Shown here one piece after another: positions 1 to 52,316 of a stretch of DNA of 52,316 bases. Position 1 is the stretch's first letter. Each line of letters begins with the position of its first letter. The notes below the pieces were generated by a model. That model made no database searches, was not told the DNA's origin, and was given only the letters and a program-made list of their open reading frames with translations. The DNA comes from Synechococcus sp. (GTDB lineage: Bacteria; Cyanobacteriota; Cyanobacteriia; Thermostichales; PCC-7336): NCBI GenBank assembly GCA_051439425.1, contig JBFRWD010000005.1, forward strand, positions 1-52,316. The letters are read 5' to 3'. Position numbers and translations under genes: made by a program.

Positions 1-108
1 TCGGCAAAAAACTACCTTTTGCCTGGTTATGAGAGGCCAAAAATATGAGATCTTGAACTTTAGATTTCAGAAAATATTGCAACGTAATTTAGCGATCGCA
101 TTCACACG

Positions 109-1125
109 ATGTTTGGCTCATCCGATACCACCGTGAAGGAACCCCATTCCTCTACCTACTGGACTTTGGGAATGGCAGTGTTAGCCGTTTCGTGCGCACC
201 TATTTTTATTCGCCTCAGCGAAACAGAACTCGGCCCCAACGGTGCTGTGTTAAATCGTATGGTGGTGTTTTTTGCGGTGTTTGGCTGTGGCCGCCTGCTG
301 AGTCGGCGACCGCCGATAGAGACTGCCCCTGTTAGCACTGGCCAAGCATCCGAGCTGACTCGTGAACAATTGCTGTTATTGCTGGGGACAGGGGCAATCT
401 CGATAGCGTCACTGGGGTTGTGGTCTGCGTCGTTGCAATACACCACTGTGGCGAAGAGCATGTTGCTCAATAACCTCACTCCCATATTTACGACGTTGGG
501 CAGTTGGTTGTTTTTCTCCAAGCGCTTTGACCGGCAATTTTTGCTGGGAGTGGCGATCGCGCTCGCAGGAGCGATCGGTATTGGCATAGAAGATCTGCAC
601 AGTGCTGATGGCTTGCTGATTGGTGATATGTACGCCCTACTTTCTGCCGTTTTTTTGAGTGCCTATTTGCTGCTGCTCGAACGGCTCAGGTGCTGGTTTT
701 CTGCCACCACCATTGTGTTGTGGCGGTGTGGTGTTGGTAGCGTGCTGCTAGTTCCCTTAGTGTGGGTGACAGAAGGGCAACTGCTTCCTACCACCGATAT
801 TGCAATTGTTGCAGCCTTAGGGATGGGATTAGTCAGTGAGGGGTTGGGTCAGCGGCTGCTGGCAGACTGTATGGATCGGCTGTCTTCAAGCTTTGTGTCA
901 GTCGCAATGTTGCTGGAGCCAATTGTCAGTGCGTTGCTAGCATGGGCCTTATTTTCAGAAGCTGTAGGGCGATCGACATGGTTGGGATTTGCTGTTGTTC
1001 TAGGTGGCATTTACCTGGCGCAGGCGAGCCGTTCAGCAGTCCGTTCGCTTCCGGATGTGACGAGCGTAGGCGTTGAGGAGACTCAGATACAACAACCAGA
1101 GCGGCAGCTAGAGACAGTTGCTTAA
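109..1125 (+). CDS. DMT/EamA-family drug-metabolite transporter
   Basis: About 10 hydrophobic segments in two EamA-like halves; motifs SCAPIFIR, YTTVAKSMLL..LTPIF, GDMYALLSA, LLEPIVSALLAW. Confidence 0.9.
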   Translation: MFGSSDTTVKEPHSSTYWTLGMAVLAVSCAPIFIRLSETELGPNGAVLNRMVVFFAVFGCGRLLSRRPPIETAPVSTGQASELTREQLLLLLGTGAISIASLGLWSASLQYTTVAKSMLLNNLTPIFTTLGSWLFFSKRFDRQFLLGVAIALAGAIGIGIEDLHSADGLLIGDMYALLSAVFLSAYLLLLERLRCWFSATTIVLWRCGVGSVLLVPLVWVTEGQLLPTTDIAIVAALGMGLVSEGLGQRLLADCMDRLSSSFVSVAMLLEPIVSALLAWALFSEAVGRSTWLGFAVVLGGIYLAQASRSAVRSLPDVTSVGVEETQIQQPERQLETVA

Positions 1126-1290
1126 CTGCGAGATGGCGATCGCCTGTTGACGGTAGTGATTTGTGTTGAGGGTGATAATTGGCTATCAACTTCAAAACGC
1201 CCCCTGTTTAGCTGAGAGCGTTTTCTACGGCTATGAACGTGTCAGACAGATCTGAATTTGGGAAATACCCCTCGTTCGCAACTGGATAAC

Positions 1291-2937
1291 TTATTCCCAC
1301 TCGATGGTGCCAGGTGGTTTCGACGTGATGTCGTATGTGACTCGATTAACACCATCTACTTCATTCACAATCCGGTTGGACATGGTTTCCAGCACTTCAT
1401 ATGGCAACCTCGACCAATCAGCCGTCATGCCATCCTCGCTGCTGACCACGCGGACGACAACGGGAAAAGCATAGGTGCGCTTATCTCCCATAACACCAAC
1501 CGAGCGAACGGTGGGCAGCAAGACTGCAAACGCTTGCCACACGTCGAAATACAATCCAGCCTGATTGATTTCTTCCCGCACGATCAAGTCAACATCACGT
1601 AGGATATTGAGCCGTTCTGCTGTTACTTCGCCGATGATACGAATTGCCAAACCAGGGCCTGGGAAGGGATGGCGCATGACAATCTCTTCCGGCAACCCCA
1701 GAGAGCGTCCTACCTGACGCACTTCATCCTTGAATAGCTTGCGCAGGGGTTCAACTAACTTAAAGCGCAAGTCTTTCGGCAAGCCACCCACGTTGTGGTG
1801 GCTTTTAATTTTGACCGCTACACGTTCGCCTGTTTTGGGATCGATGTTGGTGTTGGCGGACTCGATGACATCGGGGTAAAGCGTACCCTGAGCCAAATAG
1901 TCGAAGGGGCCCAGGCGCTTGGATTCCACCTCGAATGTCTTAATGAATTCGGCCCCGATGATTTTGCGCTTGCGTTCGGGGTCAGTGATTCCCTCTAATT
2001 TGGAAATGAATTGCTTGCGTGCTTTCACAAACTCTACAGGAATGTGGAATTTGTTTTCGAACAGTTCAACCAGACGTTCGGGTTCTCCTTTGCGCATGAA
2101 CCCTTGGTCGATAAAGACGCACGTCAGGTTGTCGCCGATTGCTTTGTGGAGCAAAAATGCCAGTGTAGAGCTGTCTACACCACCAGAGAGCGCGAGCAAC
2201 ACTCGCTTGTCTCCTACCTTCGCGCGCACTTCCCGCACGGCCTCATCCACAAAGGCTTCCACCGTCCAAGTGGGGTCGCACTTGCAAATGTGATAGACAA
2301 AGTTGCAAATCAGGGCTTGGCCGTCAACTGAATGTACGACTTCGGGGTGGAACTGAACCCCATAGAGATGGCGCTGGCAGTCGGCGATCGCTGCGTGAGC
2401 CGTATTCTGGGTTTTTGCCAAGACTTCAAATCCGTTTGGCATACGGGTGACCGAATCGCCGTGGCTCATCCACATGATGCCGCCATCTTCAACGTTCGTC
2501 AGCAAATCAGTCGGGTCGATTATCGATAGCTCGGCTCGACCGTACTCAGGTTTTTCCGCCGGTTCGACTCTGCCCCCTAGTGACTGAACCATGAGTTGCA
2601 TACCGTAGCAGACGCCCAAGATGGGAATCCCTAGCTCCCAAATTCCAGGATCGCAAAGGGGGGGATGAGGATCGTAAACAGAGTTGGGGCCGCCAGAGAG
2701 AATGATGCCGCGGGGCTTGAGCTTGGCCAATTGTTCTGCCGAGGTACTGTAGGACAGAACTTCTGAATAAACCTTTGTTTCCCGGATACGGCGGGCAATA
2801 AGTTCTGAATATTGCGACCCAAAATCTAAGATGACAATCATCTGGCGATCGCCAATCGAAGTAGAAGATGCAGATTCAAGTGCAGCAGTGTCAGTTTGAG
2901 TGTCCAAGTTGGGTTGGGCTACAGTTGGAGCGGTCAC
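1291..2937 (-). CDS. guaA: GMP synthase (glutamine-hydrolysing)
   Basis: [24 protein letters not shown] (GATase), LSGGVDS (ATP-PPase), [11 protein letters not shown] and C-terminal KPPGTIEWE. Confidence 0.99.
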
Positions 2938-3909
2938 GGCGAGTCCCTCTTGAAATAAACCCTGCGACTAGCTGCGAAGTGAAGTGAATGGGGTGCGGGA
3001 ACAGCTAATTTGAGCATCACAGTATTCAGGCCATACTAGCATTTAGAATCGCTTCTCACACCTGCTGGTATGGGGCTGTGTTGTAGTAGACACAACGGAT
3101 GCAAGCCTCGGTCTCCAGAGTTACTATCTTTCCCATTGGTTTCAGCTCGGTCTTGCAGAACGTTCCCAGAACTCAGCGATCGGAGAGGAATGGTTTGTGC
3201 GCAGCTTGGGCTTGCTGCTGGGGATGTGAAGCATTAAAGAATTTGTTGATTCTTCGACTGAGATAGGTCGTTGTCATTTCTCACGTCACCCACTAGGCCA
3301 GAATATTGAATGAATATTAAAAAAACACTTGCTTTGGGGTGAGTTTGTTGACGGCCAAGCTCATGAGCTTGGCGAAGTCACTTAATGTCCAAGGGACTTC
3401 TCGCGGGCATTTTAAACCTGCTGGTGCAGGATTTTTTTAGTTATTGCAGTGTAGACGTAGCCTGCCGATCTTGCTCCTCGGCATAAGACTGGGTAAAAAG
3501 AGAGCAGAATGCACTACATCTAGTGTTTACCCCGGTTTGGATCAGATGCCGAATCGCTACTCCTATAGCGAGGAGTTTCTCAGCAAGGATATCCGCTCAG
3601 TACCGCAGGACCGATCGATGCGCCGTACTGCATCGTTAAAGGCGAGTTTCCAATCCTCCTCCACAACGTAATTGTTAGGACGGAGGTTTTGCGCAGTACC
3701 CGTAAAAATACGGAGTGTTACTTTTAATACCGTCTCAGTTGCTTGATATCGTTTCGCCAGTGAATAGCTGGCCGATCATTAGTCTCACTACGAGACTCGG
3801 GCGCATTGCATATCCCGTTTCCACCGATGTTCCTAATGTTGTTGGGCATTGTTGTAGGAAGCCGAAGCGGATTTAAATTAGTCGTTGATTCTCAGGGGAA
3901 TCGATTGGT

Positions 3910-4071
3910 ATGGAGTTTGCTCAAATTAAGAATGTAGTCCGATATGCACTCGGCTCGAAGAATTTAGGTCCTTCCGAGCAGGAGGCCATTGTTGCCGCTA
4001 TTCAGTCGGATGCGAATAAGCAGCGGGCAGCATTTTTGGTCGAGATGTTGAACCTTAAGGCTGTTCATTAA
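3910..4071 (+). CDS. Small hypothetical protein, 53 aa (below ORF-track cutoff)
   Basis: ATG at 3910, TAA at 4069-4071: MEFAQIKNVVRYALGSKNLGPSEQEAIVAAIQSDANKQRAAFLVEMLNLKAVH; AGGGGA about 10 nt upstream; terminator hairpin downstream. Confidence 0.6.
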   Translation: MEFAQIKNVVRYALGSKNLGPSEQEAIVAAIQSDANKQRAAFLVEMLNLKAVH

Positions 4072-4136
4072 TCAGTAGTTTCAAATTCGATCGGTGTGAC
4101 AGCCGAGTGAATTTGCTGCTTTGCTTTTCGAGTCAG

Positions 4137-4178
4137 CGTCGCTAGAGTTAATCCCTCTAGCGACGTTTGCTTGTTTTT
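4137..4178 (+). terminator. Intrinsic terminator hairpin between the small ORF and the convergent thiS
   Basis: CGTCGCTAGAG-TTAATCC-CTCTAGCGACG, a perfect 11-bp stem followed by TTTGCTTGTTTTT. Confidence 0.75.
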
Positions 4179-4207
4179 GGGTCAGATCTGGTGGAGCTGG
4201 TAGAGGA

Positions 4208-4414
4208 TTAGCCTCCTCCAACCATGGTGACAATTTCTAGTCGATCGCCTTCTCCCATCACCGTGTTGTCCCAACTTTGGCGATGCAGAATTTCGCCGTT
4301 GTACTCCACTGCCACCATCCTGGGTTCGAGCTTGAGGTGGACTAGCAATTGCCGCATCGTCAGGTGGAGGGGCACCTGTTGAGATTCGCCATTCACGAAT
4401 AAATTCACACCCAT
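4208..4414 (-). CDS. thiS: Sulfur carrier protein ThiS
   Basis: VNGE..., VAVEYNGEIL, GDRLEIVTMVGGG C-terminus; directly downstream of thiE; start placed at the internal ATG 4414 (track gives 4471). Confidence 0.95.
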   Translation of the reverse strand: MGVNLFVNGESQQVPLHLTMRQLLVHLKLEPRMVAVEYNGEILHRQSWDNTVMGEGDRLEIVTMVGGG

Positions 4415-4484
4415 GATATTCACGCTGGCTTGATTCAATCTGAACAAATGATTGCTTGCGTATTCCATCATTCAACGTAGTTGG

Positions 4485-5594
4485 TTATTTCGCTGCAAGT
4501 GGTTGGCCTTCTTTAAGGATGCTTAGCATTTCTTGAGCAGCCTTAGTGGGGTTTTCGGCCGACATTAGCGATCGCACTACCGAGACTTGAGTGGCACCTG
4601 TGGCTACGACTTCTGGCAATGTTTGAGCGTTAATGCCACCAATCGCAAACCAGGGCACAGTTGACTTCTGGATGGCTAACTGGACATACTCCAACCCTGC
4701 CGGAGCTTTTCCAGCTTTGGTTGGGGTGGCATATACCGGGCCGACTCCGATGTAATCGGCCGATGTCTGCAAGGCCCGCTCCATTTCGTCCCAATTTGTG
4801 GTGGATTGGCCAATGAGCCGTTGCGGGCCAAGCATTTCTCGGGCGGTTTCCACCGGCATATCTGTTTGCCCCAGATGCACCCCATCGGCCCCAATATCGA
4901 GAGCGATATCCACGCGATCGTTCACTATGGTGATAGCACCGTAGCGATCGCACACGTCCTTCAGTGCAGCAGCCTCTGCCCGCATTGTGCGATAGTCGCC
5001 CGTCTTATTGCGATATTGCACCAACTGGACTCCCCCCCGTAATGATGCCTCGACGGCCTCTAACCAATTGGGGGTTGGGGATGTAATTAGGTACAGCTGT
5101 GCCTGCTTGAGGCGATCGCGTAGTTGGTCCGCCATAGTCATGCTCTCCAAGGCATAGGTTCTGTAGCGCATATGCTTGCAACTGGCTGCCATTGCTGGAG
5201 CATCCAGTTTGGAGTACTCCTCTAACACCCGCAATGCTTCTTGCACTCGGCTGAAATTGGCCAGCAACAGAGCGGTGAGGCTATCCCGACGGGCTTCTCG
5301 TTCGTGGTGAAGTTGCGTTCCTGGATCGCTTGGGGTGTCGCGAGCTGCACGATAGCGAGGACTATGCCATTTAGCTAATGTCTGCCGCATGTCTTTGCAT
5401 TCCGCTGCGACTGACATATTTTCTGCGGAGAAGCGAAACCAGTCTTCAATCACTCGTAAGCCTTCTCGTGCCCGATCGAGGTTGGCATCGAGGATTCTGG
5501 CAATGGCCGTCGGCACGGCCGTATCCTTGATGCCCGCGTTGTTAACGGGGTTAGCAGCGGCAGATTGGGACATAAATTCGACAGACAAAGACAT
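4485..5594 (-). CDS. thiE: Thiamine-phosphate synthase, cyanobacterial form with N-terminal ThiD2 domain
   Basis: [19 protein letters not shown] (ThiD2), [32 protein letters not shown]. Confidence 0.97.
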
Positions 5595-5984
5595 GCTCGC
5601 AATTAAGGCGTTAATATCCTAGCCTCCATTCGACTACCCATCAGAGAATTTGCCTCCATTCTGCATATAGCGTGTGGCTATCTCTACAGGACTTACTCAC
5701 CAATCTCTTTACACTGCCTATAAACAGAGATATTGGCTACTTATTGCGAGCGTATTCGATAAAGGTAAGGGATACTAGATGTAGTGTTCTTTGATGTAGA
5801 CTGCTGGTTTGTGTTGGCAGCAGGTCTGTGACGGAGTGGCTCCGCTTGATATGGGTACTGTTTTGCGTCAGATGGCATTTCTGCGCGTGTGATTATGCTG
5901 CGAGGGAATGTATTGTCGCGAGGCCAAGAGTACGGGCGAGTTGAGCCGAGTGAATCATGATGGGCGAATTCTGGAGGTGACCTA

Positions 5985-7703
5985 GTGGGGATTAAGCAGC
6001 ATTGGACAGGATGGGGACAGAAACTGTCGGCGGTTGCTCTTAGCTCGGCCACGGTTGGTTCAGCTGCGGTTGGACTATGGCTGGCTGGGTTGACAGGATA
6101 TCCCGCATCCGTCCGGGCTCAGGTTCCGGTGAGCCCCAATCCAGCTTCGTCGCCTACAAATGTGCGAACCCTATATGTCAATCCGACTGTAGGTAATGAC
6201 GGCGGTACTGGCAGTGCTGATGCCCCACTTCGTAGCATCACGGCAGCATTACGTCAGGCATCTACCGGAACGGTTATTCAGCTATCTCCAGGCACCTACA
6301 GCAGCGATACGGGAGAAGTGTTTCCCCTGCGACTTCCCTCCGGGGTTGTGCTGCGGGGGGATGAGAGTATCTATGGTGCGGGGTATGACATCGTGGGAGG
6401 GGGGGATTTTATTAGCCCTACTATGGCCCGCCAGAGCATAACTATCCTGCCGCAGGATGGTGCTGAAATTCGCGGTATCTCGGTGCGCAATGAAGGGCGG
6501 CGAGGGTATGCCGTTTGGACGGAATCGACGTCACCGATTGTCGAGCACAATACGTTCACCGGCAGCGTTCACGATGGAGTCTTTCTGGCGGGAGCATCTG
6601 CGGCAACGATTTCTGGTAACCGGTTTTATCGCAACGGGGCCAATGGAATTTCTGTATTGGGTACGTCTACCCCCACCATTGTTGGCAATCTGATTCAAGA
6701 GACGGGATACGGTATCGCGATCGGGCAAAATTCTCGGCCCGTAGTCGCCCACAATCGCATTTCTCGCAATCGGAGTGGCTTAGTGATTACCGGTCGATCG
6801 CAGCCTGTGTTGCGCAACAATGTCATTACCGAAAATCTAGAAGATGGATTGGTGGCGATCGCCGAGTCTCTACCCAACCTTGGCGCTTCTGATGAGGTGG
6901 GAGGAAATTATTTCGAGAGCAATGGCAGCTACAACATTCACAATGCTACGCGAGGCAACATCATTCCAGCCCACGGCAATCACTTGGGGGATATCAGCAA
7001 ACTGCAGGGAGAAGTTGCTTTCCGCTCTGCCAATGCTGACGGTGTAGATGTTGCTACCGTTCCTAGTTTGTTCGACCAACAGCAAACGATACCCACAAAT
7101 TCCGGAGCGGCTCGGGCTTCCACGGTTGGTAATTCAGCACCTCCTCCCGCTTCGACAGCATCACCAGCTGTTTCAGATACCGAAGACTTTCGTCCCGTTC
7201 CGTTCGTCTCCCCCGTCACCGAATCTCATGGCGGAGATACGAATTCCAGCGGACCGGCAGGAGGGGTTAGTTCTATTCCTGCTCGTTCTGCACCGACCTC
7301 GCCTGCCTCTTCTGCCGGTATGCGCCCAGGGACCGTATCGTCAGAGTCTGCCTTCGCTGGTCGCTATTCTGGCGATAGCTCATTCAGCAATGGTTCACTT
7401 AATATCGAATCGTTGCCTGTTAGTGTTGCACCGGTACCGATTGCCAATACCAACGACATTGTTTCGGCAGCTAGGCGCTATCCAGCTCGGTACCGGGTAT
7501 TGATAACCCCTCAATCTGGCGACACTATTGAAGCTGTCCGGGCGGTAGCCCCCACTGCTACTCCAGCGCAGTTGGCCGGACGGGAAGTCTACTTGGTGGG
7601 TCACTATTCCACCCATTCGGAAGCTCAGACTGTGTTGCAGCAACTGACGCAGGAGGGGTATTTGGCCACGGCTGAAGCGATCGAACGTGAAGTAGATTCT
7701 TGA
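5985..7703 (+). CDS. DUF1565 / right-handed beta-helix protein with C-terminal SPOR-like domain, probably exported
   Basis: Signal-like N-terminus; LYVNP..GND..G...PLRSITAAL..A..GTVIQLSPGTYS..TGEVFPL; parallel beta-helix repeats; Ser/Pro linker; C-terminal VGHYSTHSEAQTVLQQLTQEGY. Confidence 0.8.
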   Translation: MGIKQHWTGWGQKLSAVALSSATVGSAAVGLWLAGLTGYPASVRAQVPVSPNPASSPTNVRTLYVNPTVGNDGGTGSADAPLRSITAALRQASTGTVIQLSPGTYSSDTGEVFPLRLPSGVVLRGDESIYGAGYDIVGGGDFISPTMARQSITILPQDGAEIRGISVRNEGRRGYAVWTESTSPIVEHNTFTGSVHDGVFLAGASAATISGNRFYRNGANGISVLGTSTPTIVGNLIQETGYGIAIGQNSRPVVAHNRISRNRSGLVITGRSQPVLRNNVITENLEDGLVAIAESLPNLGASDEVGGNYFESNGSYNIHNATRGNIIPAHGNHLGDISKLQGEVAFRSANADGVDVATVPSLFDQQQTIPTNSGAARASTVGNSAPPPASTASPAVSDTEDFRPVPFVSPVTESHGGDTNSSGPAGGVSSIPARSAPTSPASSAGMRPGTVSSESAFAGRYSGDSSFSNGSLNIESLPVSVAPVPIANTNDIVSAARRYPARYRVLITPQSGDTIEAVRAVAPTATPAQLAGREVYLVGHYSTHSEAQTVLQQLTQEGYLATAEAIEREVDS

Positions 7704-7740
7704 ATGGACTACGCTGAACAAACTCGATCGTACTTCGCTA

Positions 7741-8688
7741 ATGAGTCTAGACCGCCGTCCCTCTAACCCCGCTCTGTCGGCCCATTTGCTGCGGGAGGGA
7801 ATTCCCGAGTCCGTCCATCACGCCCGAGCGGTTGTGGCTGATGCGAAAGGGAGGATGTTGATGACAGCGGGGGATAGCTCGTTGCCGACCTTCATCCGCT
7901 CTTCCTTTAAGCCATTTCAGGCACTGGCTGCATTGTCCTCTGGTGCCTGCGAACGGTTTGACTTAACCGATCCCGATATTGCCATCATGTGTGGCTCCCA
8001 TCGAGGGGAAATGGTGCACGTGCGTCAGGTGTTTTCGATGCTGTGGCGGGCGGACTTAGAATCCGAAAATCTGATGTGTCCCTGTCCTGCTGGCAAGCGG
8101 GGGCCGCTATTCCACAACTGTTCCGGCAAACATGCAGGATTTTTGATGGCTAGCCGCATACAGGGGTGGAGCTTTCAAGACTATCTCGATCGTAATCATC
8201 CCGTGCAGGTACTCGTCCGCTCTCACCTGACCGATTTGCTCAAAATGCCTGCCGATGAATTGTTGCTAGCCCGTGACGATTGCGGTGCTCCGACCTATCA
8301 GCTCGAACTGGGACAGATGGCGACGCTGTACGCTCAGCTATCTGCAGGCGAACGCCTCGATCTCGAACGGGTGGCTCGGGCTATGACCCACGCCCCTGAC
8401 ATGGTGGCAGGTTCCGGTTATTTTGACACCGAGTTGATGAAAGCGGCTGACGGCAAGTTGGTGAGCAAGTCGGGGGCCGAGGGGGTTCAGTGCATTGCCT
8501 ATTTGGGAGAGGGGGTGGGATTGGCGGTAAAGGTGGATGATGGTAGCGGCCGAGCCAAGTACGCGATCGCCCTGCATTTGCTCCGTAATCTAGGCTGGCT
8601 CTCTCCAGATGCTGCCGATAGTTTGGTCGAGAGATTTTGCCAAGTAGGGCCGTACACTCGCCTGCAGGTGGAGGGTGAAGTTCGCTGA
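7741..8688 (+). CDS. L-asparaginase II family protein
   Basis: RSSFKPFQA, CGSHRGE..H, HNCSGKHAG, DDCGAP, KSGAEG motifs. Confidence 0.92.
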   Translation: MSLDRRPSNPALSAHLLREGIPESVHHARAVVADAKGRMLMTAGDSSLPTFIRSSFKPFQALAALSSGACERFDLTDPDIAIMCGSHRGEMVHVRQVFSMLWRADLESENLMCPCPAGKRGPLFHNCSGKHAGFLMASRIQGWSFQDYLDRNHPVQVLVRSHLTDLLKMPADELLLARDDCGAPTYQLELGQMATLYAQLSAGERLDLERVARAMTHAPDMVAGSGYFDTELMKAADGKLVSKSGAEGVQCIAYLGEGVGLAVKVDDGSGRAKYAIALHLLRNLGWLSPDAADSLVERFCQVGPYTRLQVEGEVR

Positions 8689-8699
8689 CCGACGTGATG

Positions 8700-8802
8700 T
8701 AGCAATCCGCTATAAGGTCTGGAGGGTTGAAACTGGGAAAATGCTCGATTTTCAAGGAAAAGTAGTCAGCTAAGTCTCCATAGCGGATTGCGGATCGTTA
8801 TA
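8700..8802 (+). mobile_element. ~100-bp MITE/REP-like dispersed repeat, copy 1
   Basis: TAGCAATCCGCTATAAGGTCTGGAG...CCATAGCGGATTGCGGATCGTTATA; internal inverted repeat; homologous copies at 18954, 34399 and 38682. Confidence 0.75.
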
Positions 8803-8893
8803 GGTAAGCAAGCCATGCCAAGACTCCGCGATGTTCATGTGTTGAACAACTCGGGGGATGGGATTGTTGGTAACCGGATTGCTGTTTGCTTGA

Positions 8894-9565
8894 CTACTGA
8901 GGTTTGGCTTCCAAAATCCAGGAGAAATAGAACTGAGACTTAATGGTTTCTCGGCGATCGACCGTCCATCCCAGGGATTGCAAGCGCTCTAGAATTGCTT
9001 TTTCGCGATGCTGGTAAGCCCGAGTGGTCTTGCTAGGGCCGGGAAAGAATTCGCCTATCTTTTTCAGTACGCTCAGCAAGGGAGTTTTGGGGGCAAAGCT
9101 GAAAACTACACGATCTGTTGCCAATGTGGTTAGGTGTTGAACCATGTCCAGGGCTGCGTCTTCTGGGTAGTGAATCATCACATCCAAGCAAATGACTGTG
9201 TCGTAGCTACCGGCAATGTCTTCTAGATCGGAGGTGGAGAACTGAGGATTGTCGGTTTGTCCTAATTCTGCCTGCTGTCGCTCCCGCGCTTCTCCTACCA
9301 TTTTTTCAGAAATATCGCTGGCAATCACCGAAGCTCCCCGCTTAGCGAGGGGAATACTGAGACTGCCGACACCGCACCCAGCATCGCAGATGGTTTGACC
9401 GCTGAGGTCGTCCCCCAGCCAACCCAGCACGGCGTCGATCGTGCGGGCGTGTCCCTTACGGATATCTTTTTGGACGCGGTTAACCTCGGCCTCACCGTAA
9501 ATGCGCCGCCAACGATCGAACCCTAGAGTGTTGAAGTAGTCTCGAACAATAGCTTTTTCACTCAT
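8894..9565 (-). CDS. chlM: Magnesium-protoporphyrin IX methyltransferase
   Basis: YFN..GFDRWRRIYG, CDAGCGVGSLSIPLA, CLDVMIHYP, GEFFPGPSKTTRAY. Confidence 0.97.
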   Translation of the reverse strand: MSEKAIVRDYFNTLGFDRWRRIYGEAEVNRVQKDIRKGHARTIDAVLGWLGDDLSGQTICDAGCGVGSLSIPLAKRGASVIASDISEKMVGEARERQQAELGQTDNPQFSTSDLEDIAGSYDTVICLDVMIHYPEDAALDMVQHLTTLATDRVVFSFAPKTPLLSVLKKIGEFFPGPSKTTRAYQHREKAILERLQSLGWTVDRRETIKSQFYFSWILEAKPQ

Positions 9566-9925
9566 CGGTTGCGATATCCAGTGGTATGAAAGGTTTTGGT
9601 ATAAACGTGCTCGTATTGCCCAATGCGAAGGGAAGTTAAAGCACTGTCATACTATCAGCAAAGTTGGCTCTGGGCGGGGCTTTCATCCCGCAAATGCAAT
9701 CTCTCATTGAGGGCCGGAAGGGGTCGTTACGTTTGGCGCGATCGGGGACGACGGAGATCTCTCAATTCGGAAATACATAAGTTTGCCAATCCAATCCTTG
9801 GCCTCGAAGGCTTCTCAAGTTTCTGGAGGCTCATGACTGTAAGCTCGAGATATTGGACGAGTTTTTCACGGAGACTCGATTGAGCGATTGACCTACCGCC
9901 TGGGTGAATATGTTTGGGAAGATCG

Positions 9926-10474
9926 ATGTCTGAGAAAACCAAAATGTTGGCGGGAGAGTATTACAACGCATTCCACCCCGACTTGGTTCGAGAGCGATCT
10001 CAGGCAAAAACGCTGTGCCGACAATTCAACGATTGCCTCGACTCTTCCACAGAGGCTGGCTTGACCGTCCTCAGACAATTGATAGCTATCGGCGATCGCA
10101 GCTGGATTGAACCTCCGTTCCGGTGCGATTACGGCAGTAATATTGCGATCGGAGATAATTTTTTTGCGAATTTTGGTTGTGTAATTCTCGATTGCAATCG
10201 CGTCACGATTGGCAACAACGTCAAATTTGGGCCAAACGTTCACCTATACACCGCCACACACCCAGTCGATCCAGCGCTGCGACTGGAAGGCCTAGAAATG
10301 GCCTATCCAGTTACGATTGGCAGCAATGTTTGGATTGGGGGCAGTGGGATTGTTTTGGCGGGGGTCACCATTGGCGATAACGTCACGATTGGGGCTGGAA
10401 GCGTTGTGACCAAAGACATTCCCCCCAATGTGGTAGCTGTTGGTAGTCCTTGTCGTCCGATCCGAACAATTTGA
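9926..10474 (+). CDS. maa: Maltose/sugar O-acetyltransferase
   Basis: EKTKMLAGEYY, IEPPFRCDYGSNI, hexapeptide repeats, IGAGSVVTKDIP; ATG at 9926. Confidence 0.9.
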   Translation: MSEKTKMLAGEYYNAFHPDLVRERSQAKTLCRQFNDCLDSSTEAGLTVLRQLIAIGDRSWIEPPFRCDYGSNIAIGDNFFANFGCVILDCNRVTIGNNVKFGPNVHLYTATHPVDPALRLEGLEMAYPVTIGSNVWIGGSGIVLAGVTIGDNVTIGAGSVVTKDIPPNVVAVGSPCRPIRTI

Positions 10475-10862
10475 CTGGACTGGTTGTATCAATCAGTTCT
10501 ATTGGAAATTTCTATTGCTCAAAATCTGTTGTGATTGGCAATGCGAGCAAACGTTTTGAAAAACTAGGCTACGATTCAAGCAAGTTTTTGTTGCAGATTG
10601 GAGCTGTTTTCGAGACAGTCCTGGTTTGTAATAAACTCATGTAGTTTTCAGACTGATTTCAAACTAGACCGATGAGACAGTTCTGACCTAGCAATCTTTC
10701 AAGGTGGCACCTGCCCACTCATTTGTGTTGAATCTATGTCTGTGTCCGATCCTCTGCACGTGAAAATATAAGCAAAATATTAAGCTGTAAACTGACTCAT
10801 ATCTGCTGACGCTAGTTCTGTCTTCCGAATATTTCCTTCGACGCTGTCGATTGTTTGCGTGA

Positions 10863-12374
10863 TTGCCGTTTATCGAGAATCGAGTTTTGTTGCTTTCTCC
10901 TATGTTGCTTGCCAGCGGTACTGCAGTTGAAGCTGCGATCGAGGCACCCGATAGTACTCTTGTTCTGATATCTGTTCTGCTGTCCCTAGTTGTGATTTAC
11001 ATGGCCAGCAAGGTCATGGGCGAACTGTGCGCACGTTTCAGCCTGCCCTCCGTATTGGGAGAGTTGTTGGGGGGAGTGCTCGTCGGTGGTTCGGTTCTCC
11101 ATCTATTGATATTTCCAGAGGGGGCTGTATCCCCCAGCGAAATGGTGCAGATTGCCCAGTCCTCCCAAGTGGTGCATCTCTTACAAGCGACTGCTGGGCT
11201 AACGGTAGAGACATCTGCAGGCGTATTTGCATCTCAATCGGAGGTGGTTGACCTGCTGTCTGAACTGGGGGTGATTATCCTACTGTTCGAGATTGGTTTG
11301 GAGTCCGATCTAAAGGAGCTGATTCGCGTGGGGCCGCAGGCTGCGGCAGTGGCGGTTGTTGGGGTAACGGTACCGTTTGCCATTGGCACGCTGGGCTTGC
11401 TGTACTTCTTCCACGTACCCACAGTGGCGGCAATTTTTGCAGGTGCAGCTCTGACCGCTACCAGTATTGGTATTACGGCTCGGGTTTTGGCGGAACTGGA
11501 TCGACTCACCTCTGCTGAGGGTCAGATTATTATTGGTGCTGCCGTGTTGGACGACATTCTCGGCATCGTAATTCTGGCCGTTGTAGCAGGTTTAGCTAAA
11601 ACCGGTGAAGTGGATCTAGGCAATGTTGCAGTTATCATCGTCAGTGCTGTTGTGTTCTTAGTTGGGGCGATTGTGCTCGGTCGCTTCATCAGCCCCTACC
11701 TCATATCCCTTATTGATGGCATGGGAACTCGTGGCAAGTACTTGATTCCCGGCTTGATTGCAGCATTTGTGTTGGGCTACATTGGCCAAATCCTGCAGTT
11801 AGAAGCGATTTTGGGGGCATTTGCAGCGGGCTTGATCTTGGCCGAAACCGATCGCCGTCACGAGTTTGAAGAACAGATTAAGCCCGTATCTGACTTGTTA
11901 ACGCCCATCTTCTTTGTCTCCGTGGGTGCGAAGACGAATTTAGCAGTATTGAACCCTGCGAACCCCGATAACATCGAAGGTTTGGTGATTGCTTCCTTCC
12001 TGATTGTGGTCGCTATTATCGGTAAGATTGCGGCTGGTTGGGGCGTGTTTGGTAAAGCTGGAGTGAGCCGCTATGCGATTGGCGTTGGTATGATTCCGCG
12101 AGGTGAGGTGGGTCTTGTCTTTGCTGGTGTGGGTGCTGCCAGTGGGGCTCTGCCTCCTGCATTGGATGCTGCCATCATTGTGATGGTGATTGTGACTACG
12201 TTTGTGGCTCCGTTGTGGTTGCGGACAGCGTTCAAAGGAGCGGACGAGCCAGCGGCTTTGGCGGAAGATTCTGTTTCTCTGAGCGACCTCAAAGGAGCAA
12301 CGATCGCTCAGGATGCTGCATTGGCAGAAGCGGAAATGGTTGAAGCGGCCACTCCGGAGCCCGAGCAAACTTAG
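10863..12374 (+). CDS. nhaS3: CPA2-family Na+/H+ antiporter (NhaS3-like)
   Basis: LLFEIGLESDL, ATSIGITARVL, GAAVLDDILG, GMIPRGEVGLVFA; true start may be ATG 10902. Confidence 0.88.
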   Translation: MPFIENRVLLLSPMLLASGTAVEAAIEAPDSTLVLISVLLSLVVIYMASKVMGELCARFSLPSVLGELLGGVLVGGSVLHLLIFPEGAVSPSEMVQIAQSSQVVHLLQATAGLTVETSAGVFASQSEVVDLLSELGVIILLFEIGLESDLKELIRVGPQAAAVAVVGVTVPFAIGTLGLLYFFHVPTVAAIFAGAALTATSIGITARVLAELDRLTSAEGQIIIGAAVLDDILGIVILAVVAGLAKTGEVDLGNVAVIIVSAVVFLVGAIVLGRFISPYLISLIDGMGTRGKYLIPGLIAAFVLGYIGQILQLEAILGAFAAGLILAETDRRHEFEEQIKPVSDLLTPIFFVSVGAKTNLAVLNPANPDNIEGLVIASFLIVVAIIGKIAAGWGVFGKAGVSRYAIGVGMIPRGEVGLVFAGVGAASGALPPALDAAIIVMVIVTTFVAPLWLRTAFKGADEPAALAEDSVSLSDLKGATIAQDAALAEAEMVEAATPEPEQT

Positions 12375-12529
12375 GCTCGTCGTTCGACATTTCGGTATTC
12401 CTATGCCGATATCTCAACCGATCCTGTTTAACTTGCTAGGCAAGGGCGCATATAGCATTGGCTATACCACTGCGGATATTTCAGCTACGTCCAGCCCTGA
12501 TTGCGATCGGAACTTTTGTCCTAACTGAA

Positions 12530-13246
12530 ATGGCAGACGCCTATATGAGGGAGACTCCACCCGCGATCGCCGATCCCCAGCTTTGGCTGCTCCAGCTTTC
12601 CGATTCTGCGCTGCCGATCGGTAGCTACTCCCATTCATGGGGGCTAGAGACAGCCGTGCAGGCCGATCGTCTCAAGACCGCAACTCAGGTTGTCGAATAT
12701 TTGACGGGGTTACTGCATCAAGCGATCGCCCCTCAGGATGGGGCCGCTTGCGTACTGGCCCATCGATACGGTTGTGACTCTAATGATGAGGCGTTTTGGG
12801 GACTGCAACTGGAGCTGACGGCTGCTCGGTGGGCGACCGAACCCCTCAATGCCAGCTTGCAACTGGGAGATCGCTTGAATCGATGGGCGCGATCGACTTG
12901 GGGGCTATCCTGTCCGGCCTCTGGTTCCGATCTCGGCTCGGCCTCTATCCATCACTGTGCGGTGTTTGGGTGGCTATGCTCGCAGGCTGGATTAACGGAA
13001 ACGGAGACCATTCGGGCTTACCTGCTGGGCTCGCTCACTAGCTTGGTATCGGCGGCAGTGCGGCTAGTGCCGTTGGGTCATTCACAAGGGCAGCAGGTGT
13101 TGGCAACGTTGCATGGGGAAATCGCGATCGCTCTGCCTACTTGTTTGGCAGCCGAGGCGCCGGGCTCTTTACATAGTTTTGCTCCCCTATTAGAACGAGA
13201 CTGCCACGCCCATCGCACCCTCTATTCCCGCCTGTTTCAGTCTTAG
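12530..13246 (+). CDS. ureF: Urease accessory protein UreF
   Basis: LLQLSDSALPIGSYSHSWGLE, SAAVRLVPLG, C-terminal YSRLFQS; start uncertain (12530 or 12544). Confidence 0.93.
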   Translation: MADAYMRETPPAIADPQLWLLQLSDSALPIGSYSHSWGLETAVQADRLKTATQVVEYLTGLLHQAIAPQDGAACVLAHRYGCDSNDEAFWGLQLELTAARWATEPLNASLQLGDRLNRWARSTWGLSCPASGSDLGSASIHHCAVFGWLCSQAGLTETETIRAYLLGSLTSLVSAAVRLVPLGHSQGQQVLATLHGEIAIALPTCLAAEAPGSLHSFAPLLERDCHAHRTLYSRLFQS

Positions 13247-13381
13247 GCATCTGGGTCTAGAGTTCCTGTCGTATACAGCGTTTCCAACTCCGCAGCCACA
13301 CTGATGGCGTCCAGTGACTCATCTCCTCCCAGTTCTCGTTTTGCGATAGGCTCAAACCGCAGGTTATCGATTCTTCCCTTC

Positions 13382-14032
13382 ATGTTGATCGAACTGACGT
13401 TAGACGAAATGGATGAGGTCATTCCGATCGCCCCCACTGGCACGCAGTACGGACGATATATAAGCAACGTTCTGGTGAACTTGGAGCGACTGATTCTGGG
13501 TATTGGAATTGGTGTGGCCATGCTGGTGATGTCCCGCCTATTTAGCGAGACTGGGCTGGGGTTCATCCTGTTTATGGGTGGAGTCTTTGCTGCCCTGTAT
13601 CCGTTTTTGCTTGGCCCCCTAATCGAAATTTCCCGCCGCAACAATACCTATCGCGAACTGCCCTACGGCTGTTTTTTCTTTGGTTTGGTGGAAGATATCG
13701 AGAGCAAAGAGATTTTAGTCGACGAAATCGAACGCATTGACGAAGAAGGGGAGCTATACATCGAGGAAGTGCGGGAGCAGGAGATGCGTATGCGGATCTC
13801 CGATCGCCAGGGCTTTTCGTTTGTAGTGCGCACCCGCGACGAACCGGCCTACGAGTCGATCGTGCCGAACCAGTCGGTGATTGCCCTGATTAAGTCCTAC
13901 AGCCGCGATCTGCGTAGCCCTATTGTGAGCGAAGTCTATATTGTCAAATTGGGGCTGTGGGTGGGGGATGTTGCTTATCTCAAGCGGGATGAATTCTTGG
14001 ACTTGGCCAACGAGTTAGTCGACATGTACTGA
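13382..14032 (+). CDS. Conserved cyanobacterial membrane protein of unknown function
   Basis: MLIELT....IPIAPTGTQY N-terminus, two TM helices, acidic beta-rich C-terminal region; start at ATG 13382 preferred over 13304. Confidence 0.75.
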   Translation: MLIELTLDEMDEVIPIAPTGTQYGRYISNVLVNLERLILGIGIGVAMLVMSRLFSETGLGFILFMGGVFAALYPFLLGPLIEISRRNNTYRELPYGCFFFGLVEDIESKEILVDEIERIDEEGELYIEEVREQEMRMRISDRQGFSFVVRTRDEPAYESIVPNQSVIALIKSYSRDLRSPIVSEVYIVKLGLWVGDVAYLKRDEFLDLANELVDMY

Positions 14033-14286
14033 GTTGTTGCTTTGCATTTTAGTGCCGCATTGGGCTGTGGTCGCAGGATTGGCTGCCAAACTGGTGATAG
14101 AGGGCGTCCTATTCTCGATTCGGTTTTCTTTCAAGTTGGGCTTTCTCTCAAAAGGTTGCAGACTGTCGCATTCGCTCCCAGCCGGTGTCAATATTAGGTG
14201 AATTGCGTCGATCTGGTCGATCTGAAAGAACGTTAGTACGACACACAGTTAATACGAGCCACACTAATACGAGACGAATCAGGTAG

Positions 14287-15960
14287 ATGACTCAACAGAA
14301 GTTTCCACTCAAGCCCCTATTGCTGACTGCTGGTGGATTCTTCGTATTAGAACAGGCCATTTCCAGTTTGACGTCGCTGCACTCGGCGATCGCCCCCTAC
14401 TCGCCCTGGTTGGCGAACTCTCTCACCGGTTTACTGGGAGTGGCCACCACCGGTTTACTAGGCTTCGGTGGCTACTGGGGCTGGGGGCTAATTCAAGGTC
14501 AGAAGAGCAACGGCACTAAAAAGACGCGATTGCGGCCTAAATCCAAATCTACTCAAATGGTGAAAGCCACCCCCAAACGGGTGGAGAAAGAACTAGGTCA
14601 ACTGGACGAGCTGCTGAACCGGCTGCAGAGCGATGTCAAGCGGAAGACGTTCAAGCAGCGAGCCCGAGAAATTGGCGAGCAACTGGCCAGCAATCAACTC
14701 CGCTTGGTGGTATTTGGTACCAGTTCTGCCGGAAAAACCTCGCTGGTCAATGCCCTGTTGGGCCACCAGGTAGGAGATACCGCTCCCACACTAGGGACTA
14801 CTCAGACGGGATCGATCCACACCTATTCCGTGCCGGGGGTGGGGGGACGCATCGAGATTGCCGATACGCCGGGGTTGCAGGCGGTGGGTCGCACTGGAGA
14901 GTCAGAGGCGACGCTGCTGGCCCAGAATGCCGATCTTCTCCTATTTGTGGTGTCAGGGGATATGACCGCAACGGAATACGAGCAACTGTGTACGCTGTCT
15001 TCCATTGGTAAGCGAACGCTGGTGGTGTTCAACAAAACTGACCAGTACGTTCCCGATGACATTCAGGAGATCGTCAGCAGTTTGGAGGACAAGGCCAAGC
15101 CACTGGTGCCGCGATCGCACGGACAATCTGTGGTGAGGGTGGCAGCCGATCCGATGCCCGTGAAGATACGTCAGCATCAAGCGGATGGCACCACGATCGA
15201 GGTAATGGCAGAGCGCGTGCCTGAGACTTTGGAACTGAAGGAGCGCATCAAGAGCATTTTGAAACGAGAGGGCAACCAACTGCGGCTGGACAATGCCATG
15301 CAGAAGGCCAAGACGCTGGCAGATGGGGCTGCAGAGGCGATCTCTAAAACTCGACGTAAGCGGGGAGAAGCAGTGATTCAGCGGATGCAGTGGGCGACAG
15401 CTGGGGCGATCGCCGTTAATCCACTCCCCGCCGTTGACTTGGTGGCAGCAGCAGCAATAAACGCACGCACCATTGGCAAACTCAACAAGCTCTACGGTCG
15501 GAAGATCACCTTGAAGCGAACCGAGCAGATGGCCAAGTCGATGGGCAAATTATTGGTACAAATTGGCGGCGTGGAGGTGGCGACGCAGGTGATGGGCAGT
15601 GCCTTGAAGGCGTCGCCGCTGGGGGCAATGGGGGTACCGCTGCAGGCCATTAGCTCTGCTTACCTAACCCGGGTGACGGGGCTAACCTATCTGGATTGGC
15701 TGGAGAGCGAAGATCCTTGGGATGAGGAACAGATGCTATCGCGGTTGAAAGACCAATTGCAGTTCAGCGGACGGACGGAATTTGTACAGCAGTTTATGAG
15801 GCAGGCATTGGGGGCTGTCAAAGGGTCACTCTTTTCGTTCGAACCTGCTGTGTCGGATGAGCTAGAAGGAGATGAAGATGGCGATCGCCAATCCACCAGT
15901 CCGCCAGAGCTGTCTTCAGTAAGCGAGACTGTTGAGATACCGGCAGTTAAGGCAGGGTAG
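14287..15960 (+). CDS. Era/MMR_HSR1-like GTPase with DUF697 domain (N-terminal TM segments)
   Basis: G1 GTSSAGKTS, G3 DTPG, G4 NKTD; AVNPLPAVDL DUF697 motif. Confidence 0.85.
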   Translation: MTQQKFPLKPLLLTAGGFFVLEQAISSLTSLHSAIAPYSPWLANSLTGLLGVATTGLLGFGGYWGWGLIQGQKSNGTKKTRLRPKSKSTQMVKATPKRVEKELGQLDELLNRLQSDVKRKTFKQRAREIGEQLASNQLRLVVFGTSSAGKTSLVNALLGHQVGDTAPTLGTTQTGSIHTYSVPGVGGRIEIADTPGLQAVGRTGESEATLLAQNADLLLFVVSGDMTATEYEQLCTLSSIGKRTLVVFNKTDQYVPDDIQEIVSSLEDKAKPLVPRSHGQSVVRVAADPMPVKIRQHQADGTTIEVMAERVPETLELKERIKSILKREGNQLRLDNAMQKAKTLADGAAEAISKTRRKRGEAVIQRMQWATAGAIAVNPLPAVDLVAAAAINARTIGKLNKLYGRKITLKRTEQMAKSMGKLLVQIGGVEVATQVMGSALKASPLGAMGVPLQAISSAYLTRVTGLTYLDWLESEDPWDEEQMLSRLKDQLQFSGRTEFVQQFMRQALGAVKGSLFSFEPAVSDELEGDEDGDRQSTSPPELSSVSETVEIPAVKAG

Positions 15961-15963
15961 GTT

Positions 15964-17529
15964 GTGACGTTACCTGCATCTGAATCCACTCCACCCCAGA
16001 GTTCTCAGTCCAAGCTCTCAAAGACTAGCAGTGCCGAGACCGATACTCCTGAGACTGGCACTCCCGAGTCTGGCACTCCCAAGTCTGGCACTGTCCCGAC
16101 TGGAACTCCTGATGAGAGTCCCGAAACCCGTATTCCTGGGACAGATACTGAGGCCGATGCTGCCAAGTCAAGACCACAGCCAGTGCCCAGCGATTTAGAC
16201 ACCGCTCGCTACAGCTTGGACCATGCATTGGATGGCATCTCGCTGACTGACGCAGAGCGCCAGCAGTGCCAAGACGAATTGCAGGAATTGAACGCCCTCA
16301 AAACCAAGCTGAAGCGCAATCGATTGGCGATCGCCGTTTTTGGGGTGGTGGGTCGCGGGAAATCGGCCACCATTAATGCTCTGCTTGGGCAAGAGGTAAT
16401 GGCGACGGGGGCCGCCCACGGCACCACCCGCTCCGGTTTATCGGCTCAATGGACGATTCGACTGAAGGGTAAAAGTGGCCAACCCGGTGAAGTCCTCAAT
16501 ATCGAGCTGTTGGATACCCCTGGTTTAAATGATGTGGCAGGGGAAATGCGCGATCGCCTGGCTTTTGACGTGGCCAAGCGGGCAGACCTGATTGTGTTTG
16601 TGGTGTCTGGTGACATCACCGACTACGAAAACCAAGCTCTGTTGCAACTGCGGCAACTGCAGAAGCCAATTGTGTTGGCGTTTAACAAGATTGACCTGTA
16701 TCCCGATCGCGATCGCGACACCATTTACGAGCAGTTGAGCAACCCGCGCATTCAAGAGCTGATTTCCACCAAAGAGATCGTGCTGGTGGCAGCACAGCCC
16801 AAGCCCGATGAAGTGCGTATTCAAGCTGCCGATGGCAGCGAACAGACGGTGTGGGAGGAGAAACCTGCTCGGATCGCTCCCTTGAAACAGAAGATTGTTC
16901 AATTAGTGCGTCGGGAAGGCACATCCCTGATAGCCATCAACGTGTTGCGGCTGGTCGATGACGTTCGCGACCGGTTGATCGACAAGAAATTGCAAATGAA
17001 AGAGGAGGAGGTCTCGGAGCTGATCTGGAAATTTGTGGCGGCCAAATCTCTGGCGATGTTTGTCAATCCGATCGCGCTATTAGACATCGTGGCTGGGGTG
17101 GCGATCGATATTGGCATGGTGACGGCATTGGCCAAACGATACGGCATTACTATGACCCGCTACGGAGCCCGCACGTTGCTGCGCAAGCTGGCCTTAGGCT
17201 GGGCGGGATTGATCGCTGTCGAGATGTCTACTGGGTTACTGCTCGGTATTGGCAAAACCGCTGCAGTGGGAACGGCGATCGCCTCTGGTGGCGCGTCTGC
17301 GGGGGGAGCTGCCTCTGCGTACAGTACGGCTGGCCTGTCGCAAGCTGCGGTGGCGGGACTGACCTCCTATTTGATCGGACAGGCCGTGCGGGAATATCTC
17401 AAAGCCAGTTGTGATGAAAACCCAGTCAGCCCCAAGCAAGCGATGCGATCGGTACTGGCCCAACTGGATCGAGCCTCGATTATGAGGCGGATTCGGCAGG
17501 AGTTGGGAAAGAGTTTGAAAGTGAGATGA
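15964..17529 (+). CDS. Era/MMR_HSR1-like GTPase with DUF697 domain (paralogue)
   Basis: G1 GVVGRGKS, G3 DTPG, G4 NKID; VNPIALLD motif; 3 bp after the previous stop. Confidence 0.85.
   Translation: MTLPASESTPPQSSQSKLSKTSSAETDTPETGTPESGTPKSGTVPTGTPDESPETRIPGTDTEADAAKSRPQPVPSDLDTARYSLDHALDGISLTDAERQQCQDELQELNALKTKLKRNRLAIAVFGVVGRGKSATINALLGQEVMATGAAHGTTRSGLSAQWTIRLKGKSGQPGEVLNIELLDTPGLNDVAGEMRDRLAFDVAKRADLIVFVVSGDITDYENQALLQLRQLQKPIVLAFNKIDLYPDRDRDTIYEQLSNPRIQELISTKEIVLVAAQPKPDEVRIQAADGSEQTVWEEKPARIAPLKQKIVQLVRREGTSLIAINVLRLVDDVRDRLIDKKLQMKEEEVSELIWKFVAAKSLAMFVNPIALLDIVAGVAIDIGMVTALAKRYGITMTRYGARTLLRKLALGWAGLIAVEMSTGLLLGIGKTAAVGTAIASGGASAGGAASAYSTAGLSQAAVAGLTSYLIGQAVREYLKASCDENPVSPKQAMRSVLAQLDRASIMRRIRQELGKSLKVR
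16036..16110 (+). repeat. Five 15-bp coding tandem repeats (ETDTP/ETGTP/ESGTP/KSGTV/PTGTP)
   Basis: gagaccgatactcct gagactggcactccc gagtctggcactccc aagtctggcactgtc ccgactggaactcct. Confidence 0.8.
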
Positions 17530-17819
17530 AGCCGACTTCATGAATGGCAAGCAAATCCGCGATTGAGATAGCTATTTTTACGGAGAATGCTGCCGTGGCT
17601 GTTCCAGAAGATAGTCGCCTTGCGTAATATCTCGTGCAAGCATGTGAAGATAATGCACTGACTTGGATGGAGTTGGTTGATATTAGTCGACCAATCTGGG
17701 TATTTCTAATGAAAGGCAATCTGTTCGGTGTACCTGAAGGTAGAGCCGGATATCTCCGCTTTAGCATTCGCTCGTAATGCGGGCCTCCCACCATTCGTTC
17801 CTGCTTCTACTCCATATCA

Positions 17820-18953
17820 ATGAGCAACATTCTCACCACCGATCGATTCGATCTTGAAGTCCTACGACTAGTCAATATCGAGCGAGCGAAGCTGGGTCGC
17901 AGCGCGCTAACGTTAAGCCAAAAACTTGATGCTGCTGCCGATCTCCATTCAGAAGATATGGCTACAAACGGGTATTTCTCGCACACAGGACAAGATAACT
18001 CCAACGTTGGTACTCGCATTTTTCGAGCTGGATACACCCGTTACCGAACTTGGGGAGAGAATATTGCAGTCGGATATCGTAGCGCGGCATCTGTGGTTCA
18101 AGGCTGGATGAACAGTGAGGGCCATCGAAGAAACATTCTGAATGGCAGCTTTACCCACATGGGATTGGGGACAGTAGCCAATGACTTTGGAAGACTCTAT
18201 TGGACACAAGTGTTTGCGGCTGGCGATCCCGATCCTGGAGTGTATGTCCCGCAAACCAACGGGGCGAACAATTCTCCTCCCGCCAATCCTCAAAACAGTC
18301 CCTCTCCAATTCCATCGGGTACCTCTGGTCGCGACACCCTAACGGGGTCGTCCAGGGGCGACAAGCTTAGCGGGCTAGGGGGAAACGATCGCCTCAATGG
18401 ATTGGGCGGCAATGATACTCTTCTCGGTGGTTCCGGCAACGATACAGTGCTGGGAGGTTCTGGCAACGACCGCTTGATTGGGGGCAGTGGTAACGATCGG
18501 TTAAGCGCTCAGTCGGGTAACGACACTCTCTCGGGAGGTTCGGGCCGAGACACCCTAACCGGAGGGGGAGGCTCGGATCGCCTGAGTGGCAACGACCAAA
18601 ACGATGTTCTCAAGGGCCAGTCTGGTAACGATACCTTGCTTGGCGGTACGGGCAACGATCTGATCCGGGGTGGTAAAGGTAACGACGTTCTCGATGGGCA
18701 GCAAGGGCAAGACACCTTAATTGGTGGCACCGGACGCGACCGGTTTAAGCTGAGGCAAAATAGCGGTCTGGATTTGATTCAAGATTTTGAGAATGGAAAA
18801 GACAGCATTCAACTCACGGGTGGGCTGACGTTCAGCGGTATCAGCCTGCGTCAAAGCGGCCGCAACGTCAGCATTTTTGATGCGAATAACAACCAAGTTG
18901 CAGTGGTCGCCAACACGAATCTGAACCAACTCAATGCAGCAGATTTCGTATAG
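17820..18953 (+). CDS. CAP (SCP/Tpx-1/PR-1) domain protein with RTX Ca-binding repeats
   Basis: VLRLVNIER, HSEDMA..GYFSH, GENIAVG, WMNSEGHRRNIL, YWTQVF; many GGxGNDxL nonapeptides; T1SS-like C-terminus. Confidence 0.9.
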   Translation: MSNILTTDRFDLEVLRLVNIERAKLGRSALTLSQKLDAAADLHSEDMATNGYFSHTGQDNSNVGTRIFRAGYTRYRTWGENIAVGYRSAASVVQGWMNSEGHRRNILNGSFTHMGLGTVANDFGRLYWTQVFAAGDPDPGVYVPQTNGANNSPPANPQNSPSPIPSGTSGRDTLTGSSRGDKLSGLGGNDRLNGLGGNDTLLGGSGNDTVLGGSGNDRLIGGSGNDRLSAQSGNDTLSGGSGRDTLTGGGGSDRLSGNDQNDVLKGQSGNDTLLGGTGNDLIRGGKGNDVLDGQQGQDTLIGGTGRDRFKLRQNSGLDLIQDFENGKDSIQLTGGLTFSGISLRQSGRNVSIFDANNNQVAVVANTNLNQLNAADFV

Positions 18954-18983
18954 AGCAATCTACTGTAAGGTCTAGAGTCGGGA
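18954..18983 (+). mobile_element. Truncated copy (left end) of the MITE/REP-like repeat
   Basis: AGCAATCTACTGTAAGGTCTAGAGTCGGGA versus copy 3 reverse complement AGCAATCCGCTGTAAGGTCTAGACTCGGGA (27/30 identical). Confidence 0.65.
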
Positions 18984-19008
18984 TAGTGCAATCCGTATCC
19001 TGGGTCGC

Positions 19009-21684
19009 CTACCTCGACTCTTTTTGGGGGAATGTCTGTTGAAGAAAGGCAATCGCATCCTCTCTGGATTGCAAGAGGCCATCCAGCGTGGCGTCTCTTA
19101 TCGCTTGCAGCAGGCGCTTGAATTCGGGACCTGGTGAATACCCCAGCATTTTGAGATCGTGACCGTTGATGGGAGCCTTTTGCTGCCGCCAATGAGTGAG
19201 GTAGTGCCACAAATGCTTGCGCATCCAGGTTTGTTGGCTAGCTGCGATCGACACGATTCCGGCAACCGGAATCCGATCGCCCCATCGTGCCACATCGCTG
19301 GGGGAGGACTTTGAGGATATCTGGGCGTGCAACTGTTGCTGCCAGGCGCCAAAGTGTCTTAATCGCTGCAACCCTTCGTGGGGCCAATCCAGGTACTCTG
19401 CCATCTCTGCAGCCCTCTCGCATTGTAGGATCAGGCATTCTAAACGCAACTGCCAGATATCCCGCTGTTGCATCTCCGAATACTGGCGAGAGAAGCGGTG
19501 GGTCCATGCCCCGACTCTCCTGAGATGTTGAATGGATGTGGGGGTGAGCTCTAAATCGGGATGCAAATAGTGCAAGGCTTCCAGGCGATCGAGCAAGCGC
19601 AGCCCTTGGGGCCAGTTGGGAGTTTCCAACAAATAGTGAAACTCTTGCTTGAGGCGGGCACCCTGTTCGCGGGCTACCCCGGATACGGATTGACCTTTCA
19701 CCAAACGACTGGCGGTGAGGGCATACTCTTGCGTGCGATCTCCCAGTGCAAAGCCGAGCCGCACCGCAAACCGCACTGCTCGAATCGTGCGGGTGGGATC
19801 TTCCACAAAACTATTGGGATGCAATACCCGCAATGTTTGGCGATCGAGGTCTTCCAACCCTCCGAAGAAATCTAAAATTTCCCCCGCCTGTGGCCCGTTT
19901 AACCTCAGTGCCAGCGCATTGATGGTGAAATCTCTGCGGTATAGATCCTGCTGAATCGAGCTGGCCGATACTTGCGGGAGGGCGGCAGGGTAGGGATAAA
20001 ACTCCGTGCGGGCGGTGGCGATGTCAATCCACAATCCATCCGGCCAGATCAACGCTGCCGTCTGAAATTTGCCGTGAACCTCCAATCTGGCTTCGGGATA
20101 AACCTCCAATAGTTTTTGAGCTAGGCGCACCCCCCACCCCTCTGGCTCCGGTTCCTCGCTTCCAGTCGGATGACAGCCATCCACCACTAAATCGAGATCG
20201 TCAGTTGGACGGTCAAGCAATAAATCCCGCACGGTGCCCCCGACAACGTAAAGGTCGAGATTCAATGCATCGGCAGCTCTAGCCCCCTCTTGCAAAATGT
20301 CCCAGTAGCGCTCGGACAGCATTTGCTGCAGCTTCACCTGCAAGCGATCGACTACGACCTCTGGACGATGGGCGGGAGACAGATCGTGCATTTGCCGCAG
20401 CACATCCGTTCGGGTGACGATGCCGATGAGATTGCCGCTATCCAAGACCGGTAGACGACCAATATCTCGCTTCAGCATTAAGTATTGAATGTCGCGTAAG
20501 GAGGTTGAGGGCTGGATGTGATAGACAGGAGAGCTCATGTAACCCTTGACGGGGGCATGACCGAACCCGTGGTGCAGCGCCAGGTCGACGTCTCTGCGAG
20601 AAACTACCCCCACCAGTTCGTCCTGTGTATCCACCACCGATAGCCCCGAGTGGCCGTAGCGCAACAGTACCCTCTGAGCTTCGTCAATCGTTGTATCCGG
20701 GCGAATGGTGCGGACGGGGGAAGACATCAGTTCTGCTGCGACGATCGGGTGGGGAATGCGATCGCGCAGTAACTGGCGAATGTCGCGTGCCAGGGTCTCT
20801 AATTCTTGTGGTTCGCTAACTTTGATCGAGGCAGAGGCTGCCCGTGCATGACCGCCTCCACCGTAAAGTTTCATGATGGTTTGCAGTTGGGCAAAGTCGT
20901 GCTGAGCCCGCCCGATCAGGCTTGTACGCTTCCCTTGACAGGCGATGGTAACCAACACATCGATATCGGTCAGCTCCATCAACCGCTCTACAATCCCCGA
21001 CAGTCCTCGAATATAGTCGTCCTCTTGCAGCACCCACACCAAGACGCGATAGCCCAAGATATCTTCGGAGGTATTGGAGGCGGCCTCCAGACCACGAGCC
21101 AATAATTCTTGATTGTGGGGGGTGAGACCGCGATCGATGTAGGTGGATAAGACATCTAGATTGGCTCCTCGCTCCATTAGCCAGGCTAGTGCTCTAGCGT
21201 CTCGAGGCGAGCTATTGCCAAAGGTGAGCGAGCCAGTATCCACATGAATCCCCAGCGCCAGTGCCGTGACTTCAAATGGGCTCAGTTCTAGCTGCTGTTG
21301 CTGCAAGCGTTCCACCATCAGGGTGGATGTGGCTCCGACGGGCTCCACGCACCACAGGTCAGTGTCGTAATCGGGTGATCGCGGATTGGGGTGGTGGTCG
21401 TAGACATGAACCACTACATCCTCTCGGTACACCCACGCCGAGGCAGACCCAAATCGCTGCGGAGACTGGGCATCAACTAAGATAATTCGCTGCAAAGATT
21501 GCTCGTCCACCGATCGCTGTTCTACTAGTGGATAGGCATCGCGGTGCAGAGCCAAGAAGTCTTTCACGGTGCGATGAGCCCCTCCCGTCAGCACAATGCG
21601 TGCACCTGGATACAGCCGAGCAGCTCCGACTGCTGCCCCCAGCGCATCGAAGTCAGCAGTTTCGTGACAGAGAATAACGTCCAT
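19009..21684 (-). CDS. DHH-DHHA1-CBS-nucleotidyltransferase fusion (A-adding tRNA nucleotidyltransferase type)
   Basis: CH.TADFDALGA, YDHH, GGGHARAAS, two CBS domains, VGGTVRDLLL..DLDLVV, DLYRRDFTINALA, EDPTR; start moved to ATG 21684. Confidence 0.9.
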   Translation of the reverse strand: MDVILCHETADFDALGAAVGAARLYPGARIVLTGGAHRTVKDFLALHRDAYPLVEQRSVDEQSLQRIILVDAQSPQRFGSASAWVYREDVVVHVYDHHPNPRSPDYDTDLWCVEPVGATSTLMVERLQQQQLELSPFEVTALALGIHVDTGSLTFGNSSPRDARALAWLMERGANLDVLSTYIDRGLTPHNQELLARGLEAASNTSEDILGYRVLVWVLQEDDYIRGLSGIVERLMELTDIDVLVTIACQGKRTSLIGRAQHDFAQLQTIMKLYGGGGHARAASASIKVSEPQELETLARDIRQLLRDRIPHPIVAAELMSSPVRTIRPDTTIDEAQRVLLRYGHSGLSVVDTQDELVGVVSRRDVDLALHHGFGHAPVKGYMSSPVYHIQPSTSLRDIQYLMLKRDIGRLPVLDSGNLIGIVTRTDVLRQMHDLSPAHRPEVVVDRLQVKLQQMLSERYWDILQEGARAADALNLDLYVVGGTVRDLLLDRPTDDLDLVVDGCHPTGSEEPEPEGWGVRLAQKLLEVYPEARLEVHGKFQTAALIWPDGLWIDIATARTEFYPYPAALPQVSASSIQQDLYRRDFTINALALRLNGPQAGEILDFFGGLEDLDRQTLRVLHPNSFVEDPTRTIRAVRFAVRLGFALGDRTQEYALTASRLVKGQSVSGVAREQGARLKQEFHYLLETPNWPQGLRLLDRLEALHYLHPDLELTPTSIQHLRRVGAWTHRFSRQYSEMQQRDIWQLRLECLILQCERAAEMAEYLDWPHEGLQRLRHFGAWQQQLHAQISSKSSPSDVARWGDRIPVAGIVSIAASQQTWMRKHLWHYLTHWRQQKAPINGHDLKMLGYSPGPEFKRLLQAIRDATLDGLLQSREDAIAFLQQTFPQKESR

Positions 21685-21870
21685 AGATGAGTGCGATCGC
21701 GCGAAGCAGCTACCTAGATTCTTGCACTTGCTATTGTGGGGCGAGGCAATCTTGTTGGCATCGCTCGTGAACGGACTTGAATGACTGCCAAAGTTCGCGC
21801 CCTGCTTCTGGGAAACAGGGCGCGAACTTTGGAGAGGAAGTATGAACAAGTTTGAGTAGAGGTCGGACGG

Positions 21871-22242
21871 TTAATATACTCCAGACTCGCTGCTGGAAGA
21901 GTTGGCTTCTACTTTTTGCAGGAACTCTGGCCGGAAGTTTTTGTTGTAGACTCCAGACTCGCTACTGGAGGAGTTAGCGTCTACTTTTTGTAAGAACTCG
22001 GGGCGGAAATTTTTGTTGTAAACGCCGTTTTCGCTGCTGGCAGAGTTGGCGTCTACTTTTTGTAGGAAGTCAGGGCGGAAGTTCTTTCGCTCGACTCCAG
22101 ACTTGCTACTGCTGCCACGCTCTTCCAGACGGTCTAACGTTTCCAGAATTGATGCGTTAGCGGGAGCAGGAGATGCGGCTGCTACAACGGCAACGGCGGC
22201 AATTGCAAAGGTTGCTGCAGAGAGAGTTTTGAAAGCATTCAT
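21871..22242 (-). CDS. Secreted tandem-repeat polypeptide (signal peptide plus 3 conserved and 1 degenerate 24-aa units); putative multi-cassette propeptide
   Basis: Signal MNAFKTLSAATFAIAAVAVVAAASPAPANA; units xKNFRP(D/E)FLQKV(D/E)ANSxSSExGVY; AGGA RBS upstream; repeats differ almost only at synonymous sites. Confidence 0.85.
   Translation of the reverse strand: MNAFKTLSAATFAIAAVAVVAAASPAPANASILETLDRLEERGSSSKSGVERKNFRPDFLQKVDANSASSENGVYNKNFRPEFLQKVDANSSSSESGVYNKNFRPEFLQKVEANSSSSESGVY
21874..22089 (-). repeat. Three 72-bp coding tandem repeats
   Basis: Units 21874-21945, 21946-22017 and 22018-22089, read directly from the sequence. Confidence 0.9.
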
Positions 22243-22828
22243 GGCAGTATGTCCTGAGGGTTAGGAGGAATTGGTGTGGAGACGAAAAGTGCGAATCACT
22301 GCTTTTCCTGACACCATTTAGTAAACGTGGGGCAACTGAGACGCTCCCGAAGTACTTCCCTGCATTCGATAAAGGCTCGGTTAGCGATCGCTTCGGTGCC
22401 TCTCAGCTGTCTCTCAGTCCATAAATCTCCTTTGCTCTGTCAAGAGAATTTGAGATGGCCCGATCGCTCAACCCCCCTGCCTAGAGGCAGAGCATTGGGG
22501 AAATCAACAGATCCAGGACATGTTGGCCAAAACCTTGGCAAAGACGATCGGTGATAAAGATTGCCCGTAGTAGAGCTACATCAAGCTGATTCGCATGTAG
22601 GTTAGGGGTATTGTGATGTTGGTTTCGGCCTCAAACGTTCTCCCCCAGAATGGTCTGTTCCATTTCACTTGCGTGCGCGTAATTCCTCCATTCGGGCTGA
22701 AGGTATGAAGCGGCGAATGGTAATTTCCGTTCAAGGGAAACCTTGACCTAGTCACACCTATTTCAATCGTCTAGATACCGGCTCGATACCTGTTTGATTC
22801 ACGCTGTTTCGTACCTCATTGACGTACC

Positions 22829-23722
22829 GTGGGTGACACCCTAACCGTTCTATTTGCCGATGTTTGCGACAGTACGTCACTGTACGAGACCCTGGGCAAC
22901 CAAGATGCCCAGAGAGCTATTGGTGCATCGCTGTTGCAGATAGCGGCGATCGTGCAAGATTACCAAGGACGCACGATTAAAATGTTAGGAGACGGTGTTC
23001 TGGCTGTTTTCGAAAGTCCTTCAGATGCTTGCCAAGCGGCAACTACCATGCAGCGCCAACTCTCCGAGTACTTTCGAGCTGGCGGTATTCGTTCCGGTAT
23101 TAAAGTCGGTCTGAACCAAGGGGCTGTGGTTTGCGATGGTGGCGATGTGTTTGGCGATGCAGTTAATGTGGCTGCTCGACTGGGAGAAACCGCCAAAATC
23201 GACCAAATCTTAACGACCAAGTCGACAGTATCTGCTCTGGATAGTTCGTGGTCCATGTTGGTGCGCGCTGTCGATCGCCTCTATGTGAAGGGGCGACGAC
23301 AGCGAGTCGATGTCTGCGAACTGATTTGGAAACAGGAAGGGCTGACGGTTGCTCGGTTTTCTGCTCCTCCGTCAATAGCGCAGTCTCCCCAGCTGGTTTT
23401 GAGTGTAGGAGAGTTGGAAATTGTTACCGAACGGCAGCGACCGACGCTGACTATTGGCCGTGATGCTGACAATGACCTGACGGTTGAAAGCGATCTGGCG
23501 TCCCGCCATCACGCCCGAATTGAATATCGTCGCAGTCGGTTTTATCTGGTCGATCGCAGCACCAACGGTACGTATATTTATCTGACCTCCACCCCCCCCG
23601 TGTTCGTTCGCTGGGAGGAAGTGATTTTGAAGGGGCAGGGGTGGTTGGGATTGGGGGAAGAAGTGGATGCAGATGCTCCCCAAGCCATCCGTTTTCAGAC
23701 TCAAATGTCTCCTCAAACCTAA
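22829..23722 (+). CDS. Class III adenylate cyclase with C-terminal FHA domain
   Basis: LFADVCDST, KMLGDG, DVFGDAVNVAARL (K/D pair typical of ATP-specific cyclases); FHA motifs IGR, SRHHARI, D.STNGTY. Confidence 0.9.
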   Translation: MGDTLTVLFADVCDSTSLYETLGNQDAQRAIGASLLQIAAIVQDYQGRTIKMLGDGVLAVFESPSDACQAATTMQRQLSEYFRAGGIRSGIKVGLNQGAVVCDGGDVFGDAVNVAARLGETAKIDQILTTKSTVSALDSSWSMLVRAVDRLYVKGRRQRVDVCELIWKQEGLTVARFSAPPSIAQSPQLVLSVGELEIVTERQRPTLTIGRDADNDLTVESDLASRHHARIEYRRSRFYLVDRSTNGTYIYLTSTPPVFVRWEEVILKGQGWLGLGEEVDADAPQAIRFQTQMSPQT

Positions 23723-23890
23723 GCGCAATGAGCGTTTGGCAGTGTTTAATGATAATCGGGCTGGCAGCGTATGCCCTCGATGGTCGAGCTTTCTGTCTGC
23801 GAGTCTTTGGTGTAGCGCTTTGTTTTGCGCAATACGCGGCAAGTATCTTTGTATCTACGACATAATTAGGCTCAGCCCTCGCAAAATTTA

Positions 23891-24859
23891 ATGGCTACAT
23901 TTCAATTACGTTCCGCTACTCCTAGCGATACGGTCACGATTTTTCAGTTAATTCAAATGCTGGCGGAGTACGAGAAGTTGGCCCACGAGGTCGTCGGTAC
24001 TCCAGAGATGCTTCAGACGGCCCTATTTGGTGAGCGGCCGTCTGCTGAAGTTCTGCTGGCAGATGTTGAGGGTGAAGCGGCTGGCTTCGCACTCTTTTTT
24101 CCCACCTACTCGTCCTTTGAAGGGAGGCCGGGACTGTATCTAGAGGATTTATTCGTGCGCCCCGAGTTTCGCCGACAGGGGGTTGCTAAAGCGCTGCTCA
24201 GCCGGCTGGCCAAGTTGGTTTTAGAGCGTCAGGGAACGCGGTTGGAATGGTCTGTCTTGGATTGGAATACTCCGGCGATTGATTTCTACAAGCGCATTGG
24301 AGCAGAGCAGTTAAGCCATCGCTGTTTGTATCGGCTGACGGGAGAGCCTCTTGCTTTGCTGTCAGAGCAGGGGCGAACTCAGGTGGTGCGTGCCCCCCAA
24401 CCGAGAGATGTGAGGGCTATGGTGTCAGTATTGCAATTGAATGCAGAGATGCACGGGATGGGCGATCGCTTTTTTTTGACCCCTGAGGTTTTGGATCGAG
24501 CAATCTTCGGGGCTCCTCCCGCGTTGGAGATGCTAATCGCTCAAGGGGAGTTTGAGATTTGCGGCGGGGGAGCCTACTCCACCACTTTCTCGACGTTTTT
24601 GACGCAAGCGGGTATTCGGTTGGATGATTTGCTGATTCAGCCGAGTTACCGACGCCAGGGATACGGAACTTCGCTGCTGGTCCAACTCGCTCGCATCGCA
24701 GTTAAACGTCAGGCAGGCCGATTAGAGTGGCACGTGTATCGGGATAACCATGAAGCAATTGCCTTTTATCAGCAACTAGGTGCGGAACAACTGCCAGAAT
24801 GGATACCGAACCGAGTTAGTGATCGCGCGTTAGTCAATCTAGCCCGTGGAATACTGTAA
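23891..24859 (+). CDS. Tandem GNAT acetyltransferase (two diamine/polyamine N-acetyltransferase-like domains)
   Basis: LAEYEK, GLYLEDLFVRPEFRRQGVA, RLEWSVLDWNTPAIDFY; second copy LDDLLIQPSYRRQGYG, RLEWHV..N..AIAFY. Confidence 0.88.
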   Translation: MATFQLRSATPSDTVTIFQLIQMLAEYEKLAHEVVGTPEMLQTALFGERPSAEVLLADVEGEAAGFALFFPTYSSFEGRPGLYLEDLFVRPEFRRQGVAKALLSRLAKLVLERQGTRLEWSVLDWNTPAIDFYKRIGAEQLSHRCLYRLTGEPLALLSEQGRTQVVRAPQPRDVRAMVSVLQLNAEMHGMGDRFFLTPEVLDRAIFGAPPALEMLIAQGEFEICGGGAYSTTFSTFLTQAGIRLDDLLIQPSYRRQGYGTSLLVQLARIAVKRQAGRLEWHVYRDNHEAIAFYQQLGAEQLPEWIPNRVSDRALVNLARGIL

Positions 24860-24964
24860 TGTGCTGGCCGTTGATGGTCTGGCATATTCTGTCAATCAAC
24901 GTTTTTTATCGTGCCAAGCTAGTTCGGTGTTTTGTTCCTTTTGAATGGCCATCCGTAAAACACT

Positions 24965-25291
24965 ATGAAAGGCCCGTCGTTTCCCCTCTACCGTTGGTTT
25001 CGCCAAGGCATTCGCAACCCAGCAACTCGCCAGTGGGTGATTGCTGGTGTGTTGCTGTATCTGGTCAGCCCAATTGATATCGTGCCATCGTTCTTTCCGG
25101 GGGTGGGGGAGATTGACGATGTCGTATTAGTCGGACTATTGCTCTCGGAATTAGCTCAAGTGTGGTGGGGTAATAAAGTAAGTCCTGGTGTTGACCCTGA
25201 AGGCGCGGAGCCGGAAGCACCCAACAAAAGCGCATCCGCTTCGACTAGCAGCACGGTCGTGGATGTTGATGCTGTGGCGATTGATGAATAG
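24965..25291 (+). CDS. YkvA / DUF1232 family membrane protein
   Basis: LLYLVSPIDIVP..FPGVGEIDD signature. Confidence 0.88.
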   Translation: MKGPSFPLYRWFRQGIRNPATRQWVIAGVLLYLVSPIDIVPSFFPGVGEIDDVVLVGLLLSELAQVWWGNKVSPGVDPEGAEPEAPNKSASASTSSTVVDVDAVAIDE

Positions 25292-25320
25292 CCAGCACCA
25301 AATGTTTGTGCTCTACGGAA

Positions 25321-25377
25321 CTAACCAACTTCTTTCGTTAACCGACTTGTTTAGTTAACCGACTTGTTTAGTTAACC
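25321..25377. repeat. 17-bp tandem repeat (2 perfect units plus partial and degenerate units)
   Basis: GTTAACCGACTTGTTTA at 25337-25353 and 25354-25370, GTTAACC at 25371-25377; overlaps the stop of the TauE gene. Confidence 0.8.
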
Positions 25378-26135
25378 AAAGACGCCAACACCTGTTGTCC
25401 TACTCCCAGAAGTTCCCGTTGTTGCCAAACGAGATACACGCCGGCAAAGGAAATAAAGGCAAACGCGCATTTGCGAAAACTGGCGTCATTCATTTGTTCT
25501 AGGACCGCCCGACCGAGCCAATTTCCGGGAACGGCGGCCAAGCCTATCGCCAATCCGTAGCCTAAATACTCGGGACTCATGATGCCGAAGGCACAGTAGA
25601 AGGCGATTTTGACGGTGTGCATAAACACTTGGTTGGCAGACTTGGTAGAAATCATGGCTTCTTTAGAGAGGCCGTATCCCAAGTACAGGACGTTCAGCAG
25701 CGGCCCAGCCGTACCGACCAAGCCGGATAAACAGGAATAGCCCATACCAGCAGGTAGGAAGTGCCATCCCTTCACCCGAGGGGATGTTGGTTTGTCTCCT
25801 CCAAACATGCCGAGGGCTGACAGGATTAATACTACTCCCAGCAATAGACCGATCCATTCGGTTTGCACTCTAGAAACGGCCCAAGCTCCCAAACCAGCCC
25901 CGACTACCGAGCCGGGAATAAACCACGACACGACGCGGCGATCGATATCCTGCCAGTACAGGACGATCCGATGGCCATTCCCCATCAACATGCCGACGGT
26001 CAAAATAGGGGCTACTGCTTGGATTCCCAGGAAACAACTGACGAGGGGAATTAGCACAACAGAGCTGCCGCATCCCGTGATGCTGCTAACCAACCAACTG
26101 GCACAACTCGCCAAACACAACCAAACTAAGGGCAT
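25368..26135 (-). CDS. TauE/SafE (TSUP) sulfite-exporter family permease
   Basis: G.GSSVVLIP, SGLVGTAGP, about 8 TM segments. Confidence 0.85.
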   Translation of the reverse strand: MPLVWLCLASCASWLVSSITGCGSSVVLIPLVSCFLGIQAVAPILTVGMLMGNGHRIVLYWQDIDRRVVSWFIPGSVVGAGLGAWAVSRVQTEWIGLLLGVVLILSALGMFGGDKPTSPRVKGWHFLPAGMGYSCLSGLVGTAGPLLNVLYLGYGLSKEAMISTKSANQVFMHTVKIAFYCAFGIMSPEYLGYGLAIGLAAVPGNWLGRAVLEQMNDASFRKCAFAFISFAGVYLVWQQRELLGVGQQVLASLVN

Positions 26136-26202
26136 CTCTCCGGGTTAACAAGACCTTAAGAGAAGGATAACAGACGGATTGAGGGGCTATTGGAGTGATG
26201 TC

Positions 26203-26237
26203 AAAAAAACAATGGGCTCGGCCAATGGCCGGGCCCA
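26203..26237 (-). terminator. Intrinsic terminator of the ndhF3-ndhD3-cupA-cupS operon
   Basis: TGGGCTCGGCC-AAT-GGCCGGGCCCA hairpin preceded on + by an A7 run (U-tail on the minus strand). Confidence 0.7.
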
Positions 26238-26289
26238 CAAGTGCTCTGCGATGCTAAAGGTACTGATGTTCTTTCAAGGGAGGACGGAT

Positions 26290-26694
26290 TTATCCCATCA
26301 AGATGACCCGATCCAAGACATGAATGATGCCGTTGTCGGCTTCAATATCTGCTGCCACTACACCAGAGTTCTTCACTTCGAACCCATCTTCTGTGACATG
26401 GATTGGAATGACAGAGCCCTCAACCGAGGTAATGCTGTCTAACTTCACCAAGTCTGCCTGAGTGTATTTCCCGGCCGCCACATGAAAGGTGAGGATACGG
26501 GCGAGTTGAGGGATGTTTTGCACCAGAGTTTGTATGGTGCCAGGAGGCAACTGGGCAAAGGCTTCATCTGTGGGGGCAAACACCGTGAAGGGGCCGGGAC
26601 TTTTGAGCGTATCCACTAAGTCTGCAGCCTTGACTGCAGTGACCAGTGTTTCGAAGCCTTCAGTCCCTACAGCAATATCGACAATGTCTGCCAT
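26290..26694 (-). CDS. cupS: Fasciclin-domain protein CupS
   Basis: [25 protein letters not shown]; immediately downstream of cupA. Confidence 0.9.
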
Positions 26695-26735
26695 TGAATC
26701 AACTCGCGAATCAGAAGTGGTTTGGAAAAGAGGAG

Positions 26736-28046
26736 TTATCGATAGTCCTGGCGTTGGATATCCCGGAGGCGGGCTTCAGGACGCTTAAAGCGATCGAGCT
26801 GAGCCTCGAAAAACGCGCGATTTGCCTTCAGGTGCTCGGGGTTGGGGTCATCCAGCGGATAGAGCAGGGCCGTACGCAACGCCTGAATGACGGCTGAGGT
26901 AACGTTATACATCGATCGCTGGAAGGTAATTCCCAACTGAATCAACATGTCATCTTCGCCACGGCAGTGCTGTTTGTAGTAATCCACCAAGTACTGGGGT
27001 AAGAAGTGCAACATGTCTTGCATGAGCAATGTGGGAGGAATGCCAGCAGTTCCAACGGGAAAGACATCTGCGTACAAGATGCCGTAATGGAAGTCCTTTT
27101 GATCGTCGGGCACTTGACCGGCTTGGGCATTGTAAGACTTGGTGCCACGGAAGGGAGAGGTGCGGTAGAAAATGGCTTCTACGTAGGGCAATGCTGCTTC
27201 ATACAACCACATAAAACCCTTATCTTTTGGAATAATTTCGTAGCACTCGCCGCGAATGTAGACGTGGTGGTAGATGGGGCGTCCGGCGATCGCGAAAATG
27301 CCGTTCACCAAAAAGTCCATCGCATCCGATACGGTCTTGAACGCCCCTTCGTCGTACAAATCGGACATTTCGAAAAATACGGGAGCCATCACTTCCCAAA
27401 AGAGCCCCAAGTTGGAGTAGTAGGACATCTGCCGTACTTGCTCCAGGAACATGTCGGGGAACAGCTTGTATAGCCCCAACATGACCGGGTTGCCTTTGAA
27501 ATAGGCTTTGATAGCGCGATCGGCGTTGGCCTTATATTCCTCGGTGTCGAGATAGACGTCGAACTTATTCACCGGCGCGTACATATTCCGGTGCCAGAGC
27601 ATCGCTCGCATGCAGGCTTCGGCAAATTCCATATTGACGCGATCGTGCATCAAGTGGTGGAACAGCTTGGGTACCTTCTGCTTCAGTTCCCCCTGCTGCA
27701 TAAAGTCAATCAGCTCGGGATGGGCTGTGGCCTGCCCCCGCCAAATCTGCAGATCGGCGTCCTCGCCCGCATAGTGATTGGGCAGATCTAGATACTCCTT
27801 GGGCAAGAAGTATTTGAACGCAGGCAACGGATTGAGAAAGACCCGCTCGGCGATATAAAGCAAGTTGCGCCAGTAGAAATCCATCGGCACTGCATACGCC
27901 TTATAAATCCCGATGATTTGCATGAGATTTTCGGCGGATTCCGGCAACATCGAGCCGCCCGCTTCCAGACGATGAATGACCTCTGCAAACTCGTGGGTGG
28001 ACGGTGGTAGCTTGGTCTCTGATTTCGGAGAGGGGGCGGTCATCAT
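26736..28046 (-). CDS. cupA: CO2 hydration protein CupA (ChpY)
   Basis: [56 protein letters not shown]. Confidence 0.96.
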
Positions 28047-28109
28047 GGCAAGCAGGGGAAATAGGGCAAACAGATGTTAATCGGATGTTTGTTGTGAATA
28101 CGAGTGAGG

Positions 28110-29624
28110 TTAACTCAACGGTTGTTGGATCTGTGGGGTTTCGGTGATGAAAACCTGTTCGGTTTTCAGGTTCGGTATGGCCGCCACCATGGCGTCGGTA
28201 GTCGGCTCCGTCCAGCGCACCAGCCACGTGGGTTGAATGCCGAAGAACACGATTGAGATGGCCAAGATAAATGCAGGTACCCGCTCTCTCCATTCCACTT
28301 TGGGAAAGTAGGCGATCGCGTTGTCCAATCGACCGAAGCAAGTGCGGTTCAGCAAGATGATGAAATACACCGTTGTCAGACCGCTACCCAACACACATAA
28401 CAGTGTCTGAAGTGGGAAGGCTTGGTAGCTGCCTTGGAAGACTAAAAATTCGGCAATAAATCCAGCCAAACCGGGGATACCCGCACTGGCCATACCGCTG
28501 AGCACCAGCAGGGCGCTAATCATCGGCAAGCCGCGGATCGGATTCATCAATCCATTCAACACATCCAGCTCTCGGGTGCCCACCTTGGCTTCGATAACAC
28601 CCACCAAGTGGAATAGAATGGCCAGAATCAATCCATGAGCTACCATCTGAGCTACTGCGCCAACTAAGCTCAGCGAGGTGAGGGCCGCGCCCCCCAAGAG
28701 GATGTAACCCATGTGGCCAATGGAGCTATAGGCCACCATGCGTTTGATATCTTTCTGAGCGATCGCCACAATCGCGCCATAGAGTACGCTAATGGTTGCC
28801 CAAGTGGCCATCCCCGGAGCCAGTGTTGCCCATGCTTCGGGAAATAATCCCAACCCAAAGCGGAAAATACCGTACACTCCCAACTTCGCCAGCACTCCCC
28901 CCAGCATGATCGCCACTGGGGCAGATGCCGCAACATACGTATCGGGCAGCCAGGTGTGCAAGGGAACCAGTGGAATTTTGATGCCGAAGCCAACCAGCAA
29001 GACACCCAACAGCAGGATTTGTAGACCTAGCGGAAGAGCCTGACCTGCGAAAGACTCGTAAGCAAAGCTGGTGGACCCCGTTGCCCAAACCAGCCCCAAG
29101 AATGCCGCCAGAATCAGAACGCCGGACAGCGCCGTGTACAGCAAGAATTTGGTCGCTGCGTAGTTAGAACCCTTCCCGCCCCAAATGGAAATCAGTAGGA
29201 AGAACGGAATCAGTTCCACTTCGTAGAACAAGAAAAACAGCAGCAGATTTTGGGTCAAGAACGCTCCGGCTACTGCTCCGCTCACCAGCAGCATGAGAGC
29301 GTAGAACAAGCGTGGCCGCTCGACGTTTTCATTACTGCTGTAGATGGCAATCCAGGTGAGGAAACTGTTGAGGACGAGTAGGGGCATCGAGAGGCCATCC
29401 ACCCCCAAGCTGTAATCCAACCCCAATGGTGAAATCCAGGGTAGATATTCAGTGAACTGCAATAGAGGACTGCGGAAGTCAAATTGACTGGTCAGCCACA
29501 GCGACCACAGCAAACCGAGACCGCTGAGGACTAAAGATGCAAGCTTGAGCCGCTTGAGAGGGATGGGCAGTAGCCCGATGAAGATCGCCCCAAAGACAGG
29601 CAACCAAATGAGTGTGCTGAGCAT
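28110..29624 (-). CDS. ndhD3: NDH-1 subunit NdhD3 (inducible CO2 uptake)
   Basis: NuoM-type: KIPLVPLHTWLPD, KRMVAYSSIGHMG, LNGLMNPIRGLP; position in the cup operon. Confidence 0.93.
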   Translation of the reverse strand: MLSTLIWLPVFGAIFIGLLPIPLKRLKLASLVLSGLGLLWSLWLTSQFDFRSPLLQFTEYLPWISPLGLDYSLGVDGLSMPLLVLNSFLTWIAIYSSNENVERPRLFYALMLLVSGAVAGAFLTQNLLLFFLFYEVELIPFFLLISIWGGKGSNYAATKFLLYTALSGVLILAAFLGLVWATGSTSFAYESFAGQALPLGLQILLLGVLLVGFGIKIPLVPLHTWLPDTYVAASAPVAIMLGGVLAKLGVYGIFRFGLGLFPEAWATLAPGMATWATISVLYGAIVAIAQKDIKRMVAYSSIGHMGYILLGGAALTSLSLVGAVAQMVAHGLILAILFHLVGVIEAKVGTRELDVLNGLMNPIRGLPMISALLVLSGMASAGIPGLAGFIAEFLVFQGSYQAFPLQTLLCVLGSGLTTVYFIILLNRTCFGRLDNAIAYFPKVEWRERVPAFILAISIVFFGIQPTWLVRWTEPTTDAMVAAIPNLKTEQVFITETPQIQQPLS

Positions 29625-29633
29625 AGAACGGGG

Positions 29634-31487
29634 TTAGGAAAACAGGAATTGAAGAATGGTTTGCCAGTAAAACGCTACGGCGATGGCAATGCTACTCAAG
29701 GCAATGGTCAAGATATAAAACTGACTTTGGCCGCTATTACCGTATTTGAGAGTTTCTCCACCAACTAGCGAGACGAGGCCTACCAGGTTAACGGCTCCGT
29801 CAATGATGTAGCGATCGAACCAGTCGGTGATGCGCGAGGCCCAATCGACACCAAACACAATGCTGGAGCGATAGAGCTGGGGGGTGTAAAGGTCGTAGGA
29901 GAAGAATTTCTGTACGCCTGGTAATGGGAAGCGAATGGGTTTGGGAACGGATTGACCGATGTAGAGCACTCCCCCTACTGCGCCCCCCAATAGACTGGAC
30001 GCTACCAGCAGACTTGCGACCTGAGTGTTGAAGTGGGCCCAATCGGGCAGCAACGACAGGCTTTGAAGAATCAGGGGCAGGTGTAGGGTGAAGCCCATCA
30101 GCACCATCATCGGTAGCGTAATTAGCCAGAAATTTTCGGGAGAACGCTCGGTCATTTTGCTGGGAGACCCCGCAAAAATTAGCCCGAACTCGCGCACCAT
30201 ACTGAATGCTGTAAACCCATTGACCAGTAGCAACATGCCAACCAACCAGGGGTAATCTGCCCACAGACCATCGGCTAGCTTCAACATGGCCCAGAATCCC
30301 CCCAGTGGCGGTAGACCTACCAATCCGGCGATTCCGACTAAGCAGCACAGCCCGGAAATGGGGCGGCGGCCCCACAACCCACCCATCTGCCTCAGGTCTT
30401 GGGTAATGGTGTTGAGAATGACAGAGCCCGTGCTCATGATCAGTAACCCCTGAGCCAGTGCATGACTCAGAATCAGCATTAGAGCCGCCTCCAGTTGTTG
30501 GGTACCAACGGAAACGAAGATGAGGCCCATATAGACGCTCACAGTGTAGGAGAGCGATCGCTTGATATCCACTTGGGCCATGGAAATCAACGAACCGGCG
30601 ATCGCCGTGGTGGCACCGATGGCAATCATGGTAGTCATGACCGTTGGTGACAGTGACAGAACGGGCTCTAGCTTAATGAGCACCCAAGCACCGGTTGCCA
30701 CTACTACCGAATTTCGCAGAATGGTGCTGGGTACCGGTCCTTCCATCGCCTCATCCAGCCATAAATGCAGTGGCAACTGAGCGCACTTGCCCATCGGGCC
30801 TGCCATCAATCCCAATCCCACTAGAGTGGCGACTGTCGGAGACACCTCGGCAGTTGTTGCCCAGTCTGCCAATTCACTAAAGTTCCAAGTACCCGCCAGA
30901 GGATAAAGAGCTAATACTCCCATTAAAAGGAACAAGTCGCCGACCCGCTTCGTTAGGAACGCATCCCGCGCTCCCGATACGACCAGCGACTGGTTCAACC
31001 AGAATCCCACCAGCAAATAGGTTCCTAAGGTGAGTACTTCTAGCAGGATGTAGCTGAAGAATAGCGAGTCACACAGAATTAATCCGCACAAGCCGGCCTC
31101 GAATAGCGAGAGAAAGGCAAAAAAGCGAGCCCATCCCCAGTCCATTTCTAAGTAGCCGACGGCGTAGATCTGAGCGAGAAAATTCATCCCTGTGACCAGG
31201 GTTGTTGCTCCAACGGCTAGAGCAGATATTTCGATAGGAATGGTTAAATCTAAGCCAGCCACTTGGAGCCAGGTAAAATCCAAATGGATCGCAGGTTGCT
31301 GCCACACGGCGGGAAATGCCAATGTCCCGTGAAGCAAGGCGAGCAAGGTTGTGAACAGGTTTACGTATCCGGCAGGACGGGGACCGGTCCGGCGAATGAT
31401 GCCGGGAGACCAGAACACTGTCAGCATCATCCCGATCAAGGGATAGCAGGGCACCAGCCAAAAGTTATTCGCGAAAAATTGCACCAT
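29634..31487 (-). CDS. ndhF3: NDH-1 subunit NdhF3
   Basis: RTGPRPAGYVN, YLEMDWGWARFF, KCAQLPLHLWLDEAMEGP; first gene of the cupA operon. Confidence 0.95.
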   Translation of the reverse strand: MVQFFANNFWLVPCYPLIGMMLTVFWSPGIIRRTGPRPAGYVNLFTTLLALLHGTLAFPAVWQQPAIHLDFTWLQVAGLDLTIPIEISALAVGATTLVTGMNFLAQIYAVGYLEMDWGWARFFAFLSLFEAGLCGLILCDSLFFSYILLEVLTLGTYLLVGFWLNQSLVVSGARDAFLTKRVGDLFLLMGVLALYPLAGTWNFSELADWATTAEVSPTVATLVGLGLMAGPMGKCAQLPLHLWLDEAMEGPVPSTILRNSVVVATGAWVLIKLEPVLSLSPTVMTTMIAIGATTAIAGSLISMAQVDIKRSLSYTVSVYMGLIFVSVGTQQLEAALMLILSHALAQGLLIMSTGSVILNTITQDLRQMGGLWGRRPISGLCCLVGIAGLVGLPPLGGFWAMLKLADGLWADYPWLVGMLLLVNGFTAFSMVREFGLIFAGSPSKMTERSPENFWLITLPMMVLMGFTLHLPLILQSLSLLPDWAHFNTQVASLLVASSLLGGAVGGVLYIGQSVPKPIRFPLPGVQKFFSYDLYTPQLYRSSIVFGVDWASRITDWFDRYIIDGAVNLVGLVSLVGGETLKYGNSGQSQFYILTIALSSIAIAVAFYWQTILQFLFS

Positions 31488-31563
31488 AAGCCCCTCTGGC
31501 CCCGATCGTTTGACAGTAGAAAATCCTGAAAAGTTAGCTTCGCCAGGACTTACGTAAATCTTT

Positions 31564-31625
31564 TAAATGATCCAACTATAGATTTAAATAAATAATCACT
31601 ATTGATGGGCTTAATTCATGTCTAT
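31564..31625 (-). promoter_or_regulatory. Tandem LysR-type (NdhR/CcmR-like) operator sites upstream of ndhF3
   Basis: ATAA-N7-CTAT at 31588-31602, TTAA-N7-CTAT at 31611-31625; CTAT half-sites at 31576, 31599 and 31622 (23-bp period) in an AT-rich promoter region. Confidence 0.6.
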
Positions 31626-31942
31626 GAGTGGATTATAGGCTTCCGCTCTTGTCAATGTAAAGAAGCATTGCTTATGGGGATCTAATTGCCGATCTTATTT
31701 CGGCTTATGTGTGTTGGCGCCTGGACTTTCTCTCGATGCGCGATCGCTAACGGTTGACGATTGAGATTAGTCTGCGAGCCAGGATCTCTGTTGGGGCGAG
31801 ATTTGTGGAGGCAAGGCCGGAGCTCTGTCCGCCAAGCCTATGAGCGCAAGGGCGAGGTTGAGGCGAGAACTGTCACTGTGTAACGGCGATGTTATGCAAC
31901 AGCAATTGGAGCGGGAAGTTGTTCGCACGTCCAAATGGGAAA

Positions 31943-31971
31943 CGGAGCTCGTTTTTAAAGAAAGAGCCCCG
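31943..31971 (-). terminator. Possible terminator hairpin downstream of the 66-aa gene
   Basis: Minus strand ACGGGGCTC-N13-GAGCTCCGT-TT; short U tail. Confidence 0.35.
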
Positions 31972-32074
31972 TCTGTATAGATAAAAAATTGGAAAAACTC
32001 AAATAACTCGATGGATGAGTTACATCCTCATACCTAGTTCACGCGATCTTGAGTGTACGGACAGTCAATAGCAG

Positions 32075-32275
32075 TTAGTGGATGGCGCGGGTGACTCTGA
32101 TGTCAAACTCTACCCCGGATGGATGGTCGGTTTTAGCCTTGGTTCTGGCTAGAGTGTCTGCTCCTTGGCGGTTGTCTGCCAGTACTTCGTAGCGCTCGGT
32201 CATCATGGCACTATTGGCCGGCGAGGCTCCGTTTAACTCTAAAATGTCGACGAAGACCTCGAATGTATGACTCAT
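32075..32275 (-). CDS. Small hypothetical protein, 66 aa
   Basis: ATG preceded by a strong AGGAG RBS; globular-looking beta-beta-alpha-beta pattern. Confidence 0.7.
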   Translation of the reverse strand: MSHTFEVFVDILELNGASPANSAMMTERYEVLADNRQGADTLARTKAKTDHPSGVEFDIRVTRAIH

Positions 32276-32852
32276 TGTTCTTCTCCTGAATCATGGCATT
32301 GAGCAACGTTCTTGCATAGCGATCGCCACATTACTGAGAGATAGCTGCGCGAGAGTAAACTCCACATCGAGTGTGAGAGCGCGGCGTCTCAATTAGGAAT
32401 GGCAAGCACCATAGAAAGCTGCTGAATACAGGACAGTATAAGGAGTTACCCCCTCCGTTGTCTGGAGCACGTTAGGTTCCGTTAGAGGGGTTGTTGTTCG
32501 TTGATATTCCGAAATTTATCTTCGTATGAAAGACGCAAAACGTTTCAAGGACTACCTGTTGTCTGTTGTCCTGAGATCCGTTTTCTGGTGGTAGGCGATT
32601 GATGGAATGGACGATTGATAAGACGGGATTTCCCTGCAGGCTAACCCCACCATACTTGTAGAAACACTGACTACATCAACGTTCGCAAAATAACTGACTG
32701 TTAGTTCGTACGGCGAATGGGTACAACTTTAAATAGGAATGCCGATATGTCGTAGATAAAGTCAAAAAATTTCTCGAATTGGTATTGTTTTGACTGTAAC
32801 TTCAGTGTTCATTGATTAGTTCTATTTCTCTCTCTCTCTCTCAATTTCAGAC

Positions 32853-33536
32853 ATGGTTTCTGTCATTCGATCTTCCCCCAGCGCCAGAGCTGAATTCATC
32901 CGTAAAACCTATGCCCACTTGGCAGGAGCCGTTGCCGCTTTTCTCGTACTGGAATGGCTCTTCTTCCAGCTAGGTATTGCAGAATCACTATTTTTACTGG
33001 TGGCTTCGTCCCAGTATGCATGGTTGGCGATTCTCGGCGGCTTCATGGTGTTGGGGTGGATTGCACGCGGATTGGCCTCTCGCTCTGACGACATCAACCT
33101 GCAATACGCGGGGCTGGGGCTCTATGTTGTGGGCGAATCCCTGATTTTTGCGCCACTGCTCTACATCGCGTCCTACTACTCAGACCCGACGGTGCTTCCG
33201 ACGGCTGCCATCCTGACATTGCTAATGTTTGCGGGACTGACAACGATCGCCTTTACCACGCGCAAAGATTTTTCCTTTTTGGGTGGTGTTCTCAAGTTGA
33301 CGGGCTTTGTCGCCCTCGGTTTGATCGTCTGCAGTATTGTATTTAATTTCACTCTGGGCTTGGTCTTTTCTGTCGGTATGGTTGCGTTTGCGTCTGCCGC
33401 TATCCTGTACGACACCTCAAAGGTGATGCGTCACTATCAACCCCATCAATACGTAGCTGCATCTCTTCAGCTATTTGCCTCTGTGGCCTTACTGTTTTGG
33501 TACGTCTTGCAGATTGTGATGAGAGCCCGCCGTTAA
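32853..33536 (+). CDS. Bax inhibitor-1 / YccA family membrane protein
   Basis: FIRKTYAHL, TRKDFSFLGG, ILYDTS, ASLQLFASVALLFWYVL. Confidence 0.9.
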   Translation: MVSVIRSSPSARAEFIRKTYAHLAGAVAAFLVLEWLFFQLGIAESLFLLVASSQYAWLAILGGFMVLGWIARGLASRSDDINLQYAGLGLYVVGESLIFAPLLYIASYYSDPTVLPTAAILTLLMFAGLTTIAFTTRKDFSFLGGVLKLTGFVALGLIVCSIVFNFTLGLVFSVGMVAFASAAILYDTSKVMRHYQPHQYVAASLQLFASVALLFWYVLQIVMRARR

Positions 33537-33755
33537 TGCCGACAAATGTGCCAGGCCGATCACTCCCCGCCTATGGGGCGCATTGTAGCTTAATGGCAGT
33601 CATTACTTTCCGGCGGTTATCCCTTCATAACGGTTATTGGTGGACAGCCAACGACGCTTGTTTTTTAGACAATTGGTCAATAAGGTGCGTCTTTAAGCAT
33701 TGCCTCGGAGCAATTGTTCGCCAAAAATATCTCTGTGTCATTCCCCCAGATTGCG

Positions 33756-34349
33756 ATGACTTTAACCCAGACCTGCAGCCTACTGACGTTGGAACGTGCT
33801 CTTGTTAAGCCTTCCGGGGGGTTGAATCGGCCAAAGACCGCCGAGCAACTCAACAAGTTGCGCTCGGGTGAAATTTTGATGGACTATCACGTTGTCTCCG
33901 GGCGAGAGGCAAAGGTTCAGGTGAATGTGATGCTGAATCGTTCCCGGCGGGACATTTGGCAGCAACTGACAGATTACGACAGCTGGCCGGCGCTCCTGCC
34001 CAATATTGTGGCGAGTACGGCCATTGATGACAGCTATCCCAAGCGCATCCGCCAAGCGGCTGGGTTTCAAATGTTTGGTTTCGTTCCCCAGGTTCACATC
34101 GAGCTGTTGGTGCGCGAGCAAGCGGAGCACGAAATTGTCTTTGAAGGGGTGAGCGGAAGCTTTAACGCTTTTCAAGCTGTACTGACTTTGCAAGAGTGTG
34201 AAGAGGGAGTCCTGCTGACCTATTCTGTGACCGCCGAGTTACTGTGGCCTATGCCCAAGGTGGCGATTGAGCAGGGCATTCTGAAGATTCTGCCTCGAAA
34301 TCTCAAGCACTTGCGGGCCCAATTGCGGGAACAACCCCAAGCTGCCTAG
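33756..34349 (+). CDS. SRPBCC / polyketide cyclase-dehydrase family protein
   Basis: IWQQLTDYD.WP..LPNI, GSFNAF, LTYSV; start ATG 33756. Confidence 0.82.
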   Translation: MTLTQTCSLLTLERALVKPSGGLNRPKTAEQLNKLRSGEILMDYHVVSGREAKVQVNVMLNRSRRDIWQQLTDYDSWPALLPNIVASTAIDDSYPKRIRQAAGFQMFGFVPQVHIELLVREQAEHEIVFEGVSGSFNAFQAVLTLQECEEGVLLTYSVTAELLWPMPKVAIEQGILKILPRNLKHLRAQLREQPQAA

Positions 34350-34398
34350 CTCTAGGTCTGGAGGGACTGTAGGTTTCAGTCCTGTCTAGACAAGGACA

Positions 34399-34498
34399 TA
34401 TAGCGATAGGCAAGCCGTTATTGAAAGTTTTCCAATCATTTCTTGTCGATTAGGGCTTTGAGCTATCTCCCGAGTCTAGACCTTACAGCGGATTGCTA
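34399..34498 (-). mobile_element. MITE/REP-like repeat, copy 3 (inverted)
   Basis: Reverse complement TAGCAATCCGCTGTAAGGTCTAGACTCGGG...ATAACGGCTTGCCTATCGCTATA. Confidence 0.75.
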
Positions 34499-34569
34499 TC
34501 GACTTGAACAAATCTGCCTAGCTGTTAGCTAGTCTCGCAGAGATTCGACATTATAGAGATTCGATGCCA

Positions 34570-35709
34570 TTAGACCGGAATGGGCGAACAGAGTGTTTGG
34601 GCTAGCTCAATTTCTCGCTCCTCCAGTTTTGCGATCGCTTCGCAGTAGACATCTTCCACCGTGCGACCGCTGTTAACCTGACGTAACCACTGTTGAGCTT
34701 CGTTGCCATCCCGCAGAATTGTCTTGAGAGGGGAGAGGAAGCAGCTAAATCCCATCGAATGGGCGGTTAACCAGGCTTCGTCATATTGCTGTTCCAACCA
34801 TTCTGCTGCTTGAATTTCGTTGCCAGTTTGCCAGTGGATCAGGGTGGCTTCTAGCGAATGCTCGGCGGCGGCGGCTTCGTTGCGATCGCAAATGCTTGCC
34901 ATTTCCTCGGGGGTGAAGGGTCCATTGAGAGGATCGAACCGTCTGGGGTCTCGCAGCATCTGCCATACCCGCGCTTCTAGAAGAGCTGTGATGGCTAGCA
35001 AGGCAATCGGATCGCCAACCATTTCTGCAATTCGGACTTCCAGGCGATTGAGGAGTTTGGGGCGATCGGGGCCATTGGGGCGGACCGATAGCCAGAGATG
35101 GCGCACGTTCTGCATCGTGCCCAGACGGAGTTGTTCGTCCGTCCAGTCGATGTAGTGCTGGTGGTCGAGAAATAGCGGCACTTGAGCCGGAGTGCGGGGG
35201 AACAGATGCCAGCGGGTGGAATGGTAGCCGGTGACTTTGCCATCTAGAAATGGGGATGCGGCACTGAGGGCCAGATAGAGTGCTGCTTCTGCCCTCAGCA
35301 ACCGAGTTGCTTGTATGAGTCGCTCGGAGTCATTCATCCCAATGTTGATGTGTACGCTGGCGGTAACGACATCCGTACCGTAGGTCTGTTCGATATAGGC
35401 GTGATACGGGTTGTTGGGGTCGGAGCGGTGGAATTGACTGCTGTCTCCTAGTGCAAGGGTGCTGCCCGGTAATACTGTGTAGTCGCCCAATGAGGCCAGG
35501 TATTGGCGCAACTGTTGGCGAGGTTTGAGTAAGGCGCACGGGAGGCGATCGTAGGTGGCAATTGGGGCGGTGGTGTATTCGACGTTACGATTGTCGGGTT
35601 CGCGGACGAAACCAGGTAGATTGGCGGCAATGCGATCGGAAAAACCCACCGTTTCCCCTTGCGGAGTCCCTGTGTACATCTCTACTTCAAATCCTTTGCA
35701 AAGCAGCAC
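34570..35709 (-). CDS. gshA: Glutamate-cysteine ligase, cyanobacterial type
   Basis: KGFEVEMYTG, REPDNRNVEYTT, TASVHINIG, MQNVRHLW.SVRPNG. Confidence 0.93.
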   Translation of the reverse strand: MLLCKGFEVEMYTGTPQGETVGFSDRIAANLPGFVREPDNRNVEYTTAPIATYDRLPCALLKPRQQLRQYLASLGDYTVLPGSTLALGDSSQFHRSDPNNPYHAYIEQTYGTDVVTASVHINIGMNDSERLIQATRLLRAEAALYLALSAASPFLDGKVTGYHSTRWHLFPRTPAQVPLFLDHQHYIDWTDEQLRLGTMQNVRHLWLSVRPNGPDRPKLLNRLEVRIAEMVGDPIALLAITALLEARVWQMLRDPRRFDPLNGPFTPEEMASICDRNEAAAAEHSLEATLIHWQTGNEIQAAEWLEQQYDEAWLTAHSMGFSCFLSPLKTILRDGNEAQQWLRQVNSGRTVEDVYCEAIAKLEEREIELAQTLCSPIPV

Positions 35710-35870
35710 GACTGGGCTCCGGTATGGTGGCAGTGATTCGTGGCGTTAGACATGTTCCGAGAACCTTGCAATCGCCACAGCTTCCAGATCTTAGCGTGCT
35801 TCCCCAGTTGGCACTGTTAACGTTGCGTCTGAGAACACGATCTGCAGCTCTATCCAGATAGAACTCGTTG

Positions 35871-38522
35871 TTACCCTAGCGATTCTGAAAGTTGGGTGCG
35901 GGCTGATTCCAGTGCTTCGGCGAGTTTGCTCGCATCCCGACCACCTGCTTGAGCAAAATTGGGCCGACCGCCGCCGCCGCCGCCGGTAATCTTGGCGATC
36001 GCACCAATAAACTTGCCTGCTTGCAATCCAGCTTTGTTGACTTCAGGACCGAATGCCGCCACCCATGCGACTTTTCCGTCTGCTGGAGATGAGCCCAGCA
36101 CCACTGCACCGCCACCTCCCAATTTCTGCAGTAACGTACTAGCCGCCGATTTAAGTGCATCGGCATCGGCCCCAGGAATTTCAGCCACCAATCCTTTGAA
36201 GTCTCCAATCGCTTGTGCCTGCTCGACTAGAGACGAAGCACTAGCGATCGCCAGCTCGCTCTTGAGCTGCGCCATTTGCTTCTGGGCTGCCTTCAGCTCG
36301 TCTTGCAATGCCGTTACTCGATCGGGAATCTCCTGGGGCTTGATCTTGAACCGAGCTGTCAAATCCTTCACCACCGCATCCCGCTCGTTGATATAAGGCA
36401 AGATCGCCGGCCCCGCTACAGCTTCAATCCGCCGCACCCCCGCCGATACTCCCGACTCGGAAATAATTTTGACCAACCCAATTTCAGCCGTATTGCTGAC
36501 GTGAGTTCCGCCACATAACTCCATCGAAACGCCGGGGACATCGATCACTCGCACCACATCCCCGTACTTCTCGCCAAACATCGCTACAGCGCCCTTGGCT
36601 TTAGCTTCGGCGATCGGCATTTCAGCAGTTTCTGTTCCGTGGGCTTGTCCGATCCAGCTATTGATCTGGGCTTCCACCTGCTCCACCTGCTCGGGGGTCA
36701 GTGCTTGAGGGGCGTTGAAGTCGAAGCGCAACCGGTCAAACGCGACTAAAGAACCAGCCTGAGAAATAGATTCGTCCACAATCGACTTCAACGCTGCTTG
36801 CAACAGGTGGGTGGCGGTGTGGTGGATTTGTGCACCGCGACGGCAATCGCGATCGATGGTGGCGTTGATGCTGTCGCCCACCGCCAGGCTGCCGCGCTCG
36901 ACTTTTCCGAAATGAACGAAAATATCCTCTAGTTTTTGCACATCTTCAATTCTGACTACCAATTCATCGCCGAGGAGGTAACCGCGATCGCCTACTTGAC
37001 CCCCCGACTCCGCATAAAACGGCGTCTGGTCGAGTACCACCTGAACCTCATCGCCAGCGCAAGCAGAGGTAACGCTGCCATCGGCAGACACAATCGCCTT
37101 TACGGCAGCAGTAGAAGCGGGTTCGGTGTAGCCCAAAAACTGGGTGGACTCTAGCTCGTTGGCTAACTTGTCGATCGCCCCCTGAACCGTCACATCAACG
37201 GTTTCAGCAGCATCCTTTGCCCGCTTCCTTTGCTCCTCCATCTCCACATCGAAGACAGCTTTATCAACGGTAAAGCCTTGCTCTTCGGCTACTTCTTCGG
37301 TGAGTTCGAAGGGGAAGCCGTAGGTGTCATAGAGGATAAACGCATCTTGACCGGAGATGGTCTTGCTCTTCTTGGTGGCGGGACGGGACAAGATTTCGGC
37401 CAGTAGCTTTTCGCCGCGATCAAGGGTTTTGAGGAATTGGGCTTCTTCGCGCACCAACTCTGCTTTGATGAAATCGGCTCTGGCGGTTAGGTCGGGGAAG
37501 GCATCTTTGTAGAGGGCGATCGCTACGTCGGCAACTTCGGCGATGAAGGGGCGATCGATGCCAATCAGGCGACCGTGACGAACGATGCGACGAATCAGAC
37601 GGCGTAAGATGTAGCCGCGCCCGGTGTTAGAGGCGGTGATGGTGTCGCAAATCATGTGGACGACGGCCCGCACGTGGTCGCCAATCACTTTGAGCGAGAC
37701 TTTGGTGTCATCATCGCTCTCGAAGTAGTCGATACCGGCAACGTCTGCCGCTGCTTTGACGATGGGGAAGACTAGGTCGGTTTCGTAGTTGTTGGGCACC
37801 CCTTGCAATACTTGGGCCATCCGTTCCAGTCCCAAGCCGGTGTCGATGTTTTGCTTGGCCAGCGGTTTGGTGTTGCCCTCGGCGTCACGGTTCAGTTCCA
37901 TGAATACGAGGTTGTAGATTTCTAGAAACCTAGAGTCGTCTTCTAGGTCAATGTCTTTGTCCCCTTCTTCTGGCTTGAAGTCGTAGTAAATCTCGGAACA
38001 GGGGCCGCAGGGGCCGGTGGGGCCAGCCGCCCAGAAGTTATCGGCTTCATCCATGCGACGGATGCGGGTTTCGGGTAGTCCGATATCGTCCCGCCAAATG
38101 GCGTAGGCATCGTCGTCTTCGCGGAAAACGCTGGCTACCAAGCGATCTGGGGGGAGACCAAATTCATTGGTGACTAAGTCCCAGGCCCAGGCGATCGCCT
38201 CCTTTTTGAAATAATCGCCAAAGCTGAAGTTACCCAGCATTTCGAAGAAGGTATGGTGGCGTGCGGTGCGACCGACGTTCTCGATGTCGTTGGTACGAAT
38301 GCACTTCTGGGATGTAGTCGCGCGCGGAACTTCTGCTTCCCGCTGTCCCAGAAAGATGGGCTTGAAGGGCAGCATTCCGGCGATCGTCAGAAGAACAGTG
38401 GGGTCTTCGGGCACCAGGGATGCGCTGGGCATAATGGTGTGGCCGTTCTTGGCGAAGTAATCCAGAAACTTCTGACGGATTTCGTTACCGGAGAGTGGCT
38501 TCAACATGGGAACTACTGACAA
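35871..38522 (-). CDS. alaS: Alanine--tRNA ligase
   Basis: [52 protein letters not shown]; start may be ATG 38507. Confidence 0.99.
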
Positions 38523-38681
38523 ACAAGTCTTTCTATTCTGTCATCCTGATGACGCCATCACGTCCACGTTTTCAGATTCGTATGCCAGCCTCCAAGCTGC
38601 GTTACTCAGGAGGATGTGCCAAAAATGCGAGCGAGATAATGTATGGCCTAGCGGTGAAATTCGAGAGCTGTAGTGCTCATA

Positions 38682-38782
38682 TAGCAATCCGCTGTAAGGT
38701 CTGGAGAGTGGAGATGCTTCAAAGCCTTGATTTGCGCAAAAATGCTCCGAAAATCCTCCATAGCGGATTGCCGATAGCCATA
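38682..38782 (+). mobile_element. MITE/REP-like repeat, copy 4
   Basis: TAGCAATCCGCTGTAAGGTCTGGAG...CCATAGCGGATTGCCGATAGCCATA. Confidence 0.75.
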
Positions 38783-38852
38783 AAAGAACGCTGGCGGAGA
38801 GCGATCGCTTCCCACCAGCGCGAATAAAAGGTTTTTACGCAAGACAGATTAA

Positions 38853-39260
38853 TCAGTCTTGCCAACCAAACCCATTCTTGATGAATCGTATGAGACGAGC
38901 TAAGAAGCCTTCGGGCTTTGCTGGGTTCGGAGGTTGAGTTTGGGGCTGTTTTACCACTGTGGGGATGTCAGTCCCACGAGAAGGAGGAGTGATGTCTTCA
39001 GGAGGAGTACTGTTGGCAGGTGTCTGCTTTGTAGGAGGTTCCTCAACTGTAGGTCCTTCAACTGTAGGTGCCTCAGAATCTTCAACCCAGTCTGCGGTTT
39101 TTATCGGGCCCGAAGCCGGAGGTTTACGAATCCCAAACGGGGTTCGCAGTAATTCCTCTTGCTCCGGAAAGACTCGCTGAAACTGAGTTTGCGAATTGGA
39201 AGACACTCGCCCCCGAAAAGATGGGTGCCTGCGGAACGCATGCGAGGGAATACGACTCAT
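38853..39260 (-). CDS. Hypothetical protein translationally coupled to the haloperoxidase
   Basis: ATGA overlap with the haloperoxidase stop (39257-39260); basic/aromatic N-terminus, Pro/Thr/Glu linker, C-terminal amphipathic GFLARLIRFIKNGFGW. Confidence 0.7.
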   Translation of the reverse strand: MSRIPSHAFRRHPSFRGRVSSNSQTQFQRVFPEQEELLRTPFGIRKPPASGPIKTADWVEDSEAPTVEGPTVEEPPTKQTPANSTPPEDITPPSRGTDIPTVVKQPQTQPPNPAKPEGFLARLIRFIKNGFGWQD

Positions 39261-41194
39261 CGGCCACCGATCCTCACAATGTCACCATCAAATGTCGGGA
39301 CAGACAGTACAAATGGGTCGGTAACGTAAGTCAGCGCTTGTTCTTCCAACAGACCGATCGCGATCTTCTCGCCCATGCGAGCACTGTCGTAATAGTCTGT
39401 GAAATAGTGAACGCCAGCCATATTGCGCCCGATCGAAATATTGGCAGCCAGCTTATTCAGCTCTCCTTCTAGTGTGAGAGGCTTATCTAGATGACATTCA
39501 ACAAGAGTTTGGCGCTCATGACATTTATCTTCTTCAGTTGACGTTTTTTCTTCTATCTTGGGTGCTCGAAAAGCAATAGCTTTGTCTTTTACACCTACCT
39601 GGGAAGGACTCTTGAATACGACCTTCTCCTCCTCATCCCTAACTAACACCGAACTGGTATCGAAAAATGCTTTAAGAATTGTGACACAAGCACCTGCCAC
39701 CGTCGCGTGACCGGCCCCATACGCAGGGTGCATCGGCGATCCTTCGGGAAACGCCATCGGCAGGAAGTAAGACGGATCGTCTTCGATACAATTGGCGTTT
39801 CCAAGCGCGAACAATTCTTCTAACGTTCCATTGTCCATCGCGTTCGTGAAATGCGCGATCGTATGTTGCAATTCAGTCGGTACTGAATCTTTTGCTGAGC
39901 CTTCGAGCTCGTGATTGTTGAATTTCCTCATTAACTCTATCCGCGCTGCCAGTGCTTCTGGGCGCAGACGTAGGTGATTGTTGAACTTTTGAAAGCGCAC
40001 AGCTTTTAATGCTCGGGTGGCAACCTCCGTCACCAACGTCAAGATGTGAGGCCCACCATACAGAGCAAATCCACTCGCATTGCGTCGTGTCTCAACATTG
40101 CCAGACGCAACTCCTCCACCCGACAAATGGTCAAATGCTGAATCAAAGGGAGTTCTCATCCCCAGCAAAATCAGGCAGGCATTCAAATAGGCTTCGTAGA
40201 GTGCGTCATAGTGGACGTAGGTGGCTAGGTCTCTAGGGGTTGAAATGAATCGGCGGGCCGGACGGTCGGGGGCCGATGCTATTTGCCCATCTTTCTTGAT
40301 GTAGGGTTCTGTGTCTTGGGCCAGTCCGCGCTGAACGCTAACGTAATCGTCCATGTTCAGCATGAAGTCTTTGCCAGGTTTTGCAATCGGAACCTGCTGA
40401 TCGATTTGCAAAACACCGTAGGTAATCAATCCCTCATCAACACTTCCACCCATGTTGAGGTCGGTATTACCAATCAGCAAAAATTGTGACAGATAAGGCC
40501 CAATATCAACGCCAGGAGACGAGCCTCTGAAAACAGTTTGCGCATCTAACTGTTTTGTCTTGCGACTGACTTTCCGAGGCCGCCCAGTTTGATTCTCAAT
40601 GTAATCCAGCTTATTCAGACGGTAGACCGATGCATTGATTTCGTCCGATGAGCTATTGCCGTCGCTATCCCCTTCAAAATCGTTGAACTCTTTGTCTCTT
40701 AAGATCGCTAACTCGTAAACCTCGGCCATCTCAAGAACCAGTTCGGGATTTGCCTCACCAGTCTTTGTTAGCAGTGGCGGTGCCGGAGCCATGGTAACCG
40801 CTTGTGCATCTGGCCCTTCGAGCTCGTAAACAACTCCAGCAGTTGGTGCTTCCCACTGTCTGAAATCTTTCTTCTCCTCAGCAGAAACCGGTTTTTCGAC
40901 GTATGTTCCATTTTTGAGTTCGACTGCAATATTCGCACCGTGTCTGACGCGCTCGGAAAATGGATCGATAAAGCCATCGTCGATCGCCCGACGAAACGCT
41001 ACAAAATCAGCTTCGTCATGTAGCAAGCCTGTGTCTACATTGTGGGGAAGTCCCTTGGTAAAGGACATGAAATACTTGCTATCGGCATACCGTTGCTCAT
41101 CCCCATTCGCCAGATGCTGAGGATGCACGCGACTTCTGGCTAATTCAGCAGCTTCCAAACGGATCGAATAGGATTCCTGACGGCGATCTGTCAT
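39257..41194 (-). CDS. Vanadium-dependent haloperoxidase (bromoperoxidase-like)
   Basis: Vanadate-binding motifs QKFNNHLRLRPE, EGSPMHPAYGAGHA, ISIGRNMAGVHY; also FTKGLPH and TPRDLATYVHYD. Confidence 0.93.
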   Translation of the reverse strand: MTDRRQESYSIRLEAAELARSRVHPQHLANGDEQRYADSKYFMSFTKGLPHNVDTGLLHDEADFVAFRRAIDDGFIDPFSERVRHGANIAVELKNGTYVEKPVSAEEKKDFRQWEAPTAGVVYELEGPDAQAVTMAPAPPLLTKTGEANPELVLEMAEVYELAILRDKEFNDFEGDSDGNSSSDEINASVYRLNKLDYIENQTGRPRKVSRKTKQLDAQTVFRGSSPGVDIGPYLSQFLLIGNTDLNMGGSVDEGLITYGVLQIDQQVPIAKPGKDFMLNMDDYVSVQRGLAQDTEPYIKKDGQIASAPDRPARRFISTPRDLATYVHYDALYEAYLNACLILLGMRTPFDSAFDHLSGGGVASGNVETRRNASGFALYGGPHILTLVTEVATRALKAVRFQKFNNHLRLRPEALAARIELMRKFNNHELEGSAKDSVPTELQHTIAHFTNAMDNGTLEELFALGNANCIEDDPSYFLPMAFPEGSPMHPAYGAGHATVAGACVTILKAFFDTSSVLVRDEEEKVVFKSPSQVGVKDKAIAFRAPKIEEKTSTEEDKCHERQTLVECHLDKPLTLEGELNKLAANISIGRNMAGVHYFTDYYDSARMGEKIAIGLLEEQALTYVTDPFVLSVPTFDGDIVRIGGR

Positions 41195-41961
41195 TAGTTA
41201 TTCCTCGAAAAAATGAATTGAAATAGAGAAGAATCAGAAGCAGAATTATCCTGAGATAAAAGGGATGACCTTTCATCAATAAACCAATCATCTGGCTCCT
41301 GCAGCAAGGGTGCGCAAACCTTACCAATAAGGTTTGGTTAAACGCTAAAGCCGCCTACAAAGTTCATCGCGATACCCAATAAACAATCAACAGGAGGTTA
41401 TAAATAGATTTACCTGCTGACAATAAGCTCTCACAATAGAGGGGGATAGATTTCTTTCGCTTTTTGTTAGTATTACAAAGCATGATTCACTTGTTTAATA
41501 GGCAACAGTAAGAACTACTATGCCTAAGGCATAACGGTTAGTAGTTTGGCGAAAACTAAACTGTTCTATACTGGCAAAGATAGGATAGATTCCTACGTCG
41601 AAGGGTCTGTATTAATTCATAAATCTGACTGCAATGTGGTTATGCAGTGTTTTTGAGATACGGTGCTGTCTCTACCAGCATTACATTGCGCGAGCTAAAA
41701 ATCTTACTAGTATTTTGATTTGGTTTGTCTTATTACTGATTCTTGGTCTTTATCGTCATTCGACTGGGACTTTGAAAGGGACTTTTTGATTCCCATGTAA
41801 TTCTTTGCCGCTGGTTATGGATTGTTATGCGACGGCCTCAGATGGGTGTCTGAACCTTTGACGGGATATTCACTCGCGTTCACTTTGCATTGAGTGGAGT
41901 TAGACCTGGTGAGTGGGATAAAGGCTGTTACATTGAAATCTGCCCAGATCCTGAAGCCCGT

Positions 41962-42459
41962 ATGAAATATCTAGTTGCTGTGTTGGCCGATCGCATTGCT
42001 GCCGAGGGAGCCTACACCACCTTAGAAAAAGCTGGGGTGCCGATGGATAGAGTGGTGATATTAGGACGGGGCTATCGATCTGCTGACGAGTACGGATTGA
42101 TCGACCCTAAGGTTCAGGCCATCCGACAAATGAAACTGATGGCTTTGTGGCTGGTGCCGTTTGGATTCTTTGCAGGTGTGGGCTTTAATCTATCCACCGA
42201 GTTCGCGATTATTGGCACCCCGCGCTACGACCAACTACTTGGCGGTCTGTTGGGGGCGATCGCCGGAGCAATGGGCAGCTTTTTCATTGGCGGTGGTGCT
42301 GGCATTGCCTTTAGTAGTGGCGATGCGCTGGTTTATCGCAATCGTTTGAACGAAGGCAAGTACATCGTCGTGGTAGAAGATCCTGAATTTTTAACCCAAA
42401 ATGCCATCCTATTATTAAAGGACTACGACCCTGAATACTTGCAGGGATATGACGAGTAG
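41962..42459 (+). CDS. Conserved cyanobacterial membrane protein (general-stress-protein-like)
   Basis: YLVAVL.DRIAAE.AY..L, ILGRGY.SADEYG..DP, Gly-rich TM pair, YRNRLNEGKY; start ATG 41962. Confidence 0.75.
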   Translation: MKYLVAVLADRIAAEGAYTTLEKAGVPMDRVVILGRGYRSADEYGLIDPKVQAIRQMKLMALWLVPFGFFAGVGFNLSTEFAIIGTPRYDQLLGGLLGAIAGAMGSFFIGGGAGIAFSSGDALVYRNRLNEGKYIVVVEDPEFLTQNAILLLKDYDPEYLQGYDE

Positions 42460-42481
42460 CCCTTATCGCTAGTTTTCGCCT

Positions 42482-42859
42482 TTACGAAGCGTCGATTTCC
42501 AACGCTTTTGACCCCCCTTGAACCAGCTCCCGCAGGAGTGAACCTAACTGAACCCAAATCAGAATGGTCGGAAACGCAACCATCACGACCGAAATCGGTA
42601 CGCCGTAAGAGAGTGGAAAGCCGATCGCCACAAATGAATACACCGAGAACACCATCAGTAAGAGACTGGTGACAAGGTAGGCAAAGAAAATTCTGGGTTG
42701 GCGATACTCGACCGTTTCTTGAGTCTTGCGGTTGGCATTCCAGACTTCAACTTCATGTTCCAGCATGTCCTTAAACATGAGCCCCCACGCAACTGCAAAG
42801 AATAGGCTCATTGGAAATGCAACGCGCACGAACTGTGGAGCAAAGGGATCGAATGGCAT
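42482..42859 (-). CDS. Hypothetical membrane protein
   Basis: 125 aa with three hydrophobic segments; C-terminal WVQLGSLL..L..GGSKALEID. Confidence 0.7.
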   Translation of the reverse strand: MPFDPFAPQFVRVAFPMSLFFAVAWGLMFKDMLEHEVEVWNANRKTQETVEYRQPRIFFAYLVTSLLLMVFSVYSFVAIGFPLSYGVPISVVMVAFPTILIWVQLGSLLRELVQGGSKALEIDAS

Positions 42860-42973
42860 AGGGACAATGAAGTTTTATGAATGGCTTGATTATAGGCAAC
42901 TCTAGGCCGTGGGAATAGTCTGGATGACAACACGCTGAGTGATGGGCTAGGGAATGCGTTGCCGCCAGCCGGG

Positions 42974-43226
42974 GGGCAGGGTCCTACTACTCGCGTTCTG
43001 TCTGACGATTTAGACGGTATCCGACACCAACGATTTGAAACTGCAATTCGGTTTGACGGTACTGATTGCTCACAACATCGATCTGGCTCCTAGGGTTACT
43101 TCGGTGCATATAGGAGATGAGGTGAGATTTTTGGGTGAATACGAATGGAATCCGCAAGGGGGCGAGATTCACTGGACCCATCAAGATCCATACCAGCAGC
43201 ATGTGGATGGCTGAATCGAGCATCTT
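42974..43226 (+). pseudogene. DUF3465-family pseudogene
   Basis: GQGPTTRVLSDDLDGIRHQRF, then a frameshift, then LKLQFGLTVLIAHNIDLAPRV...GEYEWNPQGGEIHWTHQDP..HVDG*IEH; TGA at 43212 where Trp is expected; N-terminus missing. Confidence 0.8.
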
Positions 43227-43304
43227 CCTGGTTCGTACCTCTTTTCGAGGGGAAATTCCTGCTGTAGCCTAGATAGACACTCTTACCCTGCTGAACTAGC
43301 GCTT

Positions 43305-43832
43305 ATGCTGCCAATTCCCGCCCCCAAAAACGACCTACAATATCGTGCGATCGGGTTTATCAAAGGCAGACTTGAGGCCAGCCAAGGCTATGCGCAGGCA
43401 ACCTTAATTACTGAAGACGGTGGCGAACACCCGGTCACTCCTGGTCGCATCGAGCTGCTGGAAAAGTTCAATCACTGTGTGGAAAGCGGTGCCACCTACT
43501 GGTTTTACGTTCATCCTCAGCCCCGTGACGATCGCATGGGATACGGTATCGTGCGCATTGCCACTGATGCTGAAGGGGAGCCGGAAGAGGGATATTTGCC
43601 GGCTCCTGAAGATGCGGAGGCTGGATTTAACCTGCGCGGCAATGTCGAGGCGCGGGGCAATGTGCTGATGGTGTCGATTGGTCGCAAGCCCAGCGGCCCT
43701 CGTACGTTTCCTCCGTTGAAGATTCCTGTACAAGGTTTTTTGCCTGGGATTGAAACCGGGCAGTTTTGGGATTTGTGGGCGGAACAGGACGGTCAGGATT
43801 TAGTTTTGGTGGATGGCACCCGCATTGCTTAG
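43305..43832 (+). CDS. Conserved hypothetical protein
   Basis: 175-aa ATG ORF; PIPAP...QYRAIG.I.G motif, F.LRG, GQFWDL. Confidence 0.7.
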   Translation: MLPIPAPKNDLQYRAIGFIKGRLEASQGYAQATLITEDGGEHPVTPGRIELLEKFNHCVESGATYWFYVHPQPRDDRMGYGIVRIATDAEGEPEEGYLPAPEDAEAGFNLRGNVEARGNVLMVSIGRKPSGPRTFPPLKIPVQGFLPGIETGQFWDLWAEQDGQDLVLVDGTRIA

Positions 43833-43928
43833 ATTTATTTTTCAGGCTTGCTCTGGCTAACTCCATCATTGTTTCTAGACGTTGCAGCCAGCCTGAGAGG
43901 GGGAGATTTATTATTTTAGGCTTGTTCT

Positions 43929-44477
43929 GTGGCAGCGCTCGCCCTCGTCACTGGTCCTACCCGAAGTGGTAAAAGTCGGTTTGCCGAATCGCTTGCCGCA
44001 AGTTTCCGGCAATCTGTGACCTATGTGGCAACCGCTCGCCGTAGTCCTGACGATGAAGAATGGCAAGCGAGGATCGATCTCCACCGGCAGCAGCGCCCAG
44101 ATGATTGGACAACCCTAGAAGTTCCAGTGGAATTACCACAGGCGATCGCAGCAGCCACTTGTGGCCAGACCTATCTGGTTGATTCGTTGGGCACGTGGGT
44201 GGCCAATTGGATCGAATGCGATGATGCCATCTGGCAGGACCAGGTGGAACAGTTGTTGCAGGCGCTGCGGGATTGTGCTGCGAATTGTGTGTTTGTGGGG
44301 GAAGAAGTGGGCTGGTCGGTGGTGCCTGCATACGAGCTGGGACGACGGTTTCGCGATCGCATGGGTTTATTGAACCAGCGGGTGGGAGCTCTTTCTGATG
44401 CGGTTTATCTAGTGACAGCAGGGTTCGCGATCGACTTGCGTCAAGTTGGCATTGCGGTTGATTCTAGAGGCACGTGA
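43929..44477 (+). CDS. cobU: Bifunctional adenosylcobinamide kinase / guanylyltransferase
   Basis: [44 protein letters not shown]. Confidence 0.95.
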
Positions 44478-44530
44478 GAGGGAACAGAATCCATTGTTTA
44501 ATCGAGCTGGTTGGGTTCGAGGGCTGCAAG

Positions 44531-44896
44531 ATGACTTATGCACCGCTCAATTTTCAGGAGAAGCTGGCTCTGTTTGGCGATCGCTGGCCTCCTAGAGTGA
44601 TTGCTGAAATGAACGATTACCAATTCAAGCTCGTGAAAGTTCAAGGGGATTTTGGTTGGCACGACCATCCCAATACTGACGAGGTATTTATTGTGCTGGA
44701 TGGGAAAATGGCGATCGCTTTTCGAGATGGGACTGTGGAGTTATCTGCTGGAGAAATGTTTGTGGTTCCCAAAGGGGTCGAACACAAGCCGTATGCGGAA
44801 CGGGAATGCCATATGTTGTTGGTTGAACCCAAAGGGATCGTGGATACGGGAGATGCTGGGGGAGAGAGAACGGCTGACAATGATGTATGGGTGTAG
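44531..44896 (+). CDS. Cupin-domain protein
   Basis: [44 protein letters not shown]; start ATG 44531. Confidence 0.9.
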
Positions 44897-45234
44897 TCTC
44901 TTCTGGTCTCATCCGGTTAACTTTATGGACCTTTTTCAACTCGCTAGCTCCTTATTCGTACGAGTGAACTCGCACCGACTACTGTAACTGGACGACATTC
45001 CCAATTGGCGGAACTTTGCGATATTTCATCCTCTCTCGCCGCATCTTTACTGCTTCCTATCCAGATGTTCGGGACTACACTCGATGTTTTTTCATTTCAC
45101 CTTGTAAGACTGGGATGCTTTTTCCACTCTTGATGAAATCATCTTGGATTCCTACATTCTCTATCCCTTTTGTGAACTCTTGGTTTTAATGTTGAGAAGC
45201 TCTATGTATATTCTTTTGACGAGACAATCATATT

Positions 45235-46002
45235 ATGAACTTCTTTCGCAGAACAGAGACGACGAACATTCGAGTTGGGTTTGTTGTTGCAGGAACTCAA
45301 AAGGGAGGGACATCAGCACTAGACATATATCTTAGAAAACATCCAGATATGATGATGGCGACAAAAAAGGAAGTTCATTTCTTCGATCGTGAGAAAAATT
45401 TTTTGGAGTCAGTTGATTATGATAAATATCATAGTTTTTTCGATCGCGAACGGCAAGTGAAAATAATTGGCGAGGCTACTCCAATTTATATGTATTGGAA
45501 ATCTTCACCGAAAAGAATTTGGCAGTATAATCCCAAAATGAAATTTATCATCCTCCTTAGAAATCCAATCGAGCGAGCATTTTCTCATTGGAATATGGAG
45601 CGAAGCAGAGGTAATGATTCTTTCTCTTTTTGGGATGCGATCTCTAATGAGACTGAAAGATGTAGGGAGTCATACCCACTTCAGCATAGGGTCTACTCAT
45701 ATATAGATCGAGGATTCTACTGTCAACAGCTTGAAAGGATTTGGTGTTTTTTCCCAAAACGGCAAACCTACATTATTAAGAGTGAGAACCTTAGAGAAAA
45801 CCCTATCGAGACTTTAAGAGAAATCGCATCCTTCTTAGGTGTTGATGATTTCTCTGATGTTGCTTGTATTGATGCTCACTCAATTCCGTATACAACTGAA
45901 ATGACAGAGAGAGAATACCAATATCTTGTAGATGTTTTTTCTGATGAGATTCAACGGCTTGAGAAAATTCTTGGCTGGGATTGCTCGTCTTGGTTAAGGT
46001 GA
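45235..46002 (+). CDS. PAPS-dependent sulfotransferase (heparan-sulfate 3-O-sulfotransferase-like family)
   Basis: 5'-PSB GTQKGGTSAL, KEVHFFD, GEATPIY, 3'-PB LRNPIERAFSHW, YIDRGFY; visibly AT-rich. Confidence 0.88.
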   Translation: MNFFRRTETTNIRVGFVVAGTQKGGTSALDIYLRKHPDMMMATKKEVHFFDREKNFLESVDYDKYHSFFDRERQVKIIGEATPIYMYWKSSPKRIWQYNPKMKFIILLRNPIERAFSHWNMERSRGNDSFSFWDAISNETERCRESYPLQHRVYSYIDRGFYCQQLERIWCFFPKRQTYIIKSENLRENPIETLREIASFLGVDDFSDVACIDAHSIPYTTEMTEREYQYLVDVFSDEIQRLEKILGWDCSSWLR

Positions 46003-46443
46003 TATTGCCGGTTCTATAAAACATACTAGTTCAATTGGCTGTTTGATTTTTTTGAACAGCTCTATAAGGATTTCAGATCTTATTAATGAAAGAAATATTC
46101 TGAAATCAAAATAGCGAATAGGAGTTTGGTTCTATGCTTAAGAATGAAATTGTTGCCAGGAAAATTGTGTCCCATTAGACCATCAGTTAAGATGGCGAGA
46201 CTGAGTATATATGGGATCGAGCATCAATGCATAGAGTTCGAGTTCTACCTTCCTAAGATAGTGTTTCTAAAGAAAAGTAAGCGAAGAGCTTAGTCTCCGA
46301 TCTCGGCCCAATAGACGTAGCATCAGACGGATACGGCCCTTTTTCTTTGAGGCTCACTCTGTCGAGCTGACGTTGTTCTACTTCGCGGAAGCGGCTCGGT
46401 AGAGATGAAATAATAGACCTGTATGGCAATCGCTGGGGATGAG

Positions 46444-48519
46444 TTAAACGTTTCCTAAGAAGGTGATGTTGACGGTTGCAGTATCGAATCCGCCGTTGCC
46501 ATCCGAAATGGTGTAGGTGAAGGAATCGGGGTCCCCATCGCCGAAGAAGTTGGTGTTGGTGTATTCTAGGGTGCCTCGACCGTTATTCGCTACGGAGCCA
46601 AACGTAGGTTGGGTAAAAGAATCGATAGAGATACTGTCCCCATCCGGGTCTGAGTCATTGCCCAAAATATTGATAGGGATTGGGATGAATGGTGGAGGAC
46701 CAAGGACAGTGTCATCCACCGCATCAGGAGCATTGTTGGCAGAGTTAACGGTGATATTGACGTTAGCAGTACTGGTACCGCCATTGCCATCAGAAATGCT
46801 GTATTCGAAGCTATCAGTACCGTTGAAGTTGGCATTGGGAGTGTAGGTAAAGGTCCCGTTGGTGTTGAGGGAGAGGATTCCGTTACTGGGTCCACTGACA
46901 GGAGTGGTATCCACCGTGAGAGTGTCCCCTTCAGCGTCAGAATCAGGAGTGGAGCCACTGAGACTACCGTCTATGACGTTGCCCGTGAAGGCAGTGTCTT
47001 CGTTAGTCGTGAAGGAATCAGCAACTGCCGTGGGGGAATCGTTAACGGGGTTGATTGTGAAGATGAACGTACCGGTTGCAGCGCTGGCACCATCCTCGCC
47101 ACCATCCGACAGCTCAAACGTGAAACTATCTGTGTTTGTTTCACTACCGTTATGGACATATCGCACCACACCATTATCGATATCCGCTTGAGTAAAGTCT
47201 TGGATACCAGTACCCTCATTAGTGGTTAGCTCAACGCGTCCGTTGCTGGTCGCTCCCGTGATGGAATATAAGAGACCTGCACCACTGTCATCTGGATCTG
47301 CTCCATTTAGTTGAGTATTCAGAAGAATAAGAGAATCCGCTTCATCAAGAGTGGCTCTAGTATTGACTGCGACAGTGGGGGAATTGTTGACACCTGTGAA
47401 CGAAAGGGAGACAGTCCCGGTACTAGAGCCACCTACCTGGTCAGTGATGGTGTAGGTGAAGCTATCAACGCTACTTGCACCACTCGGCAGTGTGTCGAAT
47501 TGGCCATTGGTGTCGTAGGTAAACGTGCCATCACTGTTGACCGTGAGGATGGCCCCTGATTCTGGCAAGGTAACAGCATTATTGACGGAAGCATTACTCC
47601 CATTGATGCTGGTAACGATGAGGGGATCCCCATCAAAATCAAAATCAACGCCAGTACCGTTATCTGCTAAGACATCCCCCATAATGACGGCGTTCTCAAG
47701 CCCGCTCAGAAAGTCATTTTGGGCGTTGGGGGCAACGTTGGGCAGGATGAAATCTACACGAGTGATATTGGCTGCAGCTATGCCTCGTAAGATGGTCAGG
47801 ATCTGCCCATCATTGGGGTCTCCAGGCTTGTTGAGGGTAACGACGGTATTTCCAGACAGGTCGCTGATGTCGAGGTCGGCAAAGGTGATGCCACCACCGA
47901 TTTGAATAAGGTCTAAGCCATCTTCAAAGTTACGAATCTCGTCAGTGCCTTGTCCAGGCACAAAACTAAACACATCCCGACCGATACCGCCATCAAGAGT
48001 GTCGGTCCCCGTGCCGCCGGTTAGGGTGTCATCTCCGCTTCCCCCCAGCAGCCAATCATCCTCACTGTTGCCAGAAAGTTTGTCATTCCCCGAGCCCCCA
48101 TTTAGGGTGTCGATCCCCTTGCCTCCACTTAGGGTGTCGTTTCCGCTTCGCCCAGCAAGCCAATCATTATTACGGTTGCCATTTAGCTTGTCATTTCCTT
48201 GGCCTCCATTTAGGGTGTCGCTGCCCGTGCCTCCATCCAGGAGGTCGTTTCCGCTTCCCCCGATTAGCCAATCATTGTTACTGCCTCCATCCAGGAGGTC
48301 GTTTCCTCGGCCTCCTTTGAGGGTGTCTCTGCTGCTGCCTCCTTCTAGGGTGTCGGCACCCGATTCTCCGAGAACATAATCTGCACCGCTTGCGCCGAGG
48401 ACTCTGTCATTCCCCGCAGAGGCACTAATCGTATCGCTGCTTCCCAACCCTCTAATGAAATCGTTACTCGCAAAGCCGTTGAGAACGTCTGCGCGGGAAG
48501 TGCCGTTGATGTTGGCCAT
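46444..48519 (-). CDS. RTX-repeat surface protein with cadherin-like / Ig-like (tandem-95, CSPG-type) domains
   Basis: N-terminal GGxGNDxL repeats; NVAPNAQND, DSFTYTITD, FTQADIDNGVVRYVHNGSE, NFNGTDSFEYSISDGNGG. Confidence 0.88.
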   Translation of the reverse strand: MANINGTSRADVLNGFASNDFIRGLGSSDTISASAGNDRVLGASGADYVLGESGADTLEGGSSRDTLKGGRGNDLLDGGSNNDWLIGGSGNDLLDGGTGSDTLNGGQGNDKLNGNRNNDWLAGRSGNDTLSGGKGIDTLNGGSGNDKLSGNSEDDWLLGGSGDDTLTGGTGTDTLDGGIGRDVFSFVPGQGTDEIRNFEDGLDLIQIGGGITFADLDISDLSGNTVVTLNKPGDPNDGQILTILRGIAAANITRVDFILPNVAPNAQNDFLSGLENAVIMGDVLADNGTGVDFDFDGDPLIVTSINGSNASVNNAVTLPESGAILTVNSDGTFTYDTNGQFDTLPSGASSVDSFTYTITDQVGGSSTGTVSLSFTGVNNSPTVAVNTRATLDEADSLILLNTQLNGADPDDSGAGLLYSITGATSNGRVELTTNEGTGIQDFTQADIDNGVVRYVHNGSETNTDSFTFELSDGGEDGASAATGTFIFTINPVNDSPTAVADSFTTNEDTAFTGNVIDGSLSGSTPDSDAEGDTLTVDTTPVSGPSNGILSLNTNGTFTYTPNANFNGTDSFEYSISDGNGGTSTANVNITVNSANNAPDAVDDTVLGPPPFIPIPINILGNDSDPDGDSISIDSFTQPTFGSVANNGRGTLEYTNTNFFGDGDPDSFTYTISDGNGGFDTATVNITFLGNV

Positions 48520-48824
48520 AGTGTCAGGGGCGGAATTAAAGGAAAACCATGCATACAGCTAGCTATTAGAGCAACTCGCTAGCGTCAGTTGCGTGGAAGC
48601 AGGTTTAGTATGACCATCTCGATCCTGAAAATGACCGGTAGGGAGGTTGGGCGTACGGGCGATTGAGGCTTACAGATAGCGCGCCATCTTCCGGGACCAT
48701 AGCCCAAGCTGTAAAGGTTACCTGCGTATTGCCAGCAGCACTATGAGCTCCAGGCAGTCTAGGGGGTTACCACGTGAGTGATGCCTTCCTGATTGAAAAT
48801 TCCGTATATTTACTAGGGCATCAG

Positions 48825-50132
48825 ATGGTACCGGCTGTGGATCTATTTCTCGGGATAGACTTTGGCACTTCTGGGGCACGGGCGATCACGATCGACGCTA
48901 GTGGTTGTACCCAGGCTCAATCGAGATGCGAGTATCCACCGCTGTCTGAGCAGAATGTCGCAAATGATTGGCAATCTACTCTGTGGACTCTCCTCGATCG
49001 CCTGCCGCGCGAGAGGCGTCAGCAAGTACAGGCGATCGCCATTGACGGAACGTCATCCACAACGTTGTTGTGCGATACCCACGGTCAGCCCGTTCTGGCA
49101 CCATTGATGTACAACGATGCTCGGGCGCGGAGACTGCTGCCGCTGCTCGAACGATATGCTCCTGACCAACACATCACACTGAACGCAACGTCTGGGCTCG
49201 TTAAACTTTGCTGGCTGTTGGAGCAGATGCTGGCGCAAGATTGTGCGGCGCAAGGAGCCTACGGTCTCAGTCAGGCAGACTGGCTGGGCTTTTTGCTACA
49301 TGGACAGTTGGGGATGAGCGACTATCACAACTGTCTCAAGTTGGGATATGACGTAGACACTCTCCAGTGGCCGGACTGGGTGCGATCGCTCGAAATACAG
49401 GGATGCTCGCTTGGCGACTATCTACCCACTGTCTTGGCTCCTGGCACTGCCGTCGGAACCATTCGCCCCGATATTGCTGAATGCTACGGATTTCCCCGCC
49501 ACTGCCAGGTTAAGGCTGGAACCACCGATAGTATTGCGGCCTTTTTGGCTAGTGGTTCCAAGGAGTGCGGTCAGGCGGTCACCTCATTGGGATCTTCATT
49601 GGCGATCAAGTTGCTCAGTCGCCATCGGGTGGAGGATCGCGATCGCGGTATTTACAGCCATCGATTGGCCGATCGATGGTTGGTGGGTGGGGCCTCGAAT
49701 ACTGGAGGTGCAGTGCTGAAGCGGTATTTTACGGATGAAGAATTACAGGTGCTGAGCGATCGCATCGATCCGGCGATCGCTAGCCCGTTACAGTATTACC
49801 CTCTGTTCGAACCCGGAGAACGTTTTCCCATCAACGACCCCGAATTTGCCCCTAAACTCACCCCGCGCCCAGTTGATGATGCGGAGTTTTTGCATGGTCT
49901 GTTGGAGGGGATGGCGAGGATTGAAGCACAAGGATATCGGCTCCTCCAAACCTTGGGAGCCCCGGTCGTGACCAAAGTACTGACAGCAGGAGGGGGGGCA
50001 AAGAATCAAACCTGGACTGCGATTCGAGCCCGAAACTTGGGAGGTCCCGTAGCAGTTTCACCCCAAACCGAGGCCGCCTACGGTAGTGCGATGTTGGCAC
50101 GAGATGGATTGATTCGAGATGGATTGAACTAA
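48825..50132 (+). CDS. FGGY-family carbohydrate kinase (D-ribulose kinase-like)
   Basis: LGIDFGTSGAR, IDGTSST, SDYHNCLKLGYD, GTTDSIAAFLA, GGASNTGG, GERFP; start ATG 48825 or GTG 48774. Confidence 0.9.
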   Translation: MVPAVDLFLGIDFGTSGARAITIDASGCTQAQSRCEYPPLSEQNVANDWQSTLWTLLDRLPRERRQQVQAIAIDGTSSTTLLCDTHGQPVLAPLMYNDARARRLLPLLERYAPDQHITLNATSGLVKLCWLLEQMLAQDCAAQGAYGLSQADWLGFLLHGQLGMSDYHNCLKLGYDVDTLQWPDWVRSLEIQGCSLGDYLPTVLAPGTAVGTIRPDIAECYGFPRHCQVKAGTTDSIAAFLASGSKECGQAVTSLGSSLAIKLLSRHRVEDRDRGIYSHRLADRWLVGGASNTGGAVLKRYFTDEELQVLSDRIDPAIASPLQYYPLFEPGERFPINDPEFAPKLTPRPVDDAEFLHGLLEGMARIEAQGYRLLQTLGAPVVTKVLTAGGGAKNQTWTAIRARNLGGPVAVSPQTEAAYGSAMLARDGLIRDGLN

Positions 50133-50150
50133 AGAGATAGGGTCGTTCCC

Positions 50151-50582
50151 TTAACTGAGATCGCCCACCAATCCAAATTCCCTGGCCCCAAACACGCTTT
50201 CAAAATGGGTGTAGTGTTTGAACTCCAAGAGGTTGTGAAACGGGTCGGCTAAGAAGAATGTGCGATGCTCGGTGATTTCTCCAATAAAGCGCTGCTTGGG
50301 CTGCTGGAAAAACTCAAGCTGATGGGTCTGGCTGCGATCGCGCAATGCCTCCCATTCCTCCAGATCGGTAAAGACTAATCCAAAGTGACGGGGATAGATG
50401 CCCTGTTGAGCCTCAAGTGGCTGATGGGTGACATGGGCTACCAGTTGATTGCCGTAGAGGTTGAGAATGACTGAAGCGACTGTTTCTCGACCCACCTGGC
50501 ATCCCAGGCCCTTGCCGTAAAACTGTTTCGTTGTCGCAATGTCGGCAACGGGAAATGCAAGATGAAATATTGCACTGCGCAT
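50151..50582 (-). CDS. VOC / glyoxalase family protein
   Basis: FHLAFPV, FY..GLGC..GR, YPRHFGLVF, FFLADPFHNLLEFK. Confidence 0.88.
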   Translation of the reverse strand: MRSAIFHLAFPVADIATTKQFYGKGLGCQVGRETVASVILNLYGNQLVAHVTHQPLEAQQGIYPRHFGLVFTDLEEWEALRDRSQTHQLEFFQQPKQRFIGEITEHRTFFLADPFHNLLEFKHYTHFESVFGAREFGLVGDLS

Positions 50583-50800
50583 GATGTTGATTAACACCTC
50601 TACACTCTATAGTTTGCTACTTCAGTAAGGACAAGGGTTTTCTATTACAGTCAAGGTTGAACAAACTGAAATGTCCGCAGCGGTATAGCGACTGCTATAG
50701 CTCGTTATACACAACAGTTAGAATCCTAGAGAGAAACCATCGCTGAAATGGTCATCTCTCAATTTAGTATCTCTCAATTGGACAATCGCTAAGGTGTACC

Positions 50801-51551
50801 GGCTCTGTCACCTTAACTGGCAGGTAGCCTGAGCTGAACGAATGAAGAGATGGATAATCGACCTGTTTGCTACTCTCGCCACCGCTTTCCCGCTGTTGTC
50901 ATCAGTTACGCAGTCTGGCTCTACTATTGCTTCTGTTTGAGTTACCAGGACGTGGAAGAACTCCTGGCTCACCGAGGCATATCAGTTAGCTATGAAAGCA
51001 TCCGCCGCTGGTGTCATAAATTCAGCCAATCGTATGCCATCAATTGAAACGCCGCTTTGCTCGTGCCGGAGACAAACTCAGCCATGTGGATGAAGTCAGA
51101 ATCGTCATGAATACTGAGAAGTTACTCTGCCGCCCATCGAGAGGTGATGCCAAGCGTGGAACATAGACAACACAAGGGGTTGAATAATCGGGCAGAAGGC
51201 CTCCCACCAACCCATCACATATCGGGAGCCACAAATGAAACGATACAAATCTAATGAGTCATAGCCAGAGGTTTCTGTCAGCTTTGGACCTATTAGAAAT
51301 CACTTCTGTCCAAGACGACATTTGATGTCAGCGAGCACCTATCGAGAGGCGATGAAACCGCGTTCCCAAACTTGGAGCCAGATCGCCCTTGTAAGTAGGT
51401 CGTCCTAATGAATGTTGCAAAGGCCTGAGGCCTTGTAAGGGCTGTCAGATTTCTATCTTGCGTTTAATTCGATTGGGCTACTTATCTGCTGCAGATTGAT
51501 TATTGGGGAGTTACTGGCTAGTTGCTTTTTCGCTCAGTTAAGTTGGGCGCC
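50801..51551 (+). mobile_element. Degenerate IS6-family insertion sequence
   Basis: Left end GGCTCTGTCACCTTAACTG; degenerate candidate right end CAGTTAAGTTGGGCGCC (51535-51551); encloses a decayed transposase. Confidence 0.7.
50850..51408 (+). pseudogene. IS6-family transposase pseudogene (frameshifts, internal deletion)
   Basis: RHRFPAVVISYAVWLY...VEELLAHRGISVSYESIRRW; later frames HVDEV, SYSAAHREVMPSVEHRQHKGLNNRAE, QRFLS, PIRNHFCPRRH. Confidence 0.88.
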
Positions 51552-51655
51552 TTGGCGAACTTTCGCCAAGGCGAAAATGGAAAAACCTGAATAGTCGTAG
51601 GTAGAATAACGACTCACTTGACTTTTAACTTTTATAAAATACCAATATGTTGCAA

Positions 51656-51883
51656 CTAAATGAGACCAAAGAGATGCGCACGCATCTCTTTGGTCTTTTC
51701 TTGGTAACCAGTAAGCATCCGATGCAAAGAGTTTCTTTGGGAGTATAGAAGTTCTGTCCTTTCTTGGCGTTCAGGAGTTGGGTTTAGTGTGGCTAAATTG
51801 TGCTGTTCCCGGTGTGCCCTAACCGCTGTTCTAAGTGCCGCCTGTAAAGCCAGCTCTAGTACTGTTGCCCCTGTAGCTTTCAT
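51656..51883 (-). CDS. Hypothetical 75-aa helical ORF (possibly a gene remnant)
   Basis: ATG ORF between the two IS6 remnants; no recognisable motif. Confidence 0.3.
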   Translation of the reverse strand: MKATGATVLELALQAALRTAVRAHREQHNLATLNPTPERQERTELLYSQRNSLHRMLTGYQEKTKEMRAHLFGLI

Positions 51884-52242
51884 CTCTAACTTGCAATTAC
51901 TTCCATGCTTCTAGCCTTCCCCAGTGCTTCACGTCTCTTGCCTTCGCAATTGTTTTCTTAAGAGTGTTTTTATATTTATTCTTCTCTCTTGTTCAGGCGG
52001 GATTGTCAAACAAAAGCGAGAGCTCTCAAATAGAGCGCTACTTCACTCAGGCGAAGTCTGGCGTATTGATTTAGCCAGCAATATTCAGATTGAGCGCTTC
52101 CTGCCAGCTTTTGCAGTTCGAAGACGAGAACAGAAATGCGATTGCTCACTGAACCTTGACAACTCATCATGACTGCAAACTTCGAAGTGACTCAAGCGAG
52201 GTGCTAGTCTAGGCCCTTGTGCCCTGCCTAATTAGCTAATTG

Positions 52243-52316
52243 ATGCCAGCAGACACTCCGTTCAAGTGTCGTCACTTCCCTCCGTCGATCATCATCATGG
52301 CGGTGAGGTGGTACTT
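52243..52316 (+). mobile_element. Start of a second IS6-family transposase (runs off the window)
   Basis: MPADTPFKCRHFPPSIIIMAVRWY matches the IS6 N-terminal FK.RHF...II...VRWY pattern. Confidence 0.8.

Follow-up and report, generated by a model that had tools for sequence, protein, structure and literature searches.

Gene and repeat architecture

The DNA analysed here (the window) is a stretch of 52,316 nucleotides from a cyanobacterial genome, G000. Its reverse strand carries a small gene, P0001, with the following features:

21871..22242, minus strand: gene of the exported repeat protein P0001 (123 aa + stop codon), an open frame under purifying selection
22153..22242, minus strand: predicted Sec/SPase I signal peptide, residues 1-30, ending A-N-A, by pattern analysis
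22090..22152, minus strand: first, older-type motif copy at the predicted mature N-terminus (helix 32-43 + Ser-rich cap)
22018..22089, minus strand: 24-aa repeat unit 1, junction RK
21946..22017, minus strand: 24-aa repeat unit 2, junction NK
21874..21945, minus strand: 24-aa repeat unit 3, junction NK, its final residue abutting the stop codon
22319..22417, minus strand: conserved upstream DNA element, an inferred regulator-binding array or promoter (TGA(G/A) half-sites, 11-bp phasing)
21790..21830, minus strand: strong hairpin right behind the P0001 stop, a likely transcription terminator (fold -38.7 kcal/mol)

Judged by pattern, the first 30 residues combine a basic N-region with a hydrophobic core, and A-N-A precedes SILE. 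This n-h-c pattern with its A-x-A site supports the Sec signal proposed in a preliminary description, which read P0001 as a secreted precursor of several peptide copies. The signal-like residues are followed by SILETLDRLEERGSSSKSGVE, three 24-residue units and GVY-stop. Tandem Repeats Finder detected a period of 72 in the gene (3.2 copies, score 291), and the four motif copies are gapless and in register at residues 30, 54, 78 and 102. The first copy, previously called degenerate, is present but represents the motif in its older form and shares the register of the other copies. The repeat was also recognized correctly, but its division into a 22-aa core and a 2-aa linker is one of several possible cuts of an exact 24-aa tandem. 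The junction dipeptides RK, NK and NK are as originally listed.

We compared the locus with contigs from sequencing runs. Two contigs from run X1, which may be the source sample, were identical to the window over 21500-22039 and 22054-22700, and runs X2 and X4 contained diverged repeat units. With X1 contigs matching on either side of the repeat and diverged units seen in two further runs, an assembly artefact is excluded as the origin of the repeat. The P0001 gene is real and conserved. Inverted repeats like its downstream hairpin also sit 3' of paralogues; the hairpin at 21790..21830 was absent from the consensus terminator scan listing.

A gene for a CCA-adding-type enzyme lies downstream of P0001, and a divergent cyclase-FHA gene lies upstream. 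Conserved neighbours, which the preliminary description had proposed to look for, did not materialize: none was common across paralogues, and the window synteny, including the adenylate cyclase, recurred only at the orthologous locus of genome G001. In G001:C124 (L023:6916-10080), a shifted frame across the repeat gene stays open into the CCA-type enzyme gene. This is a mechanical 1055-aa ORF and carries a risk of mis-annotation.

The repeat unit is conserved at the peptide level

We recounted codon differences between the units of P0001. Between units 2 and 3 we counted 9 synonymous changes and a single non-synonymous one, in agreement with the earlier count. The values were 10 and 4 for units 1 and 2, and 8 and 5 for units 1 and 3. 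Over 46 units from nine intact genes, dN/dS was ~0.07-0.08, with dS near saturation. The suggestion that the peptide is what is conserved is supported. Residues K2, R5, F8, S19 and G22 of the unit were invariant in 46/46.

The nine intact genes contain 3-7 units, and all nine terminate ESG[VLA]Y-stop; a variable unit number and a conserved C-terminal boundary had both been anticipated. Unit similarity was 0.77 within a gene, 0.77 between genes of one genome and 0.71 between genomes. Kin-specific signals would be expected to diversify between alleles, and units this homogeneous show nothing of the kind. The internal junctions (n = 37) were NK in 35 cases and SK in 2, and none was dibasic. RK was confined to the first junction, where five of the nine intact genes have it. 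Of the basic linker originally described, the junction Lys is upheld in 46/46 units.

The repeat subgroup in related genomes

G000 holds seven loci of this repeat subgroup and four divergent relatives. Its five intact genes together encode 26 units (C5, 3; C96 twice, 7 and 7; C136, 6; C142, 3). The copy at C46 (L019:6865-7240) has 3 units and a frameshift inside the signal peptide, and that at C108 (L020:1738-1977) lacks its 5' end; these two are either pseudogenes or assembly errors. We found two repeat-subgroup genes each in G001 (5 and 4 units) and G003 (5 and 6 units), and additional members at four metagenome loci. The subgroup was not found in G002, a complete genome of the same genus as G000 (E 0.01). 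Among database relatives, P0003 ends ESG[VLA]Y-stop and P0002 has another ending. Behind the orthologous genes at G000:C46 and G003:C11, and at no other locus, lies a TPR gene.

A motif common to a wider family

A profile search with the unit detected further small proteins in G000 (C7, C34, C110 and C75) and family members in G001, G002, G003, G005 and G006. Database searches gave 23, 30 and 13 proteins. From the 23 matches we left out P0021, a partial coiled-coil repeat lacking a signal, and P0022 (2393 aa); three weak class-level matches were left out for similarity in the signal peptide only. Except for one of the omitted matches and one "uncharacterized membrane protein", the relatives with a named source were cyanobacterial hypothetical proteins; three two-copy members come from Synechococcus sp. 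PCC 7336. The family was not found in G004, which belongs to the same taxonomic family, nor among the best 12 or fewer candidates scored in each of 400 further genomes from the phylum, a search that could miss short distant motifs. As far as searched, the family was found only in one cyanobacterial family.

All 90 collected sequences have the motif I-(L/V)-x-R-L-x-x-(L/I)-x-x-R-G-(T/S)-x-x-(E/D)-(S/H/N)-G. It consists of an amphipathic helix and an S-S-E-(S/N)-G cap and is the sole part common to the whole family. Among 61 non-redundant complete members, the motif begins 1-3 residues past a small-x-Ala site in 60, and none has a lipobox or Tat motif. Relatives carry 1-3 motif copies linked by unrelated spacers, most members having a second copy at the C-terminus and three having a single copy with a two-Cys tail. 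The spacer is polar and ~30-35 residues long (often containing GVEVAS/GVWTAS) in some relatives and a Met-rich helical hairpin in others, and in the rest it is all but absent. Within the hairpin subfamily, spacers are 44-81% identical. A stop right behind the motif also occurs in two-copy relatives, in which exact repeats are lacking.

A midpoint-rooted tree built on the signal and first motif placed the repeat subgroup with relatives that have short spacers (support 97/85 and 97/83), as did a quick tree (support 84). From these sequences we infer that spacer loss followed by tandem copying gave the repeat subgroup, the order of events being tentative. The series runs from two-motif proteins to tandem arrays, with every step represented. 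A set belonging to the other genus is present in G005 (at least 9-11 matches, 2-3 copies each). Independent expansion in the two genera was not supported statistically (p-AU 0.141).

Several family genes (L016, L017, L037, L051 and L106) adjoin transposase, resolvase or umuD/umuC-like genes, among others; some of these neighbours we take to be SOS-response peptidase-like. Such mobile-gene neighbours hint at a spread of the family with mobile DNA.

We found no match above the cut-off in Pfam or NCBIfam and no sequence relative in PDB. The best ESM Atlas scores (0.87 for P0001, 0.90 for a two-copy relative) fell in unnamed clusters and are leads only. No account of the family turned up in the open-access literature searched. 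These small exported cyanobacterial proteins are new to the libraries and open-access papers searched; their narrow range keeps their importance moderate at present.

Predicted structure and composition

AlphaFold2 modelling of P0001 (17 sequences) gave four isolated helices (residues 32-43, 58-67, 82-91 and 106-115) with no packing and no beta-solenoid. Confidence was low (pLDDT 53.6, pTM 0.15) on a shallow alignment, which is no proof of disorder. The first-copy helix is strongly amphipathic (hydrophobic moment 0.62-0.65) and the repeat-unit helices are weakly so (0.31-0.33). Mature chains of the repeat subgroup (10 members) are hydrophilic and rich in Ser, Glu and Asn, with 0% Met, 0% Trp, 0.3% His and 0.1% Cys. 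Met content in the hairpin subfamily is 11%.

In the hairpin subfamily, the spacer alone folds confidently (hairpin pLDDT 83-89). A fold search returned generic hairpins (up to Z 9.9, rmsd 2.2, 79 aligned), and matches to CopM chains (DUF305/CopM-like fold) were weak (Foldseek E 1.2 and 2.1). A phasin-related model weakly matched two of 20 two-copy relatives (best E 2e-5).

An upstream element and a candidate regulon

The element upstream of P0001 extends over ~100 bp without gaps. It has TGA(G/A) at offsets 8, 19 and 30 and inverted copies at 40, 51 and 84, and it closes with TCTCAG-N8-CGTTTACTA. We observed the core, TCAG-N8-(C/T)(G/A)TT(T/A)A(C/A)T, in 22/37 upstream regions, including 10/10 of the repeat subgroup. 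Using a matrix trained only on genus g3, the seven G000 family genes with intact upstream DNA gave the top seven sites in that genome (scores 19-40). The eighth site was the region 5' of a Crp/Fnr-type gene (C7:4775-5389; score 1.8), and the maximum in a reversed-genome control was -3.4. Upstream scores of the Crp/Fnr-type gene in the genus's four genomes were 21, 19, 21 and 18, against a null maximum of 17 from 150 pieces of 3.4 kb; the G001 locus scanned spans 19 kb, so the score of 18 is weaker there.

A strict pattern matched twice in G002, nine times in G005, twice in G006 and once in G003; control matches were 0 in five genomes. One of the G002 sites lies 5' of a family gene and the other 5' of a Crp/Fnr-like gene. 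One G005 site precedes a VTT-domain gene and another has no clear gene. The gene for a VTT-domain membrane protein at L162:1501-2339 (G005:C87) shows a partial match to the element. We did not observe the element layout at 21 more distant Crp-type loci.

In G000 and G003 the Crp/Fnr-type gene is two genes upstream of the hairpin-type member, the intervening gene encoding an NblR-like response regulator; in G001 it is immediately upstream of this member. Conservation of the element across two genera and its presence 5' of the Crp/Fnr-type gene suggest a small putative regulon. The core is missing from 15/37 upstream regions and the strict pattern matched 0 times in G001, and both results count against a regulon. 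With a named candidate regulator, expression, processing and partner become directly testable.

Further observations concern this regulator and its element. Crp/Fnr gene, NblR-like regulator and Met-rich hairpin member form a conserved cluster at L028:3124-5389 (G000:C7), L120 and L025. At L141 and L144 (G067 and G043), distant Crp/Fnr homologues adjoin genes for small, Met-rich secreted proteins, one of which carries GDAMK repeats; a neighbour there is presumably an anti-sigma-like gene. A secreted fasciclin gene (G000:C6:2163-2870, L167) partially matches the element and scored 17, equal to the null maximum, the only one of 12 fasciclin loci to do so; this borderline score does not confirm it as a regulon member. 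A structured RNA was rejected as an explanation of the element (20 sequences gave z-scores of -1.9 to +1.2, and their consensus folded at -1.1 kcal/mol), and in Rfam the region gave matches only to the downstream hairpin, far below gathering scores. We take the 11-bp direct repeats to resemble the boxes of metal-responsive regulators (ManR, CopR, NrsR). By itself such a repeat is weakly specific, and a search of the open-access literature found nothing tying 11-bp repeats to these boxes.

Intact protein or released peptides

We favour P0001 as an intact, multivalent, dose-selected predicted envelope protein over released peptides and over self-assembly or coating, and hold this reading with moderate confidence. 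The protein would be exported through Sec and stay in one piece. Its mature form would be a mostly unfolded chain bearing four short docking motifs, and these may bind or cross-link an envelope partner, several hands at once. The repeat subgroup would have lost the spacer, multiplied units and genes, and kept the unit nearly unchanged. The family genes would be switched on together with the Crp/Fnr-type regulator gene via the phased upstream element, which may define a small envelope-stress regulon. The presence of 26 near-identical units across five intact genes suggests a stoichiometric role that depends on dose, and the conserved, confidently predicted spacers of the hairpin relatives (44-81% identity; pLDDT 83-89) fit intact proteins. 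If the chain is not cleaved, selection for dose would be acting on a multivalent envelope protein of a new sort.

Some observations count against this reading. The motif lies 1-3 residues from the predicted mature N-terminus in 60/61 members, so a free N-terminus could matter. The invariant junction Lys and the stop at a unit boundary are what a precursor needs. The weak amphipathy of the repeat helices counts against multivalent binding, and passages of PMC5199041 indicate that gene and unit multiplication raise dose in true peptide precursors too.

The main alternative, which we consider possible but unlikely, is that a periplasmic protease cuts the exported chain at each unit's invariant Lys and releases several 22-24-aa signal or effector peptides. 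These might feed back via the co-regulated Crp/Fnr-type factor. A cut after Lys would give an N-terminus at most one residue off the signal-peptidase register, all nine intact genes end at a unit boundary, and short-spacer relatives retain a Lys at about the same position. But Lys is conserved no more than R5, F8, S19 and G22, and a cut after it would leave Asn-Lys on the internal peptides and not on the last. No site is conserved family-wide. A dibasic pair stood just upstream of 7/89 detected internal motif copies in the family (the profile missed some weak copies), and outside the repeat subgroup K/R followed the motif in 12/37 cases, compared with a 47% background.

The preliminary description likened the layout to yeast alpha-factor and Kex2-processed proteins. 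The definition of fungal KEPs calls for a signal, repeats, and KR, RR or KK between the repeats (PMC6339444). P0001 resembles them, alpha-factor included, in its signal, its three or more near-identical repeats and its gene and unit multiplication (PMC6339444; PMC7329392). Unlike KEPs, the P0001 family has no dibasic internal junctions (0/37), no kexin-type protease found in G000 and no common cut site, so the analogy fails. A kexin-type protease (S8 + P domain) was not found in G000, which is 96% complete; we detected three S8 matches and one protein with two P domains, on different contigs and in no case combined. At G000:C61:15443-17695, a 751-aa frame has a metalloprotease-like HESGH region and two proprotein-convertase P domains and lacks S8. 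No peptidase, transporter or receptor was linked to family genes among the neighbours examined (40/123 scanned with profiles, the rest read by eye).

Bacterial precedents bear on both sides. The Rap-Phr and NprR-NprX systems of Bacillus likewise have an exported small protein, intragenic repeats and paralogues, and Phr pre-peptides may hold repeated autoinducers, according to passages of PMC5199041. Phr peptides have 5-6 residues, a linked cognate receptor gene and diverging alleles (same source), whereas P0001-type units have 24 residues, are homogeneous and have no linked receptor. In Rap-Phr signalling the mature penta- or hexapeptide is released and then re-imported. PatX belongs to the PatX-PatP-HetR system of filamentous cyanobacteria; in Nostoc it is a Sec-exported small protein cut by PatP (PMC12756182). 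As a likeness to PatX, the motif of the P0001 family often contains R-G-(T/S). Unlike PatX, P0001 lacks HRGTGR/RGSGR, has RGSSS instead, and repeats its units. HetR (PF03574) was found in 0/6 lineage genomes (85-100% complete), with 4/4 controls positive.

The shared phased promoter element of the precursor genes and the Crp/Fnr-type gene would be the basis for a feedback loop on the peptide reading. That the unicellular lineage has its own multi-copy peptide signal, combining single-Lys cleavage with such a loop and independent of HetR/PatX and RRNPP, is somewhat less probable than cleavage as such. If peptides are released, unicellular cyanobacteria would have a peptide signal that passes between cells.

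The favoured reading of P0001 as an intact envelope protein has parallels of its own. MrpX of Azospira is also a small exported protein that acts by dose within a small regulon (PMC4436054). Unlike MrpX-type Met-rich scavengers, repeat-subgroup mature chains have 0% Met, and only the hairpin subfamily is Met-rich. Since Met and Trp are absent and His and Cys very rare, the repeat-subgroup proteins are not oxidant or soft-metal sponges. Sticker-and-spacer linkers such as CsoS2 and EPYC1 are disordered proteins that use repeated short helices as binding hands. The P0001 family has no sequence link to MrpX, CsoS2 or EPYC1.

Self-assembly of the units, or their use as a coat on membranes or minerals, is rather improbable; they would then form a sheath, matrix or surfactant layer with no specific protein partner. 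High copy number, a hydrophilic make-up rich in Ser, Glu and Asn, the amphipathic first helix and the weak phasin-related matches would all suit such a role. Against it, neither packing nor a beta-solenoid was predicted, relatives tolerate very different spacers, and the conserved specific cap suits recognition better than bulk coating.

A multi-core precursor of a modified peptide (RiPP) is very improbable. Multi-core cyanobacterial RiPP precursors have a leader peptide and adjacent modifying enzymes. P0001 shares the multi-core layout and has modifiable Ser, Asn, Glu, Lys and Tyr, and the GVEVAS spacer motif of relatives presumably recalls cyanobactin protease sites. But P0001 carries an export signal in place of a leader, no modifying enzyme was found beside any copy examined, and the conserved part is the repeat itself, in a subgroup that lacks the GVEVAS spacer. 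A neutral or selfish DNA repeat riding mobile elements has the least to recommend it: transposase, resolvase or umuDC-like genes are found close to several copies and 2/7 G000 copies are broken, but dN/dS is low and signal, motif, stop register and upstream element are preserved across two genera.

Other features of the window

A CAP-domain protein with RTX calcium-binding repeats is encoded at 17820-18953. A 17-bp tandem repeat (3.3 copies) lies at 25322-25377, in an intergenic region flanked by two convergent genes. The region 26290-31487 contains a fasciclin gene followed by further genes, which we take to resemble a CO2-uptake NDH-1 cluster. A second repeat array, with periods of 27/54/108 bp, is present near 48 kb (47999-48349).
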